DNA from: an uncultured Phycisphaerales bacterium
GTDB lineage: Bacteria > Planctomycetota > Phycisphaerae > Tepidisphaerales > Tepidisphaeraceae
Assembly: GCA_963844715.1 (NCBI GenBank)
Contig: CAWJPJ010000007.1
Location: 1,360,534-1,424,533 of the forward strand
Direction: 5' to 3'
DNA length: 64,000 nucleotides
Made by a program: the position numbers and the translations under genes. The notes beneath the pieces were generated by a model. The model made no database searches and was not told the origin of the DNA. It saw only the letters and a list, made by a program, of their open reading frames with translations. How positions within the stretch are numbered: the stretch's first letter is position 1; every line of letters starts with the position of its first letter. This document shows positions 1 through 64,000 of the stretch, one piece after another.

Positions 1-71
1 CCCACCGCTACCCGGTAGTACCGGTTAGCGGTAGAGCAGGGGAACAGGTGAGCAGGGGAGCGGGGGAGGGA

Positions 72-103
72 TGTCTCACGGGGTGTCTCACGGGGTGTCT
101 CAC
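72..103. repeat. 12-bp tandem repeat (TGTCTCACGGGG, about 2.7 copies)
   Basis: tgtctcacgggg tgtctcacgggg tgtctcac read directly. Confidence 0.7.
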
Positions 104-388
104 CTGCTCGATGGGTGGGACACGAACCGCGTTCCTGAGGTCGTGGCGCGGGGTGCTTGTCTCAGGATGTCCCGAAATGTCCCATTCTTTTTTTGCTTGG
201 CGGGATGGAGATTGTGGGGGAAGTGCGGCGGGGTCTGTTTTATTTTGAACAAATCTTTTGACGGGCCTCGAAATCGTAATCGCCCGGCATGCTGGCCCTA
301 ATCTTTGGATTTGATTCCGGAGCCAATCGGGCACCAGCGCCGCGCCGGCCCGAGCACGCTTGCCGCGGATCGGTGGCCTTCTTAATCT

Positions 389-3300
389 ATGACTATGGGG
401 ACAGACGCTGAATCGGAAGCCGTCGATGACCTTGTACGAGGATTTGCCAGTCACATTAAGGAATACAAGTCTAAGGGAACCAACGAAGCAGAAATTCGGC
501 AGCAGTTCATCGATCCATTCTGGCGGCTGCTCGGATGGGACGTTGGCGACACGAAACACGTTGGTCCTTCAAGCGCCGAGGTAATAATCGAAAAGACGGT
601 CGAGGTCGCAGAACCGACCGGTGTTCGTAGCCGAAGACCCGATTACATATTCCGGGTCGGAGGATTTGCTCGCTTCGTTGTCGAGGCGAAAAAACCCGCC
701 GTTGATATCGACACGGACCGCGAATCGATATTTCAGGCAAAAATGTACGCCTGGAACGCGACGATCCCCTTCGCCATTTTGACTGATTTCGAGCAGTTCC
801 GGCTATACGACACGACGCTTTGACCGATCCTCGACGAACCCGCGCGTGGTTTAGTCAGCGAGTTCAGTCTGGATTATCCGCAGTATTCTGCCCAATGGGA
901 TATTCTCATGGCGACCTTCTCGCGCGATTCGGTCGCCGCTGGCTCCCTGGAACAACTGCTGGCTAAGGTGAAGAAGTTAAAGGCCGGCCGCCGAATTAGG
1001 ACAGTCGATCGTACTCTTTTCGATTTAAAAGGGATTGAGCCGGTTGATGATGTTTTCTTGAGCTTCCTCGACGCGCACAGGAAGCAATTAGCCAAAGCCA
1101 TCTACGCCCAAAACGTCGCTGCATTCCCCGAGGCCGAGACCATTCATGGAGCCGCTAAGGTCACTGAAGCCGTTCAGCGCATCATGGACCGCCTTGTATT
1201 TATGCGCGTCCTGGAAGATCGGGGCGTAACGGCCTATGGACAGCTGCGCGAAAATTTGGACCGGATCGGCGTCGAGGGGGGAGAGTTTTATGACTCTTTG
1301 ACCGCGACGTTCAGAGAACTTGATAGACGATTCAATGGGTATCTTTTCAAGCCCCATTTCTCGGACGAGCTTGAAGTGGATGGCTCAGTGCTCGCCGATT
1401 TTGTGCGAACACTATACCCCGCGGAGGGGCCATGGGATTTCAAAGAGATTGGCGTTGACATCTTAGGTACCGTCTACGAGAGGTTTCTCGGCGACGTTGT
1501 GACCGTCGCTGGGAAAAGCGTTGGTATCACACGGAAGCCCGCTGTTCGGCACAAGGGTGGGGTTTATTACACGCCACGGTTTATCGTGGACTCGATCATT
1601 AGGCGTGTGGTAGGGCCTCGTCTGTCAGGAAGAACCCCTGCGGAAGTCTTGGAGGTTAGAATTCTCGATCCAGCCTGTGGATCGGGGTCCTTTCTCACGG
1701 CCGCGTTGCAATACCTGTTCGATTATTGTCTTTCTGTCGTCCAAAAGGATCCGTCCCTTGCTAAAGCAGCGGTGCCCGCACTTTCTGCAGACTTCGGGAC
1801 CAAGACCCGAAAGAAAAAATCGGAGATAGCGTTTCAGGATCGGCAGGGTCGATGGCACCTAGCCCCGGATTTCCGTGCGGCTCTACTGATTCATTGCATT
1901 CACGGGGTCGACATCGATCAGCAGGCCGTCGAGGTGACGGTAATGTCGCTTTACGTGAAAATGCTGGATTCGGAGCTGCCCGAAAACTGGGCTACTCTTT
2001 GGGTGGAAAAACAGCTACTTCCATCCCTCGACAACAACGTGCGCTGCGGTAACTCGCTCATAGATGAACAGAGCTATGACGCATTTGTCTCGCACCGCCA
2101 CCGAACGCTGTTTAAGGAGGACGACGATGTCGCGTTTCGGATGAACCGCTTTGATTGGACGAGTCAGACGAGGGGCTTTGGGAGGCTTTTAGATTCCACC
2201 TCGCAACGGCGAACTGGGCGGACCGGATTTGACTGCATTGTGGGAAATCCGCCCTATATTCGTGTCCAGGAACTCAGAAAATGGGCCTCAGAGGAGTCCG
2301 AGTTCTACAAATGGAAATACGAAAGCGCGCACCGGGGTAGCTTTGACATCTATATGATCTTTGTCGAAAGGTGTCTTAGTCTGTTGGCCAAGGGAGGGCT
2401 GCTTGGCTTCATCATGCCCCACAAATTCTGGCAGAATCGGGACGGATTCGCGCTGCGGCGCATCATCGCAGGCAGCAACCTACTTGTATCTGTTGTGGAT
2501 TTTGGCGATCAACAAGTATTCAAAAACGCCACGACATATACGGCGATTCACGCCCTGGGCGAAAAACGCGGTGATTTTGCCGTCGACGTGGCCCGCGTGA
2601 AGGAACTGGAAGACGGAGTCGCCCAATGTGCCGCGATTGACGCCGGGAAGCCGGCAAAAGGTGTCGTGCGTTTCCGCGCAACGATTCCGACGGATGGCAC
2701 GGAGTGGCGGTTTCACGACGAGGCCACACAGGCATTCTTTAGGTCGCTCGTAAACGTCAGCGTGCCGCTATTCCCGGGCGTTTGCGATGCCGTGTTTCAG
2801 GGTATTGTCACCGGGGCAGATGACGTGTTCTTGTCCAACGACTGGCAAGCAACATCCCACGAATCCCCGGTTATGCTTGTTTCAATCAGAAATTGAGGGC
2901 ACTTCGATTGAGATCGAGCGGTCAATAACGGTTCCGGTCGTGCGCCGCCAGGGATTTGAGGCATACCACGTTGAGCGCGACCAATTGCTCATTCTTCCGT
3001 ACGAGCGGGCAACGGAGGAACTTCTGCCGATGGATGAACTCTCGAGGAATTACCCGCTAACCTGGCGCTACTTACAGGCCCACAGGGAGGCGCTCGAACG
3101 TCGCGAGCGAGGGCGATTTCGTGATACTTGGTGGTGTCTTTCGCGCGCGCAAAACATTAGGCGTTGGACAGGTGCGAAGGTTCTCGTCCCATATATGATC
3201 CAGCGCCTACAGGCGGTCGCGGACCTCACCGGAAGATTTTTCGTGAACGTCACGACGGGCGGCTATGGTCTTTCGGTGAAGCCGTCAGTTGCGGCGATCC

Positions 3301-3650
3301 TGGGCGAGAATTCCAACGATTTCTTAGTCGGACTGCTGAACAGCAAATTACTTGATTATGCGATGCGCCGCCTCAGCAATCATTTTCACGGGGGCTATTA
3401 CCCAGCGAACAAGCAGTATCTGCAGCATCTCCCGGTGAAATTGCCACTCACCAGGCCCGAAAGGCTATTGGCAGAGCGGATCAAGGAATCGGTGCGAATT
3501 ATTGTGGATTCCGTTGCGGCGTTGAAGCGATCGTTATTGTCTGAGGGCGAGGCGCGACAGCTAAATTCGAGGATTGAAAGCAACCAAAAACGAATTGACG
3601 TTGCAGTACTCGATCTGTACGGCCTCAGTGCAGTTCCAGATGGTCAGTGA
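389..3650 (+). pseudogene. Type IIG restriction-modification enzyme (nuclease + N6-adenine MTase + TaqI-like C-terminal domain), interrupted by in-frame TGA at 821-823 and a frameshift near 2880
   Basis: N-terminal PD-(D/E)xK motif (RPDY...VEAKK); MTase motifs GVYYTP, ILDPACGSGSFL and IVGNPPY; C-terminal LVGLLNSKLL..GGYY..LQHLP. ORFs 389-823 and 908-2896 share a frame with one stop between them. The frameshift may be an assembly error. Confidence 0.85.
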
Positions 3651-3826
3651 ATATATTTTGCTGCTCGGCGGCAATTCGGCGGCGTGGTGCCACCGCGCGT
3701 CGGTGCGCACAACCCCAGCAGCCGGCGGATTACCAAGCATGCGCGGCTGTGAACCGTTGCGCCCTCGTCCCTCACACTGCCCACCGGTCCCCCGCGGCGC
3801 CGTTCATGGACGATGAAGAAAGGCAA

Positions 3827-3950
3827 TCGATTAGGATTACGATTATGATGATGATTAGGAGGGGATGTCCAGTTCGGAGTTGCCGGGGGAGGGCGCGAAG
3901 GGGCGCGCTTGAGTGTGAAGGTGTGAAGGTGTGAAAGTGGGAAAGTGGGA
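3827..3950 (+). repeat. Dispersed composite repeat, copy 1 (GATTAN-type 6-mers plus GTGTGAAR 8-mers)
   Basis: tcgattaggattacgattatgatgatgatta...ttgccgggggagggcgcg...gtgtgaa repeats; matches 6461-6575. Confidence 0.85.
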
Positions 3951-4012
3951 AGTGTCGGGGTCGGTGCGTAGCTCGTGTTTAATGCTCGCAAAATCAAAAA
4001 AAACACGCCGGT

Positions 4013-4041
4013 TTGACTGGTGGCTGGGATAGGCCGATAAT
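4013..4041 (+). promoter_or_regulatory. Sigma70-type promoter of the Panacea TA operon
   Basis: TTGACT-N17-GATAAT, 50 nt upstream of ATG 4091. Confidence 0.65.
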
Positions 4042-4090
4042 TGAGTAGCGGCTTGCTTATCGCGGAAGAATGCGTCTTGTCGCGAGTTCT

Positions 4091-4660
4091 ATGCAACTCA
4101 GCTATCAATTCAATATCGAAAAAGCCGTGCAGGCGATGTCGTATTTCGCCCAGAAATTGGGCGAAGTCGAGAAGATCAAGCTCATCAAGCTGATTTACCT
4201 TGCCGATCGAGAACACTTCATTCGAACCGGAGCGCCGATTACCGGCGACAGGCAAGTGGCGATGCCTTACGGACCGGTTCCGTCCTGCACGCTGGACCTT
4301 ATCAATGGGCTGGTTGACGGGGCCGATCAACTCGCGTATCGATACTTGACCGTCAAGAATAACAAGATTCGTCCGCATAAATCGGCAGGCACTTCGGCCC
4401 TCTCAGACGACGAGCTCGACACCCTTAAGAAAATATTTAAAGAGCATGGCAAGAAGAATGCCTGGGCGCTGGCTAGTGAGACCCATCGTTTGCCCGAGTA
4501 CATCGCCTGCTATGTTGAGGGTACGTCCACTCCGATCCCATACGAGTGCATCGCGCAAGTGTCGGGTGACAAACGTCGATTCCGCCACGACCGGGTAGTC
4601 ATTCCGGGGGAGTTGCTTGCGTCGATGAAGCAGACCATCGGGCCGGGATCTGATCTCTAG
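4091..4660 (+). CDS. Panacea (DUF4065/SocA/GepA-like) antitoxin
   Basis: KLIKLIYLADREH..TGAPITGD..AMPYGPVPS family signature. Confidence 0.85.
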   Translation: MQLSYQFNIEKAVQAMSYFAQKLGEVEKIKLIKLIYLADREHFIRTGAPITGDRQVAMPYGPVPSCTLDLINGLVDGADQLAYRYLTVKNNKIRPHKSAGTSALSDDELDTLKKIFKEHGKKNAWALASETHRLPEYIACYVEGTSTPIPYECIAQVSGDKRRFRHDRVVIPGELLASMKQTIGPGSDL

Positions 4661-6035
4661 CAGGACGCTGAAAAACTCGGGAGTTGGCGCATTTTCCTGT
4701 CTGTTGGCCGCTTTTCAATGGCGGGTTCCATCTCGGATCGTTCCAAGGGCTTCAGTTCGTTCGAGTTCGTTGGCGGATTGCATGCCCAGGTTGAGTTTCA
4801 CACGGTACTCAGGTTGCGCATCCGGATCAGATTGAACGCCGCCCCGGCCAGGTGGGCCTGCTGGCCGGTTTTTGAATGTCCGATCAACCGGGTGCGATAC
4901 AGGCCGCCGATCGTCTTGGCCCAGCCGATCCATTCCTCGATCTTCTTGCGGCAACGCTGGCTGATGGCGTAACCGAGGGTCTTGGCGCGCCGACGCATCC
5001 GCTGGCGGGCCGCGATGTTGGCTCGGTTCTTCCAGCGATAGGCGGCGGTGTCGCCGCCGATCTTGCCCTCCTTCACCGCCACGTGCGGACGGATTCTTCT
5101 TCGCTCCAGCCCACGCAACAGCGGACCCTGGTCGTACCCCTTGTCGGCCCCAACCGTCTTGGGTTTGAGCCCAAAACGTTTCTTGACCCGATCGATCAGC
5201 GACAACGCGGTGACCGGCTCGCTGTTCTCCAGCGGCGAGTTGACTTCCACCGCCAGCACCAGCCCGTGGCGGTTCTCCACGATCGCGTGCAGCGCATGGC
5301 TGAGCAACGCCGGCTTGCCGTCGCTCTTGCGGACCAGCTTCGCGTCGGAATCGGTGGTTGATTCGTGGGTGTCGTTGGACCGCTTCTGGCCGTGGAAGTC
5401 CACCTCGGCGTTGCGGCCCTTAAAACCGTTGTTATCTCCCGCATCATTGTCTTTTTTGTCCTTTTCATCCCTGGGTTTGAAGCTCTTGATCGACGCATAC
5501 GCCTCGATCAGCGAGCCATCCACCGAGAAGTGGTCGGGGCTGACCAGTCCCGCGGCGATGGCCCGACGCACCGTGCCGTCGAAAAACGCGCCGATCAGCC
5601 CGTGCTCTTCCAGCCGCCCGCGATTGTGCGAGAAGACGGTGGCGTCGAATACCTCTTCGTCGATCCGCAGGTCCAAAAACCAACGGAACAGCAGGTCGTG
5701 ATCAATCCGTTCCACGAGCTGCGCCTCGGAGCGAATCGAATAGATCGATTGCAAAAGCAACGCCTTGATCAGCCGCTCCGGCGGCACGCTGGGCCGGCCT
5801 TCGGCCGCGTAGGCGGCATCAAAACGCCGACTCATGGCCTTCAAGTCTTCATCGACCATGCGCTTCACGGCCCGCAGCGGATGATCAGGACGGACGCGTT
5901 GTTCCAGATCGATGGCCGCGATGAACAAAATGGATTGGGGATCGGCCTTGCCTCGCATGAATGACCTCCGTGTCTGGGTGTCACACAGTTCAGCGCCACC
6001 GAGAACATTCGTCAAGAGGGTTTTTCAGCGTCCTG
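4661..6035 (-). mobile_element. IS5-family insertion sequence, 1375 bp, copy 1
   Basis: 16-bp terminal inverted repeat CAGGACGCTGAAAAAC; CTAG target duplication at 4657-4660 and 6036-6039; encodes a DDE transposase. Confidence 0.95.
4798..5958 (-). CDS. IS5-family DDE transposase
   Basis: GRPSVPPERL, FSVDGSLIEA, TVGADKGYD and RKKIEEWIGW motifs. Confidence 0.95.
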   Translation of the reverse strand: MRGKADPQSILFIAAIDLEQRVRPDHPLRAVKRMVDEDLKAMSRRFDAAYAAEGRPSVPPERLIKALLLQSIYSIRSEAQLVERIDHDLLFRWFLDLRIDEEVFDATVFSHNRGRLEEHGLIGAFFDGTVRRAIAAGLVSPDHFSVDGSLIEAYASIKSFKPRDEKDKKDNDAGDNNGFKGRNAEVDFHGQKRSNDTHESTTDSDAKLVRKSDGKPALLSHALHAIVENRHGLVLAVEVNSPLENSEPVTALSLIDRVKKRFGLKPKTVGADKGYDQGPLLRGLERRRIRPHVAVKEGKIGGDTAAYRWKNRANIAARQRMRRRAKTLGYAISQRCRKKIEEWIGWAKTIGGLYRTRLIGHSKTGQQAHLAGAAFNLIRMRNLSTV

Positions 6036-6049
6036 CTAGAGCGCGATCG

Positions 6050-6358
6050 ATGAATCGCTTTGATATTTACGATGCACAAGTGATTTGGGGAGGCTGTGAA
6101 GACCGCCGTCCTTGGTTGATCGTGGAGGTTCTTCCGCATAATCGCGTTGGCTGCCTTCCGATATCCACACAGAACTATCGCGGCGCCGCGTTTCCCATTT
6201 CGGAGAGCGATCCAGACTTCCCGGCGACGGGACTGAAGAAGAGTTGTTTTGTTCATGATGAGAAGATTATTGACGTTGCGGTGAACTGCCTTATTAAACG
6301 TCGCGGGCGCCTCGAAGGCGATTTACTGGGACGATTTCGTAAATATTCCGGGATTTGA
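6050..6358 (+). CDS. PemK/MazF-like toxin
   Basis: 102 aa; DIY...EDRRPWLIV...CLPIST...ATGLKKSC...RGRL pattern of the PemK fold; lay 10 nt after the Panacea gene before IS insertion. Confidence 0.7.
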   Translation: MNRFDIYDAQVIWGGCEDRRPWLIVEVLPHNRVGCLPISTQNYRGAAFPISESDPDFPATGLKKSCFVHDEKIIDVAVNCLIKRRGRLEGDLLGRFRKYSGI

Positions 6359-6460
6359 ACTGTCGGATTTTGCGATGAACCGCCCGGACGGGGGCTCGAT
6401 CGATGCAACCCGGCGGGCGGGATCGCCGTGGCGACGTTCATCCGGGACGGGGAAAAGCAG

Positions 6461-6575
6461 TCGATTAGGATTACGATTATGATGATGATTATGAGGGGAA
6501 CTCGAGATCGGGATTGCCGGGGGAGGGCGCGGCTTGGGTGTGAAAGTGTGAAAGTGTGAAAGTGTGAAGGTGGGC
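6461..6575 (+). repeat. Dispersed composite repeat, copy 2
   Basis: First 31 nt identical to 3827-3857, followed by GTGTGAAA tandem units. Confidence 0.85.
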
Positions 6576-6624
6576 GAGCGCGAATCGATAGACGTTAGGG
6601 ACGACCTTCTCCTTTCAAGAATCG

Positions 6625-6670
6625 CCCCTCACCCGTCCTGCGGAAACTAGCGGGATAAAGGGAGAGGGGA
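6625..6670. repeat. Palindromic repeat family A (CCCCTCACCC..CCTGCGGAAACTAGCGG..GGGAGAGGGG)
   Basis: Same module recurs near 9070, 19208, 42050 (reverse complement) and 46035 (reverse complement). Confidence 0.7.
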
Positions 6671-6749
6671 CTAAAATACATCCGCGCCCGTGTTTGATAG
6701 GCGGCGGTTGGGGCAAAGTGCGGCGGCTCCATTTGTCGATAACGCCACT

Positions 6750-7325
6750 ATGAAACAATCGCTGGCACTGCCCGTACGGAAAGCCGGCGCACGCGGCGAA
6801 GCCGAACTTGTCGTCGATGCCGAGCATTACCGGCGGGTGGTGGAGGAGGGGATTTTGCGGGCTGGGGTGAGTTTGGATATCGCGACGGCGGATTTTAAGG
6901 CGATGATTTTGCCTTCGGTGCCGGGGTGTCGGGGGGTGAGCATCATTCGGGCGCTGCGGCGACTGGCGGAGGGGGGAGTGGAAGTTCGGCTCCTGCATGC
7001 GGGGACGCCTAGCGGGCCGGCTTTGCAGGAATTGAAGGAGGGGTTGCCTCGGAATCTGGTGATTCGGCGGTGTCCGCGGTTGCATGCGAAGGCGGTGATC
7101 GTCGATTGCCGGAGAATGTATCTGGGGAGCGCGAATTTCACGGGGGCGGGGCTGGGGGCCAAGGCGGATGGGCGGCGGAATTTCGAGTGGGGGGTGTGGA
7201 CGGAATCGCCGGGGATGATCGACGCGGTGCTGGAACAGTTCAACGCGCTGTGGGAAGGGCGGCGATGCGTGAACTGCAAGCGGAAGGATGTTTGCCCCGT
7301 GCCACTGGAAGAGCCTAGGCTTTAG
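6750..7325 (+). CDS. Phospholipase D-like protein with a single HKD motif and a C-terminal Cys cluster
   Basis: LHAKAVIVD...YLGSANFT...RNFEWG; CVNCKRKDVCP tail. Confidence 0.85.
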   Translation: MKQSLALPVRKAGARGEAELVVDAEHYRRVVEEGILRAGVSLDIATADFKAMILPSVPGCRGVSIIRALRRLAEGGVEVRLLHAGTPSGPALQELKEGLPRNLVIRRCPRLHAKAVIVDCRRMYLGSANFTGAGLGAKADGRRNFEWGVWTESPGMIDAVLEQFNALWEGRRCVNCKRKDVCPVPLEEPRL

Positions 7326-7416
7326 AAGCAGGAGCCTAGAGCGTGCGGGGGCCTTCTTTGACGACGCGAGAGCTTTTGAATCCGAGGGCGATTCGGCGCA
7401 TAAAAGGGCGAAGGCG

Positions 7417-7530
7417 AAATGCAAAGCGGGAGGGCGGGAAAACCATATCAGGCCCGTCCTGCGGAAACTATCGGAGGCCTCCCCTGCACCCCACCACCAC
7501 CTCCGGCTTCCCCTCAACCGTCCGGAGGGA
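7417..7530 (+). repeat. About 115-bp dispersed repeat, copy 1
   Basis: aaatgcaaagcggg...aaaaccata...cctgcggaaact...caccccaccacc...ttcccctcaa.ccgtccgg; matches 14957-15065. Confidence 0.8.
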
Positions 7531-7749
7531 AGAGGCATTCGAGGCTGCGATGCACCGACACTTTTCGGCTCTGCCGGGAATCTCCGTCATTGGTTTTTGG
7601 TTGAAAAGAAGGGAACAGCGCGTGCGGCAGCCGTGTCTTTGGTGGCGGGCATCGCAAAATGGTGACGACGCAGGCCATATGGTTGAATTAGTCGTGCTCT
7701 CATCGAACAATTGGGGAGTGATTGAGTATTGTACTTGGATCGGCGCGGG

Positions 7750-7840
7750 TCCCTCCCCTGCCCTCCCCCGGAGTACCGGGGGAGGGAGGGAAAAGAACCC
7801 TCACCCCGGCCCTCTCCCTGAGTACATGGAGAGGGAGTGA
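7750..7840. repeat. Two family A hairpins with GAGTAC loops
   Basis: ccctcccccggagtaccgggggaggg and ccctctccctgagtacatggagaggg. Confidence 0.85.
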
Positions 7841-7889
7841 GAGGACGTAGCGGGTGCGAAGGGGCGCGCGGAATTTGGCGAGTGTTCGG

Positions 7890-8909
7890 ATGAATTCTCT
7901 TACTCGGCGATTGTTGCCTGCTTTGCAGCTCACACGGATGGCGTTGGTGTTTACTGCGCTGGCGGATAGCGCTTGCGCGATGCTGCTGACGGCGGCGAAG
8001 CAGGCGGGGAATGAATCGCTTTGGCTTCAGCTCACCTTTCGGCAGTGCCTTTCTTTGATGATGATTTCCGTGGGGCTGTATGGGTTTGGGATGAGTCTGA
8101 ACGATATTATCGATCGGCGGCGGGATCAGCATATTTCGCCGAATCGGCCGATCCCTAGCGGGCGGATTGGGGTTAGAACGGCGCATGTGGTTTGCACGCT
8201 TCTCATCCTGATGGCGCTTTTTGGGGGGGAGACTTATGCCAATGTCGTGCCGGGGTCTTCGCTTAGTCTGGTGCTGGTCTTTTTCACGGCGGCGCTGATC
8301 ACGTTTTATGATTTCATGGCTAAATACCTGGTCGCGCCGGGGTTGCTTTCGCTGGGATTGATTCGATTTTTTCATGCGACGATCGCGGCGCCGGGGCTGC
8401 CGGTTTTGTGGCATCCGCTTTGGCTTTTGAATCATGTGGCGATTGTTTCGATGCTGGCTTATCACTGGGAACAGAAGCGGCCGGCGCTGCGGCCGGTGCA
8501 TTGGTGGTCGGTTTGCATGGGACTGGTCGGGATCAATCTTTTGGCGATTGCGCTGGTGTGGTGGCGGCGGCATGAGCGCGATCCATTTTTGCCGATGAGC
8601 GAGGCGCTGACTGTGGGGCCGCAGCTTTTTTTTCCGCTGATCGCGTCGGCGGTGTTTGTGGGGCTGGCGATTTGGATTCGCCGCATGAATCCCAACCCGC
8701 GCGACGCGGGGCAAACGCTTATGCTGGCGGGGTTGCTTTGGCTGATTGTGTATGACGGGGTTTTCGCGGCGGCGTACGCCGGGGCGGGGGCGGGGCTGGC
8801 GGTGTTGGCGCTGCTGCCGGCGGCGTATCTGTCGGTGCTGGCGATGCGGGCGTGGGGGAGGGTGCTGTCGCTGTCGCAGCGGCCGCAGTTTCGGCGGGTG
8901 GAGACTTAA
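7890..8909 (+). CDS. UbiA-family prenyltransferase
   Basis: LNDIIDRRRD...PNRPIPSGRI motif; YD motif; multiple TM helices. Confidence 0.85.
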   Translation: MNSLTRRLLPALQLTRMALVFTALADSACAMLLTAAKQAGNESLWLQLTFRQCLSLMMISVGLYGFGMSLNDIIDRRRDQHISPNRPIPSGRIGVRTAHVVCTLLILMALFGGETYANVVPGSSLSLVLVFFTAALITFYDFMAKYLVAPGLLSLGLIRFFHATIAAPGLPVLWHPLWLLNHVAIVSMLAYHWEQKRPALRPVHWWSVCMGLVGINLLAIALVWWRRHERDPFLPMSEALTVGPQLFFPLIASAVFVGLAIWIRRMNPNPRDAGQTLMLAGLLWLIVYDGVFAAAYAGAGAGLAVLALLPAAYLSVLAMRAWGRVLSLSQRPQFRRVET

Positions 8910-8949
8910 ATTCCGGAAAAAAGATTCACCGCCCGCGAGTACGCTGGAT

Positions 8950-9237
8950 TAACCGCCCGCGAGTACGCTAGAGACGCGGAGAGCGCGGAGATAAGAAAAG
9001 AATGAATTGCTTTTCAAAAAAAGAGAATTGAATTTGCTCTGCTGAAATCCTTGGGTGCTCGGAGCAGAACCCCCACCCATCGTGCCGAAACTGGCGGATG
9101 GGGACAGGGGGTGCTCCCCCTGAGTACAGGGAGAGGGGGAAAGAGGATTCTCGGACGGAGGATTTCATCAGAGCAAATTGAATTCTCTGCGTCTGTCTCC
9201 ACGATCTCCGCGGCTCTAGCGTACTCGCGGGCGGTTT
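8950..9237. repeat. Nested inverted-repeat (MITE-like) element containing a family A repeat
   Basis: Outer IR aaccgcccgcgagtacgctagag / ctctagcgtactcgcgggcggtt; inner IR agagaattgaatttgctctg..gaaatcc / ggatttc..cagagcaaattgaattctct. Confidence 0.8.
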
Positions 9238-9295
9238 TTAATCTTCGATTTGGAAATGATTCTGCGCCGCCGAAGTCCTAGCGTTCTCGGGGCAG

Positions 9296-9342
9296 AACCC
9301 CCACCCCAGCCCTCCCCCTGAGTACATGGGGAGGAGGAAGAG
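9296..9342. repeat. Family A hairpin
   Basis: cccccaccccagccctccccctgagtacatggggagg. Confidence 0.8.
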
Positions 9343-9366
9343 AAGTACTCTGAGCAGGCCAAATGA

Positions 9367-9912
9367 TTATTTAAATCCCTTGCGGCGCTGTTGGCTGTAG
9401 CGGGCTAGGGCGTCTTCGATGATGGGGTAGGCTTTGGCGGCGGGTTCGATGGCGTCGACTTCGACGGCCTTGCCTTCGAGCTGTTTGTAATCCTGGAAAA
9501 ATCTTCGGAGCATGGCGAGGCGGTGGGCGGGCATTTCGCTGGCTTCGACGTAGCTGTTGAATTCGGGGTCTTCCATGGCGACGCCGATGATTTTGTGGTC
9601 TTTTTTTCCGGCGTCGATCATGGTCATCAGGCCGATGGTGCGGACTTTGGGGATGAGGGTCAGGGGGACGACGGTTTCTTGGCAGAGAACCAGGACGTCG
9701 AGGGGATCGTCATCCTCGGCGAGCGTTTGGGGGATGAAGCCGTAGTTGGCGGGGTAGTAGACGGCGGAATAGAGGACGCGGTCCAGCTTGATGAGGCCGC
9801 TCTCTTTATCGAGTTCGTACTTCACGCTGGAGCCGAAGGGGATTTCGATCACGGCGGCGAATTCGCGCGGGACGTGCTCGCCGGGGGTTACATCGTGCCA
9901 GGGGTGAACCAT
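9367..9912 (-). CDS. ppa: Inorganic pyrophosphatase (family I)
   Basis: KYELDK...LDRVL...[22 protein letters not shown]. Confidence 0.97.
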
Positions 9913-9991
9913 AATTCCTTAGTCTTATCGGCAGGGATTATAGGGGCCTTGGCTTGAAAAATCGGCGGCGGGGCGCGACGATTCGGGCCGC

Positions 9992-11409
9992 TTGCGAATT
10001 TTTTCCAGAGTCATATCAGCATTGCTGGCGGCGGCGGGGGTTTACATCCTGATTTTCGGACCCAGGGCGGGGTCGGAAATTCCGGCGGATCGGCGCGGGG
10101 ACACCATCGTCGAGTATTGGGAAAAGTGGACGGGGCAGGAAAGCGACGACATGGCGCAGATCGTGCGCGATTTCAATAATACGGTCGGGAAAGAGAAGCA
10201 CATCTACGTTCGGTACGTTTCGACGAGCGATATCCAATATAAGACATTGCTGGCGATCGCGGGGGGTACGCCGCCGGATGTGGCGGGATTGTTTCATGAT
10301 GTGGTGGTGCAGTATGGGGCGCTGGGGCGCTGGAGCCGCTGGAGGATTTGGCGACGGCGCATGGGATAAGCGGGGGGGACTATAAGCCGGTGTATTGGAA
10401 GGCGTGTCATTACAACGGGCATTTGTATGCGCTGCCTAGCACGCCGGGGGCGGTGGCGCTGTTTTATAACACGAAGATTTTTCACGATAGCGCGGCGGCG
10501 TTGCGCAGGGCGGGGCTGGATCCGGGGCGGGTGCCGCGGACGCTGGAGGAGCTGGATCGATATGCGGCGGCGTTGAATGTCTATAGCACGGATTCGAGCG
10601 GGCGGCGGCATTTGGATCGGGCGGGATATATTCCGATGGAGCCGGGGTGGTATATCACGGAAACACAGATCTGGTTTGGCACGGATGTGTGGGACTCGGC
10701 GAATCAGAAATTCATCCTCAACGATCCGCGCGTGGTGGCGGCTTATCAGTGGGTTCAGAATTATTCTTTGGCGATCGGGGCGGACGAGATTCGGGAATTT
10801 TCGGGGACCAACGATCCAACCAAGGGGGGATTCAACACGGTTCAGAACGCGTTCATTGCGGGGCGTGTGGCGATGGAACAGCAGGGGCCGTGGATGGCGA
10901 ATTTCATTCATATACTGAAGCCGGAGATGGATCATGAATGGGCGGCGGCGCCGTTTCCGTCGAATGTGCCGGGGCAAACGGATGTTACTTTTTGTCCGTT
11001 CAATTGCCTGATGATCCCTAAAGGGGCCAAGCACAAGGAGGCGGCGTTTGAATTCATCGCTTACGTGAATCGGCAGGACGTGATGGAGAAAATCTGCTCT
11101 TTGCAATGCACGAATTCGCCATTGGCGAGAGTGAGCGCGAGTTTTTTGGCGCATCATCCGAATCCGTATATCAGTGTGTTTGAGGAATTGTCGAGCAGCC
11201 CCAACGCCTATGGACCGATTGACAACGCGATCGGGCAGGAAGTGGGGAAGGATTTGCAGTCTCTGGCGCAGGGGCTGGCGGCTCTGGCGGTCGATCCGGA
11301 GACGGGGAAGTTGCTGAGCGCGAAGGATGCGCTGGATCGACTGCAGGCACGCGAAGAGGAGAAGCTGCGGATTTATCGGGAGGATCAGGCGCGGAGGAAA
11401 AACCAGTGA
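9992..11409 (+). CDS. Sugar ABC transporter substrate-binding protein (frameshift near 10325)
   Basis: Joined ORFs 9992-10369 and 10348-11409; AIAGGTPPDV, LYALP, LFYNTKIF, GRVAMEQQGPW. Confidence 0.9.
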
Positions 11410-12284
11410 GCCGGGAAGGGCGAAATTTTCTTAAGGGGATGGCGTTTCTTTCGCCGTGGCTGATTGGGTTCGCGGCGTTCACGCTGATTCCGGTGGCGCT
11501 TTCGCTTTATTACAGTTTTTGCCAATATTCGCTGGTGCAGTCGCCGTTGTGGTGCGGGTGGGACAATTACCGGCTGCTTTGGAACGATGACGTTTTCTGG
11601 CTCGCGATGCGTGTGACGTTCGTTTACGCGGCGATGGCGCTGCCCGCGGGGTTGATCGTGGCGCTGGGGCTGGCGCTGCTGCTGAATCAGAAGGTGCCGG
11701 GGCAGTCGCTGTTTCGGACGATCATTTTCATTCCGTCGCTGGTGCCGACGATTGCGTCGGCGGCGCTTTGGCTGTGGCTGCTGAATCAGAAGCTGGGGCT
11801 GGTGAATTGGCTGTTGGGGTGGGTGGGGCTGCCGGGGCCGGGGTGGTTGACGGATACGCGATGGGTGCTGCCGGGGCTGGCGCTGATGAGTGTGTGGGGT
11901 TGCGGGAACACGGCCGTCATCTATCTGGCTGGGCTTCAAGATGTGCCGCGCGAATTGTATGAGGCGGCGAGCCTGGATGGGGCGGGGCCGGTGCGGCGGT
12001 TGTGGCACGTGACGATTCCGATGATCTCGCCGGTGATTTTTTTCAATCTGGTGATGGCGATCATCGGCGTGTTTCAGGTTTTCGATGCGCCTTATCTGAT
12101 GACCAACGGCGGGCCTAGCCGGGCGAGTTATTTTTATACGTATTACCTTTACGATTCGGGGTTCACGTATTTGAAAATGGGATACGCCAGCGCGATGGCG
12201 TGGATTCAACTTTTGATCGTGGTGGCGCTGACGGGGCTGGCGTTTTTGACGAGCCGGAAATGGGTCTATTACCAGGGAAAATGA
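11406..12284 (+). CDS. Carbohydrate ABC transporter permease
   Basis: EAA loop ELYEAASLDGAG; TM helices. Confidence 0.95.
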   Translation: MSREGRNFLKGMAFLSPWLIGFAAFTLIPVALSLYYSFCQYSLVQSPLWCGWDNYRLLWNDDVFWLAMRVTFVYAAMALPAGLIVALGLALLLNQKVPGQSLFRTIIFIPSLVPTIASAALWLWLLNQKLGLVNWLLGWVGLPGPGWLTDTRWVLPGLALMSVWGCGNTAVIYLAGLQDVPRELYEAASLDGAGPVRRLWHVTIPMISPVIFFNLVMAIIGVFQVFDAPYLMTNGGPSRASYFYTYYLYDSGFTYLKMGYASAMAWIQLLIVVALTGLAFLTSRKWVYYQGK

Positions 12285-13154
12285 ATGGAAGCCTCGGCAA
12301 AAAGATCGCAAAAAATCGCGGTGGCCCTTTCATACGGCGGATTGCTGATCGCCTGCGGGATGATGGTGCTGCCATTTTTGTGGCTGATCTCGACGAGTTT
12401 GAAGACGGTGCCGCAGACGATGGAGTATCCGCCGCGCTGGCTGCCTGATCCGCCGATGTTTGGGACGTACGTCGATGTGCTGAAGAATCCGCGGGCGAAT
12501 TTTATTTTGTGGACGCGGAACACGCTGATCATTGCCGCGCTGACGGTTGCCGGGGTGACGATTTCCAGTTCGATCGTCGCTTACGGATTTGCGCGGATTC
12601 GATTTCGCGGGCGCGGACTGCTGTTTGCGCTGATGCTCTCGACGATGATGATTCCGTTCCCGGTGATGATGGTGCCCCTGTATGCGATCTTCCGCTGGCT
12701 GGGGGATCACACGGGGATTCAATGGCTGGGGACGTTCAAGCCGCTTTGGGTGCCGGCGTGGTTTGGGTCGGCGTTCAGCATCTTTTTGCTGCGGCAATTT
12801 TTTGTGACGATTCCCGAGGAGCTATCCGAGGCGGCGCGGATTGATGGGTGCAATGAGTGGGGGATTTACTGGCATATCATTCTGCCGCTCTCGCGCCTGG
12901 CGCTGAGCGTCGTCGCGCTCTTCACGTTCATGTATGTCTGGCGGGATTTCCTGGGGCCGCTGGTTTATCTCCAGCGGTCGAGCCAGTTCACGCTCACGCT
13001 GGGGTTGCAGGCGTTTCAGTCGCAGAACGGGGGGACGCCGTGGAATGAGCTGATGGCCGCGAGTGTGCTGGTGATTGCACCGGTAATCGTGCTGTTTTTT
13101 CTGGCGCAGCGGACGTTTATCGAGGGGATCGCCACGACCGGCATGAAGGGATAA
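12285..13154 (+). CDS. Carbohydrate ABC transporter permease
   Basis: ELSEAARIDGC; QRTFIEGIATTGMKG C-terminus. Confidence 0.95.
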   Translation: MEASAKRSQKIAVALSYGGLLIACGMMVLPFLWLISTSLKTVPQTMEYPPRWLPDPPMFGTYVDVLKNPRANFILWTRNTLIIAALTVAGVTISSSIVAYGFARIRFRGRGLLFALMLSTMMIPFPVMMVPLYAIFRWLGDHTGIQWLGTFKPLWVPAWFGSAFSIFLLRQFFVTIPEELSEAARIDGCNEWGIYWHIILPLSRLALSVVALFTFMYVWRDFLGPLVYLQRSSQFTLTLGLQAFQSQNGGTPWNELMAASVLVIAPVIVLFFLAQRTFIEGIATTGMKG

Positions 13155-13279
13155 TCTCCCCCGGCCTATTTTCCGGATAAGAGCTTGCCGTCAAAGGCGT
13201 TACGACCCCTAATGTCGTCAGGGTCGGGTGCCGATGAGGGGAGTGGGCATATAGTAAGTTAGAGGCTGGAGGGACGAAT

Positions 13280-13729
13280 ATGATTCCTCAATACGCTTAC
13301 TCGCTGAGTGGCGATCAGTATCGCGGGCCGTACGCGACGCGCGAAGAGGCGCTGGCGGCGGCGATTGAATCGGCGCGGCGTTCGCCGGCGTCGCCGCAGT
13401 CGGTGTTTGTGGGGCGGATGGTCGCGGCGGATGCGAAGGCGGGGGGACACGCACGAGCCATTTTGTCCAACATGGCGGCTCGCGCTCGGGAGGAATTTGG
13501 GGACGCGGCCGAGCAATATCTGAACGCGATTCCCAAAGCGCAAGTTGAAAATCTGGATCAAGCGCTGGAACTGGTCATTCGCAACTGGCTGCAGAATGCG
13601 GATTTGATGCCGACGTTCTTTAAGGTAGAAGCGATCGGAGAATATCCGGTTCCGGCGTCCAAGGAAGACCGCGATCCCGGCGATTACCGGGAAGTTCAGG
13701 AAATCGGCAGCGGCGAGTACGGCGGTTAA
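13280..13729 (+). CDS. Hypothetical protein
   Basis: 149-aa ORF with GGAGG RBS and coding-like codon usage. Confidence 0.7.
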   Translation: MIPQYAYSLSGDQYRGPYATREEALAAAIESARRSPASPQSVFVGRMVAADAKAGGHARAILSNMAARAREEFGDAAEQYLNAIPKAQVENLDQALELVIRNWLQNADLMPTFFKVEAIGEYPVPASKEDRDPGDYREVQEIGSGEYGG

Positions 13730-13741
13730 TTCCTGGCCTCG

Positions 13742-14140
13742 TACCGTTCCCTTGTGCGCGGTCTGGCGCATTTGTATTCTCACTTCGTTCATAACGGCAT
13801 TGGCACAGAGGACACAGAGGACACAGAGTGCACAGAGAGAGAAAGCTAATCTTTAATTTGTCTTCTCTGTGGCCTCTGTGTGGCTCTGTGTCCTCTGTGG
13901 TCGCATTTATTCCCGCGTGTTCGACCGCGGTTTGGGGGTACGGGGGATAATTCCTCTCTTCATACCGTTCACTTGTGCGCAGTCTGGCGCATTTGTATTC
14001 TCACTTCGTTCATAACAGCATTGGCACGGAGGACACGGAGCACACAGAGAGCACACAGAGAGAAAGCTAATTTTTAGTTTGTCTTCTCTGTGGCCTCTGT
14101 GTGGCTCTGTGTCCTCTGTGGTCGCATTTATCCCCCCGCG
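13742..14140. repeat. Tandem duplication (period 221 bp) of a ~175-bp unit carrying a family B hairpin (CACAGAGGA 9-mers)
   Basis: 13742-13916 and 13963-14140 are near-identical. Confidence 0.9.
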
Positions 14141-14154
14141 ATTCCGGAGGCGCC

Positions 14155-14883
14155 ATGTCCATCCGCGTTACCGTCTGGCATGAATTTCGTCATGAAAAGT
14201 TGAATCCTAAGGTTGCGGAGATCTATCCGCGCGGGATGCATGAGGCGATTGCTTCGCATCTGCGGAAGAGTTCCGATCTGGCGGTGCGCACGGCGACGCT
14301 GGACGAGCCGGGGCACGGGCTTTCGGGGGATGTGCTGGATTCGACGGATGTGCTGACTTGGTGGGGGCATCATGCGCATCCGGAAGTGAAGGATGACGTC
14401 GTCGAGCGGGTGTTCAATCGCGTTTTGGGGGGGATGGGGCTGCTGGTTTTGCATAGCGCGCACTTTTCCAAAATCTTTCGGAAATTGATGGGGACGGGGT
14501 GCGATTTGAAATGGCGCGAGGAGGAGAATGAGCGGGAGATTCTTTGGGTGACGCGGCCGGGGCATCCGGTCGTGAAGGGGATCAACGATCATTTCGTTAT
14601 TCCGCGCGAGGAGATGTACGGGGAATTTTTTGACGTCCCGGAGCCGGAGTGCACGTTTTTGATCAGCAGCTTTTCGGGGGGCGAAGTCTTCCGAAGCGGG
14701 TGCACCTGGACGCGCGGGGCGGGAAGGATCGTTTATTTCCGGCCGGGGCATGAGACGTTTCCAACTTATCATGATGCGAATGTGCTGAGGGTGATTGAGA
14801 ATGCGGTGCGGTGGCTGGCGCCGACGGGTTCGACGACGCCGCAAACTTATGGGAATCGGCCGATGGGGTGGGTGGATCGGTGA
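14155..14883 (+). CDS. thuA: ThuA-family (trehalose utilisation) protein
   Basis: [12 protein letters not shown]...YPRGMH...DVLTWWGH...LHSAHFSK...[12 protein letters not shown]. Confidence 0.93.
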
Positions 14884-14956
14884 TTTGCCTGGCAGGTAGA
14901 GGGGGCGGGCGAACTATCGCAAATATGTCAGATTTCTGGTTAATCGGTCCAAATTC

Positions 14957-15065
14957 AAATGCAAAGCGGGGAGGCGGGAGAAAACCATACGGCCCCTCCT
15001 GCGGAAACTGCCGGAATCCTCCCGCACCCCACCACCCTCTTTCCTTCCCCTCAAACCGTCCGGCG
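14957..15065 (+). repeat. About 115-bp dispersed repeat, copy 2
   Basis: Matches 7417-7530. Confidence 0.8.
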
Positions 15066-15373
15066 GCGAAATAGCGTAGGGCCAATTGCATAATCCCATT
15101 GGCGTTCTCCCCCCTGGGGCGTTGAGCGGAAGGTGGAAAAGGTGGTGGGGTTGCAGGGGAGGATTCCGTTAGTTTTCGCGGGACAGGCATTATGGGGTTT
15201 TCCCTCCTCCCCTGGCATTGCGTGTCGTTTTTGAACGATAGATTGGCTCGTAATCGAACTCCAAGCGCACCAATTTTGCCCCGTGTTTGGCGATTCCAAA
15301 TCTTTTTCTTGCCCGCCCTTAACGCAATCTATACGCTATCAGTTGGGCCGTAAAAAAGACGAGGAGGCTCATC

Positions 15374-17434
15374 ATGCCTTACACGACGGGTGATATCAGG
15401 AATGTCCTTTTGGCCGGTCATGGTGGGAGTGGGAAGACCACTTTGGCCGATGCGATGCTGTTCGCTTCGGGGGCGGTTACGCGGAAGGGGTCGGTAGTCG
15501 ATGGGTCGAGCTTCAGCGATTTTGAGAAAGAGGAGAAGGACCACAAGCACTCGATCTTTTCGTCGATTCTTCATCTGGAACATCTGGGGAAACGCATCAA
15601 TCTGATCGACTGCGCCGGGCAGCCCGGATTTGATTGGGCAGGGGGTGGCGTGTCTGCCGGCCGTGGAGACGGTGGCGGTGGTGATCAATGCGGTGAGCGG
15701 AATTGAAGTGGTGACGCGGCGAATGATGGAGATCGCGCGGTCGCTCGATCTGCCGCGGGCGATCATCATTAACAAGATCGACGTTCCGGATGTCGATCTG
15801 GAAGGGTTGGTGGCGCATATCCAGGCGACGTTTGGGCATGAATGCCTGCCGATCAATCTGCCGACGGGCCATGGGAAGGCGGTTGTGGAATGTTTGCTGA
15901 ATAAAAATGGGGAGAGCGATTTTCTTTCGGTGGGGGACGCGCACACGGCGATTCTGGACCAGATTGTGGAACTGGATGAGACGCTGATGGAGCGGTATCT
16001 GGGCGGGGAGGAGCCGAATTACGAGGTTCTGCACGCCCCGTTTGAGATGGCGATGGATCAGGCGCATGTGGTGCCGATTTTGTTTACGGATGCCAAGAGC
16101 GGAGTGGGGGTTGCGGAATTGCTGGACGCGATCGCCAAGCATTTTCCGTCGCCGCAGGAGGGGAATCCGAGGCCGTTCCTGACGTTTCGGGGCGGTGGGG
16201 CGCCGGGGCAGCCTCAGGAGGAGGTTCCTTTTGAATATCGCCCGGACGCGGACAAGCCGCTGCTGGCGCATGTGTTCAAGGTCACGACCGATCCGTACGT
16301 GGGCAAGCTGGCGATCTTCCGCGTGCACCAGGGGAAGTGCAGCGGGCAATCGCAGGTTTACATCGGGCACAACAAAAAGCCGGTCAAACTCGGGCACATT
16401 TTTTATCTACAGGGGAAGGAACATCACGAGGCTCAGCAGATCATCGCGGGGGATATCGGCGCGGTGGCCAAGATCGAGGAAATCCATACCAACGACGTGC
16501 TGCATGATGATCACGCGCTGGATACCGTGCATCTGCGGCCACTGACATTCCCGACGCCGATGTACGGGCTGGCGATCGCGCCGAAGCGCGCGGCGACGAA
16601 ACGAAGCTTTCGGTTCAGCTTACCAAGGTTGCCGAGGAAGACCCGACGTTCCGCTGGGCGACGGATCGGTTGACGCATGAAGTCGTCATCAACGGGCTTG
16701 GGGAATTGCATCTGCGGCTGGTGCTGGAGCGGCTGGCGAATCGCGGGCTGCATGTCGATACCAAACCGCCGAAGATCGCTTATCGCGAGACGATTTCCGC
16801 CATCGCCGAGGGGCATCATCGGCACAAGAAGCAGACGGGCGGAGCCGGGCAATTTGGCGAGGTGTACCTGAGAATCGAGCCGATGGAGCGCGGCAAGGGT
16901 TTTGAATTCGTCAACGAGGTCTTTGGCGGGGCGATTCCGGGGCAATACATCCCGGCGGTCGAAAAAGGAGTGCACGATCTGCTCGAGCAGGGCGTGATAG
17001 CCGGGTATCCGCTTCAGGATGTGCGCGTGTGCGTGACGGACGGAAAGCACCACCCCGTGGATAGCAAGGAAGTCGCGTTCCGAGCGGCGGGAAAATTCGC
17101 GTGCAAGGATGCCGTTCTTAAGGCCAAGCCGGTGTTGCTTGAGCCGATCGTGAACATGGAAGTGACGGTTCCCGAGGACAAGATGGGGACGATCACGGGG
17201 GATCTCTCCGGCAAGCGCGGGCGAATCCTGGGGACCGACGTTTTGCCGGGCGGGATGGCGTTGATCAAGGCATCGGCGCCGCTGGCGGAGGTCATGCAGT
17301 ACCAATCGCAGCTAAAAAGCGTGACCGGGGGGCAGGGGACGTTTTCGATGGAACTGAGCCATTACGAGGCGGTCCCGCCGTTCGTGCAGCAGCAGATAGC
17401 GGGGCAATATAAGCCGAAGGTGGAAGAGGAATAG
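15374..17434 (+). CDS. fusA: Elongation factor G-like protein (EF-G2 type paralogue); frameshifts near 15612 and 16587
   Basis: GHGGSGKTT P-loop, NKID, AYRETI, HKKQTGGAGQFGEV, DGKHHPVDS, LLEPI. Confidence 0.93.
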
Positions 17435-17453
17435 GGTCGGATGGGCGTTCCCG

Positions 17454-17666
17454 ATGTCGAAAAGAATTTGCCCAACCTGCGGACGGGGTGCACTTCGGCG
17501 CGTTAAACGTGACGTGGAATGTAACTTCCGAGGCCATGCCTATACGGCCCCGGATATTGAGTTTCTTGAGTGTCCGAACTGCGGCGAAAAGCTTTACGAT
17601 CGGTCGGCCACGCAAAAGATGGAGTCGTACAGGCCAAAGGGCCGCCGTAGAGCGCGTGTGGCGTGA
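17454..17666 (+). CDS. YgiT/MqsA-type zinc finger protein (stand-alone)
   Basis: CPTC...CPNCGEKLY, 70 aa, no HTH. Confidence 0.8.
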   Translation: MSKRICPTCGRGALRRVKRDVECNFRGHAYTAPDIEFLECPNCGEKLYDRSATQKMESYRPKGRRRARVA

Positions 17667-17795
17667 GCGTTTCGGGTTAGATGCCCGGTGTCTGCGACGA
17701 CGGGAGTTACTCCTGCGAGGGTGACTTCTCGCGTTCGCCCTGGAGCCTTGGGTGGAACTCGTGATGGCCGTTATCTTCGGGGGCGGGGCGTGTTT

Positions 17796-17978
17796 TTAGA
17801 ATTTCGGCGAGCAGGGGGAACGTGGTGATCGCTCCGAACGCGAATACGCCCAGCCGGCGGCTTTGCGCTGATCGTTGCTGAGCCGGTCGGCGATCAAGAG
17901 CCCTATTCCCATTCCCAGGGCTGCGCGTGTTCCGGCAATCAAGCCGACTTCCGGGAGCGTGACGGTTCGCTGAGTCAT
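17796..17978 (-). CDS. Small membrane protein, probably frameshifted near 17845; 3' end uncertain
   Basis: AGGAG RBS; TLPEVGLIAGTRAALGMGIGLLIA hydrophobic segment. Confidence 0.6.
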   Translation of the reverse strand: MTQRTVTLPEVGLIAGTRAALGMGIGLLIADRLSNDQRKAAGWAYSRSERSPRSPCSPKF

Positions 17979-18111
17979 GATTTTCTCCTTTTTGATATTG
18001 CGCGACCGTTTTCTTTTACTCATATCCGTTGATTGTCCCCGCCCGGCTCGAGGACGGGAACGGAAATTCCGGATTTCGTACCGGTGCGGCGGGCACGTAT
18101 GATGCACGGAT

Positions 18112-19092
18112 ATGAATGCATGGTTGTTGACTGAATATGGATCGCTGGATCATCTGCGCATGGTGGAGGTCGCCGATGCGATTGCCGGGGCGGGGGATGT
18201 GGTTCTCGATCTGCAATTTGCGGCGCTGAATCCGGCGGACCGGTATCTGGCGCTGGGGGAATATCCATCGCGGCCGGCGGTGCCGCATGTTTTGGGGCGG
18301 GATGGGATCGGGATTGTCAGTTCGATCGGGCCGGAGGTGGATCAGTTCAAAGTCGGGCAGCAATTGCTTGTGCTGCGGGGGGACACGGGAGTTATTCGGT
18401 GGGGGACGTTTGCGGGGCGTGTGGCCGTCGCGGCGGATTCGATCGTCGCGCCGCCGGAAGGATGGACGACGGAGGAGGCGGCCAGCGCGTCGCTGGTTTA
18501 TCTGACGGCTTACCAGGCCATCACGCAGTGGGGAGAGATGGGGCAGTCGGTGGTGCTTGTCACCGGGGCATCGGGCGGCGTCGGAATCGCGGCGATGCAA
18601 CTTGCCAAGGCGATGGGGCACACGGTGGTCGCGTTGTCGCGTTTGGAGGAAAAGAGGCCGCGGTTGCAGGACCTGGGGGCGGATTTTGTAGTGACCACGA
18701 CTGATCCGGGGTGGGCAAAGAACTTGCTGAAGAGCCTGGGGGACCGGCGCGTCGATCTGGCGATCGACAACATCGGCGGCACGCTTTTTCCGCACGTGAT
18801 CGACACGATGGCCAATCATGGAAAGATCAGCGTGGTGGGGCGGCTCGCCGGGCCGGTGCCGCAGTTCAATACGTCCACGTTGCTGTTTCGCCGGTTGAGG
18901 ATTGGGGGCGTGGCGGTGGGGATGTATTCGCGGCCGGAGGCGCATGGGGCGTGGCGGGCGGTGGTTCGATTGCTGAACCAGATCGGCGCTCGGCCGCAAA
19001 TCGATAGGGTGTTTCCGTTTGATCTGCTTCCGGAGGCGTTTGAACGGCTGGGCGAGGGGCCGATGGGGAAGGTTTTGCTGAGAATTGAGTAG
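18112..19092 (+). CDS. NADPH:quinone oxidoreductase / MDR-family dehydrogenase
   Basis: ALNPAD, PHVLGRDG, VLVTGASGGVG, GKVLL. Confidence 0.92.
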   Translation: MNAWLLTEYGSLDHLRMVEVADAIAGAGDVVLDLQFAALNPADRYLALGEYPSRPAVPHVLGRDGIGIVSSIGPEVDQFKVGQQLLVLRGDTGVIRWGTFAGRVAVAADSIVAPPEGWTTEEAASASLVYLTAYQAITQWGEMGQSVVLVTGASGGVGIAAMQLAKAMGHTVVALSRLEEKRPRLQDLGADFVVTTTDPGWAKNLLKSLGDRRVDLAIDNIGGTLFPHVIDTMANHGKISVVGRLAGPVPQFNTSTLLFRRLRIGGVAVGMYSRPEAHGAWRAVVRLLNQIGARPQIDRVFPFDLLPEAFERLGEGPMGKVLLRIE

Positions 19093-19139
19093 CATTTTTT
19101 ATTGCGCTCGGGTCCGGGCACGACTTGCCCGTCTTCGTG

Positions 19140-19282
19140 TCTTTCGCTGGTTTCCGGGGGATGGGGTGAGGGGTCTTTGCGGGGATTGTGCCTCACTCTA
19201 AGACTTGCCCCTCACCCGTCGTGCCGAAACTAGCGGAAGGGGACAGGGAGTGCTCTCCCCGGATTACCGGGGAGAGGGGATA
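19140..19282. repeat. Family A repeats in inverted arrangement
   Basis: cgctggtttccgggggatggggtgagggg ... cccctcacccgtcgtgccgaaactagcgg ... ctctccccggattaccggggagag. Confidence 0.8.
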
Positions 19283-19327
19283 AGAGGGGGATGGTTATTG
19301 TGTTAAGGTTTGCTTAGGCTGTTGGGA

Positions 19328-19808
19328 ATGAGCGATAAGCCGCCGGGTTTTGATGCTACGCGGGTGCCGGGCGATGCGCGGTTTGCGGTTATCGCGGCTC
19401 GGTTTAATGAGGCGATCGTGGAGGAGCTTTTGCGCGGGTGCATCGCGAGGCTTTCGGAATTGGGAATGGGTAAGGAGCGGGTGGAGATTTGTCGGGTGCC
19501 GGGGGCATTTGAGTTGCCGATCGCGGCTAAATGGGCGACGGCGAGCGGGAAATATTCGGCCGTCATCTGTCTGGGAGCGGTGATTCGGGGGCAGACGCCG
19601 CACTTTGATTATGTTGCGGGCGAGGCGGCGCGGCGGAATTCAGCAGGTGGGGCTGGAGACGGGTATTCCGGTGATTTTCGGCGTTCTGACGACGGACAAT
19701 GAGCAGCAGGCGCGGGATCGAATTGGGGGCTCGCATGGTCACGCTGGGAAGCGCGCGGCGGAGGCGGCGCTTGAAATGGTCGGGGTGCGGCGGGTGTTCG
19801 AATCATGA
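19328..19808 (+). CDS. ribH: 6,7-dimethyl-8-ribityllumazine synthase (frameshift near 19630)
   Basis: ARFN, VPGAFELP, LGAVIRGQTPHFDYV, PVIFGVLTTD. Confidence 0.96.
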
Positions 19809-20227
19809 GCCAGATGCACAAATCTCGGGAGCTGGCGCTGCAGGTGCTCTTCCTGTGGGACACGCAGGGGGACTCCGATGTGGCCGCGGCGGGGCAGGTC
19901 ATGGGGGACTGGAGCGACGACGCGGTGGTGAGGATGCGCGCGATGCAAATTGCGCAGGGGGCGTGGGAAATTCGCCAGGCGACGGACGCGACTTTGGAGC
20001 GGCTGGCGCCGCAGTGGCCGCCGCGGCGGCAGCCGGGGGTGGATCGGGCGATCTTGCGGCTGGCGACGTGGGAGTTGACGCACACCGACACGCCGCCGAA
20101 AGTGGCGATTGATGAAGCGATCGAATTGGCGAAAAAATATTCAACCGAGCAAAGCCCGGCGTTCATCAACGGCGTGCTCGACGCGATCCTGAAGGAGCAG
20201 CCGCCCAAACCTGACGTTCCCGCATGA
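19805..20227 (+). CDS. nusB: Transcription antitermination factor NusB
   Basis: SRELALQVLF, VDRAILRLA, IDEAIELAKKY, FINGVLD. Confidence 0.96.
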   Translation: MSQMHKSRELALQVLFLWDTQGDSDVAAAGQVMGDWSDDAVVRMRAMQIAQGAWEIRQATDATLERLAPQWPPRRQPGVDRAILRLATWELTHTDTPPKVAIDEAIELAKKYSTEQSPAFINGVLDAILKEQPPKPDVPA

Positions 20228-21253
20228 GCTTCTTCTCCAAAACCCTCGACAAACTAAAAGGCGCATTGCGAAAAACCGCGGCGGTGCTCAACACCGACGT
20301 GCGCACGCTTTTCATCCCGGGCAGGCAGATCGACGAGGCGTTTCTGCGCGAACTAGAGGAGAAATTTCTCCAGGCGGATTTGGGCGTGGCGAACGTCGAA
20401 AAAATCATCGGGGAGATTCGCGAAAATTGGCGCGTCGGGAAGATCAAGAACGCCGCCGAGGCGGAACAGATCGTGCGGCGGCAGCTTCTTTCGGGTTGGC
20501 CGACGCAGGATCGGGAATTGCGCCAAGCGGCCTCGGGGCCGACGGTGATTCTGGTCGCGGGAATCAACGGGGCCGGGAAAGACGACGAGCATCGCCAAGC
20601 TGGCCTGGCTGCTGAAGGATCAGATGCACAAGAAGGTGATGGTGTGCGCGAGCGATACGTTTCGGGCGGCGGCGGTGGATCAACTGACGATCTGGTCGGA
20701 GCGGATCGGCGTGGAGATCGTCAAGCACCGCATGGGAGCCGACCCGGCGGCGGTGGCTTATGACGCGTGCGAAGCGGCCAAGGCGCGCGGATTCGATTAT
20801 CTCATCGTCGATACGGCCGGTCGATTGCATACGCAGCAGAATCTGATGCGCGAACTGACGAAGATCCGCGACGTCGTCGCCAAGCGCATCGAGGGGGCGC
20901 CGCAGGAAGTGATCCTGGTGTTGGATGCGACGACGGGGCAAAATGCCATTCAGCAGGCGAAGCAATTTTCGCAGGCGATCGGAATCACGGGGATTTTCCT
21001 GGCCAAGCTTGACGGCACGGCCAAGGGGGGCATGGCGATCAGCATTCGCGATCAGCTTTCGATTCCGGTGAAGTTCGTGGGATTGGGGGAGACGCCGCAG
21101 GATATCGAGACGTTCGATCCGGAGCGGTATGTGGCGGCGTTATTTGGAAATGCGAATGCTGATTGCGAATTAATCTCGGTCGCAATGAGCGGCAAGGCTA
21201 GACCAAGTCGGCGAAGGTTTTTTCCATTCTGCGGAAATAGTACAAGCCGCTGA
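20224..21253 (+). CDS. ftsY: SRP receptor FtsY (frameshift near 20580; 3' end uncertain)
   Basis: GINGAGKTT, DTFRAAA, DTAGRLH, DATTGQNA, KLDGTAKGG. Confidence 0.96.
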
Positions 21254-22053
21254 TGAGCATGCGCGGCGATGACGATGCAGGAGACGATCAGGAGGGAGGG
21301 GTCGAAATTGGTTCCGAGGAAGCACCAGCGGAATCCCTCGACCGGGCCAGACATCGGATTAATTTCCAGAAGCCAGCGTTTCCAGGGTTTTGTGACCCTG
21401 TCGAAGGGGATGAACACCGGGGTAACGAACATGCCGAATTGGATGATGAAGGGGATGACGTAGCGGATATCGCGGAATTCGACGTTCATGGCGGAAAACC
21501 AGAGCCCGACGGAAAGGGCGGAAAGAAACGCCATAAGAACAAAGATCGGGAAGAGAAGCATCGTCAGTTGCCAGTGCACGCGGAAAATAACGAGCATGAT
21601 GATCAGGAGCCCGAACCCGACGAGAAAATCGGCCACGGAGACCATCACGGCGGCGATGGGCATGACGAGTCTTGGGAAATAGACCTTCGAGATCAGATTC
21701 TGATTGCTGATCAGGCTGTTGCTGGCGCCGGTGACCGCGGTGGCAAAGAGCTGCCATATCAGGGTTCCGCAGAAAAAGTAGACCTTGGGATTGACGTTAG
21801 CGGGGGCGTTTCCGGAGAAGAATGCCACGAAGGCGATGGTGTAAAGCAGCGGCTGGATGACGGCCCAGGCGGCGCCGAGAACGGTTTGCTTGTAGCGAAC
21901 CTTGACGTCGCGTCCGGCGAGGATGAAGAGCAACTCGCGGTAGGCCCATAATTCGCCGAAATGGATGGGCTGCCATCCCGATCGCGGCTCCAAAATGACC
22001 TTGGATTTGAGGGGGGCGGCGGCGGTTGGCGGGGGTGCGGCGAGCTGGGTCAT
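21198..22053 (-). CDS. ABC-2 polysaccharide export permease (Wzm-like; frameshift near 21262)
   Basis: ELWAYRELL, RDVKVRYKQTVLGAAW, LISKVYFPR; restored C-terminus YFRRMEKTFADLV. Confidence 0.92.
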
Positions 22054-22141
22054 ACTGCACAAAATCCGGTTCCTTCGGGCAAGAGTCTACCGGTGGGTTC
22101 CAGCGAGTTCAAACCAGCGGAAGTTCGATTAAGATCGCGTC

Positions 22142-23840
22142 ATGCCGGCCGCGGAAGACGAATTTCATTATCGGCAGATTCTCAAAGGAGATCCCCATCG
22201 CGCCGACGCGTGGCAAATGCTGGGGGTGACGCTTTTCGGGCAGAACCGCTTTCCCGAGGCCGTCGAGGCGCTGCGGCGGGCGGTGGCCCTCGATCCGAAC
22301 CAGCGGGATCACCAATATAACCTGGGGTTCGTGCTGGCGACGATGGGCGATCGCGCCGGCGCGATTGCGCCGCTGGAAATCGCCGCCCGGCTCGATCCGC
22401 ACGACATCGACGCCCTGACGCAACTGGGGAACGTGCATGTTTCATTGCGCAATTGCGACCAGGCCGCCGATGCGTTCGGACGCGCGGTGGCGCGGCGGCC
22501 GGATTTCGACGATGCGCTGAATAATCTGGCGATGGCGCTGAAGGATTTGGGGCGGCTCAAGGAGACGATGGAATGGTTCGACAAGCTCCTGAAAAGAAAC
22601 CCGCATCACGTCGTCGCGGACAGCAACCGGATTTATTCGATGCTGTTCTTTGAGGAGAATCCGCAGGCGTTGCTGGCGGAGCATCGGATTTGGAATCGCC
22701 GCCACGCCGAACCCCTGGCCGGGGAGATCAAGCCGCACGAAAACGATCGCGATCCCGAGCGAGCCCGGCTGCGGATCGGGTACGTGTCGCCCAATTTCGA
22801 TCGGCATGTGCAGGTGCTTTACACGATCCCGCTGCTTTCGCGGCACGACCACCAGAAATTCGAGATTTTTTGCTACGCGGATGTCCCCCGGCCGGATAGC
22901 TTCACCGCGGAAATCCAGTCTTACGCGGATGTGTGGCGATCAACCGTCGGCATGACGGACTCGCAGGTTGCGGAGATGATCCGGGGGGATCGCATCGACG
23001 TGCTGGTTGATCTGACCATGCACATGTCGCGGGGACGGCCGCTGGTTTTTGCGCGGAAGCCGGCGCCCGTGCAGATTGCGTGGCTGGCATATCCGGGAAC
23101 CAGCGGGTTGACGGCGATCGATTATCGGTTGACTGATCCATATCTCGATCCCCCGGGGGTGGGGGATGAGAATTATTCTGAGAAGTCCATCCGGTTGCCT
23201 GAGACGTTTTGGTGCTTTGATCCGCTGGGGGAGGATCCGACAGTGCAAGCACTGCCGGCTTCGCGGAATGGGTACATTACCTTTGGGTCGTTGAATAATT
23301 TTTGTAAGGTGAATCCGCCGCTGCTGCGGCTTTGGGGGCGGATATTAAATGGGGTACCGCATTCTCGGATGATTGTGCTTGCGCCGGAGGGGTCGGCGCG
23401 GCGGCGGGTGCTTGAAGTGATGGGGATTGCGCAGGAGCGGATCGATTTTGTACCGATCCAGGACCGGCAGAAATATTTGGAGGTTTACCATCGGATCGAC
23501 CTGGGATTGGACACTTATCCATATAACGCGGCATACGACCGGGCTGGACTCGAACTGGATGGGGGTGCCGGTGGTCAGCCTGATGGGGCCGACGGTGGTG
23601 TCGCGGGCGGGGTTCAGCCAGGCGTCGAACCTGGGGCTAACCGAGATGGTTGCCAAGACCCCCCAGGAATATGTTAAAATTGCGATTTCCTGGGCGTCGG
23701 ATTTGCCCCGGCTCGCTACAATGCGAGCGAGCCTCCGGGAACGGATGAAGAAATCGGCGCTGATGGACTGGCGGCGATTTTCGCATAATATCGAGGAAGT
23801 TTACCGCGATTTGTGGCGCCGCTGGTGCGCGGGGAAATAA
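22142..23840 (+). CDS. TPR-containing O-GlcNAc transferase-like (SPINDLY/GT41) protein (frameshift near 23528)
   Basis: N-terminal TPRs; LRIGYVSP, KPAPVQIAWLAYPGT, TFGSLNNFCK, DLGLDTYPYN, WMGVPVV. Confidence 0.92.
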
Positions 23841-23842
23841 CT

Positions 23843-24380
23843 ATGGGAACAACTACGGGGGCACGAGTGACAAGCGGATCGATGAAGCTGTCTTTCAATT
23901 GTCCCAAGTGCCGAAAGCGTTGGACGTGGAAGCCGGAGATCGCCGGCAAGAAGGTCAAATGCCAGTGCGGCAACGTTTTTGCCGTTCCGAAGGAGGCGCC
24001 GGCGCCGACTCCCGTCGTCAAGAGCGTGCCTGCCCTCGCTCCCGCGCGATCTGACCCGCCTGCCGGTGCGCAGATCGCGTCGATGACGCCGGGCGTCAAG
24101 CCGCCGAAAAAGGATGAATCGCTTTATGGCGTCGCTCCCACCGATGAAAAGCCGGTGGTTCGTCCGAAGCCGCTGGTTGTCGAAGAGGAGGAGCCCGCCG
24201 GCAAGAAAAAGAAACCGGTTGGGAAAATTTTTGGTCATCAATCCAAGCGCTCCGCCGCGGCCGCCGCGGAGAAGAGGGTGGCAGGAGAGCAAGAACAAGA
24301 TCAAGCTGATCCTGGGCGGGATTTTGCTGCTCATTGGCCTGGCGGTGATCGCCTGGGACCTGGGTTGGATCAAGGTGTAG
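23843..24380 (+). CDS. Zn-ribbon protein with Pro-rich linker and C-terminal TM helix (frameshift near 24248)
   Basis: CPKC...AGKKVKCQCG; alternate frame supplies LILGGILLLIGLAVIAW. Confidence 0.7.
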
Positions 24381-27283
24381 CGGGGGCGGACCAGTCGGGA
24401 AGCACTTCTTTTCGCAGGGATTCAAACTTCGCGTGCCACTTGGGGCCGCCGGTTCCGTCGCGCCAGATCAGATATAAAACCTTGAGCGATTGCTGGACCT
24501 GCGTGATGGGGGTCTGGGGATCGCCGGATTTGGCCAGCTCGTTCATGCAATCGAGAAGCTTGTATGTCGCTTCCCAGTATTGCTCGTTATCTTCCCCGAG
24601 TTTTTGATCCTGAATGAGTTCGCCGAGCGTTTGCTTGACGGTCTGGCAGTCGCCCAGGTCCCAGGCGGTCAGGCCGATGCCGAGCGTCACGAGGGGATCG
24701 GTCGCATCGGGATTGGCGGCCGCGCCGCCGTCCAAACCGGCGCGATACATCGCGACGCCTTGGGTGGATTGCAAATCCTGATAGAGGGCCAGCACATCGG
24801 CTAATTGTTTCTTCCGGGTCTGGGGATCGGTTTGCAATTCGGCGGCAAGGCGCTTGGAGTCGGCGTCGAAACGGCGATAGGTGTAGAGATGGATGTGAAT
24901 GCCGGGATCGGTGCTGTCGTTGGCCCATTGAACGAGATATCCGCTAAGCATGGCGCGATTCGCCGCGAGCTGGCGGATCGAGCGCTGGGCGGCGCGCTGC
25001 TCGTCCAAGTCCCCGGCGGCGGCGGCGGCATCGGATTCGGCGCGGCGCCTTGTCCAGGTCGCGATTGAGAACGGTGAGCAGATCGTGCACGGTTTGGGCC
25101 CCTTCGCCCCCGCCGGTGGCGTTGAGGTATTGGACGAGGGTCATGGTGGCGTCGTGATTCCGGCCAAGCTGCATATAGGATTGCACGCGGAGGAAGAGCG
25201 CGCCGTTGAGCAGGGCCGCGGCGTCCGGCAAGCCGCGGACGCGATCCTCAAAACCGTTCAGGAGATCGAGGACTCGCTGGGGATCGTGCTCGTCGATGCG
25301 GGTGACGTCGGCGGCCAGAAGGGCGGTTCGGGCCAGCGTCGAGCGGGCGCGGGTTTTGTCGGGATCGGATTCCGAGCTGTCCTCGATTTCGGCGGCGAGC
25401 ACGCGCACGTTTTGGGCCAGGTCCTCGATTTTGTCGGCGCGGCGCCGGCGCTGGGCGTCGGTGAGCCCCGCCTCTTCGTCGAGTTTATTTTTAAGGGCCA
25501 CCATTTCCCCATAGCGGGCGGCGAGGAGCTGATCCGGCGGATCGGAATCCGGGGTCATCTCGTAAAACTTCGCCGCCTCATCCCAGTGGCCTTGCGCTAA
25601 AAGACTGGCGGCGTATTGAGGAGCAAATTCCTTGCGATTGAAGGGGGGATTGATGGCGATTGGGAGAAAGCGATCCTGCAATCTTTCGACGCGCGGATCG
25701 AGCCTTCCGTGGGCATCGACGGGGAGCGACTGGCGAAGATCGGCGATGATGCCGCGGGCGCGGTCGAGGGCGAAATCGAGCTTCGCCGCCGCGACCAGAG
25801 CCGGGGAATCCATCTTTTGGAAGCGCTGGATATGGTCCATGAGCGCATCGGCCGCCTCAAATTTATCGCCCAGGAATTCATCGAAAATTCCGCTCATAAG
25901 AGAGGGGTCAACCGCCTGTTCCGGCGGGATTTTTCCGGCCTGGTAGCGCACCAGCAATTCCTTCGCGGCGGCCAGCCCCTGACGAAGCGCGGCAGTTTGA
26001 TCCGCATCCAGTGACTGGTCGGCGCCGATTTCTCCGGCGGCGATTACCTTTTGCTTGCCCTGATCGACGAGAGACAGAAGAACCAGAGTGGGGAGGGTCG
26101 CCGGATCGGCATCGGGATTCACGCGCAGGGAAAGCTGCTGGTAAATCACCGAGCGAAGGCTGGGAAAATCGCTGACGAGTTGGGTGAGTGCCGACATGGC
26201 CGCGGCGTCGGCGGCGGGCTTGGCGTCGCCGGTGGCCTGATCGGCTTTGAGGGCCAGCAGTCGATAGTTGAGCAAATGCAGCGTGGCGGCCTGTTCGGCG
26301 TCGTTGGCGAAATGGGCTTGCTCGTCGGCGGTGGCGTCGGCCAAAGCCGATTGCGCGGCGTCGGCGTCTCCGGATTGCAATGCCGCCAGCACCAGAAAAC
26401 ATCGTGCCTCGAATTGCAGCGCGGCGGAGGGGGTCGGTGTCGGTTTGTCGTCGCCGGTGCTCAGGAGGGAACTGAGCAATTGCGTGCCTGCCGTGATGTC
26501 GGATTGCGTTCCGCGCAGGAGATGCAGCTTGGCGAGCAGGAACCGGGCCTGCGGCTGGATGCCGGAATCGGGCGTGTCCCACTGAGTAAAAGCGGCGGTG
26601 GCCTGGTCGATCTGCTTGCTCAAACGCGGATCGGCGGGGTCGAGTGAGAGGGCGAACGCGTATTGCATTCGCGCGGTTTGATAAGCCGCGGACCCGGCCA
26701 GATCGTTCATCTTGCGCCAGTCTTCGGCGACGGGGTCGTCCGGGCGGGTGATGCGATTGGCCAGATCAGTCGCCTGGTCGGTGGCGAATTTAGTGGCGGC
26801 GCCGAACGTCGCGCACGCCGCCTCGGCGATGGGGCGGAGAATTCCCTTTCCCTCGTCGCTTGTGCCCCAGTATTCGAGAACGGCGGTCTGGTCATCGACG
26901 CCGTGGGCGGCGAGCTGCTGCCCGAGTTGCATGAGCAGATTCGGATCGGTGAGCTGCGAGATGTTTTTTAGAAGATCGGGGGCGGCGCGCTGAATTTGAT
27001 CGAGGCGATCTTCGCGCGAAAGTTCGGCGTCCGTCGCGGCGTGATTGACGTGCTCGACGGCGAGGTAAAAAGTCTGCCGATCCGGCTGAAGGCCGTCCAC
27101 ATCGAACGCCTGCCTGAGCGCCGCGTCGTTGTCCTGATCGGCCAGGCCGACGAGGCGCTGCTGCTCGGCGACTTCCACGGGAGGCGAGGACTGAGTCGCG
27201 GGTTCGCTCTGCGCGAATAGCGGCCCCGCCGGAAGGAGGGAAACCGCAATAAAGAGAATAATCCGCCGATTCAGTGAGTTCAT
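24370..27283 (-). CDS. Large exported alpha-helical (TPR-like) protein, about 970 aa (frameshift near 25045)
   Basis: Signal peptide MNSLNRRIILFIAVSLLPAGPLFAQ; joined ORFs 24944-27283 and 24370-25008. Confidence 0.8.
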
Positions 27284-27759
27284 TCATTCACGCCGAAGCC
27301 GATTTTCTTGAATCCCGCGTCCTGGGCGGCGTCCATGACTGTGATCAGATTGTCCAGACTCACGGTCGAAGCCGGGTCGATGATTACGCGGATGTCCTGC
27401 ACGGAGATTCCGGCGGCGACGAAATTCTTAAGCTGATCGGATAGATCATCGCGCAGGGTTTTGTACGCCGCGATGGGATCCTTGCTCTTCACGGAGGCGA
27501 AGTTCCCCGCCTTGGCGATGTAATACTTTCCTTCCTCGGAGACCTTGATGGTGAATTGGGTCGGGACGGGGCCGTTGGGAGCCTGGACTGCGCCGGCGCC
27601 TTTGACCTCGAGCGGGACATCGCTGATGAGGTAGTGCTCCGCCGCGCCGAACGAGCCGGTCATCATCAGGAAGATGAGGATGACGAGCACGACGTCGACC
27701 ATGGGGGTCATGTTCGGGCCGGACTCATAGTGAATTTTTCTCGAGCCTGGGATTTTCAT
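27280..27759 (-). CDS. exbD: ExbD/TolR-family protein
   Basis: PNMTPMVDVVLVILIFLM; VMDAAQDAGFKKIGF. Confidence 0.92.
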   Translation of the reverse strand: MKIPGSRKIHYESGPNMTPMVDVVLVILIFLMMTGSFGAAEHYLISDVPLEVKGAGAVQAPNGPVPTQFTIKVSEEGKYYIAKAGNFASVKSKDPIAAYKTLRDDLSDQLKNFVAAGISVQDIRVIIDPASTVSLDNLITVMDAAQDAGFKKIGFGVNE

Positions 27760-27763
27760 GTGT

Positions 27764-28267
27764 CTAATCCGGTTTCTTGGTGTCGAAGGCGAAAGATTTC
27801 ACGTGCGCCAGATTGCATTCCAGGAGCACGGGGGCGAGGAACTGGTAGGTCAGGGTTTTGTCGCCGCGGATGATGACCTTGAAGTCGGGATTGGGCGGCA
27901 AGCCGCGCGACGGGTCGCCCATGCGGATGTAAATCAGCGTGTCGCGCAGGGGCGTTTGCATCGTTCCTTCCATTTCCTGGCGGAGCTTCAACTCCGTCAT
28001 GTGGCCTTTAACGAGGGCGGTGATGATCGGCTGGGCGCCGGTCACGCCGGTGGGCCCGTTGATGACATTCAGGGTCAGGGTGTTGCCCATGTCCTTGATG
28101 TCGGTGCCGAGGAAGCTGGTGGGAATGTCGATGGTTTTATCGATTCCGGTATTGATACCGATTTTCGCCACGAGCATGAAGAAAACGATCATGCACATGA
28201 CGATGTCGATGAGGGGCGTGACGTTCACGCTGCCTTCGGCGATATGGGGCATGCGACGCATGCGCAT
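27764..28267 (-). CDS. exbD: ExbD/TolR-family protein
   Basis: VNVTPLIDIVMCMIVFFM; VIIRGDK. Confidence 0.92.
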   Translation of the reverse strand: MRMRRMPHIAEGSVNVTPLIDIVMCMIVFFMLVAKIGINTGIDKTIDIPTSFLGTDIKDMGNTLTLNVINGPTGVTGAQPIITALVKGHMTELKLRQEMEGTMQTPLRDTLIYIRMGDPSRGLPPNPDFKVIIRGDKTLTYQFLAPVLLECNLAHVKSFAFDTKKPD

Positions 28268-28306
28268 TGGACGCCTCCGATCAAGCGGGGAGGAAAAAGA
28301 TCGACC

Positions 28307-29113
28307 TTACGCGCGCGGCGGAATGATGGGCGCGCCCAGCGACTGCCGGGGCGGCGTCTGCCGCGCCTCGGCGGGCTTGATCATGAGGAGCAGTTCCTCG
28401 GCGACCAGGGCGCCGCGAACGGTGAGCCGGTCCACGACCGTCCGCAAGACGCCGAACGCCGCCAGACACGGGACCGCCAGCATCAAGCCAAGCAGAGTAT
28501 GGCAGAGGGCCTTGGAGATGCCGCCGGCGAGGGAGGCCGGGTTGGCCTGCCCGCCCTGGGCTTCCATGGTGCTGAAGGCGTCGATCATGCCGAGCACGGT
28601 GCCTAGCAGGCCGAGCAGCGGCCCGAGGTTGCCGATGATGTTGAGATATTCGATTTTGCGGAATTGCTCGGCGGTTTGCTCGCCGATGGCGGTCTCCATC
28701 GCTTCCTTCATGCTGTTGAAGCTGGGAGCGCGCTTGAGGGCGGGATTGAGGGCTTTGCTGACGAAGCTGGGATCGGTCTCAGTGAAATCGAGCAGCTCCT
28801 GAAAGCGGCGCTGCGAGATCATGTCGCGGATGAGTTCGGTGGTGCGGATCGGCATGAAGACCGATTCGCGATTCTTGATCACGCCCTGGATGATGAGGGT
28901 CAATCCGATCACGGAGAGGGCGAAGATGACCCAGAAGACGGGATCGAGATTATTCATCACCAGGGTGATGACCCCTGGTTTTGCGACGACCTGCTGCGGC
29001 TGCCCGATGGGGGTTTGCGCCTGGGTGGGGCCGGAGAGCAGGAAGATTGCTCCTCCTATCAGGACGACGAAAAGCGCCAGGCGGAGCCTGGAGTTTGAGT
29101 AAGGCTTGGACAT
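28307..29113 (-). CDS. exbB: MotA/TolQ/ExbB proton channel family protein
   Basis: GPLLGLLGTVLGMIDAF...LAGGISKAL..TLLGL.LAVP. Confidence 0.93.
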   Translation of the reverse strand: MSKPYSNSRLRLALFVVLIGGAIFLLSGPTQAQTPIGQPQQVVAKPGVITLVMNNLDPVFWVIFALSVIGLTLIIQGVIKNRESVFMPIRTTELIRDMISQRRFQELLDFTETDPSFVSKALNPALKRAPSFNSMKEAMETAIGEQTAEQFRKIEYLNIIGNLGPLLGLLGTVLGMIDAFSTMEAQGGQANPASLAGGISKALCHTLLGLMLAVPCLAAFGVLRTVVDRLTVRGALVAEELLLMIKPAEARQTPPRQSLGAPIIPPRA

Positions 29114-29181
29114 GGGAAGATCCTTCTCTCCCGAGGGAGAGCCATTCCGGGGGGAGCCGCCACGCCGTCCGCATCCATCGG

Positions 29182-29248
29182 CCGGGGACATTGCCCTCGC
29201 AACGCCGACGGATTTTGACCCAAGACCGGGGACACTGCCCTCGCAACG
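29182..29248. repeat. 23-bp direct repeat, 2 copies, 44-bp period, upstream of exbB
   Basis: ccggggacaYtgccctcgcaacg at 29182-29204 and 29226-29248. Confidence 0.8.
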
Positions 29249-29371
29249 TCTCGAGCCCGCCAGACTGGCATGAATTCAGCAACCATCAAACGACCCGGAT
29301 TCGTTCCCGGCCCGATGCGTGGCTGGAGCCGATCTCGCTGCCTACGCTCGATGCCGGGCGGAAAAGCTTGT

Positions 29372-30409
29372 TTAGAAATCGTCGCAATAGAACTTCTTAT
29401 ACACCCCGCCGTTCTGTGTGGCGATATCGGTCATGGTCTGCTCGAAGTCCTTATAAGTATCTTTCTCGGCCTTGCTCCCCAAAAGAAGGATCGTGTTGAC
29501 GTGGACTTTCTTGTCGGCGTTCAGTTCATTGATCTTGGCCAGGACGACGGAGCCGTCGGGATCGTCGAAATCGCCGTCGGTGAGCAGGAAGATCAACTGC
29601 GGCTGTTCGGCAAAGGCTTCCTGCAGCGCGGGGATCGGATTGGTGGTGCCGCGAAACGACAGGGTCTGATCGAGGAAGTTGAAGAGGAGGGTTTTGTTGT
29701 TCGGCGTCGCCATGGCGATGTTCTGATTGATCGCCAGGAAATGCGAGTCGGGATTTTCCTGAAAGATCAGCACGTTAAACGCCTGGATCGGGGCGAGATT
29801 TGCGACGGCATTTTTCAGCTCGGCCTTGAGAACGTATTCCTTGATGCCGACCAGCGAACCGGAACCATCGCAGACATAGACGATCCGGCCGACGTTTCCG
29901 CCGTGGCCGAAGATGCGGCTCTTGGGGGCGATTCCGCCGCCGCCGCCGCGCGGGCCGAAGGCGGCCATGTCATTGCTCGAAGCGAGCGCTCCGAGCGAAG
30001 CCAGGCTCGTGCCTGCTCCGAGCGCATCGGGATTCTCCATCGGATTGCTCTTGAGCGTCTCGGCCAGATCCTCGCTCTTTCGCAGGGCCCAGGATTTTGA
30101 ATCGTTCTGGTTCGGATCATTGTCCTGGGCGGCTTCGCGCGTCGGGTCGCCCCCGATGCCGGGGTTGGGAATCCCGCCGGCGTGGCCGTCGTCGGCCAGG
30201 GACGTATCCGGGACGATTACCTGTTCCTTGCTCACCTCGCGCGCGGCGCGGATGACCAGAGGCGGCAGAAAGATCAGCGCCGCCAGCAATATGGTGATGT
30301 GAAGTCCGAGAGAGGTGACCCACGGCAGCAAGCTCTGTACGGCAGGGCGTTGCCAGAAGGAGATCCGCGGCTCGTACCGCCGATCGGGAATATCGTTGGC
30401 CACACTCAT
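29372..30409 (-). CDS. Membrane-anchored von Willebrand factor A domain protein
   Basis: TM with SLGLH motif, Gly-rich linker, MIDAS elements VCDGSGS / GTT / LLTDG. Confidence 0.88.
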   Translation of the reverse strand: MSVANDIPDRRYEPRISFWQRPAVQSLLPWVTSLGLHITILLAALIFLPPLVIRAAREVSKEQVIVPDTSLADDGHAGGIPNPGIGGDPTREAAQDNDPNQNDSKSWALRKSEDLAETLKSNPMENPDALGAGTSLASLGALASSNDMAAFGPRGGGGGIAPKSRIFGHGGNVGRIVYVCDGSGSLVGIKEYVLKAELKNAVANLAPIQAFNVLIFQENPDSHFLAINQNIAMATPNNKTLLFNFLDQTLSFRGTTNPIPALQEAFAEQPQLIFLLTDGDFDDPDGSVVLAKINELNADKKVHVNTILLLGSKAEKDTYKDFEQTMTDIATQNGGVYKKFYCDDF

Positions 30410-30748
30410 GGCTTACACGCGATTATAAGGCGCGGACCGACCATACGGCGCTGGAATGCATATATATCGACTGGAAAGGATGATAGCTTGCGAATCGAGA
30501 CAGGGGAGCGCCGAACCGGCCAATATTGCCTGCCCCCGAAGGGGAATGTGGGGTTCGGCGGGACCTGCGCCCCTTACCGCGGCAGCCTATTTGCGCGGTT
30601 CCCGATCTGATAGACTTGGCCCGCAAAATGATCCGTGGGAGCGGGCAAGGGATGCGCGTCTCCGGTGTCTGGCCGACGATGAAGTGGAGCCGAGCCCCTT
30701 GGCGCGGTTGACTCGGCAGCGCGGGCCATTCGACAGCGTGGGCGAACA

Positions 30749-31501
30749 ATGTCCTCCGGAAAGAATTTACCCGCGTTTCTATATCGGCGTCTGTCGCGGC
30801 TGGCGACGTGCGAGTTCCGCCTCGACGACGCTGCGCGCTTGCGGATGCGCACAAAGTATGACATCGGGAGCTTTGCGGATGTATTCATCAATCCGTTTTA
30901 TTGGCAGCTTTTTCATTTGATGCCTCGAGCGCCCAGGCAGGTGATTGATTGCGGCGCGCATTGCGGGCATTTTTCGGTGCTCGCGGATCGCTGCATTCGG
31001 GCCCGGTTCCCCGACGCGCAGCCGCGATTTGTGCTGATTGAGCCTAATCCGCGGCTGCAAACCACTATTTGCGGGAATTTGGCCGATGCGGGAATTGCCG
31101 AGCGAGCTGAGGTCCATCGGGTATTGCTCGGTTCCACCGAGGGAACTGGAACGCTCTGGGTGAACACAAAAAACTATCTTGCCTCGCGGATCGAACCGTT
31201 CGATGGAGCAACTCCTTATGAGGTGCCTTTCAGGACTCTGGCATCCATTCTGAATAACCGCGACGCCGACGTGTTGAAGATCGACATTGAAGGGGCGGAA
31301 TTTGAGCTGGTTCGAACGCAGCTTGCGACGTTTGCGCGCGTCGGCCTGCTGATGATGGAAGTTCATGGAAGCGATTCGGAATGCGATGGACTATTGAAGC
31401 AATTAAAGGAAGTCGGGCTCGAACTGTGCTTAAGCCCGATCGAGCACACCGGCTTCAAATTGCTCGCTTTGGCGCGACGACCTGTTGGCACTGCCCCGTA
31501 G
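30749..31501 (+). CDS. FkbM-family methyltransferase
   Basis: VIDCGAHCGHFS, IEPNP, LKIDIEGAE, MEVH. Confidence 0.9.
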   Translation: MSSGKNLPAFLYRRLSRLATCEFRLDDAARLRMRTKYDIGSFADVFINPFYWQLFHLMPRAPRQVIDCGAHCGHFSVLADRCIRARFPDAQPRFVLIEPNPRLQTTICGNLADAGIAERAEVHRVLLGSTEGTGTLWVNTKNYLASRIEPFDGATPYEVPFRTLASILNNRDADVLKIDIEGAEFELVRTQLATFARVGLLMMEVHGSDSECDGLLKQLKEVGLELCLSPIEHTGFKLLALARRPVGTAP

Positions 31502-31507
31502 CGGAAC

Positions 31508-31951
31508 TTACGGCCCGGTCTCGAATTCCTTCAGCTTTTCAACGCGGCGAATGTGCCGGCCCTCGCCGAAAGGGGTGGTAAGGAAAATCTCCACGATCTG
31601 GCGGATTTGATCGTCGCTGAGTAAATCGGTTCCGAGGCACAGCACATTGCAGTGGTTGTGCTCGCGGGCTCGCCGGGCGGTGACCTCATCGTGGACCAGC
31701 CCGGCGCGCACGCCGCGGACTTTATTGGCGGCGACGGACATGCCGATTCCTGACCCGTCGAGGAGAATGCCCATTTCGCTGGTTCCCTTGGCGACCGCGC
31801 GGGCGACGGGGAGGGCGAAGTCTGGGTAATCCACGGCGGCGGTCGACTCGCAGCCAAAGTCCTCGACCTCGTGCCCCTGGCGCTTGAGATGGGGAATAAG
31901 CTTTCGCTTGGCTTCGTAGCCGCGATGATCGCTTGCGACCGCAAGTTTCAT
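31508..31951 (-). CDS. rpiB: Ribose-5-phosphate isomerase B
   Basis: ASDHRG, DYPDFA, GSGIGMSVAANK, AREHN, GRHIRRV. Confidence 0.96.
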   Translation of the reverse strand: MKLAVASDHRGYEAKRKLIPHLKRQGHEVEDFGCESTAAVDYPDFALPVARAVAKGTSEMGILLDGSGIGMSVAANKVRGVRAGLVHDEVTARRAREHNHCNVLCLGTDLLSDDQIRQIVEIFLTTPFGEGRHIRRVEKLKEFETGP

Positions 31952-31978
31952 TCAACCTCCGACCCGAAAAAAACAACT

Positions 31979-33089
31979 CTACAGGGCCTTCTCAGCCAGA
32001 CGTGCTTCGATGAGCGTTTTGATCCGATTGGCGGTGGCGACGTATAGCTCGACGGCGCCCCCGATGGGGTCTTCGATGTCTCCCTCGGGGTCGAGGGGGA
32101 CGATCTTATCCGCCGCCGCCGGAACCAGAGCCGCCGCTGCCCGGGCATGGCTCTGGCCCATCGTATAAATGACATCCGCCTGATGGATCAATTCGACCGT
32201 CAGCGCTCTGGCGCGATGGCGCGAGATATCCAGGCCCATGCCTTGCAGTGCCTCGACGGCCTGTGCCGTTGCCCGCGCGCCGGGCAGGGTATATGCGCCT
32301 GCCGACGCGACCATGATCCCCTTCTTCTCCAGTTCATCGGGCGAAATTTTCAAATTTTCCGCCATGACCTGCCGTGCGATGGCCTCCGCCATGGGGCTGC
32401 GGCAGGTGTTTCCGCTACAGACGAAGAGGAGGGTTGTTCGCATCAGGCGGTCGATAATGCGCCGATCATACACGCCTTCGCGCGCCAATTCATAGGAGTC
32501 CTTGCCGGCGCGGACGAGGGTGCTGGGTTTGCTGAAACGGGTTTCGCCGGCGTCGAGGACGGCTTCAACTTTATCGAGAATGGCCTCGTCCATATCCGCC
32601 GCGCACTGCCGGCCGCCGGGCGGGGCGGTGAGAGCGACGGGCTGATTCACCTGGCTGACGACATCAAAGAAAACCGGATGGTCCGGGCAGCGCAGCGTGA
32701 TGGTCGATTCGTCGTAAAGGTCCTCCATCGGAACATCGAGAGTTCGGGAAACCTCCCAGCGCCGGTCCTCGGGGACGGTGAAGATCAGCCCGACCGGTCC
32801 AGGCCAGAGCTTTCGCATGAGCCGCAATTCCAGGTCGCTGCAATCCCCAAGAAACTGCCGGGCGTCGGCAGGCTTGGCGACGTGGACGGTCAGGGGCCGC
32901 CGGGCGGACGACGGCCGCAGGTCGTTCAATGCCGCTCGCGCCGGCGGGGTGGGTCAGGACCCCGGCGGCGGCGTAGCTGGTCTCGGTCGGCAGGACGATC
33001 AGCTTGCCCGCCGACAGCATCTCCGCGCCGCGCAGGACCTCCTGCTGGTAGTCGGGGGAGCTAAGAATTTGCACGATCTGAGCCTGCAT
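31979..33089 (-). CDS. Fusion of a TsaC/Sua5-like domain and an LMW protein (arginine/tyrosine) phosphatase (frameshift near 32940)
   Basis: LPTETSY, RPLTVH, LWPGP, LRCPDHP (TsaC); FVCSGNTCRSPMAE and DIEDPIGG (LMW-PTP). Confidence 0.88.
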
Positions 33090-33221
33090 AATGACGGCTT
33101 TTTAATTATCGGCCTGTACCCAGGTAACTTCAAGGCGGACAGATTGACCCGGGGGAGCGTTTATCCGGCTTGGCGCGGGCCGGGCCGCGTTCGACGGCGT
33201 TTTCCCGCCGGGGAGCGGAAT

Positions 33222-33260
33222 AAAAAAAAACGCCGGCCGCGGTGTGACTGCGGCCGGCGT
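33222..33260 (-). terminator. Rho-independent terminator on the minus strand
   Basis: acgccggccgc-agtcacacc-gcggccggcgt stem-loop followed by a T-run (9 T in total). Confidence 0.75.
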
Positions 33261-33606
33261 CGCCAGAAAGTGGGAAGGGGAGCGTCGCGTCAGGTCCCGT
33301 CCTACCGTTCCACACGGAACAGGCATACGGTGCGTTTGCCTGACGGTATTGGATGTACGATTCATTTTTTTCGGGGGCAAATCGAAATGCGGAATTTCGG
33401 CGGGTCTGGTAATATAGGGTGCGTGCGGTCGGAATCGCGGATTTTTGCGGGTAGTTCGGTACAATCGGGCGGCGATGGGTCTTCCATCCACTGCGAATCG
33501 CCTCTCGATTAAGTAAAACCGGGCGGCCCGTGCAAGGTCGGAAGCGAAATCGACGGCCGCACGGTGGCCGGGGCACATTCGTTCACTTCGTTTGGAAAGG
33601 CGGTAC

Positions 33607-34167
33607 ATGGGAAACTTCTACACAAATTTTACGCTTGGCGGCGTGGACCAGTTGGCGGCGGCAAAGGAGTTGGCCGGGAGGTCGTGCCTGGTAACGCCGG
33701 CGGTGAACAACTCGGTGGTGGTTTTCGATTCGGCGTCGGAAAAACAGGATCAGCGCGAGATCGCCAGTCTGGCCGAGATGCTTTCGCAGCGGCTGAAATG
33801 CGCCGTGCTGGCTGTACTGAATCACGACGACGACATCCTCTGGTATCAGCTTTACTCCAAGGGGCAGTTGGAGGACGAGTACAACAGCACGCCGGGGTAT
33901 TTCGACGCGTCGCAGGTTACCGCGCCCAGCGGCGGGGACGCCAAGAAGCTTTGCGCGGCGTTCGGCTCGGGCAACGTGGCGAAGGTGGAGCATATCCTCA
34001 GCAGCTCGCTCGAAGACGGAGAGTATGCGTTCGCCTTCCAGCGTCATGAGGCGCTGGTGCATGCGCTGGGGATTTCGCCGTACGGGGTGGGACTGGGGTA
34101 CGGGTATTTAGAGGACGGGGATATGCCGGACGGGCTTTCGTCGGCGGATGTGATTCGGACGCGGTAG
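33607..34167 (+). CDS. Hypothetical protein
   Basis: 186-aa ORF with coding-like composition and AAGG RBS. Confidence 0.75.
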   Translation: MGNFYTNFTLGGVDQLAAAKELAGRSCLVTPAVNNSVVVFDSASEKQDQREIASLAEMLSQRLKCAVLAVLNHDDDILWYQLYSKGQLEDEYNSTPGYFDASQVTAPSGGDAKKLCAAFGSGNVAKVEHILSSSLEDGEYAFAFQRHEALVHALGISPYGVGLGYGYLEDGDMPDGLSSADVIRTR

Positions 34168-34247
34168 GCACCCGAAACCCTCATAGGGTAGCGCCCCCCC
34201 TGCAAGAAATGGGATCATTTTTTGATCCCGCGATATAGAATCATCTC

Positions 34248-34463
34248 GTGGCTGAAAAATCCAGAGCCGACCGGCGCAAATACATCGAAGTTTTAAGACG
34301 GATGACGCCCGAGCAGCGCCTCCGGAAGGCCATGGAGCTAACCGAACTTGGGAATCGCTTATTTCTACATGGGCTTAGGCGTCGATTTCCGGACTTGGAC
34401 GAGCGGGGGATTCACGCGGAGTATTTGAAGCGGATCGCGCGATGTCACAATCGGAACTATTGA
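34248..34463 (+). CDS. Small helical protein, MenA1-like putative antitoxin
   Basis: MTPEQRLRKAMELTELG...LRRRFPD; overlaps the downstream nucleotidyltransferase. Confidence 0.7.
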   Translation: MAEKSRADRRKYIEVLRRMTPEQRLRKAMELTELGNRLFLHGLRRRFPDLDERGIHAEYLKRIARCHNRNY

Positions 34464-35009
34464 AAAAAACGATCGCGGCACTGGAGGCGGCCGGTACGCC
34501 GTACATGCTCACCGGTTCGTTTGCATCGAGCTTGCAGGGTGAGCCGAGACTGACGCACGACATCGATCTTGTCGTTGCAATTACGCTGGCCGGAATCAAA
34601 GCTCTTTTGTCAGCGTTCCCGGCGCCGGATTACTATCTGGACGAAATTGCGATCGCCCGGGCCGTCGCGCAAAAAAGCCAGTTCAATCTTCTTGATGTCG
34701 TGGGCGGCGACAAAGTGGACTTCTGGCTTTTGACGGATGACCCCTTCGACCAGTCCCGGTTTGCGCCGGCATCCGGAAATGTTCGAAGGGTATCAGCTTT
34801 ATATTTCGTCCCCCGAGGACACAATTTTGATGAAACTTCGCTGGGCGAAGTTGTCTGGCGGAAGCGAGAAGCAGTTCGGGGACGCGCTGAGCGTTTACGA
34901 ATTACAAAAGGAATCGCTAGATTTGGCATATGTACAACGTTGGGTGACGTCGTTGGATGTGTCCGATCTTTGGGAAAGGCTCAAACGCGAGGCCAAAAGC
35001 GAAGGCTAG
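34442..35009 (+). CDS. Nucleotidyltransferase, MenT1-like putative toxin (frameshift near 34765)
   Basis: YMLTGSFASS.QGEPRLTHDIDLVV; SPEDTILMKL. Confidence 0.8.
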
Positions 35010-35192
35010 CGAAAGCCGACAAATACTTTTCCGATCCGGATGGATATCTTTGGAAAGCGGCGTAGGGAGCGTTTGAGATTCGCGAGGATGGGAGTTTGAT
35101 GGTTACTTATAATTCTGGGATGCATGTTCATAAAAGAGCGACGTTTCTTTACTCCCTTTTAATCGTTCAGCCGGCGCAACGCTCATCATCCG

Positions 35193-35714
35193 ATGACCAT
35201 TCTTGAACGACTACTGCGACACGACGCCTGGACGACCAGATCGCTCCTTGCGCTATCGAGCGGCCTTAGCGACGCCGAACTCGACCGGGAGTTCGACATT
35301 GGCCATCGGTCGCTCCGTCGTACATTTGTTCACATGATCGGAAACATGGAATGTTGGTGTGACTTGATGACCGGAAAGCCTCAGCGGTGGAGCGCACAGG
35401 CTGCCCCGCCGGTAAGCACTGTCTCGGGCCTGACCAATCGCCTGGATGTAGTCGCCGAACAACTGCTCGCCCTGGGCAGAAGCGTGACGAGCGAAAGGCG
35501 CGAAGACGATTTTTTCGTCGATTACCTGGATAAGCCCCCCACGCGAAAACCGCTCGGCGCGGGGCTTTTGCACGTCGCCACCCACGGCATGCACCACCGT
35601 GCGCATTGCCTGTATATCATGCGAAATTTGGGGGTGAAGGGCTTGATCGAGGGCGATGTCATAAGCTGGGAGTGCGTTCACCTGGGATTGAAAACCTGGC
35701 CGGCCGCGATCTGA
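35193..35714 (+). CDS. DinB-family protein
   Basis: HDAWTT, SLRRTFVHM, LLHVATHGMHHRA. Confidence 0.9.
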   Translation: MTILERLLRHDAWTTRSLLALSSGLSDAELDREFDIGHRSLRRTFVHMIGNMECWCDLMTGKPQRWSAQAAPPVSTVSGLTNRLDVVAEQLLALGRSVTSERREDDFFVDYLDKPPTRKPLGAGLLHVATHGMHHRAHCLYIMRNLGVKGLIEGDVISWECVHLGLKTWPAAI

Positions 35715-35865
35715 GCGATATGCGGACCGCATTTCACACGCGACTCACAATCACAATCGGCTCACATCTCCTCATTACAAACGCCGAACGGGCCACGGCA
35801 TTGTTTGAAGTTCGGAGAGCAAACAGGACCTACGTCCCCTTAAACTCAAGTCCGAGTATAAAGGG

Positions 35866-36451
35866 GTGTTCCACGTGTCGTTCACAGTCAAAAAAATCTC
35901 CGCGGATCGACTGGCAGACTATGCCCGGGTGCCGATTGCATTCGAGGTTGAGATCGATGAAACGGTCCGCGCCACGGGTGGCGTCGCGCTTCGCGAGCCG
36001 CGGTTCGGTCGCCCTACCTCAAGAATTATGACGCGCAGTTCGAAGGCGGCCCCGAGAGCTGGGCCGGCCGCTTCGATATTTCCCAATGGGGATTATGGAT
36101 TGCGATTGAGTCGGCGGGAGTAGTGGGGGCAGCGGCGGTGGCGCCGGATGGCAAGAGCCTCGGAATGCGGGACATCGATCCTCGCGCTGCGGTACTTTGG
36201 GACATAAGAGTCGCCCCGTCACACCGTCGGCGAGGCCTTGGCTCGGCCCTTTTCCAAGAAGCAGCGCGGTGGGCAAGCGGCATGCGTCGAGACTTTCTTA
36301 TGGTTGAAACCAAAACGTGAATGTCGCCGCGTGCAGGTTCTATGAGAGGATGGGGTGCACGATCGAGCGAGTCGATCGCTCGGCGTATCAGGGGCGGGTG
36401 GAAGCGAAGAATGAAATCATGCTCTTATGGGGCTTGCAACTTCATGGATAA
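35866..36451 (+). CDS. GNAT acetyltransferase (several frameshifts; assembly errors or pseudogene)
   Basis: LWDIRVAPSHRRRGLGSALF; VET.NVNVAACRFYERMG across frames. Confidence 0.75.
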
Positions 36452-36470
36452 ACCCCAGCCCGCTTTCTTC

Positions 36471-36521
36471 TTGACTCTCCGCAGAATCGGGCCGATAATC
36501 AGACTAGATTAACAGACTAGA
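36471..36521 (+). promoter_or_regulatory. Sigma70 promoter and putative operator of phd-vapC
   Basis: TTGACT-N17-GATAAT followed by direct repeat CAGACTAGA x2. Confidence 0.65.
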
Positions 36522-36531
36522 AGGATACGTT

Positions 36532-36780
36532 ATGAAAGAAGTGGGCCTCTTCGATGCCAAAACCAATCTCTCGAAGATTGCCGAACAAGTTCGCCGCACC
36601 GGACAACCTGTCACGCTGACCAAACGCGGCGAGCCGTATGTGGACATAGTGCCCCATCGAAGGCCGGCGGGCCGCCGGTCCCGTAAGGAGATTTTTTCCG
36701 ATTGGAGGCGCCTGCGCGCCCAGTTGCCGAAGATCAGCTCCGAAGGAATCAAGTCGGCAATCGAAGAAGGACGCCGGTAA
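36532..36780 (+). CDS. Phd/YefM-family antitoxin
   Basis: VGLFDAKTNLSKI...TGQPVTLTKRGEP. Confidence 0.92.
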   Translation: MKEVGLFDAKTNLSKIAEQVRRTGQPVTLTKRGEPYVDIVPHRRPAGRRSRKEIFSDWRRLRAQLPKISSEGIKSAIEEGRR

Positions 36781-37190
36781 TGCAATCCGTCGTCATCGAC
36801 GCCAACGTGGTGTTGCATTCGCTCCTGCACCAAGGCCGCGGATCGGAAAAGTTGGACCCACTCCTCGAAAAATCCGACCTTGTCGCCCCCTGGCTATGGC
36901 GGTTGGAAGTCGCCAACGCCGTGCTCGTGCACACTCGGCGCAAACTGCTCACCGAGGTGGAAGCGATCCGCATTTTGCGACTGATTGATGAAACGCCGGT
37001 CGAGATCGTGCCGGAACCGGCGGAAAGAACGGCGTCAAGCTTGGCGGAGATCGGCAAGACCTATCATCTGACGGCATATGACGCCGTCTATCTGGATTTG
37101 GCCGATCGCCTGGGGCTGCCTCTGTTTACGCGTGACGAGAAACTTCGTGACGCCGCCAAAAAAGCCGGCGTCAAGCTCTTTGGCGAGTAA
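36780..37190 (+). CDS. vapC: VapC PIN-domain toxin
   Basis: VVIDANV, LEVANA, LTAYDAVYL, LFTRDEKL; TAATG stop/start coupling. Confidence 0.92.
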   Translation: MQSVVIDANVVLHSLLHQGRGSEKLDPLLEKSDLVAPWLWRLEVANAVLVHTRRKLLTEVEAIRILRLIDETPVEIVPEPAERTASSLAEIGKTYHLTAYDAVYLDLADRLGLPLFTRDEKLRDAAKKAGVKLFGE

Positions 37191-37258
37191 CGCTGTTCAA
37201 ATCATGCTTCGATCACGCAAACAAAGAATCCAGTCGGACTCGCACATTGAACCAACGA

Positions 37259-38402
37259 TCACGTTTTAATCCTGTCCAACAAATAAACCGCGATCGGCCC
37301 GAAGATAAAGATCGGCAGCCAGGCCATCATGGCGGGCCAGACGACGACCCATTGCGGGCTCGGCGGGGTTGCCGCCAGTTCGTAGGCCAGGAAGACGCAG
37401 CCCATGCAAAGGCCGCAGAGGAGCATGGCTTTGGCGGCGGCGGTTTTTAAAGTCTGCGGCTGGCGGGTCAGGACCATCGCTATGGCCAGAAGCATCAGGA
37501 TGATGTTCACCAGCGGTTGGGCCAGGCGCGTGTAGCGCATTGCGCAATAGATTCGTCGTTCCGTAATTCCTTGGGCGGGCCAGGAGCTGGTTGATCCGTG
37601 CAAGCGACAGAAATTGCAGGGAATCCTCGTTCTGGTGCAGGACGATCTCGGCGGGGGTGATGTCGCTGCGATAAACGGCGGCGGTCTCGACGACGGGCGG
37701 GACGGTTTGGTCGGGGGATGCGATGGGGACGCGCTTGCCATCGATGAGGTCCCATTGTTGAAGGCGCGGGTTCCAGTTGGCGCTGGCGGCATAGAGATGG
37801 GCCGTGGGGCGCAATTGCGAATCGCGCTCGATCACATCCAGATAATCCAGCTTTGCCGGGGAGTGAGCGGTGGCGGGGGTGTAGAGGGCGGCGTTGAAGA
37901 GCGCCTCGTTTTCATCCTGCATCATGTCGACGGGGTAGGTCCGCACCGCCGCCTGGTGAATATCGCCTCGGTCCCGGGCCAGCATCGGGATCATGTGCGG
38001 AATGAGGAGTTCCTGATCGGCCGGAAGCAGGACGAGATTCAGCACCGCGCCGGCGAGAATTGCCGGGGCGGCGACGCGAAGAAGGGGAACGCCGGCGGCG
38101 AGAATGGCGGTCGATTCGTTGAATCGGCTGAGGCGCATGAGTGTGAACGAAGCCGCCGCCACGGCGATGATCCCCGCCATCTGCGCGAAGAAAAAGAAGG
38201 ACTGGTAGAAGTAATAATCCCCGATGTCATAGGCGATTCGCCACGTGGACAGGCCGGCCAGGGCGTGGCTGTTGGACTGGGTGAGATTCCCGAAATTGAA
38301 GACCATGTCGAGGGCGATATAGAGCCCGACCAGGGCCATCAGGCTGATGAGATAGTCCCGAACGAACGAGCCGAGCACGTATTTGTCGAGGATGCTGAGC
38401 AT
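37259..38402 (-). CDS. lptG: LPS export permease of the LptF/LptG family (LptG-like; frameshift near 37543)
   Basis: ILDKYV, RLSRFNESTAILAAGV, AWLPIFIF. Confidence 0.85.
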
Positions 38403-38406
38403 GAAT

Positions 38407-39993
38407 TTATTTCGTCGCGATGGTGATTAAGTTGGTGCGGACGTCGCGGCCGCATTTTACGAAAGTGAATTGCGTCAGGTCCAGGTTGGTGAAATGCTCG
38501 TCGTGGACCAGGATCTGGTTGATGGTGTCGTTTTTGTCGCCGCGATCGTAATCGTGAGCCATGCGAACCATGAGGATGCGGGCGTGATCGCCGGGCGGCG
38601 TGTAGCCGGGGATTTGGTCGAACACGGTCGGGCGATGATCGCCGAGGCGCTGGTCGGAAAGCACCCAGACCTTGGGATGATCCGGCAGATAAAACGTCAA
38701 CTCCGAGGCGTATTCATAGTCGGTGGTATAGATCGGCGAGTCCTGGCGGACGTCCTGGACCTTTTGCGCCAGTTCGCGCCAGCCGAAGAGGCGGTCCCAT
38801 TGGGGATTGCCGAGCTTTGGGCTGATGGTCATCATGATTTCGGGGATGTGGATGACGATCAGGCAGATCACCGCCACACCGACGCCGGTGCGGGCCCACC
38901 AGGTACGCCAGCCCTTCCAGTTTTCGGATAAATATTGCGCCGCCAGGAGGGTTGCGGGCATGTATCCGAAGAGAGGCCAGTTGCCGTTGCCGCGCTTGTG
39001 GATGGAGGTCAGGGCGAAAAAGATCAGGGGGAGGGCGCCGCAGACGACGAGCAATTTTTGCGGCATCGTCGCGCGGCCGCGAATCATCCGCCACGCAAAG
39101 ACGGCGAGGACGAACACGCACAAGGCGCAAATCATCGGCGTCACGATGGCAAGCTGCGAGCCGAAATAATCGAGGACTTTAAGGAGCTGGTCGAGGCGGG
39201 TGTTGTCGTCGCTGGACAGGCCGTGATGAAGTTGGAACTTGAAGCTGATCCAGCCGTGGGTGGCGTTCCAGATGATGACGGGGGAAAAGACGGCGAGTGT
39301 GACGGCCGCGGCGATCCAGGGCCAGCGCGCTGCCAATTGCCTCCGTCCCTGGCGATCGATCAAGAGGGCGATTAATACCGAGACGCCGAGGAACACGCTG
39401 GTGTATTTGGAATCCAGGGCCAAACCGAGGAAGAGGCCGAAGGCGAGCCAGAGGAGGGCCTCGCGTTCATTTCCCTCCCCCGGAGTACCGGCGGAGGGTG
39501 TCAGGAAAACCAGAAGCACGCACGCAAGCGCCGCCGTCTGGAAAAACATTGCGGGCGTGTCGGGCGTGGCGATCGAGCCCATGATTCCGACCATGGGGCT
39601 GAGAAGGAGACTCACGGCCACGAATCCGGCCGCGAGTTTGTCGGGGCAGAGTCTTAGTGAGACTCGCCAGAGAATCAGGACCATTCCGACGGCGAGAATT
39701 CCCATTGGCCAGCGAACGCCGAATTCGGTGTTTCCCTCGAAATGAGTCCCGAGTCGAATAAGCCACGCGATAACGGGCGGATGATCGACATACGAGAGGG
39801 CGGGATGCTGCGACCAGACCCAGTAATAGCATTCGTCCGGGACAAGCTGGCGGAAGTTGGAAAAGACCCATCGGGCGACGAGGGTGAGGCCCGCTAGCGC
39901 CAAGACGCCGGCCGTTCCCGGCCAGCGGCGCGGTTTGGCGGGCGCCGGCTGCGCGGCGATTTCAGGGGCCGAAGTTACCGGCGTTTGGCTCAT
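38407..39993 (-). CDS. ArnT/PMT-like membrane glycosyltransferase (GT39/GT83)
   Basis: PDECYYWVWS, SYVDHPP, TPDTP, SKYT, FSPVIIWNA. Confidence 0.9.
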   Translation of the reverse strand: MSQTPVTSAPEIAAQPAPAKPRRWPGTAGVLALAGLTLVARWVFSNFRQLVPDECYYWVWSQHPALSYVDHPPVIAWLIRLGTHFEGNTEFGVRWPMGILAVGMVLILWRVSLRLCPDKLAAGFVAVSLLLSPMVGIMGSIATPDTPAMFFQTAALACVLLVFLTPSAGTPGEGNEREALLWLAFGLFLGLALDSKYTSVFLGVSVLIALLIDRQGRRQLAARWPWIAAAVTLAVFSPVIIWNATHGWISFKFQLHHGLSSDDNTRLDQLLKVLDYFGSQLAIVTPMICALCVFVLAVFAWRMIRGRATMPQKLLVVCGALPLIFFALTSIHKRGNGNWPLFGYMPATLLAAQYLSENWKGWRTWWARTGVGVAVICLIVIHIPEIMMTISPKLGNPQWDRLFGWRELAQKVQDVRQDSPIYTTDYEYASELTFYLPDHPKVWVLSDQRLGDHRPTVFDQIPGYTPPGDHARILMVRMAHDYDRGDKNDTINQILVHDEHFTNLDLTQFTFVKCGRDVRTNLITIATK

Positions 39994-41726
39994 CTTTGTT
40001 GCAATCGGACGGTCAACCAGATCGCGGCCGCCAGGACGATTACGTTTCCGCCCCAGATGAACGCGAGCCCGGTTAGCAGCGGATCGTGAAAGGAGGGACC
40101 GAGATCAAACGGGACGTGCGTCGCCGCCTGCTGGCCGCAGAAAATCAGGGTGATGCTGAGTAGCGCGGGGACGAAGCTCACGGCAAAGGCGTTGAGGACG
40201 TTCCCGCTTCTAAAGACGGTTCCCAAGCCGCTGCCGATCATGACGAGAATCAGGCAACTGAGGGCGAAGCTGGCTCGGCCATGCAGTTCACTGCGGGCGG
40301 AATTATTCACGGCGACCTGCTCATGATGCAGCCACATCGCATCGCTCTGGGTAATCGTCGGATCGTTCTGAAAATCGGCGACGCTTTTCTTTTCGACGGC
40401 CTTCACCTCCGCCGGCATCGGCTCGGAGAAGCTGCGGATAAAGCTGAGCCGTTCGCTGGGGCCCTCCTGGGTGTGGAGGAGCGTGTCGTAGAGTTCGATG
40501 CTTATGGTCACGCGATGCGCCAATCGGTCGGGTTTGGCGCGGATGTGAATTTCCTTTGCTTCGGCGGTGAGCGTGCGCTGCGAGCCGTGCGATTGCTCCA
40601 TCCAGACGGTTCGCGACTGGTCGCCGCGCGGCGGGGCGGTGACGATCAGTTCCGATCCGTCGCGCACGGATGATGCGCCGTCGCCGCCGATGCGGAAGGT
40701 GTCGGAATCGCCGACGGTGGGGAATACGTATCCGTTCGGCTCGCCGCGGTTGATCTGCGCGGAGATGAGATCGAGTGTTTTGGCTTCCTGCTCGCGGGCC
40801 ACGACGTCGATGAGGATATTTTGCACGCGTTCGCTGTGGCTCGGATCATGGGCCAGTTCGGTGAGCCGCTGAACGTTGAGGAATTTGACGTTTTCGTGAA
40901 TGAGAGACGGGATTTCGACGGGTCCGAAAGTTGTATCCGCGACCCCCGCCTGCACATTTCCGTAGAATTCGCGCGGGAACTTCAGTCCGTCGGTGAGATG
41001 GACGGTGAGGGTCGCCATCGGCACCGCCAGATCGCCCCAGGGCCGCTCCTCGCCGCTGCGTTCGATCGTAACCATGGCGCGCCGGGCCAGGGAAAAATCG
41101 CGCGGGATGTGCAGGTCCGGATTGGCCTCGGTGGGCGATTCATAGGTGACGATCGCGGGCCCGATCAGCTCGACTTGCTGGATTCGCGGATTATTCGGAT
41201 CCGGCGGCGGCAGATACGCCGACTCGGCAAAAACGTGCCAGCTTCCACCCATCCCCTGAAAATCCACGGCGTGATCGCGCTCGACGTCGCTGGCGATCAC
41301 CTTGGCGATATTCGAGTAAACGATCTCCTGAACCCGCAGAGAAAAGACCGGCACCACGAAGCAGAGCATGATCAGACTGATCGTCGCCACGATCAAACCC
41401 AGAACCAGGGCCGGCAGGGCGATCGAAAATCCGCGCATGGAAATATAGGAGATGCCGCCGGCGCGCATGGCCGTCAACTCGTTGTCGGAGGCGAGCCGTC
41501 CGTAAACGATCGTCGCGGCCAGGAGCGCGGCGACGGGGAGGGAATAGGTGCTCATCGCGGGGGTGAGATAGAGGAGCATCTGGTTGACCTGCCGCATGTC
41601 CAGGCCGTTTTCAGTCAACGGGCGCAGCAGCCCGGCGAAGCTCATGATCCCCGCCAGGGCGCAGGTGGTCAGAGCAAACACGCGAAGCAGCGGCCAGAAA
41701 ATGTACCAGAAGAGCGTTTTGCTCAT
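39990..41726 (-). CDS. lptF: LPS export permease of the LptF/LptG family (LptF-like, enlarged periplasmic region)
   Basis: TLFWYI, YGRLASDNELTAMRAGGIS, ELHGRASFALSC. Confidence 0.85.
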   Translation of the reverse strand: MSKTLFWYIFWPLLRVFALTTCALAGIMSFAGLLRPLTENGLDMRQVNQMLLYLTPAMSTYSLPVAALLAATIVYGRLASDNELTAMRAGGISYISMRGFSIALPALVLGLIVATISLIMLCFVVPVFSLRVQEIVYSNIAKVIASDVERDHAVDFQGMGGSWHVFAESAYLPPPDPNNPRIQQVELIGPAIVTYESPTEANPDLHIPRDFSLARRAMVTIERSGEERPWGDLAVPMATLTVHLTDGLKFPREFYGNVQAGVADTTFGPVEIPSLIHENVKFLNVQRLTELAHDPSHSERVQNILIDVVAREQEAKTLDLISAQINRGEPNGYVFPTVGDSDTFRIGGDGASSVRDGSELIVTAPPRGDQSRTVWMEQSHGSQRTLTAEAKEIHIRAKPDRLAHRVTISIELYDTLLHTQEGPSERLSFIRSFSEPMPAEVKAVEKKSVADFQNDPTITQSDAMWLHHEQVAVNNSARSELHGRASFALSCLILVMIGSGLGTVFRSGNVLNAFAVSFVPALLSITLIFCGQQAATHVPFDLGPSFHDPLLTGLAFIWGGNVIVLAAAIWLTVRLQQR

Positions 41727-43229
41727 TTAATAAGAGTAGTTGCCAGTTGCCAGTTGCCAGTTGCCAGTTGGGAGGAGATGGCGTCGCTGAGTTTTGCGAT
41801 TCCCGGTTCGATCTGGTCGGGGGCGACCTGGCCGAAACTTAGGCGCATAAAATTTTTGGGGAGGCGGCCGGTTTCGTCGGGTTGGAAGCAGTAATCGCCG
41901 GGGACGTAGATCACGCCGCGATCGACGCAGGATTTGAAGAGCGGCGCTTCGCGCGAGGTGTCGATTCCCGGCGGCAGTGTGAGCCAGATGTATAAGCCGC
42001 CGTGCGGGTGGGTCCAGTGGATCTCCTCATCTTGTCCCCTCTCCCTGTCTTCCGCTGGTTTCCGCAGGATCGGGTGAGGGGACTCTTGTCCCCTCTCCCT
42101 GTACTCGGGGAGAGGGTTAGGGTGAGGGGCAATTCCCGCGCGACCGGCAGAACCCTCACCCCAGCCCTCTCCCTGAGTACATGGAGAGGGGGAAAGAGGG
42201 GACGCCGCAGCTGGCATGTGTTTTTTCAGCGACTCCAGCATCGCATCGCGTTTTTTTCGATAGCTTTCGCACAGTCGCTTCACCTGCTCCTGATAGAGGC
42301 CGCTTTGCATTGCCTCCAGCGCGATGTGCTGGGCGAGGCTGCTGGAGCCGAAGTCGTGATTCCCCTTTTGGTGCATGACAGCCTCTAGCACGTCCGGCGG
42401 CATCGCCGTGTAACCCGTCTTGATTCCTGGGGCGAACGGCTTGCTGAATGTCTGGGTCAGAATCGTAAACTCGTTGGTTTCGTCGAACGATTTGATCGAC
42501 GGCAAAGCCGGGCCGTCATAGCGCAATTCGCGATAGGCGGCGTCTTCGAGAATCAAGATCCGGCGCCGGCGGCTGAATTTTTTGGCGATTTCGAGCAGTC
42601 TTTTCCGCCTTGGAAGGGCAAGCGTCAACCCCGTCGGGTTCTGGTAAAAGCTCTGGACGTAGATGAGCTTGACCTTTTCGAGTTTTCCTTCGCGATCGAT
42701 TTTTTCCAGGAGCTTTTCGATCGCCTCGGGGTCCATTCCGTCCTCGTCGATCGGCACGGTCCGCACATCGGCTCCGAAGGACGCCAGCGTTCCCGTGTAA
42801 ACGAAATAAGAGGGGTTGGCGGCGATGACGATGTCGCCGGGGTCAACCAGGACGTCGCCGATGAGATAAAGGGCCTGCTGGGAGCCGGTGGTGATGACGA
42901 TGTCGCGCTCTGAGACGGCGAAATCGTTGGCCGGTTTGTTCTCCAGGGTTTCAAGATGTTTGACGGCGGCTTTCCGCAGGCCGGCCAGGCCCTGGGTCGT
43001 GTCGTATTGCAGCGCCGCCCGGGCTCGCGGGGTCGGCCAAAATCTTCTGCGTGATCGTCTGCGACGCCTCGATGGGCAGGGTTAGGGGATCGACCAATCC
43101 AGCGGCCAGGTTGATGAGCTTCGGATTCGCCACCACCGCCGCCATCAAAAAGCTGATCGGCTGCTCGCCGGTGCGGCGGGCCTTCGCGGATAAGCCGATT
43201 TCCGGGGGTTTGGGTTCTTGTGAGGACAT
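41723..43229 (-). CDS. PLP-dependent class I/II aminotransferase (LysN/MocR-like catalytic domain); frameshift near 43020; contains an in-frame repeat insertion
   Basis: TTGSQQAL, YQNPTG, ILEDAAY, TFSKPFAPG, MRLSF. Confidence 0.92.
41738..41770. repeat. Family C 7-mer tandem repeat (GTTGCCA) inside the aminotransferase 3' end
   Basis: gttgcca x4; translated as QLATGNWQLAT. Confidence 0.85.
42030..42205. repeat. Cluster of family A repeats in-frame within the aminotransferase
   Basis: cccctctccctgtactcggggagaggg and ccctcaccccagccctctccctgagtacatggagaggggg. Confidence 0.9.
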
Positions 43230-43350
43230 ACAGAATGATCATGCTAGCCAAGCCTATCTGTAGCGGCAATTGTGCGGTGTAAGTGCCGATAAATGCTTCA
43301 ATTCAGATGCGATGCAGGGCGCAGCGGGTCAGCCGATTGACAATCCACAG

Positions 43351-43734
43351 TTAATTGGGAGGCAGCGGGGGAGGAAGATGTTGCAGGCGCGGCTTATCGA
43401 CTTTTAAGAAACCGTAGATGGCCAAGGCGGTGCCGAACGGAATTGACACGAGCAAGATGATGTTTAATGCGAAAGTTGGCCAGCGACGGTAAGTCGGTAG
43501 AAGTATACGAATCAAAAGAACCAAAAGGCTCACCGCGCCATAAGCAGCCTCTGTAAAAACTATCAACTGGAATGCGGGTTTGGTATTCGCCGGCGTAGTC
43601 GGAAGCCACATCATCCAGACCATAAAGCCAACACCCATTAACAAAAAGAAAGCGAAAGCCGCTAAAAGTGAAGAATAAACGGCGTCGTGATTTGTCGGAA
43701 TCGGTTTACCGGGTGTTTGATAATTTAGGGTCAT
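43351..43734 (-). CDS. Small membrane protein, lower GC
   Basis: Three to four hydrophobic segments; IPFGTALAIYG motif. Confidence 0.7.
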   Translation of the reverse strand: MTLNYQTPGKPIPTNHDAVYSSLLAAFAFFLLMGVGFMVWMMWLPTTPANTKPAFQLIVFTEAAYGAVSLLVLLIRILLPTYRRWPTFALNIILLVSIPFGTALAIYGFLKVDKPRLQHLPPPLPPN

Positions 43735-43823
43735 GATTTTTCCGGCAATAAGCGGGCAAACTCGTCCGCCCTCGCAATTTTCGGCTTGGGCGATCAATAT
43801 ATGCCGCGACACAGGAGCTTGCC

Positions 43824-44060
43824 ATGCCCAGCACCGAAGACGAACTTCGCAAAGCACTCAAAGCCTTTAAAAAGCGATTGAAGCTCACGCGCCTCGACGA
43901 CGATTCCAAGTTGGGACACAGCCCCCTGACGGGCGGGTCCCAGGGCAAAATCGTCTCCATCCAACCACCATCGGGCTTTGGGCGGGATATTTGGGAGGAA
44001 CTGGCCGATCAGGGCAAGCTGAAACGCGACGGGACAGGCTTTTACGAGCTCGTCGAATAG
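43824..44060 (+). CDS. Small hypothetical protein
   Basis: 78 aa, AGGAG RBS; ALKAFKKRLKLTRLDDDSKLG. Confidence 0.8.
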   Translation: MPSTEDELRKALKAFKKRLKLTRLDDDSKLGHSPLTGGSQGKIVSIQPPSGFGRDIWEELADQGKLKRDGTGFYELVE

Positions 44061-44086
44061 CGGTCCGTAGCCGGTATTTGCCTTGA

Positions 44087-44143
44087 CTGGCAACTGGCAA
44101 CTGGCAACTCGCAACTATTCCAAACAACTGGCAACTGGCAACT
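44087..44143. repeat. Family C 7-mer tandem repeats (CTGGCAA) upstream of alaS
   Basis: ctggcaa x3, then x2. Confidence 0.85.
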
Positions 44144-44166
44144 TCTTCCCTCATAATTCTCGCCCC

Positions 44167-47100
44167 ATGACTTCGGCCGAGATTCGCCAGCAATTTCATC
44201 GATTTTTTCGTGCAGAAGCACGGGCACACGTTCGTGCCGTCGTCGCCGGTCGTGCCGCTGGATGATCCGACGCTGCTGTTCACCAACGCGGGGATGAATC
44301 AGTTCAAGCCGATTTTTCTGGGGCAGGAAAAGCGCACCTATACGCGGGCGGCCAATACGCAAAAGTGCATCCGGGCCGGGGGGAAGCACAACGATCTGGA
44401 CGACGTCGGGCCGCAGCCGGCGGCATCACACGTTTTTTGAAATGCTCGGCAACTGGAGCTTTGGCGATTATTTCAAGCGCGGGGCGATCGAGATGGCGTG
44501 GGAGCTGCTCACCAAGGTCTGGAAGATCGATCCCACGCGATTGCATGCGACGTGCTACGAGGGGGATGAGAAAAACGGCATTCCCCGCGATGAGGAGGCG
44601 GCCAAGTTGTGGAAGGAAATTGCCGGGCTGCCGGACGATCAAATCCATTATTTCGGCAAGGACAATTTCTGGGAGATGGGGGACACCGGGCCGTGCGGGC
44701 CTTGCAGCGAGATTCACATCGACCGCACGCCGGATAAAAGCGGCGGCAGATTCGTCAACGGCGACGATCCGCGGGTGATGGAAATTTGGAATCTGGTTTT
44801 CATCCAGTACAACCGGGATGCGGCCGGGAAACTGACGCCGCTGCCGGCCAGGCACGTGGATACGGGGATGGGGTTCGAGCGGATTTGCCAGGTTTTGCAG
44901 AGGAAAGAGGACAATTACGCGACGGATTTGTGGACGCCGCTGTTTGATCGCATATCTGAGATTTCAAATTTCAAATATGCGGGCAAATTCCCGAAGACCA
45001 ACGTCGCCGACCCGGCGGCCGAGGCGGCGGATGAACAGCTTCGGCATGATATTGCGTTTCGAGTCGTGGCGGATCATGCGCGATGCCTGACGTTTGCGCT
45101 GACGGATGGGGCGGTGCCGAGCAACGAAGGGCGCGGGTATGTGCTGCGGCGGATTCTGCGCCGCGCGGCCCGGTTTGGGCGGCAGCATTTGGATCTGCAC
45201 GAGCCGTTCCTGCATGAACTGGTGCCCGTAATCGTCGATTCGATGGGGGCGGCGTTTCCGGAATTGGAGAAGAATCCGAAGCATGTGATTGATCTTATAA
45301 AGGAGGAGGAGGTTTCGTTCGGGCGGACTTTGGATCGCGGGATAGCGCTATTCGAATTCGCGGCCGCCAACGAGATTGGTAAACAATACGCTGAGTTGCT
45401 GGGGCGCGGCTGGGTATTAAGCCCTGGGCAACCCGTGCGCGTCGCGGAAGATTCAGCCCGAGGACGAGCCGCAGCCTTAGAGCAAATCTCGTCGGAGCTT
45501 AACTTTATCAATGGCGAAACGCGGGAGAGGATTGGGCCAATTCCTACTGACCAAGCGCTCTCCGAACTCAGCGGCCGACAAAAGGAATTGCGGATCGACG
45601 CGGCGAGCGCTTTCAAATTGCACGACACCTACGGATTCCCCATCGATCTGACGCGCATCATGGCCGAGGAGCGCGGCCTGAAGGTCGATCTCGACGGGTA
45701 TGAAAAATTGATGGAGCGCGCGAAGGAACTGGCGCGGGCGGGCGGGAAGACGGAGGAATCTTCGCTGGCGGAGTTGTCGCCCGATTCGGTGTCGCAGCTT
45801 GCGCAAACTGGCGTGAAGGCCACGGACGATCATTTCAAATTTTCGCACGAGCCGATCCAGGCGACGGTGATGGCGATTTGGAATGGCGACGACCTGGGTC
45901 TTTCGCCCGCCTCGGCGATTGAAGACGAAGAATTGGCGATCATTCTGGATCGCACGAATTTTTACGCGGAAATGGGCGGGCAAGTTGGCGACAAAGGGGA
46001 ACTTCGTCTTCTGATCCGTTCTCCTCAGTCCTCTGCTAGCTTCCGCGGGATGGGTGAGGGGTCTTCTCATAATGACGAAACGCCCCCCACCCCAGCCCTC
46101 CCCCAGAGTACTGGGAGAGGGGGCAATACTTTCGACGTCCAAAATACTCGGTCCGTCGGCGGGTTTGTGCTGCATATCGGGCGTTTGCGGAGTGGGCAGA
46201 TTCATGTTGGGGAGCGCGTCGAGGCCGTTGTCCTCGGTGGTCGCGAACGAACGGAGAAAAATCACACGAGCACGCACATCGCCAATTGGGCTTTGCGTGA
46301 AGTCCTGGGCGACGGCGTTCAGCAAAAAGGCTCGCTTGTCGATGCCGAAAAACTCCGGTTCGATTTCTCCCATGGCAAGTCGATGGCGGATGAGGAAATC
46401 TCGAAAGTCGAGGATTTGGTCAATCGAGAGATTGGGAAAAAATTGCCTGTCTACGCCGAGGAAGCGGAGCAGGGTCAGGCATTGAAGATCAACGGGCTGC
46501 GGGCCGTGTTTGGTGAAAAATATCCGCCGCGCGTGCGGGTTGTGTCCATCGGCGTCCCTGTTAAGGATTTGCTCGCGGATCCCGCGAATCCGAAATGGCG
46601 GCAATACTCCATCGAATTCTGCGGCGGGACGCATCTGAAAAATTCGGATCAGATCGCTCAATTCGTCCTGACGGCCGAGGAATCTGTCAGTAAGGGGATT
46701 CGGCGAATCGTGGCCGTCACGGGAGATTCCGCGGGGGCCGTTAAGCACTCCGGCGAGGAGCTTGAAAAATCGATCGAACACGCACGGCTAGCGCCTGAGG
46801 AACAGTTGCCGAGCTTGATCAACACGTTGCAAAAATCGGCGGGGGGGCAAATTCCGCTCCGCGTGAAACGCCGCGCCCAGGTGGCTATCGCGGAGCTTCA
46901 GGCGAAGCACAAAGCCTTCGAAAAATCCAAAGCCTCGCGCGGGGGGCAAGTGGATGCGGTTAAAGTGGCCGGCGAGTTACTGGCCGAAGCCAACGGTCCG
47001 GTCATCGTCGGGCAGATTCCAGGCGCGAGCGACGAGCAGCTTCGCTCCGCCATGGATTCCCTGAAAAAGAAATCCCCTAGCCACGCGATCATGCTGGCGT

Positions 47101-47315
47101 CGGCCATCGACCAGAAGGTGACGTTCGTGGCGGCGGTCAGCGACGATCTCATTGCCAAAGGCCTTAAGGCGGGTGATTGGGTGAAACAGGTCGCCGCCGT
47201 CGCGGGCGGCGGCGGAGGGGGGAGGCCGCAGATGGCGCAGGGAAGCGGGAAGGAGCCCGCTGCTATTGAAGCCGCTTTGGATAAGGCACGCGACTTGGCA
47301 AGGGGAGTCGGTTGA
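44167..47315 (+). CDS. alaS: Alanine--tRNA ligase (frameshifts near 44195 and 44412; two in-frame insertions)
   Basis: [63 protein letters not shown]. Confidence 0.98.
46030..46125. repeat. Family A repeat in-frame within alaS
   Basis: gctagcttccgcgggatgggtgagggg ... ccccccaccccagccctcccccagagtactgggagaggggg. Confidence 0.88.
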
Positions 47316-47317
47316 CC

Positions 47318-47455
47318 CCCGAAACCCGAAGCCCGAAACCGGAAATCCGAATCAAACCCGAATGCCCGAATGATTGAATTAGCGAAATGGCCCCTTTCGG
47401 TCATTTGGGCATTTGGGATTGATTCTGGTTTCTGGTTTCGGGCTTCTGGTTTCGC
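47318..47455. repeat. Family D hairpin (CCGAAA/CCGAAT 7-8-mer arms)
   Basis: gaaacccgaagcccgaaaccggaaatccgaatcaaacccgaatgcccgaatga with a complementary right arm. Confidence 0.85.
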
Positions 47456-47468
47456 GGTTCGGCCGTTC

Positions 47469-47497
47469 TTGACAGAACCCTCCCCCCCAAATAGGCT
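47469..47497 (+). promoter_or_regulatory. Sigma70 promoter of the rpmF-plsX-fab operon
   Basis: TTGACA-N17-TAGGCT. Confidence 0.6.
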
Positions 47498-47555
47498 TTT
47501 GCCGAACAGCGCGGCGGGTGATACCCGCCGTGGCTTTTTATTGGGAGCCGTCTTT

Positions 47556-47741
47556 ATGCAACCGGTCATGAAAATCAGTAAGTCCCGCAAGCGTAAACGC
47601 CGCTCCCATCATGCGCTACGTCCGATCCATTATGTTCGCTGCCCGCAGTGCGGGAACGCGAAGCTGCCCCATTGTGCGTGCGACAATTGCGGATACGTCA
47701 ATCCCAAGCTGGCGCTGCAAATGGAAGAAGAGCAAGGATGA
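47556..47741 (+). CDS. rpmF: 50S ribosomal protein L32
   Basis: KISKSRKRKRRSH, CPQC...HCACDNCGY; directly upstream of plsX. Confidence 0.95.
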   Translation: MQPVMKISKSRKRKRRSHHALRPIHYVRCPQCGNAKLPHCACDNCGYVNPKLALQMEEEQG

Positions 47742-47754
47742 GATGCAAGAAGTT

Positions 47755-47833
47755 GTTCGTTGTTAGTTGCTAGTTGCTAGATTCACTAGCGCAACCCGTG
47801 CAACTAGCAACTGACAACTAGCAACTGGCAACT
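47755..47833. repeat. Family C-like hairpin (GTTGCTA / TAGCAAC 7-mers)
   Basis: gttagttgctagttgctag ... ctagcaactgacaactagcaactggcaac. Confidence 0.8.
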
Positions 47834-47847
47834 CCGTAGGAGGATCA

Positions 47848-48867
47848 GTGCGAGTTGCGGTGGATGTAATGGGTGGCGACCACGCCCCCACGCAAATTCT
47901 GCAAGGATGCTGGCAAGCCGGTTCGTTGCTCGACGGCCAGGATGCTGTTTACCTTGTCGGCGACGAAGCGGTCATTCGCGACGGCCTGGATTCCTCGCCA
48001 CTCTCCCCCCAGCAAAAAAATCGCTTTCATATTGTGCCGACCACGCAGGTCATCGCGATGGACGAATCGCCGGTCGAGGCAATCCGGAGTAAACCCGACA
48101 GCAGCATCGCCGTGATGTGCAAGCTCGCGGCCAAGAAGGAAGCGGATGTTGTGATCTCCGCGGGGAACACGGGCGCGTGCGTCGCGGCGGCGCAGTTGCG
48201 CATGCGGTTGCTGCCGGGCGTGAGCCGGCCGGGGATCGCCATCATTTTGCCGACGACGCATGGGCAAGTGGTCATCTGCGACGTCGGCGCCAATCCGGAA
48301 CCCAAGCCGCAGCATTTGGAGCAATATGCCTACATGGCCGGCGCTTACGCGACGGCCGTATGCGGCGTGCAAGACCCGCGCGTGGGGCTTCTGAGCATCG
48401 GCGAAGAGGACGCCAAGGGGAATTCCGTTGTCAAAGAGACGGGAAAGCTGCTGCGCGACGAGCCGCAGATCAATTTCGTGGGCAACGTCGAGGGGCGCGA
48501 TCTGTTTACCGGCGTCGTGGACGTGGTCGTATGCGACGGATTTGTCGGAAATATCGTGCTGAAATTCACGGAAGGGATGGCCGAGGGGCTGTTTAAGCTG
48601 ATTGCCGCGGAATTACAGGAAGCCGCGCCCGAGCTGGTCGGAAATTTCGCGCCGGTGATGAAGAAAATTTACGCGAAGCACGACTGGCAGGAATACGGCG
48701 GCGCGCCGCTGCTGGGCGTCGACGGGTATTGCCTGATCTGCCACGGCCGATCCGAAGCCAAGGCCATCAAGAACGCCATTCGCGTCGCCAAGACCCTCAC
48801 GACGAGCAATATCAACGACACCATCGTGAAAAGAATCCGGGACAGCATTCGACCCGACGCGGCATAG
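47848..48867 (+). CDS. plsX: Phosphate acyltransferase PlsX
   Basis: VAVDVMGGDHAP, SAGNTGA, GNVEGRD, CDGFVGN, GGAPLLGV. Confidence 0.97.
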   Translation: MRVAVDVMGGDHAPTQILQGCWQAGSLLDGQDAVYLVGDEAVIRDGLDSSPLSPQQKNRFHIVPTTQVIAMDESPVEAIRSKPDSSIAVMCKLAAKKEADVVISAGNTGACVAAAQLRMRLLPGVSRPGIAIILPTTHGQVVICDVGANPEPKPQHLEQYAYMAGAYATAVCGVQDPRVGLLSIGEEDAKGNSVVKETGKLLRDEPQINFVGNVEGRDLFTGVVDVVVCDGFVGNIVLKFTEGMAEGLFKLIAAELQEAAPELVGNFAPVMKKIYAKHDWQEYGGAPLLGVDGYCLICHGRSEAKAIKNAIRVAKTLTTSNINDTIVKRIRDSIRPDAA

Positions 48868-48881
48868 AACTTTAGTCAACG

Positions 48882-49872
48882 ATGAATCCTCTTTATTCCG
48901 CCATCTTCACCGGCTTCGGCAGTCAACTGCCGGAAAAGCGGCTCACCAACGACGATCTCTCGAAGATGGTCGATACCAATGACGATTGGATCGTGCAGCG
49001 GACGGGCATCCGCGAGCGGCGCATTGCCGCCGAGGGCGAAACCACGGCTTCGCTTGCGACGGCGGCGGCGAAGAAAGCGATCGCGTCGGCGGGGATCGAG
49101 GCGAAGGACATCGAGCTGATCATCGTTGCCACGATCACGCCCGAGATGGTTTTCCCGGCTACGTCCTGCTTCGTCGGCGCGGCTTTGGGAATTCCCGGCG
49201 TCGGGCGCGTTTGATTTAACCGCCGCGTGCAGCGGATTTATCTATGCGGCCGTCACCGGTGCCAACTTCGTCAAGGCGGGGCAATACAAGACGGTTCTGG
49301 TGATTGGCGCGGAAACGCTCAGCCGCATCACGGATTTCAAAGACCGATCGAGTTGTATTTTATTTGGCGACGGCGCCGGCGCGGTGGTCATTCAGCGTTC
49401 GACGGATCCCAAACGCGGCTTAATCTATTCGACGCTTCACGCCGACGGGAACGGCGCGGAGGCGATGAAGTGCATCCCGGGCAGCCGGAATCCGATGACC
49501 GTGGAGCTGCTTCAGAATCGGCAGCAATTTATGCAGATCAAGGGGCGAGAGGTTTACAAATTCGCGGTCACGAAATTTGAGGAATTGATCGAGGAAGCGA
49601 TGCGGGCGTGCGAGCTGACCAACGATCAGGTGAAGCTGATCGTTCCGCATCAGGTGAACCAGCGGATTATCGACTCGGCGATGGAGAAGCTCGGCCTGCC
49701 CGCCGACAAGGCATATGTGAACATCGACCGCTACGGGAACACGTCGGCCGCTTCCATCCCCATCGCCCTCGATGAAGCACACAAGGCCGGGCTGCTGAAG
49801 CAGGGGGACACGGTGATTTTCGTCGCCTTTGGCGGCGGGCTGACCTGGGCGAATGCGGTTTTGAAAATCTAG
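48882..49872 (+). CDS. fabH: 3-oxoacyl-ACP synthase III (frameshift near 49205)
   Basis: WIVQRTGIRERR, AACSGF, LFGDGAGA, PHQVN, YGNTSAAS. Confidence 0.97.
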
Positions 49873-49888
49873 AGTTTGGAAAGCAACG

Positions 49889-50018
49889 GCATTGGCACAG
49901 AGAGCACAGAGGACACAGAGGACACGGAGAAATGCAAAAAGAGTTGGATGACAAAAATAAAAAAAACTGATTTTCCTCTCTGTGTTCTCTGTGCTCTCTG
50001 TGTCCTCTGTGCCAATGC
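49889..50018. repeat. Family B hairpin between fabH and fabD
   Basis: gcattggcacagagagcacagaggacacagag ... ctctgtgctctctgtgtcctctgtgccaatgc. Confidence 0.9.
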
Positions 50019-50038
50019 TGTTGTTTTGAATCATTAGG

Positions 50039-50941
50039 ATGGCAAATAGCCTCTATATTTTGTGTCCCGGGCAAGGGCGCAAGCGGTCGGCATGGGCAAG
50101 GCCGCGTTCGACGCGTCGCCCGCCGCGCGCGGGTTTTTCGAAACCGCGAATCGGGTCCTGGGGTTCGACCTTACGGCAATTTGCTTTTCCGGGCCGGAAG
50201 AGCGGTTGAATCAAACGGATGTCAGCCAGCCGGCGCTTTACACGGCCGGCGTCGCGAGTTTTCAGCATGCGATCGAAAAAGGGATGTTCGACGCGGCGGC
50301 TGTTACGTCGTATGCGGGACTCAGCCTGGGCGAATATACGGCCCTGCACCTGGCGGGGGCGTTTGGGTTTGAGGAAGGTCTGAAACTGGTGGCCGCTCGC
50401 GGCAGATATATGCAGGAGGCCGCGGTGGCATCGCCCAGCGGAATGGTCGCGATCCTGGGCGCTGATGAAGGGGCGGCCAAAGCGATCTGCGACAGCGCCG
50501 CCGGCGACGAAGTGCTGGTTCCGGCGAATTTCAACGCGCCGGGCAGATCGTGCTCAGCGGTTCAAACCCGGCCTGCCAAAGGGCCCTGGCGGCGGCGGAA
50601 GCTGCGGGATTTAAGGCGACCGCACTAAAAGTCGCCGGTGCGTTTCACAGCCCCCTGATGCAATCGGCGGCCGATAAGATGAAAGCGGAATTGGATAAAG
50701 TGAATATCAGCGTTCCGAAGCGCGGGTCTATTCGAATGTCACCGCCGAAAAGCACGGCGACCCCGATTCGATCAAGCGCCGGCTCGTCGAACAGATTGTC
50801 AGCCCGGTGCGCTGGGAACAAACCATGCAGGCCCTGTTGGCCGGCGGCGAAGCGCGATTCATCGAGTTATCGCCGGGCCGCACCCTCGCGGGCCTCGCCA
50901 AGCGAATAAATCGACGATTACCGGTGGAGAGTCTCGGATAA
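50039..50941 (+). CDS. fabD: Malonyl-CoA:ACP transacylase (frameshifts near 50078, 50540 and 50720)
   Basis: PGQGAQ, SQPAL, GLSLGEY, VAGAFHSPLM, SPVRWE. Confidence 0.95.
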
Positions 50942-50947
50942 TGAAAC

Positions 50948-51073
50948 AGCATTGGCACAGAGAGCACAGAGGACACGGAGAGCACAGAGAATTCAATGCA
51001 ACAAAGCAAAAAACAAATTTCGGATTTTCTTCTCTGTGTTCTCTGTGCTCTCTGTGATCTCCGTGCTGATGCT
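50948..51073. repeat. Family B hairpin between fabD and fabG
   Basis: agcattggcacagagagcacagaggacacggag ... ctctgtgctctctgtgatctccgtgctgatgct. Confidence 0.9.
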
Positions 51074-51107
51074 TTTCGCCTTTACTTGATCGCAGGAGCA
51101 ATCGGAA

Positions 51108-51845
51108 ATGACAGATAAACGTGTAGCGCTGGTGACAGGCGGATCGCGCGGGATCGGCGCGGCGATCGTCAAGCGCTTGGCCAAGGACGGTTTTCACGTC
51201 GTCGCGCTGGCGCGGAACGCGGAGAAGTTGCAGCAGATTTGCGGCGAGGTTGCCGCCGAGGGAGGGTCCGCCGAGGCCGTGACGTGTGATATTGCCGACA
51301 GCACGGCGCTCGCGGCGGCGGTGGAAGGGGCGGCGGAGCGACTCGGCCGGCTCGACGTGCTGGTGAACAACGCCGGCATCACCAAGGACGGGCTCATCCT
51401 GCGGATGGACGACAAGGATTTTGATTCGGTGATTGAAACGAACTTGAAAAGCGCCTTCGTGTCCATTCGCTCGGCGGCTCGCCCGATGATGCGGCGCCAA
51501 GGGCGGGCGGATCATCAATATCAGCTCGGTTTCGGGCGTCGCCGGAAACGCCGGGCAGGCGAACTACGCCGCCAGCAAGGCGGGATTGATCGGTCTGAGC
51601 AAGTCGGTGGCCAAGGAACTGGCGGGGAAGAATATTACGTGCAACGTGGTGGCGCCCGGCTTCGTCACGACGGATATGACGGACGTTTTGAACGATCAGA
51701 TCAAGGAAGGGGCCAAGGCTTTGATCCCGCTGAAGCGCTTTGGCGCACCCACGAGATCGCGGCGGTGGTGGCCTTCCTCGCCAGCCCGGATGCGGGATAT
51801 GTAACCGGGCAAGTGATCTGCGTTGACGGCGGTATGGTGATGTAA
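51108..51845 (+). CDS. fabG: 3-oxoacyl-ACP reductase (frameshifts near 51490 and 51750)
   Basis: [34 protein letters not shown]. Confidence 0.96.
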
Positions 51846-51944
51846 CTCCGTTGGGTTGCAAAAGCCCCCGTCACGGCTATAGTTTTTCCACTCTCGGGCC
51901 GCGTGGTCCGGGGTTTATCGCAAGGGTCAGGGCAGGTGGATTCT

Positions 51945-52187
51945 ATGGAAGACATCGATACGAAGGTGATCGAAATCGTCAGCGAACAAATGGGCGTTGA
52001 TAAGAGCGAAATCACGCGGGAAACGCACTTTATCAACGACCTCAACGCGGATTCGCTGGATACCGTCGAGTTGGTCATGGAATTCGAGGATGAGTTCGAG
52101 CTCTCCATCCCTGACGAAGAGGCGGAGAAAATCCAGACCGTCGGGCAGGCGATCGATTACATCAAGGAACACTCTGGTAACAAGTAA
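51945..52187 (+). CDS. acpP: Acyl carrier protein
   Basis: [20 protein letters not shown]. Confidence 0.98.
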
Positions 52188-52223
52188 CGAACTCGAGCCG
52201 TAACCGATCGAGCGTTCCCGAGC

Positions 52224-53487
52224 ATGAGTAGGCGCCGTGTTGTCATCACGGGTTTGGGAGTCGTCACGTCCCTGGGCGAAACCGTCGAAGGGATGTGGGA
52301 CAATCTCTGCGCCGCCAAGAGCGGCATCGGCCCCATCCGCCGCTGGGACCCCGTAACCCTCAAATATCCGACTCAATTCGGCGGCGAATGCACCAGTTTC
52401 GATCTCACCAAGCTCGACGTCTCGCGCTTCACAACCGAACGCCTTCAGCCCAAGCGCCTGGACCGCTTCGGGCAATTCGCCGTGCAGGCGTCGGTGAACG
52501 CCGTGATCGATTCCGGCCTGGACTTTGAAAAAGAGGACCGGTTTCGCTGCGGGGTGGTGATCGGGAGCGGCATCGGCGGAATCGAAACCCTCGAAGAGCA
52601 AAACAAAATTCTTAGCACGCGCGGCGTGAGCCGGGTCAGCCCGTTCACGGTTCCCCGCCTGATGGTCAACGCCGGTAGCGGAAACGTCTCGATTCTCTTC
52701 CGCATTCACGGTCCCAACACCGCCGTCGCCACCGCCTGCGCGACGGGCGCGAACGCCATCGGCGACGCCGGGCGGTTCATTCAATACGATCAATCCGACG
52801 TGATGATCGCCGGCGGCTCAGAAGCCGCGCTGTGCGAACTGGGCGTTGGCAGCTTCTGCGCCGCCCGGGCTCTTTCGACGCGCAACGATGACCCCATGCG
52901 CGCCAGCCGCCCCTGGGACAAGGGGCGCGACGGCTTTGTCATGGGCGAAGGGGCCGGCGTGGTCGTTCTCGAAGAATACGAACACGCCAAGAAGCGCGGC
53001 GCGAAGATTTATTGCGAACTGGTCGGCTACGGAATGAGCGGCGACGCCTATCACATCACCGCCCCGGATGAGCAGGGCCGCGGCGCCAGCCGGGCCATGG
53101 AACTGGCCCTTCGCGACGCCGGCGACGGGACCCGACCAGGTCGATTACATCAACGCCCATGGAACCAGCACTCCCCTGGGCGACCTGGCCGAAACGAGAG
53201 CCATCAAATACACCTTCGGCCCCCAGGCCAAGAAGCTGGCCATCAGCTCGACCAAGAGCCAGCTAGGCCATCTCCTGGGCGCCAGCGGCGGCGTTGAGGC
53301 GGTCATCACCGCCCTGACCATCCAGCGAAACCTCATTCCCCCGACGATCAACCTGGACGAACCGGATGAGGAATGCGACCTGGACTTCGTCCCCCACAAG
53401 GCGCGGGATAAGAAGGTCGTCCTGGCCCTCAGCAACAGCTTTGGGTTCGGGGGGCATAATGCTTGTTTGCTGATGAAGAAGGTTTGA
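52224..53487 (+). CDS. fabF: 3-oxoacyl-ACP synthase II (frameshift near 53125)
   Basis: [37 protein letters not shown]. Confidence 0.97.
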
Positions 53488-53499
53488 GAATAGGCACAG

Positions 53500-53626
53500 G
53501 GGAAAACCAGAAACCAGAAATCCGAATGACGAATCAAGCCCGAATGACCGAATGACCAAATGAATGCGGCGAGCTTTTAGGGCATTCGGGTTTGATTCGG
53601 GTTTCGGACTTCTGGTTTCGGATTTC
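53500..53626. repeat. Family D hairpin after fabF
   Basis: accagaaaccagaaatccgaatgacgaatcaagcccgaatg ... cattcgggtttgattcgggtttcggacttctggtttcgg. Confidence 0.85.
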
Positions 53627-53689
53627 CCTCCAGGGGCCCCTTCCTATTGCGAATCAAATCGATGTGCCGATAATGTTTTATAGCCGTCG

Positions 53690-54031
53690 TTGTTTTTGCG
53701 TCGGCATGTGAGGAACGGATGCCCGTCATGCACGCCCAGGCTGTCCCCGCCGCCACTTCCCAGACGGAACTGGAGCCGCATTTTGAAGCTTGAGGTGCCG
53801 ATCATCGTTCGCCTTGCCGAACGGCGGCTCAATGTGCATGAAGTCATGCGGCTGGGGGTCGGGGCGATCATCGAGTTTTCCAAAAGCAACGAAGAGCCGC
53901 TGGAATTGATGGTCAACAACAAAGTCATCGGTCAGGGCGAAGCGGTGAAAGTCGCCGAGAACTTCGGGCTGCGAATCACGCAAATCGGGGACGCCAAGCA
54001 GATCGCCAACGCGCTGGGCGGAGAGCACTAA
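53690..54031 (+). CDS. FliM/FliN C-terminal (SpoA) domain protein; start uncertain
   Basis: ILKLEVPIIVRL, EPLELMVNNKVIGQGEAVKVAENFGLRITQI. Confidence 0.85.
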   Translation: MFLRRHVRNGCPSCTPRLSPPPLPRRNWSRILKLEVPIIVRLAERRLNVHEVMRLGVGAIIEFSKSNEEPLELMVNNKVIGQGEAVKVAENFGLRITQIGDAKQIANALGGEH

Positions 54032-54081
54032 AGATAACATTTCGCGCGAAGCAAGTCGGGGGTGGACTTTTCCGATATTAA

Positions 54082-54099
54082 ATGTATATTTATATACAT
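54082..54099. promoter_or_regulatory. Palindromic operator of the brnT-like operon
   Basis: ATGTATAT-TT-ATATACAT perfect inverted repeat at the toxin start. Confidence 0.7.
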
Positions 54100-54367
54100 G
54101 GTGGTTCAGTTTCGGTGGAACGACTGGAACCTGGAACACCTTGCCAAGCACGGATGCGATTACCGCGAGGCGGAAAGCGTTGTGAGGCGGCCGTCGCGCG
54201 GCTTTCCGCGCAAGATCGGCGACGGCAAATGGCTCGTGGAAGGCAGAGGCCAGGGCGACCGGTTGTTGAAAGTGATCTATATTTTTTCACCGCCGGGAGT
54301 CATTTACGTGATACACGCGATGCCGTTGAGGATAGGTCGAAGGCATCGCCGCAAGCGGCGTCGTTGA
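54098..54367 (+). CDS. BrnT-like ribonuclease toxin
   Basis: FRWNDWNLEHLAKHG...EAESV...GR..LLKVIY...IYVIHAMPL. Confidence 0.8.
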   Translation: MVVQFRWNDWNLEHLAKHGCDYREAESVVRRPSRGFPRKIGDGKWLVEGRGQGDRLLKVIYIFSPPGVIYVIHAMPLRIGRRHRRKRRR

Positions 54368-54381
54368 ACCGAGGATGTGTT

Positions 54382-54733
54382 ATGAGCAAGAAGAATCGCA
54401 ACCGGACGTCGAAAGCCGATGTGGCGGCGGCAGCGCGCGCCTTGCGCCGGGAGTTCGATCGATTCATGTCATTGTCCGACTCGGAAAAGACTGCGCGAGG
54501 CGGAGGCGGCGGCGAATGAGAGACACTCGCGCGCGTTGACGCCCGCCGAGCGGGAATTGTGGAAAAAAGCCAAGCGCTCCCTGGGCAGGCCCAAACGGGG
54601 TCGAGGGGCAAAGCCGGTGAACATCACCGTGGAACGCGGGCTGTTGGAGCGCGCGGATGCCTATGCCGAGCGACATGGGCTGACGCGGTCGCAGGTGGTC
54701 GCAAGGGGATTGGTCCTGGCGATTGCCGGGTAA
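54382..54733 (+). CDS. BrnA-like antitoxin with C-terminal ribbon-helix-helix (frameshift near 54490)
   Basis: GRPKRGRGAKPVNITVERGLLERADAYAERHGLTRSQVVARGL. Confidence 0.75.
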
Positions 54734-54764
54734 TCGAGATGCGCGACTGAGTCGGCGAACGGCG

Positions 54765-54820
54765 TTTCGGTCATTCGGGCATTCTGGTTTGATTCTGGTT
54801 TCGGGTTTCGGATTTCTGGT

Positions 54821-54822
<2 letters not shown>
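54765..54822. repeat. Family D half element (right arm only)
   Basis: ttcggtcattcgggcattctggtttgattctggtttcgggtttcggatttctggttt. Confidence 0.75.
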
Positions 54823-56102
<1,280 letters not shown>

Positions 56103-56229
56103 GGTCTGGATAGTTTACCGCCAGATGGCCGGTTGGGTATCCACACATTTATTTGGCGGGCTTGCGCAGCACGCCGTGCAAGCGCCGACCGACGTTCGCA
56201 CGGCGTGCTGCGCACGCCCGCCAAATGGC

Positions 56230-56514
56230 TCATTTATGGCCCCGAGGCCGCTTGGGCGTGAGATATTTCCGGCGCACGGCTTCGGTCAGATCGATGTCGT
56301 TGATGTTCGCCATCGTGCACAGCCAGGCCAGCACGTCGGCGAATTCCTCGCGCAGATTTTCCCGATCGTTCCCCGCCAGCGCGGTCGCCAATTCTCCGAT
56401 CTCTTCCATGAACCAGAGGAACGTCTTGGGCGTTCCCCGTTTTCGATCGACCTTTTCGTAGCGGTCGAAGATGTATTTTTGAAACGCCCGGAGTGTGAGT
56501 TCTTTTGCAGCCAT
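56230..56514 (-). CDS. MazG-like nucleotide pyrophosphohydrolase
   Basis: WFMEEIGELA...EEFADVLAWL. Confidence 0.9.
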   Translation of the reverse strand: MAAKELTLRAFQKYIFDRYEKVDRKRGTPKTFLWFMEEIGELATALAGNDRENLREEFADVLAWLCTMANINDIDLTEAVRRKYLTPKRPRGHK

Positions 56515-56582
56515 GGGTTGAGCATACCCGGGGGCGGGGAAATTTGAACAACCGGGGCGGCGTCCCTATGATAGTCATTTAT

Positions 56583-57086
56583 ATGGGAACCCATACAACT
56601 GACCCGGCCCGCGAAGTGATGGACTCGATCCGCAGGCTGGTGCGCCTCCTGCGCGTTTTCGACAGCGAGGCGCAAAAGACCGCCGGGTTCAGCGCCGCGC
56701 AGGTCTTTGTGCTCCGGCAGTTGCGCGATGGGGACGAGGCGTCGATCAACGAACTGGCCCGCCGCACCTGCACGGATCAAAGCTCTGTGTCCGTGGTCGT
56801 CGCGAAATTGGTGCGCGCGGGGACTCATCGTGCGCAAGCGATCGCCCGCGCGACCGGCGCAGCGCCCTGGTTTCGATCACTCCGAGCGGGACGTCGCTGC
56901 TTCGCGCCGCGCCGCCGGCGGCGCAGGAGCGGCTGATCGCGGCGCTCGGGACGCATGCGCCCGAATCAGCGCGGGCGATTGGCCGGGCTTTTGTCCGAAC
57001 TCATCCGCAAAACCGGCATTCACCGGCATGAAGCAGCGATGTTTTTCGAGGAAGCCGGCTCGCGACCGGGGAGAACAAATGATTGA
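56583..57086 (+). CDS. MarR-family regulator (frameshifts)
   Basis: GFSAAQVFVL, SINELARRT.TDQSSVSVVVAKL. Confidence 0.8.
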
Positions 57087-58904
57087 AGATCTGTCCGCGA
57101 ATGGATCAACGACGGAGGGGCTGGCGGTTTCGCCGTCGCTTGAACCGGCGCTCATCGCCGCGCACGTCCCGGTGCGTCCGACGCTCGTCGACAAGCGAAC
57201 GCTCTATATCTCGGCTCTGGCGGTCATGGTTGCGCTCGTCGCCTCGGCGGCGGCGAAGGCGACTGGTTTGTCTGATCGCGTTCATCATCAATCTTTCGTT
57301 CTATGGGCGCATTTCCTATACGACGGTCGATCCTGGCGGGAATCATCTGGGATATTGGGTGATTTTCGTTCCCGTGGCGGGCGGCGTCATCGTCGGTTTG
57401 ATGGCTCGATACGGGTCATCCGGGATTCGCGGGCATGGAATTCCCGAAGCGATGGAAAGCGTTCTGGAGCACGAAAGCCGAATCCCCGCCCGCTTACGTT
57501 TCTCAAACCTCTCTCGGCCGCCGTCGCGATCGGGACGGGCGGCCCCTTTGGTGCGGAAGGACCGATCATCGCCACAGGCGGGGCTTTGGGTTCGCTCGTG
57601 GGCCAGATTTTGGAAACAACACCCCAGGAACGAAAAACGCTTCTTGCCGCCGGTGCCGCGGCGGGGATGGCGGCGACGTTCGGAACGCCCGTCTCGGCGG
57701 TTCTTCTGGCGATCGAATTGCTCCTTTTTGAATTTCGGCCCCGCTCGTTCATTCCGGTCGCCTTCGCCGCCGCGACCGCCGCGGGGGTACGATTTCTTCT
57801 CGGATTGCCGTTTCCCTGCTTCTCTTCGATCGAATTGGCCAATCCCGCGATCTCGGCCTTGATTGTGTACGCGATCATCGGGGCGATCGTCGGGGTCGCC
57901 GCCATCGGGGCGACCCGGGCGGTTTATTTGATCGAGGACCTGTTCGAGAAATTGCCTTTGCACTGGATGTACTGGCCGGCTCTGGGCGCTGTGGCGGTGG
58001 GGATCGTCGGAATCTTTCAGCCCCGCACGCTCGGCGTCGGATACGACAACATCGGGGGGGAGCTGTCCGGGCAATTCACTTTGGCGGCTGTGATCTCGTT
58101 GTGCATTTGGAAATTCATCTCCTGGGCGATCGCGCTGGGCAGCGGGACCTCCGGCGGCACGCTTGCCCCGTTGCTCACCATCGGGGGCGGGTTGGGATTC
58201 GCCCTGGGGCGGTTGGGAATCCTGTTTTTTCCGCACGCCGGCATCGTCCCGGAAATGGCGGCCCTCGTCGGCATGGCGGCACTGTTCGCCGGGGCGTCCC
58301 GAGCAATGCTTGCATCGATTATCTTCGCCTTCGAAGCTACGCTTCGGCCCGCTGGGAATTCTTCCCGTCCTGGCGGGCTGTTCCACCGCATTCCTGGTTT
58401 CATGCCTGTTCATGAGCAACACCATCATGACGGAAAAAATTGCCCGCCGCGGCGTTCGCGCCTCCGGCGGAATTCGAGGCCAGTCCCCTCGCGCACGCCT
58501 CCGTCAGCCAGGCGGCGACGCCCGATGTGGTCACTCTTTGTGCTGACGAAAGAGTCGCCGACGTTCGCCAAAGACTCAATACGGAGCCTAAGCGATGGGG
58601 GCATCAGGGATATCCAATCGTGAACGAAGCGGGCAATCTGGTCGGCATTTTGACGCGCCGGGACTTGCTCGATCCTTCATACGATCCAAATATGCATTTG
58701 CGAGAGATCATAAAAAGGCTGCCAGTCGTCGTGCACCCCGATGTTTCGCTTTTGGATGCGGCGGAACACATGAGCAAGCACGATGTTGGGCGTCTTCCGG
58801 TGGTGGATCGGCAAAATTCGCAAAAAGTTATAGGCATTATTACGCGGGGCGATTTGCTCAAATTTGCCCTCGGCAAATCGCACGAATCGATGGGCAAAAG
58901 TTGA
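57079..58904 (+). CDS. ClC chloride channel protein with CBS domains (several frameshifts)
   Basis: GHGIPEAME, GGPFGAEGP, GTSGGTLAP; C-terminal CBS pair. Confidence 0.92.
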
Positions 58905-58994
58905 TTAATGTTTTGCAAACATGGTGGCGGGTTAAGGAAATGGGTAAAGTTTGGTTCTACAATTCCGCCGTACGCTTTGACTGAGGAGATCACT

Positions 58995-59737
58995 ATGAGC
59001 ATGTTTGGACCGTCGCCCTATTCGCGGCAGCCGGGAGGGTTCCCTCTCGATTACAGTTCCGACCAGCAGTTGGCCCCGGTGATCGCCGCGTTCTTTAACG
59101 CGGTCTATCTGTGGATGACCATCGGGCTGGCCCTGACCGGGCACCGTCGCCTGGTGGGTTTCCACTCAGCCAGGGGTTCTGGCGACCGTATTTCATGGCC
59201 CGACCCTGATCATCCTCTTCATCGCGGAAATTCTGCTGGTCGGCGTGATCGCCGGTGCTGTCAACAAGCTCGGCGCTACCGCCGCGACCGCGCATGTTTC
59301 TCGTTTACGCCGCCCTTAACGGGTTCACGCTCGCCGGCATCTTCGTGATGTACAGCCTTGGCTCGATCGCCGGCGCGTTCGTCGCCTCCGCCGTCATGTT
59401 CGGCACGATGAGCATCTACGGTAAGGTCACCGGGGCCGATCTATCCGGAATGGGAAAAATCGCCTTCATGGGATTGATCGGGATTATCGCCGCCACCGTG
59501 GTGAACTTCTTCATTCACAGCACGGCGCTGGCCTGGATCGTCTCTTATATCGGCGTCGCCGTGTTTCTTGGATTGACGGCGTACGATACGCAGCGGCTCA
59601 AGCAGATCGCGGTCTCGGTCGCGGGCGATGCGGCCATGACGGCGCGCCTCAGCATCAATGGCGCGCTGATGCTCTATCTCGATTTCCTGAACCTCTTTCT
59701 CTTCCTGGTTCAGATCATGGGAGATCGGCGGCAGTAG
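58995..59737 (+). CDS. Bax inhibitor-1/YccA family membrane protein (frameshifts)
   Basis: VYLWM.IGL, LTAYDTQRLK, ALMLYLDFLNLFL. Confidence 0.92.
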
Positions 59738-59739
59738 AA

Positions 59740-60939
59740 GCGACCTCGCCCCGCGCGATTGAATTCCAAAGTCGTCCACCCCAACTCGCCGGACGCGCTT
59801 GCCGATCCGGCAGAGGATTTCGTAGGGAATCGTCTCGGCCAGTTCCGCGAGCCGGTACACGCTTGCCGGGCTGAGCGGATCGCTGTCGAGCACAATCACT
59901 TCGTCGCCGATCGTGGCACTGGGGATTTGAGTCAAATCGATCACCGTCAGATCCATGCTCACCCGCCCGGTCACTCGGGCCGGCTGGCCATGGACGATCA
60001 TGCTGGCGCAGTTGGATAGCGACCGGGGATAACCGTCGGCATAGCCGATCGGCACAAGCCCCAGCCGGGCCGGTTTCGGCGCGATCCAGGTTTGCCCGTA
60101 GCCCACGGTGGTTCCCTCGGGCACGGATCGAATGCCGATGAGGGCGCCGTCCAGCGCATCGCCGGGCGAAGGTGGCGGTCGAGATTCGGCCGCCCGCTGG
60201 GATCGATGCCGTAAACGGCGATTCCCGGGCGGACCATGTCCAGCCAGGAATCCGGGTGATAGAAGACTCCCCCGGAATTGGCCGCGCTGCGGAGCGGGAG
60301 CACCGTCCGATTCAGCGGCACCTGCGAGAGGGCCTCCTGAAAGCGCGCCAGCTGCAAATTATTGAACGGATTATTCGGCTCGTCGCTGGAGGCGAAGTGC
60401 GTCGCAATCCCGTGTAATCGCAGGGCCGGAAGTGAGGCGACCTTGGCGACAAGTTCCGCAAAATCCGCCAGTTCCGCGCCCCCGCGGTTCATGCCAGTAT
60501 TGACCATGATCTGGACCGAGGCCCGCAAGCCGCGCGACAGGCAAATTCGATTCAAATCGTCCGCGGCTGCCGAGCTGGCCAGGGAAAGGATCCATCCGCT
60601 CTGCGCCGCCAGTTCCAGGCGGCTCCGCTGCTCCCCCATATAAGCGTTTTCGACCGGGCGTAGGATCGTGAGCGGGACATCCACCGGCTGAAGATTCGCC
60701 GCCTCCTCGATATCCGCGACCGCAAGCCCGTCCACCGTGGGGGCTTCGGTTTTTCCATCCGTGAAATTGCACAGGGTATCGGCGACCAGATCGGCGTCGT
60801 GCCCATAGGCGTCCGCCTTGACTACGGCGCAAATTTTGACGTGAACTCCGACGATTTTGCGGATGAGCGATACGTTATGGAGGAGGGCGGAGCGGGAGAT
60901 AAGACATCGGACTTCGCCCTGGGAGTGCTTCGCATCCAT
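59740..60939 (-). CDS. alr: Alanine racemase (frameshift near 60146; 3' end uncertain)
   Basis: AVVKADAYGH, THFAS, ANSGG, MVRPGI, GYADG, GRVSMD, TIPYEI. Confidence 0.95.
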
Positions 60940-61045
60940 GCCGTTCCCGCCGATCAAAAGCCGGATCCAACCGGCTGGGGACGAAGTATACCCTGGCGAT
61001 GCCGAAATTCCACCTACGCATTCGCTCATAAGGTAAGATAAGCCG

Positions 61046-61603
61046 ATGCCGAAAAGCCGTAGAGATTCCAAAACTCGCGGAATTAGTATGCGCAGGTTAA
61101 AGCAAGAAATTCGCCGCTGCCCGGGGACTGCGCGGGTTCGCGCAGATTGCGGCAGCGCTATCCGCGCACAGGCGGGCGTGTGGCTCGAATCCGCCCTGGC
61201 CCTGGACCGGCTCGGACGCGAGGAACAGGCAATTCCCTTTTACGAGCGGGCCATCCGCCTGGGCCTTTCAGGCTCGGCGCTGCGCAATGCGCTGATTTGC
61301 CTTGGATCGTCGTTGCGAAACGTCGGCCGCGTGCGGGATGCGGTTCGGAAATTTCAGCAGGCGAAGCGCCGCTTCCCCGGCGACGTGGTCGTGGAACTCT
61401 TTCTGGCCCTTGGTTATCACGATGCCGCCCAGGCCACCGAAGCGCTCCGGCTGACGGCCCTGGCTTGCCTGCGGGAATCCGGCGATCGGAATCTCGAGCC
61501 GTTTCGAGGGGTCCTGCGCAGAAAATTCCGCTCGCTGGGAAGGAATGGCCACGTGAACGGAAAGAGCGTGAATGGGAAAAACGGAGGTAGTGGGCCGGTT
61601 TGA
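61046..61603 (+). CDS. TPR-containing protein
   Basis: DRLGREEQAIPFYERAI..GL...LGSSLRNVGR. Confidence 0.75.
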   Translation: MPKSRRDSKTRGISMRRLKQEIRRCPGTARVRADCGSAIRAQAGVWLESALALDRLGREEQAIPFYERAIRLGLSGSALRNALICLGSSLRNVGRVRDAVRKFQQAKRRFPGDVVVELFLALGYHDAAQATEALRLTALACLRESGDRNLEPFRGVLRRKFRSLGRNGHVNGKSVNGKNGGSGPV

Positions 61604-61721
61604 AATTTAGTGCGGCGCCAGTTGCCTGGTACGCTAATCTACATATGCAAACTTCTGGTCATGCTTAAAGGGTTGAGAATCACCAATGATTCCGGCCAGC
61701 TTGCCGAGAGGATCGCAACAG

Positions 61722-62287
61722 TTATGCGGAGGTTTCCAGTGCCTCGGTTATCTCCCGGAGCAATTCAGGGTTTTTCTGCTCCTGCCTCTCTAGTTCAAGG
61801 GCGACATTTATCAGCGCCATCACTTCCGCATTCGAGCTTTCTTCGCGCCGAATTATATCGTTTTGTGCCAGCCAAAAACTTACGGCGCACCACGTCCACA
61901 TCGGCGCATTTTCCGCAAAATGGCACGCGGGGGGCGGAAAATTTCCCGGCCCGCGTTCTCCCGAGATGTATTGCGAAACTAACTGACGGCTACGATTAAT
62001 GCGCCGGGCAATTTCCGCCTGAGTGACAAGATTGGATTCGTCAATGCTATCGACCTCCGCGCCGATATTGGCCTTGCGCAGCATCACGAATCGCGCTCAA
62101 TATTGCGCCTTTCAACGACTCGGCGGTACGCGAGAACTCCGCATATAGACACCCATATTGGATGCTAAAGGTCGCGTCATCGCAGCCAGAATTGAAAAGC
62201 GCAATCCTGTACCTCCGGCGTCAAGTCCGGTACGCCGGTTATCACCAGTGCGAAATCGTACTCACGTTGGGAATTCTGATTATTCAT
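61722..62287 (-). CDS. HicB-like antitoxin with HTH (frameshifts)
   Basis: GCDDATFS...AEFSR...AILSAI; LVTQAEIARRINRSRQLVSQY...FPPP. Confidence 0.7.
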
Positions 62288-62290
62288 GCG

Positions 62291-62546
62291 TCAGTCTTCT
62301 TTGTTTTCAGCGTTAACGCTCGCTCGGTGCGGGCACCCGTCTATCCGATTTCGTATATGGCGCGGCGTGATTTTCGGGATTTCTCGGCGTGGACCAGACG
62401 CCGATTTTGCACCCGTCGCGTGAATGATGAGGACAGTACAGGTGGCCCCAAGCGTGACCATTTGACATATGCACGCTCCATCCAAGCGTCTCGGCATACC
62501 TAACGGCCGCCTCTATGGCGGGTTTGGGATGCCTTGGCCTGCTCAT
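62291..62546 (-). CDS. HicA-like small toxin (frameshift near 62362)
   Basis: HPKPAIEAAVRYAE..GW...GHAWG.LYCP...VWSTPRNPENHA; 3 nt upstream of the antitoxin-like gene. Confidence 0.65.
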
Positions 62547-62553
62547 CGGCATA

Positions 62554-62581
62554 ATCGTATCGGGGTGTTGACAAGTGTCAA
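62554..62581 (-). promoter_or_regulatory. Promoter/operator of the HicAB-like pair
   Basis: Minus strand TTGACA-N16-TACGAT; palindrome TTGACA-AG-TGTCAA over the -35 box; ATG 7 nt after the -10 box, consistent with a leaderless mRNA. Confidence 0.6.
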
Positions 62582-62628
62582 GCAAATTGTGGAGTACGCA
62601 CCCCCGGAAATGCGGAAACGGGGTCTAG

Positions 62629-64000
62629 CAGGACGCTGAAAAACTCGGGAGTTGGCGCATTTTCCTGTCTGTTGGCCGCTTTTCAATGGCGGGTTCCATC
62701 TCGGATCGTTCCAAGGGCTTCAGTTCGTTCGAGTTCGTTGGCGGATTGCATGCCCAGGTTGAGTTTCACACGGTACTCAGGTTGCGCATCCGGATCAGAT
62801 TGAACGCCGCCCCGGCCAGGTGGGCCTGCTGGCCGGTTTTTGAATGTCCGATCAACCGGGTGCGATACAGGCCGCCGATCGTCTTGGCCCAGCCGATCCA
62901 TTCCTCGATCTTCTTGCGGCAACGCTGGCTGATGGCGTAACCGAGGGTCTTCGCACCGACGCATCCGCTGGCGGGCCGCGATGTTGGCTCGGTTCTTCCA
63001 GCGATAGGCGGCGGTGTCGCCGCCGATCTTGCCCTCCTTCACCGCCACGTGCGGACGGATTCTTCTTCGCTCCAGCCCACGCAACAGCGGACCCTGGTCG
63101 TACCCCTTGTCGGCCCCAACCGTCTTGGGTTTGAGCCCAAAACGTTTCTTGACCCGATCGATCAGCGACAACGCGGTGACCGGCTCGCTGTTCTCCAGCG
63201 GCGAGTTGACTTCCACCGCCAGCACCAGCCCGTGGCGGTTCTCCACGATCGCGTGCAGCGCATGGCTGAGCAACGCCGGCTTGCCGTCGCTCTTGCGGAC
63301 CAGCTTCGCGTCGGAATCGGTGGTTGATTCGTGGGTGTCGTTGGACCGCTTCTGGCCGTGGAAGTCCACCTCGGCGTTGCGGCCCTTAAAACCGTTGTTA
63401 TCTCCCGCATCATTGTCTTTTTTGTCCTTTTCATCCCTGGGTTTGAAGCTCTTGATCGACGCATACGCCTCGATCAGCGAGCCATCCACCGAGAAGTGGT
63501 CGGGGCTGACCAGTCCCGCGGCGATGGCCCGACGCACCGTGCCGTCGAAAAACGCGCCGATCAGCCCGTGCTCTTCCAGCCGCCCGCGATTGTGCGAGAA
63601 GACGGTGGCGTCGAATACCTCTTCGTCGATCCGCAGGTCCAAAAACCAACGGAACAGCAGGTCGTGATCAATCCGTTCCACGAGCTGCACTCGGAGCGAA
63701 TCGAATAGATCGATTGCAAAAGCAACGCCTTGATCAGCCGCTCCGGCGGCACGCTGGGCCGGCCTTCGGCCGCGTAGGCGGCATCAAAACGCCGACTCAT
63801 GGCCTTCAAGTCTTCATCGACCATGCACTTCACGGCCCGCAGCGGATGATCAGGACGGACGCGTTGTTCCAGATCGATGGCCGCGATGAACAAAATGGAT
63901 TGGGGATCGGCCTTGCCTCGCATGAATGACCTCCGTGTCTGGGTGTCACACAGTTCAGCGCCACCGAGAACATTCGTCAAGAGGGTTTTTCAGCGTCCTG
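62629..64000 (-). mobile_element. IS5-family insertion sequence, copy 2 (1372 bp as assembled)
   Basis: Preceded by CTAG at 62625-62628; same terminal inverted repeats; right end coincides with the window end. Confidence 0.95.
62766..63923 (-). CDS. IS5-family transposase, copy 2 (two apparent frameshifts)
   Basis: Matches copy 1 except at three GCGC sites. Confidence 0.9.

Follow-up and report, generated by a model that had tools for sequence, protein, structure and literature searches.

In-frame insertion of a BoxC-type repeat into an aminotransferase gene of an uncultured planctomycete, and the association of this repeat with DUF559 nuclease genes

A gene for a PLP aminotransferase in an uncultured Phycisphaerales bacterium carries a palindromic, in-frame insert which is absent from its orthologues. 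On balance, this insert is probably the shell of a cassette that lacks its gene, copied in with the help of a DUF559 nuclease and likely translated as a tolerated loop predicted to be disordered. A full cassette would consist of two inward-facing BoxC-type repeats enclosing a DUF559 nuclease gene, and the aminotransferase insert would correspond to the empty shell of such a cassette plus one further unit. The direct evidence comprises filled and empty sites, the geometry of shells and cassettes, the association of nuclease and repeat, recent copying, the depletion of copies from coding DNA and the position of the loop in a structural model. Coordinates (Table 1) are those of the window, the whole 64,000-nucleotide stretch of DNA that was analysed.

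The insert is placed between KKHMP and WTHPHGG, and translation of the minus strand reads LKKHMP-AAASPLSPSPCTQGEGWGEG...PHPNPLPEYRERGQESPHPILRKPAEDRERGQ-DEEIHWTHPHGG. The frame is open from 41723 to 43036 and the minus-strand ORF 41723-42766 is free of stops across the insert. The gene starts at about 43229, its 5' part lying in another frame, with a frameshift at about 43030, upstream of the insert. Alignment with relatives gave 59 extra residues compared with 20 of 21 orthologue loci and 57 compared with one distant locus. The site was empty at all 21 loci, both same-genus genomes included. One of the 21 is from G004, an unpublished genome that also enters the family tallies, and no claim hinges on it by itself. 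Both the in-frame addition of about 60 residues and the empty orthologous site are in agreement with the original prediction.

Terminal inverted repeats are present, the arms of the insert pairing along about 45 bp, and the RNA fold of the insert (-112 kcal/mol, z = -8.25) was equalled in stability by none of 200 shuffles. Arm 2 is identical to the copy in a TPR protein gene (50/50 nt) and to that in trmB (48/48 nt), and two of the identical arm copies sit within other genes. As copies 100% identical to arms 1 and 2 (47-50 nt) are found elsewhere in the genome, copying has been recent. No target duplication was seen among orthologues of about 73% protein identity or at the sole duplicated pair of loci in the genome, where it is undefinable since both loci are filled, and no strain-level empty site was found in the data compared.

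Table 1. Features of the insert, its host gene and other copies of the repeat in the window
Feature	Position	Strand	Basis or detail
Host gene, class I PLP aminotransferase (LysN/MsAT/KAT-II-like fold)	41723..43229	-	PF00155 match
In-frame insert, 177 nt / 59 aa	42026..42202	-	orthologue alignment; ends +/- ~10 nt
BoxC/TM-type unit, arm 1; gene strand = SPSPCTQGEGWGEG	42153..42195	+	47/47 identity with copy on contig C8
Spacer, 22 nt, separating inverted arms	42131..42152	.	DUF559 gene position in full cassettes
BoxC/TM-type unit, arm 2; reads PHPNPLPEYRERG	42086..42130	-	identical copies in TPR protein gene and trmB
Third module, variant unit with GCGGAAAC hairpin; reads PHPILRKPAEDRERG	~42030..42085	-	90-94% identity with three other copies
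In-frame inverted pair in alaS	45996..46131	+	unit 46082-46126
Decayed partial unit in PMT_2 glycosyltransferase gene (gene on minus strand)	39470..39500	+	~6 extra residues
Non-coding GCGGAAAC variant module	6617..6671	+	sequence
Non-coding direct pair of units	7752..7838	+	sequence
Non-coding variant-plus-unit composite and single unit	9070..9339	+	units 9114-9142, 9298-9339
Non-coding variant-plus-unit composite	19200..19282	+	unit 19253-19282

The window holds the three coding insertions that had been proposed: those in the aminotransferase and AlaRS genes and the decayed partial copy in the PMT gene. Intergenic copies had been placed at about 7750, 9070, 9296, 19140 and 6625. The first three were found there, but the fourth really lies at about 19200-19282 and the fifth consists of the GCGGAAAC module only.

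Several other families of dispersed repeats (7-mer and 8-mer tandem units and long inverted arms) occur in the window: at 41734-41770, 44086-44144 and 47796-47834; at 3899-3957 and 6516-6590; at 13717-14138 and 49880-51076; and at 47309-47465 and 53568-54822. They may resemble repeats around four-helix-bundle or GxxExxY genes. One 7-mer family overlaps the C-terminus of the aminotransferase (QLATGNWQLAT). At 4656-6024 and 62624-63989 a segment of at least 1.3 kb occurs twice in nearly the same sequence, the copies being separated by 58 kb; it is probably an insertion sequence. At about 45370-45590, alaS has an in-frame insertion of 72 residues in which no repeat signature was seen and which is absent from three aligned relatives.

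By its sequence, the repeat is a long-loop variant of BoxC/PIT/TMECO and not a RAYT-associated REP. The TMECO consensus of Holder et al. (2015) has a C-rich stem, a loop of 3-6 nt and two G-rich stems; it was found in 262 proteobacterial genomes and, in the available text of that account, has no assigned function and no nearby mobility genes (PMC4666352). Arm 2 matches the three 9-nt tracts (one C-rich, two G-rich) and the 3-nt second loop of the BoxC consensus. The published form with a 3-6 nt first loop had no match in the genome and a TMECO-type pattern with a 7-14 nt first loop had 62 (none in the reversed control), which makes this a long-loop variant; relatives carry short-loop forms too, and the repeat is therefore classed as a BoxC variant. 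Its units share with BoxC/PIT/TMECO the C-rich stem, the two G-rich stems, the 3-nt second loop, the occurrence of both single copies and inverted pairs and a patchy copy number among relatives (PMC4666352). They differ from BoxC, as far as the available description goes, in a first loop of 7-14 nt with a GAGTAC core rather than one of 3-6 nt, in the additional GCGGAAAC variant, in their planctomycete host, in their coding copies and in the linked DUF559 gene. BoxC is an intrastrand-triplex repeat (PMC4666352), and the planctomycete units are predicted from their sequence to be of triplex type. A search of Rfam for the identity of the repeat gave 24 matches, mostly to microRNA hairpin models and none at gathering score.

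A profile search found 194 units in the genome (E ≤ 0.1) and none in the reversed genome, and the units were grouped into 147 clusters. Some in-gene matches to the short GCGGAAAC pattern looked like chance and were excluded by limiting the count to clusters that had a profile match (147 of 194). The strict repeat pattern is present in 79 of 120 other genomes of the same family; a pattern looser by one base also occurs in 24 of 150 genomes from elsewhere in the phylum. Unit-containing blocks (of about 66 and 88 nt) are amplified in tandem in one ValRS loop (L153, G126) and in the genome studied here (G000, C4:84501-84839).

Inverted pairs within 500 nt comprise 28 with tails inward and one with tails outward; 17 of the 28 have gaps of 22-26 nt. 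The longest tail-inward pairs (375, 402 and 406 nt) coincide with three DUF559 genes, and there are no other long pairs. These are the only DUF559 matches in the genome, one of them frameshifted in the assembly, and each of the three lies within an inverted pair whose third strands face the gene. The nearest named relative of the DUF559 protein comes from a Tepidisphaeraceae MAG. The suggestion that a DUF559-like nuclease might be flanked by the repeat was therefore correct, but the alternative partner that had been named, RAYT, was not supported: none of five Y1_Tnp loci has an adjacent unit (one has a pair about 1.3 kb off). The DUF559 ORFs between the repeats stand alone at about 120-140 residues, and the enzyme is a PD-(D/E)XK, Vsr-like nuclease of 100-120 residues in which a transposase fold is absent. 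The protein matches 3HRL (E 8.7e-22) and, weakly, 3R3P (E 0.0085), which is the Vsr-like domain of the homing endonuclease I-Bth0305I (PMC3239194). The Escherichia coli homologue YcjD was linked to Vsr earlier (PMC1189080).

The association extends across the family. Tail-inward arms were present on both sides at 25 of 29 DUF559 loci, the best-scoring ones from 29 same-family genomes, and at the family's DUF559 loci there were 62 repeat matches in the 13.0 kb beside the genes compared with four in 66.6 kb farther away. Among genomes with a strong DUF559 match (E ≤ 1e-19), 53 of 56 have the repeat; among those without, 26 of 64 do (kin not being independent), and the medians are 13.5 and 0 repeat matches, respectively. 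Twelve genomes with at least 20 repeat matches have no strong DUF559 match and three with a strong match have no repeat-pattern match, in draft genomes and with the strict pattern. Beyond the family, eight of 16 DUF559 loci score at least 10 bits on the repeat profile on one side or both; visual inspection showed related purine/pyrimidine hairpins at most of the others and little at one or two. DUF559 flanks in other taxa (L067, L070, L061-L068) retain the layout of a hairpin plus third strand, with a small hairpin, resembling the GCGGAAAC variant, inserted in the second loop. In E. coli K-12 a full unit lies about 165 nt past the 3' end of ycjD (DUF559) and a partial unit at the 3' end itself. 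Literature searches on BoxC, DUF559 and ycjD, with subscription journals and supplements outside their scope, found no link between BoxC and DUF559, and the available text of one paper mentions ycjD without repeats (PMC12817139). Partial DUF559 matches also occur in open frames of about 950-1000 and 1500-1800 residues (G044, G095, G007, G100, G098), and these may represent either cassettes inserted in frame or Vsr-like domains fused in the ordinary way.

In the explanation that we favour, the Vsr-like nuclease may nick or cut the folded repeat or its target, and repair would then copy a unit or shell from another copy. Copies would land widely, and within genes only those that are in frame, stop-free and in permissive loops would last; these loops may later be refilled by BoxC-type and by unrelated repeat families. 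The loop peptides are probably near-neutral passengers.

It is less probable, although a serious alternative, that the repeats are spread by host processes (slippage, gene conversion or repair of folded DNA), that DUF559 is a lodger homing into inverted pairs and that the coding copies are ordinary tolerated repeat insertions. The 12 repeat-rich genomes without a strong DUF559 match point this way, as do the tandem amplifications in the G126 ValRS loop and at C4:84501-84839, the variation of arms at one site according to the variant typical of each genome and the instability near repeats, without mobility genes, described in the available text of Holder et al. (PMC4666352). Against this are the presence of the repeat in 53 of 56 compared with 26 of 64 genomes, the one tail-inward geometry that shells and cassettes have in common and the covariation of flank structure with the nuclease gene across taxa. 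Association, geometry and covariation are compatible with either direction, yet the coupling is tight.

Few of the copies lie within genes. A strict hexamer test placed 10 of 147 clusters in an open coding frame, compared with 912 of 2000 random points (46%). This is an approximately sevenfold depletion, so coding copies are filtered survivors. The test missed tsaD, trmB and alaS, all confirmed by alignment, and one of its ten calls (C6:1199003) is probably upstream of the true lpxD start. A looser listing adds coding copies beyond these ten; the number genome-wide is about 10-20 of 147 clusters. The expectation of many more cases genome-wide therefore holds in that there are more, but they form a depleted minority. 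Ten clusters lie between stretches of coding DNA but carry a frame shift or a stop; in most of them the upstream stop falls at the edge of the repeat and the copy looks intergenic, and two are ambiguous. Units are stop-free in at least four of six frames in 112 of 150 cases, so that survival within genes is easy.

Scanning of 17 candidate hosts gave Pfam families for 12. The alignment of filled with empty sites held in all eight hosts tested, namely the aminotransferase, ValRS, AlaRS, TsaD, QueA, TrmB, PMT_2 and a TPR-GT41 protein, which bears out the idea of a spreading repeat that adds loops to housekeeping genes; the loops would be translated and tolerated. Orthologous sites were empty in TsaD (4/4), QueA (4/4), TrmB (5/5) and PMT_2, whose insert is small (5/5). 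The best orthologue of the TPR-GT41 protein is empty, and another relative bears its own copy in that linker. (TPR-GT41 glycosyltransferase paralogues number 40-121 matches per genome in G001, G002, G019, G100 and G129.) In DnaE2 the profile match is split at the repeat copy. The genes valS, alaS and tsaD each have a single full-length match in the genome, which argues that the filled alleles work. When the insert was used as a database query, seven other proteins were found among 24 candidates, and the six inspected (DnaX, two MiaB, AstA, an ABC ATPase and a PMT) carry the inverted pair.

The same loops have been filled repeatedly in relatives. The empty-site query for ValRS matched in 113 of 121 genomes and the loop is filled in at least 43 of these; 44 loops were inspected, about seven further split matches being outside the count. 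All 44 segments are stop-free multiples of three, 43 holding 22-131 codons and one holding 13. A BoxC-type unit is present in 14 of the 44, and the rest hold other hairpins or 7-mer tandem repeats, several of them nested, by types assigned by eye. Filled, empty and BoxC states are scattered across a ValRS tree (a quick IQ-TREE search of 64 rows, with the loop left out and a second ValRS clade sampled by two rows). The BoxC state changes 12 times on this tree, at least eight of the changes being forced by well-supported branches, and clusters no more strongly than in shuffles (159 of 500 as low). In AlaRS, which matched in 118 genomes, the pair was present in five of 23 inspected. The five pairs use identical two reading frames with genome-typical arm variants, and one is frameshifted downstream of the pair. 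In most of 78 other genomes, the aminotransferase loop region had its full or almost full length; among eight loops inspected, one had an unrelated tandem repeat of about 34 residues and four had short additions. A second aminotransferase loop, after PGEYC, has other insertions in L272 and L273 (G008, G098). The ValRS, AlaRS and aminotransferase fillings indicate that permissive loops gather whichever repeat is active and, as unrelated repeats fill the same loops, coding copies need nothing specific to the BoxC-type repeat.

That the loops are adaptive, either as selected protein surfaces or as translational pause or regulation modules acting through a stable mRNA hairpin, is improbable. The many ValRS loops filled in frame, the two reading frames shared by AlaRS in five genomes and the hairpin of -112 kcal/mol would fit such a role, but the ValRS contents are unrelated to one another, span 22-131 codons and are scattered on the tree, and coding copies are depleted about sevenfold.

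In the aminotransferase, Lys199, Asp165 and Arg398 (alignment numbering) are invariant, and the host shows no rate excess over the first same-genus orthologue (32 compared with 31 lineage-specific changes) and a somewhat higher number of changes, though not significantly so, than the other (at most 32 compared with 20, chi-square ≤ 2.8). Mapping of the insert onto a predicted structure, which the original prediction had called for, placed it in a low-confidence loop with the fold intact: in the AlphaFold2 model (20-row alignment, pTM 0.81), pLDDT < 50 was confined to the insert (model residues 281-335) and the tail, the insert being a coil that links a helix and a strand. The best PDB matches of the model were KAT-II/MsAT/LysN aminotransferases (rmsd about 1.9-2.2 Å). 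The insert is thus predicted to be a surface loop on a kept aminotransferase fold.

Single-base frameshifts are seen in many genes, some of them essential (43030 and 44410 in the window, tsaD, queA, trmB and one DUF559 gene), and are likely to be long-read indel errors of the assembly. The frameshift near 43030 is probably also an assembly error, because alaS has a comparable shift in its 5' part, at a point where a related contig is one base shorter. It is very improbable that the host is a dead gene gathering repeats or that the insert is an assembly artefact. Such a view could appeal to the 43030 frameshift and to four low-depth contig sets, in which no contig listed bridges either the aminotransferase insert or that frameshift. 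It is countered by the similar frameshift in essential alaS, by the related contig one base short there, by the frames of tsaD, queA and trmB, likewise cut in the assembly, and by the host's lack of a rate excess; the alaS insert is bridged by an independent 1619-nt contig with no differences, and inserts of the same type occur in many independent assemblies. Least probable of all is that the insert is excised from RNA or protein, or that a RAYT/IS200-type transposase mobilises the repeats, as happens with REPs: the inverted arms give a long perfect stem that could be excised and there are five Y1_Tnp genes in the genome, but all 44 ValRS segments are in frame and stop-free, as expected if translated, no Rfam family reached its cut-off and no Y1_Tnp locus has an adjacent unit.

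REPINs commonly take the form of inverted dimers with short spacers, and such dimers are also common in the planctomycete genome. A further likeness to REP/REPIN-RAYT systems is an enzyme gene flanked by a repeat family which the enzyme is thought to maintain (PMC3733652), but here the enzyme is a PD-(D/E)XK, Vsr-like nuclease and not an HUH transposase, and the Y1_Tnp genes are unflanked. The catalytic domain is related to that of the EDxHD homing endonuclease I-Bth0305I; in contrast to EDxHD enzymes, DUF559 has no N-terminal DNA-binding region and no intron or intein, is bounded by DNA repeats and is accompanied by many gene-less shells. Terminal inverted repeats are shared with MITEs, but there is no cognate transposase with matching ends and the long tail-inward pairs hold DUF559 genes only. 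We propose tentatively, with rather less than even confidence, that BoxC/triplex repeats together with stand-alone DUF559 nucleases make up a class of selfish element so far unrecognised, an analogue of REP-RAYT whose shells refill loops of essential enzymes. The Vsr-like nuclease would recognise the folded triplex ends, other nuclease-linked repeat families would refill loops as well, and the loops would act as recurrent landing pads.

The system is not as undescribed as was first thought: the repeat belongs with BoxC/PIT/TMECO as a variant (PMC4666352), and repeats inserted in frame have been published (PMC3733652), both as RPE and as intragenic REPs. Di Nocera et al. (2013) described intragenic GTAG/CGTC REPs, in-frame dimers or grouped hairpins which add 20-82 residues to hosts including DnaE2 and tRNA synthetases, with recB filled at the same site in two species (PMC3733652). 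The planctomycete inserts are likewise in-frame repeat dimers with DnaE2 and tRNA synthetase hosts. They differ in belonging to another superfamily, no GTAG/CGTC tag having been seen in the planctomycete units, in having a Vsr-like nuclease rather than RAYT as partner and in the refilling of the same loop across dozens of genomes by several repeat types. Rickettsia palindromic elements (RPE) and Betaproteobacterial repeat elements are also in-frame palindromic inserts (PMC3184786, PMC3733652), and Delihas reviews others (PMC3184786). In-frame insertion with an empty orthologue site (eight hosts) and a predicted loop position resemble RPE, but the unit is short, modular and of triplex type, with a candidate autonomous cassette, unlike RPE as these are described in the text available; no RPE model was among the NCBIfam matches listed for the host proteins. 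Elevated indels in PVC proteins have been described, in the accessible part of that report, without reference to repeats (PMC3000692).

BoxC/TM repeats have been on record since the 1990s, and the available account assigns them neither a function nor a way of spreading (PMC4666352). From the geometry of the cassettes a candidate enzyme emerges; E. coli K-12 has it as ycjD, so that the question can be tested directly in a laboratory strain. With the coding shells, essential enzymes acquire peptide loops de novo, and the series of at least 43 natural fillings in the ValRS loop lends itself to studies of how insertions are tolerated and turned over. Annotation is affected as well: peptides derived from the repeat break up profile matches and make unrelated proteins look homologous. 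If BoxC-type repeats and DUF559 do form a selfish element, permissive loops would be a running source of new protein sequence.
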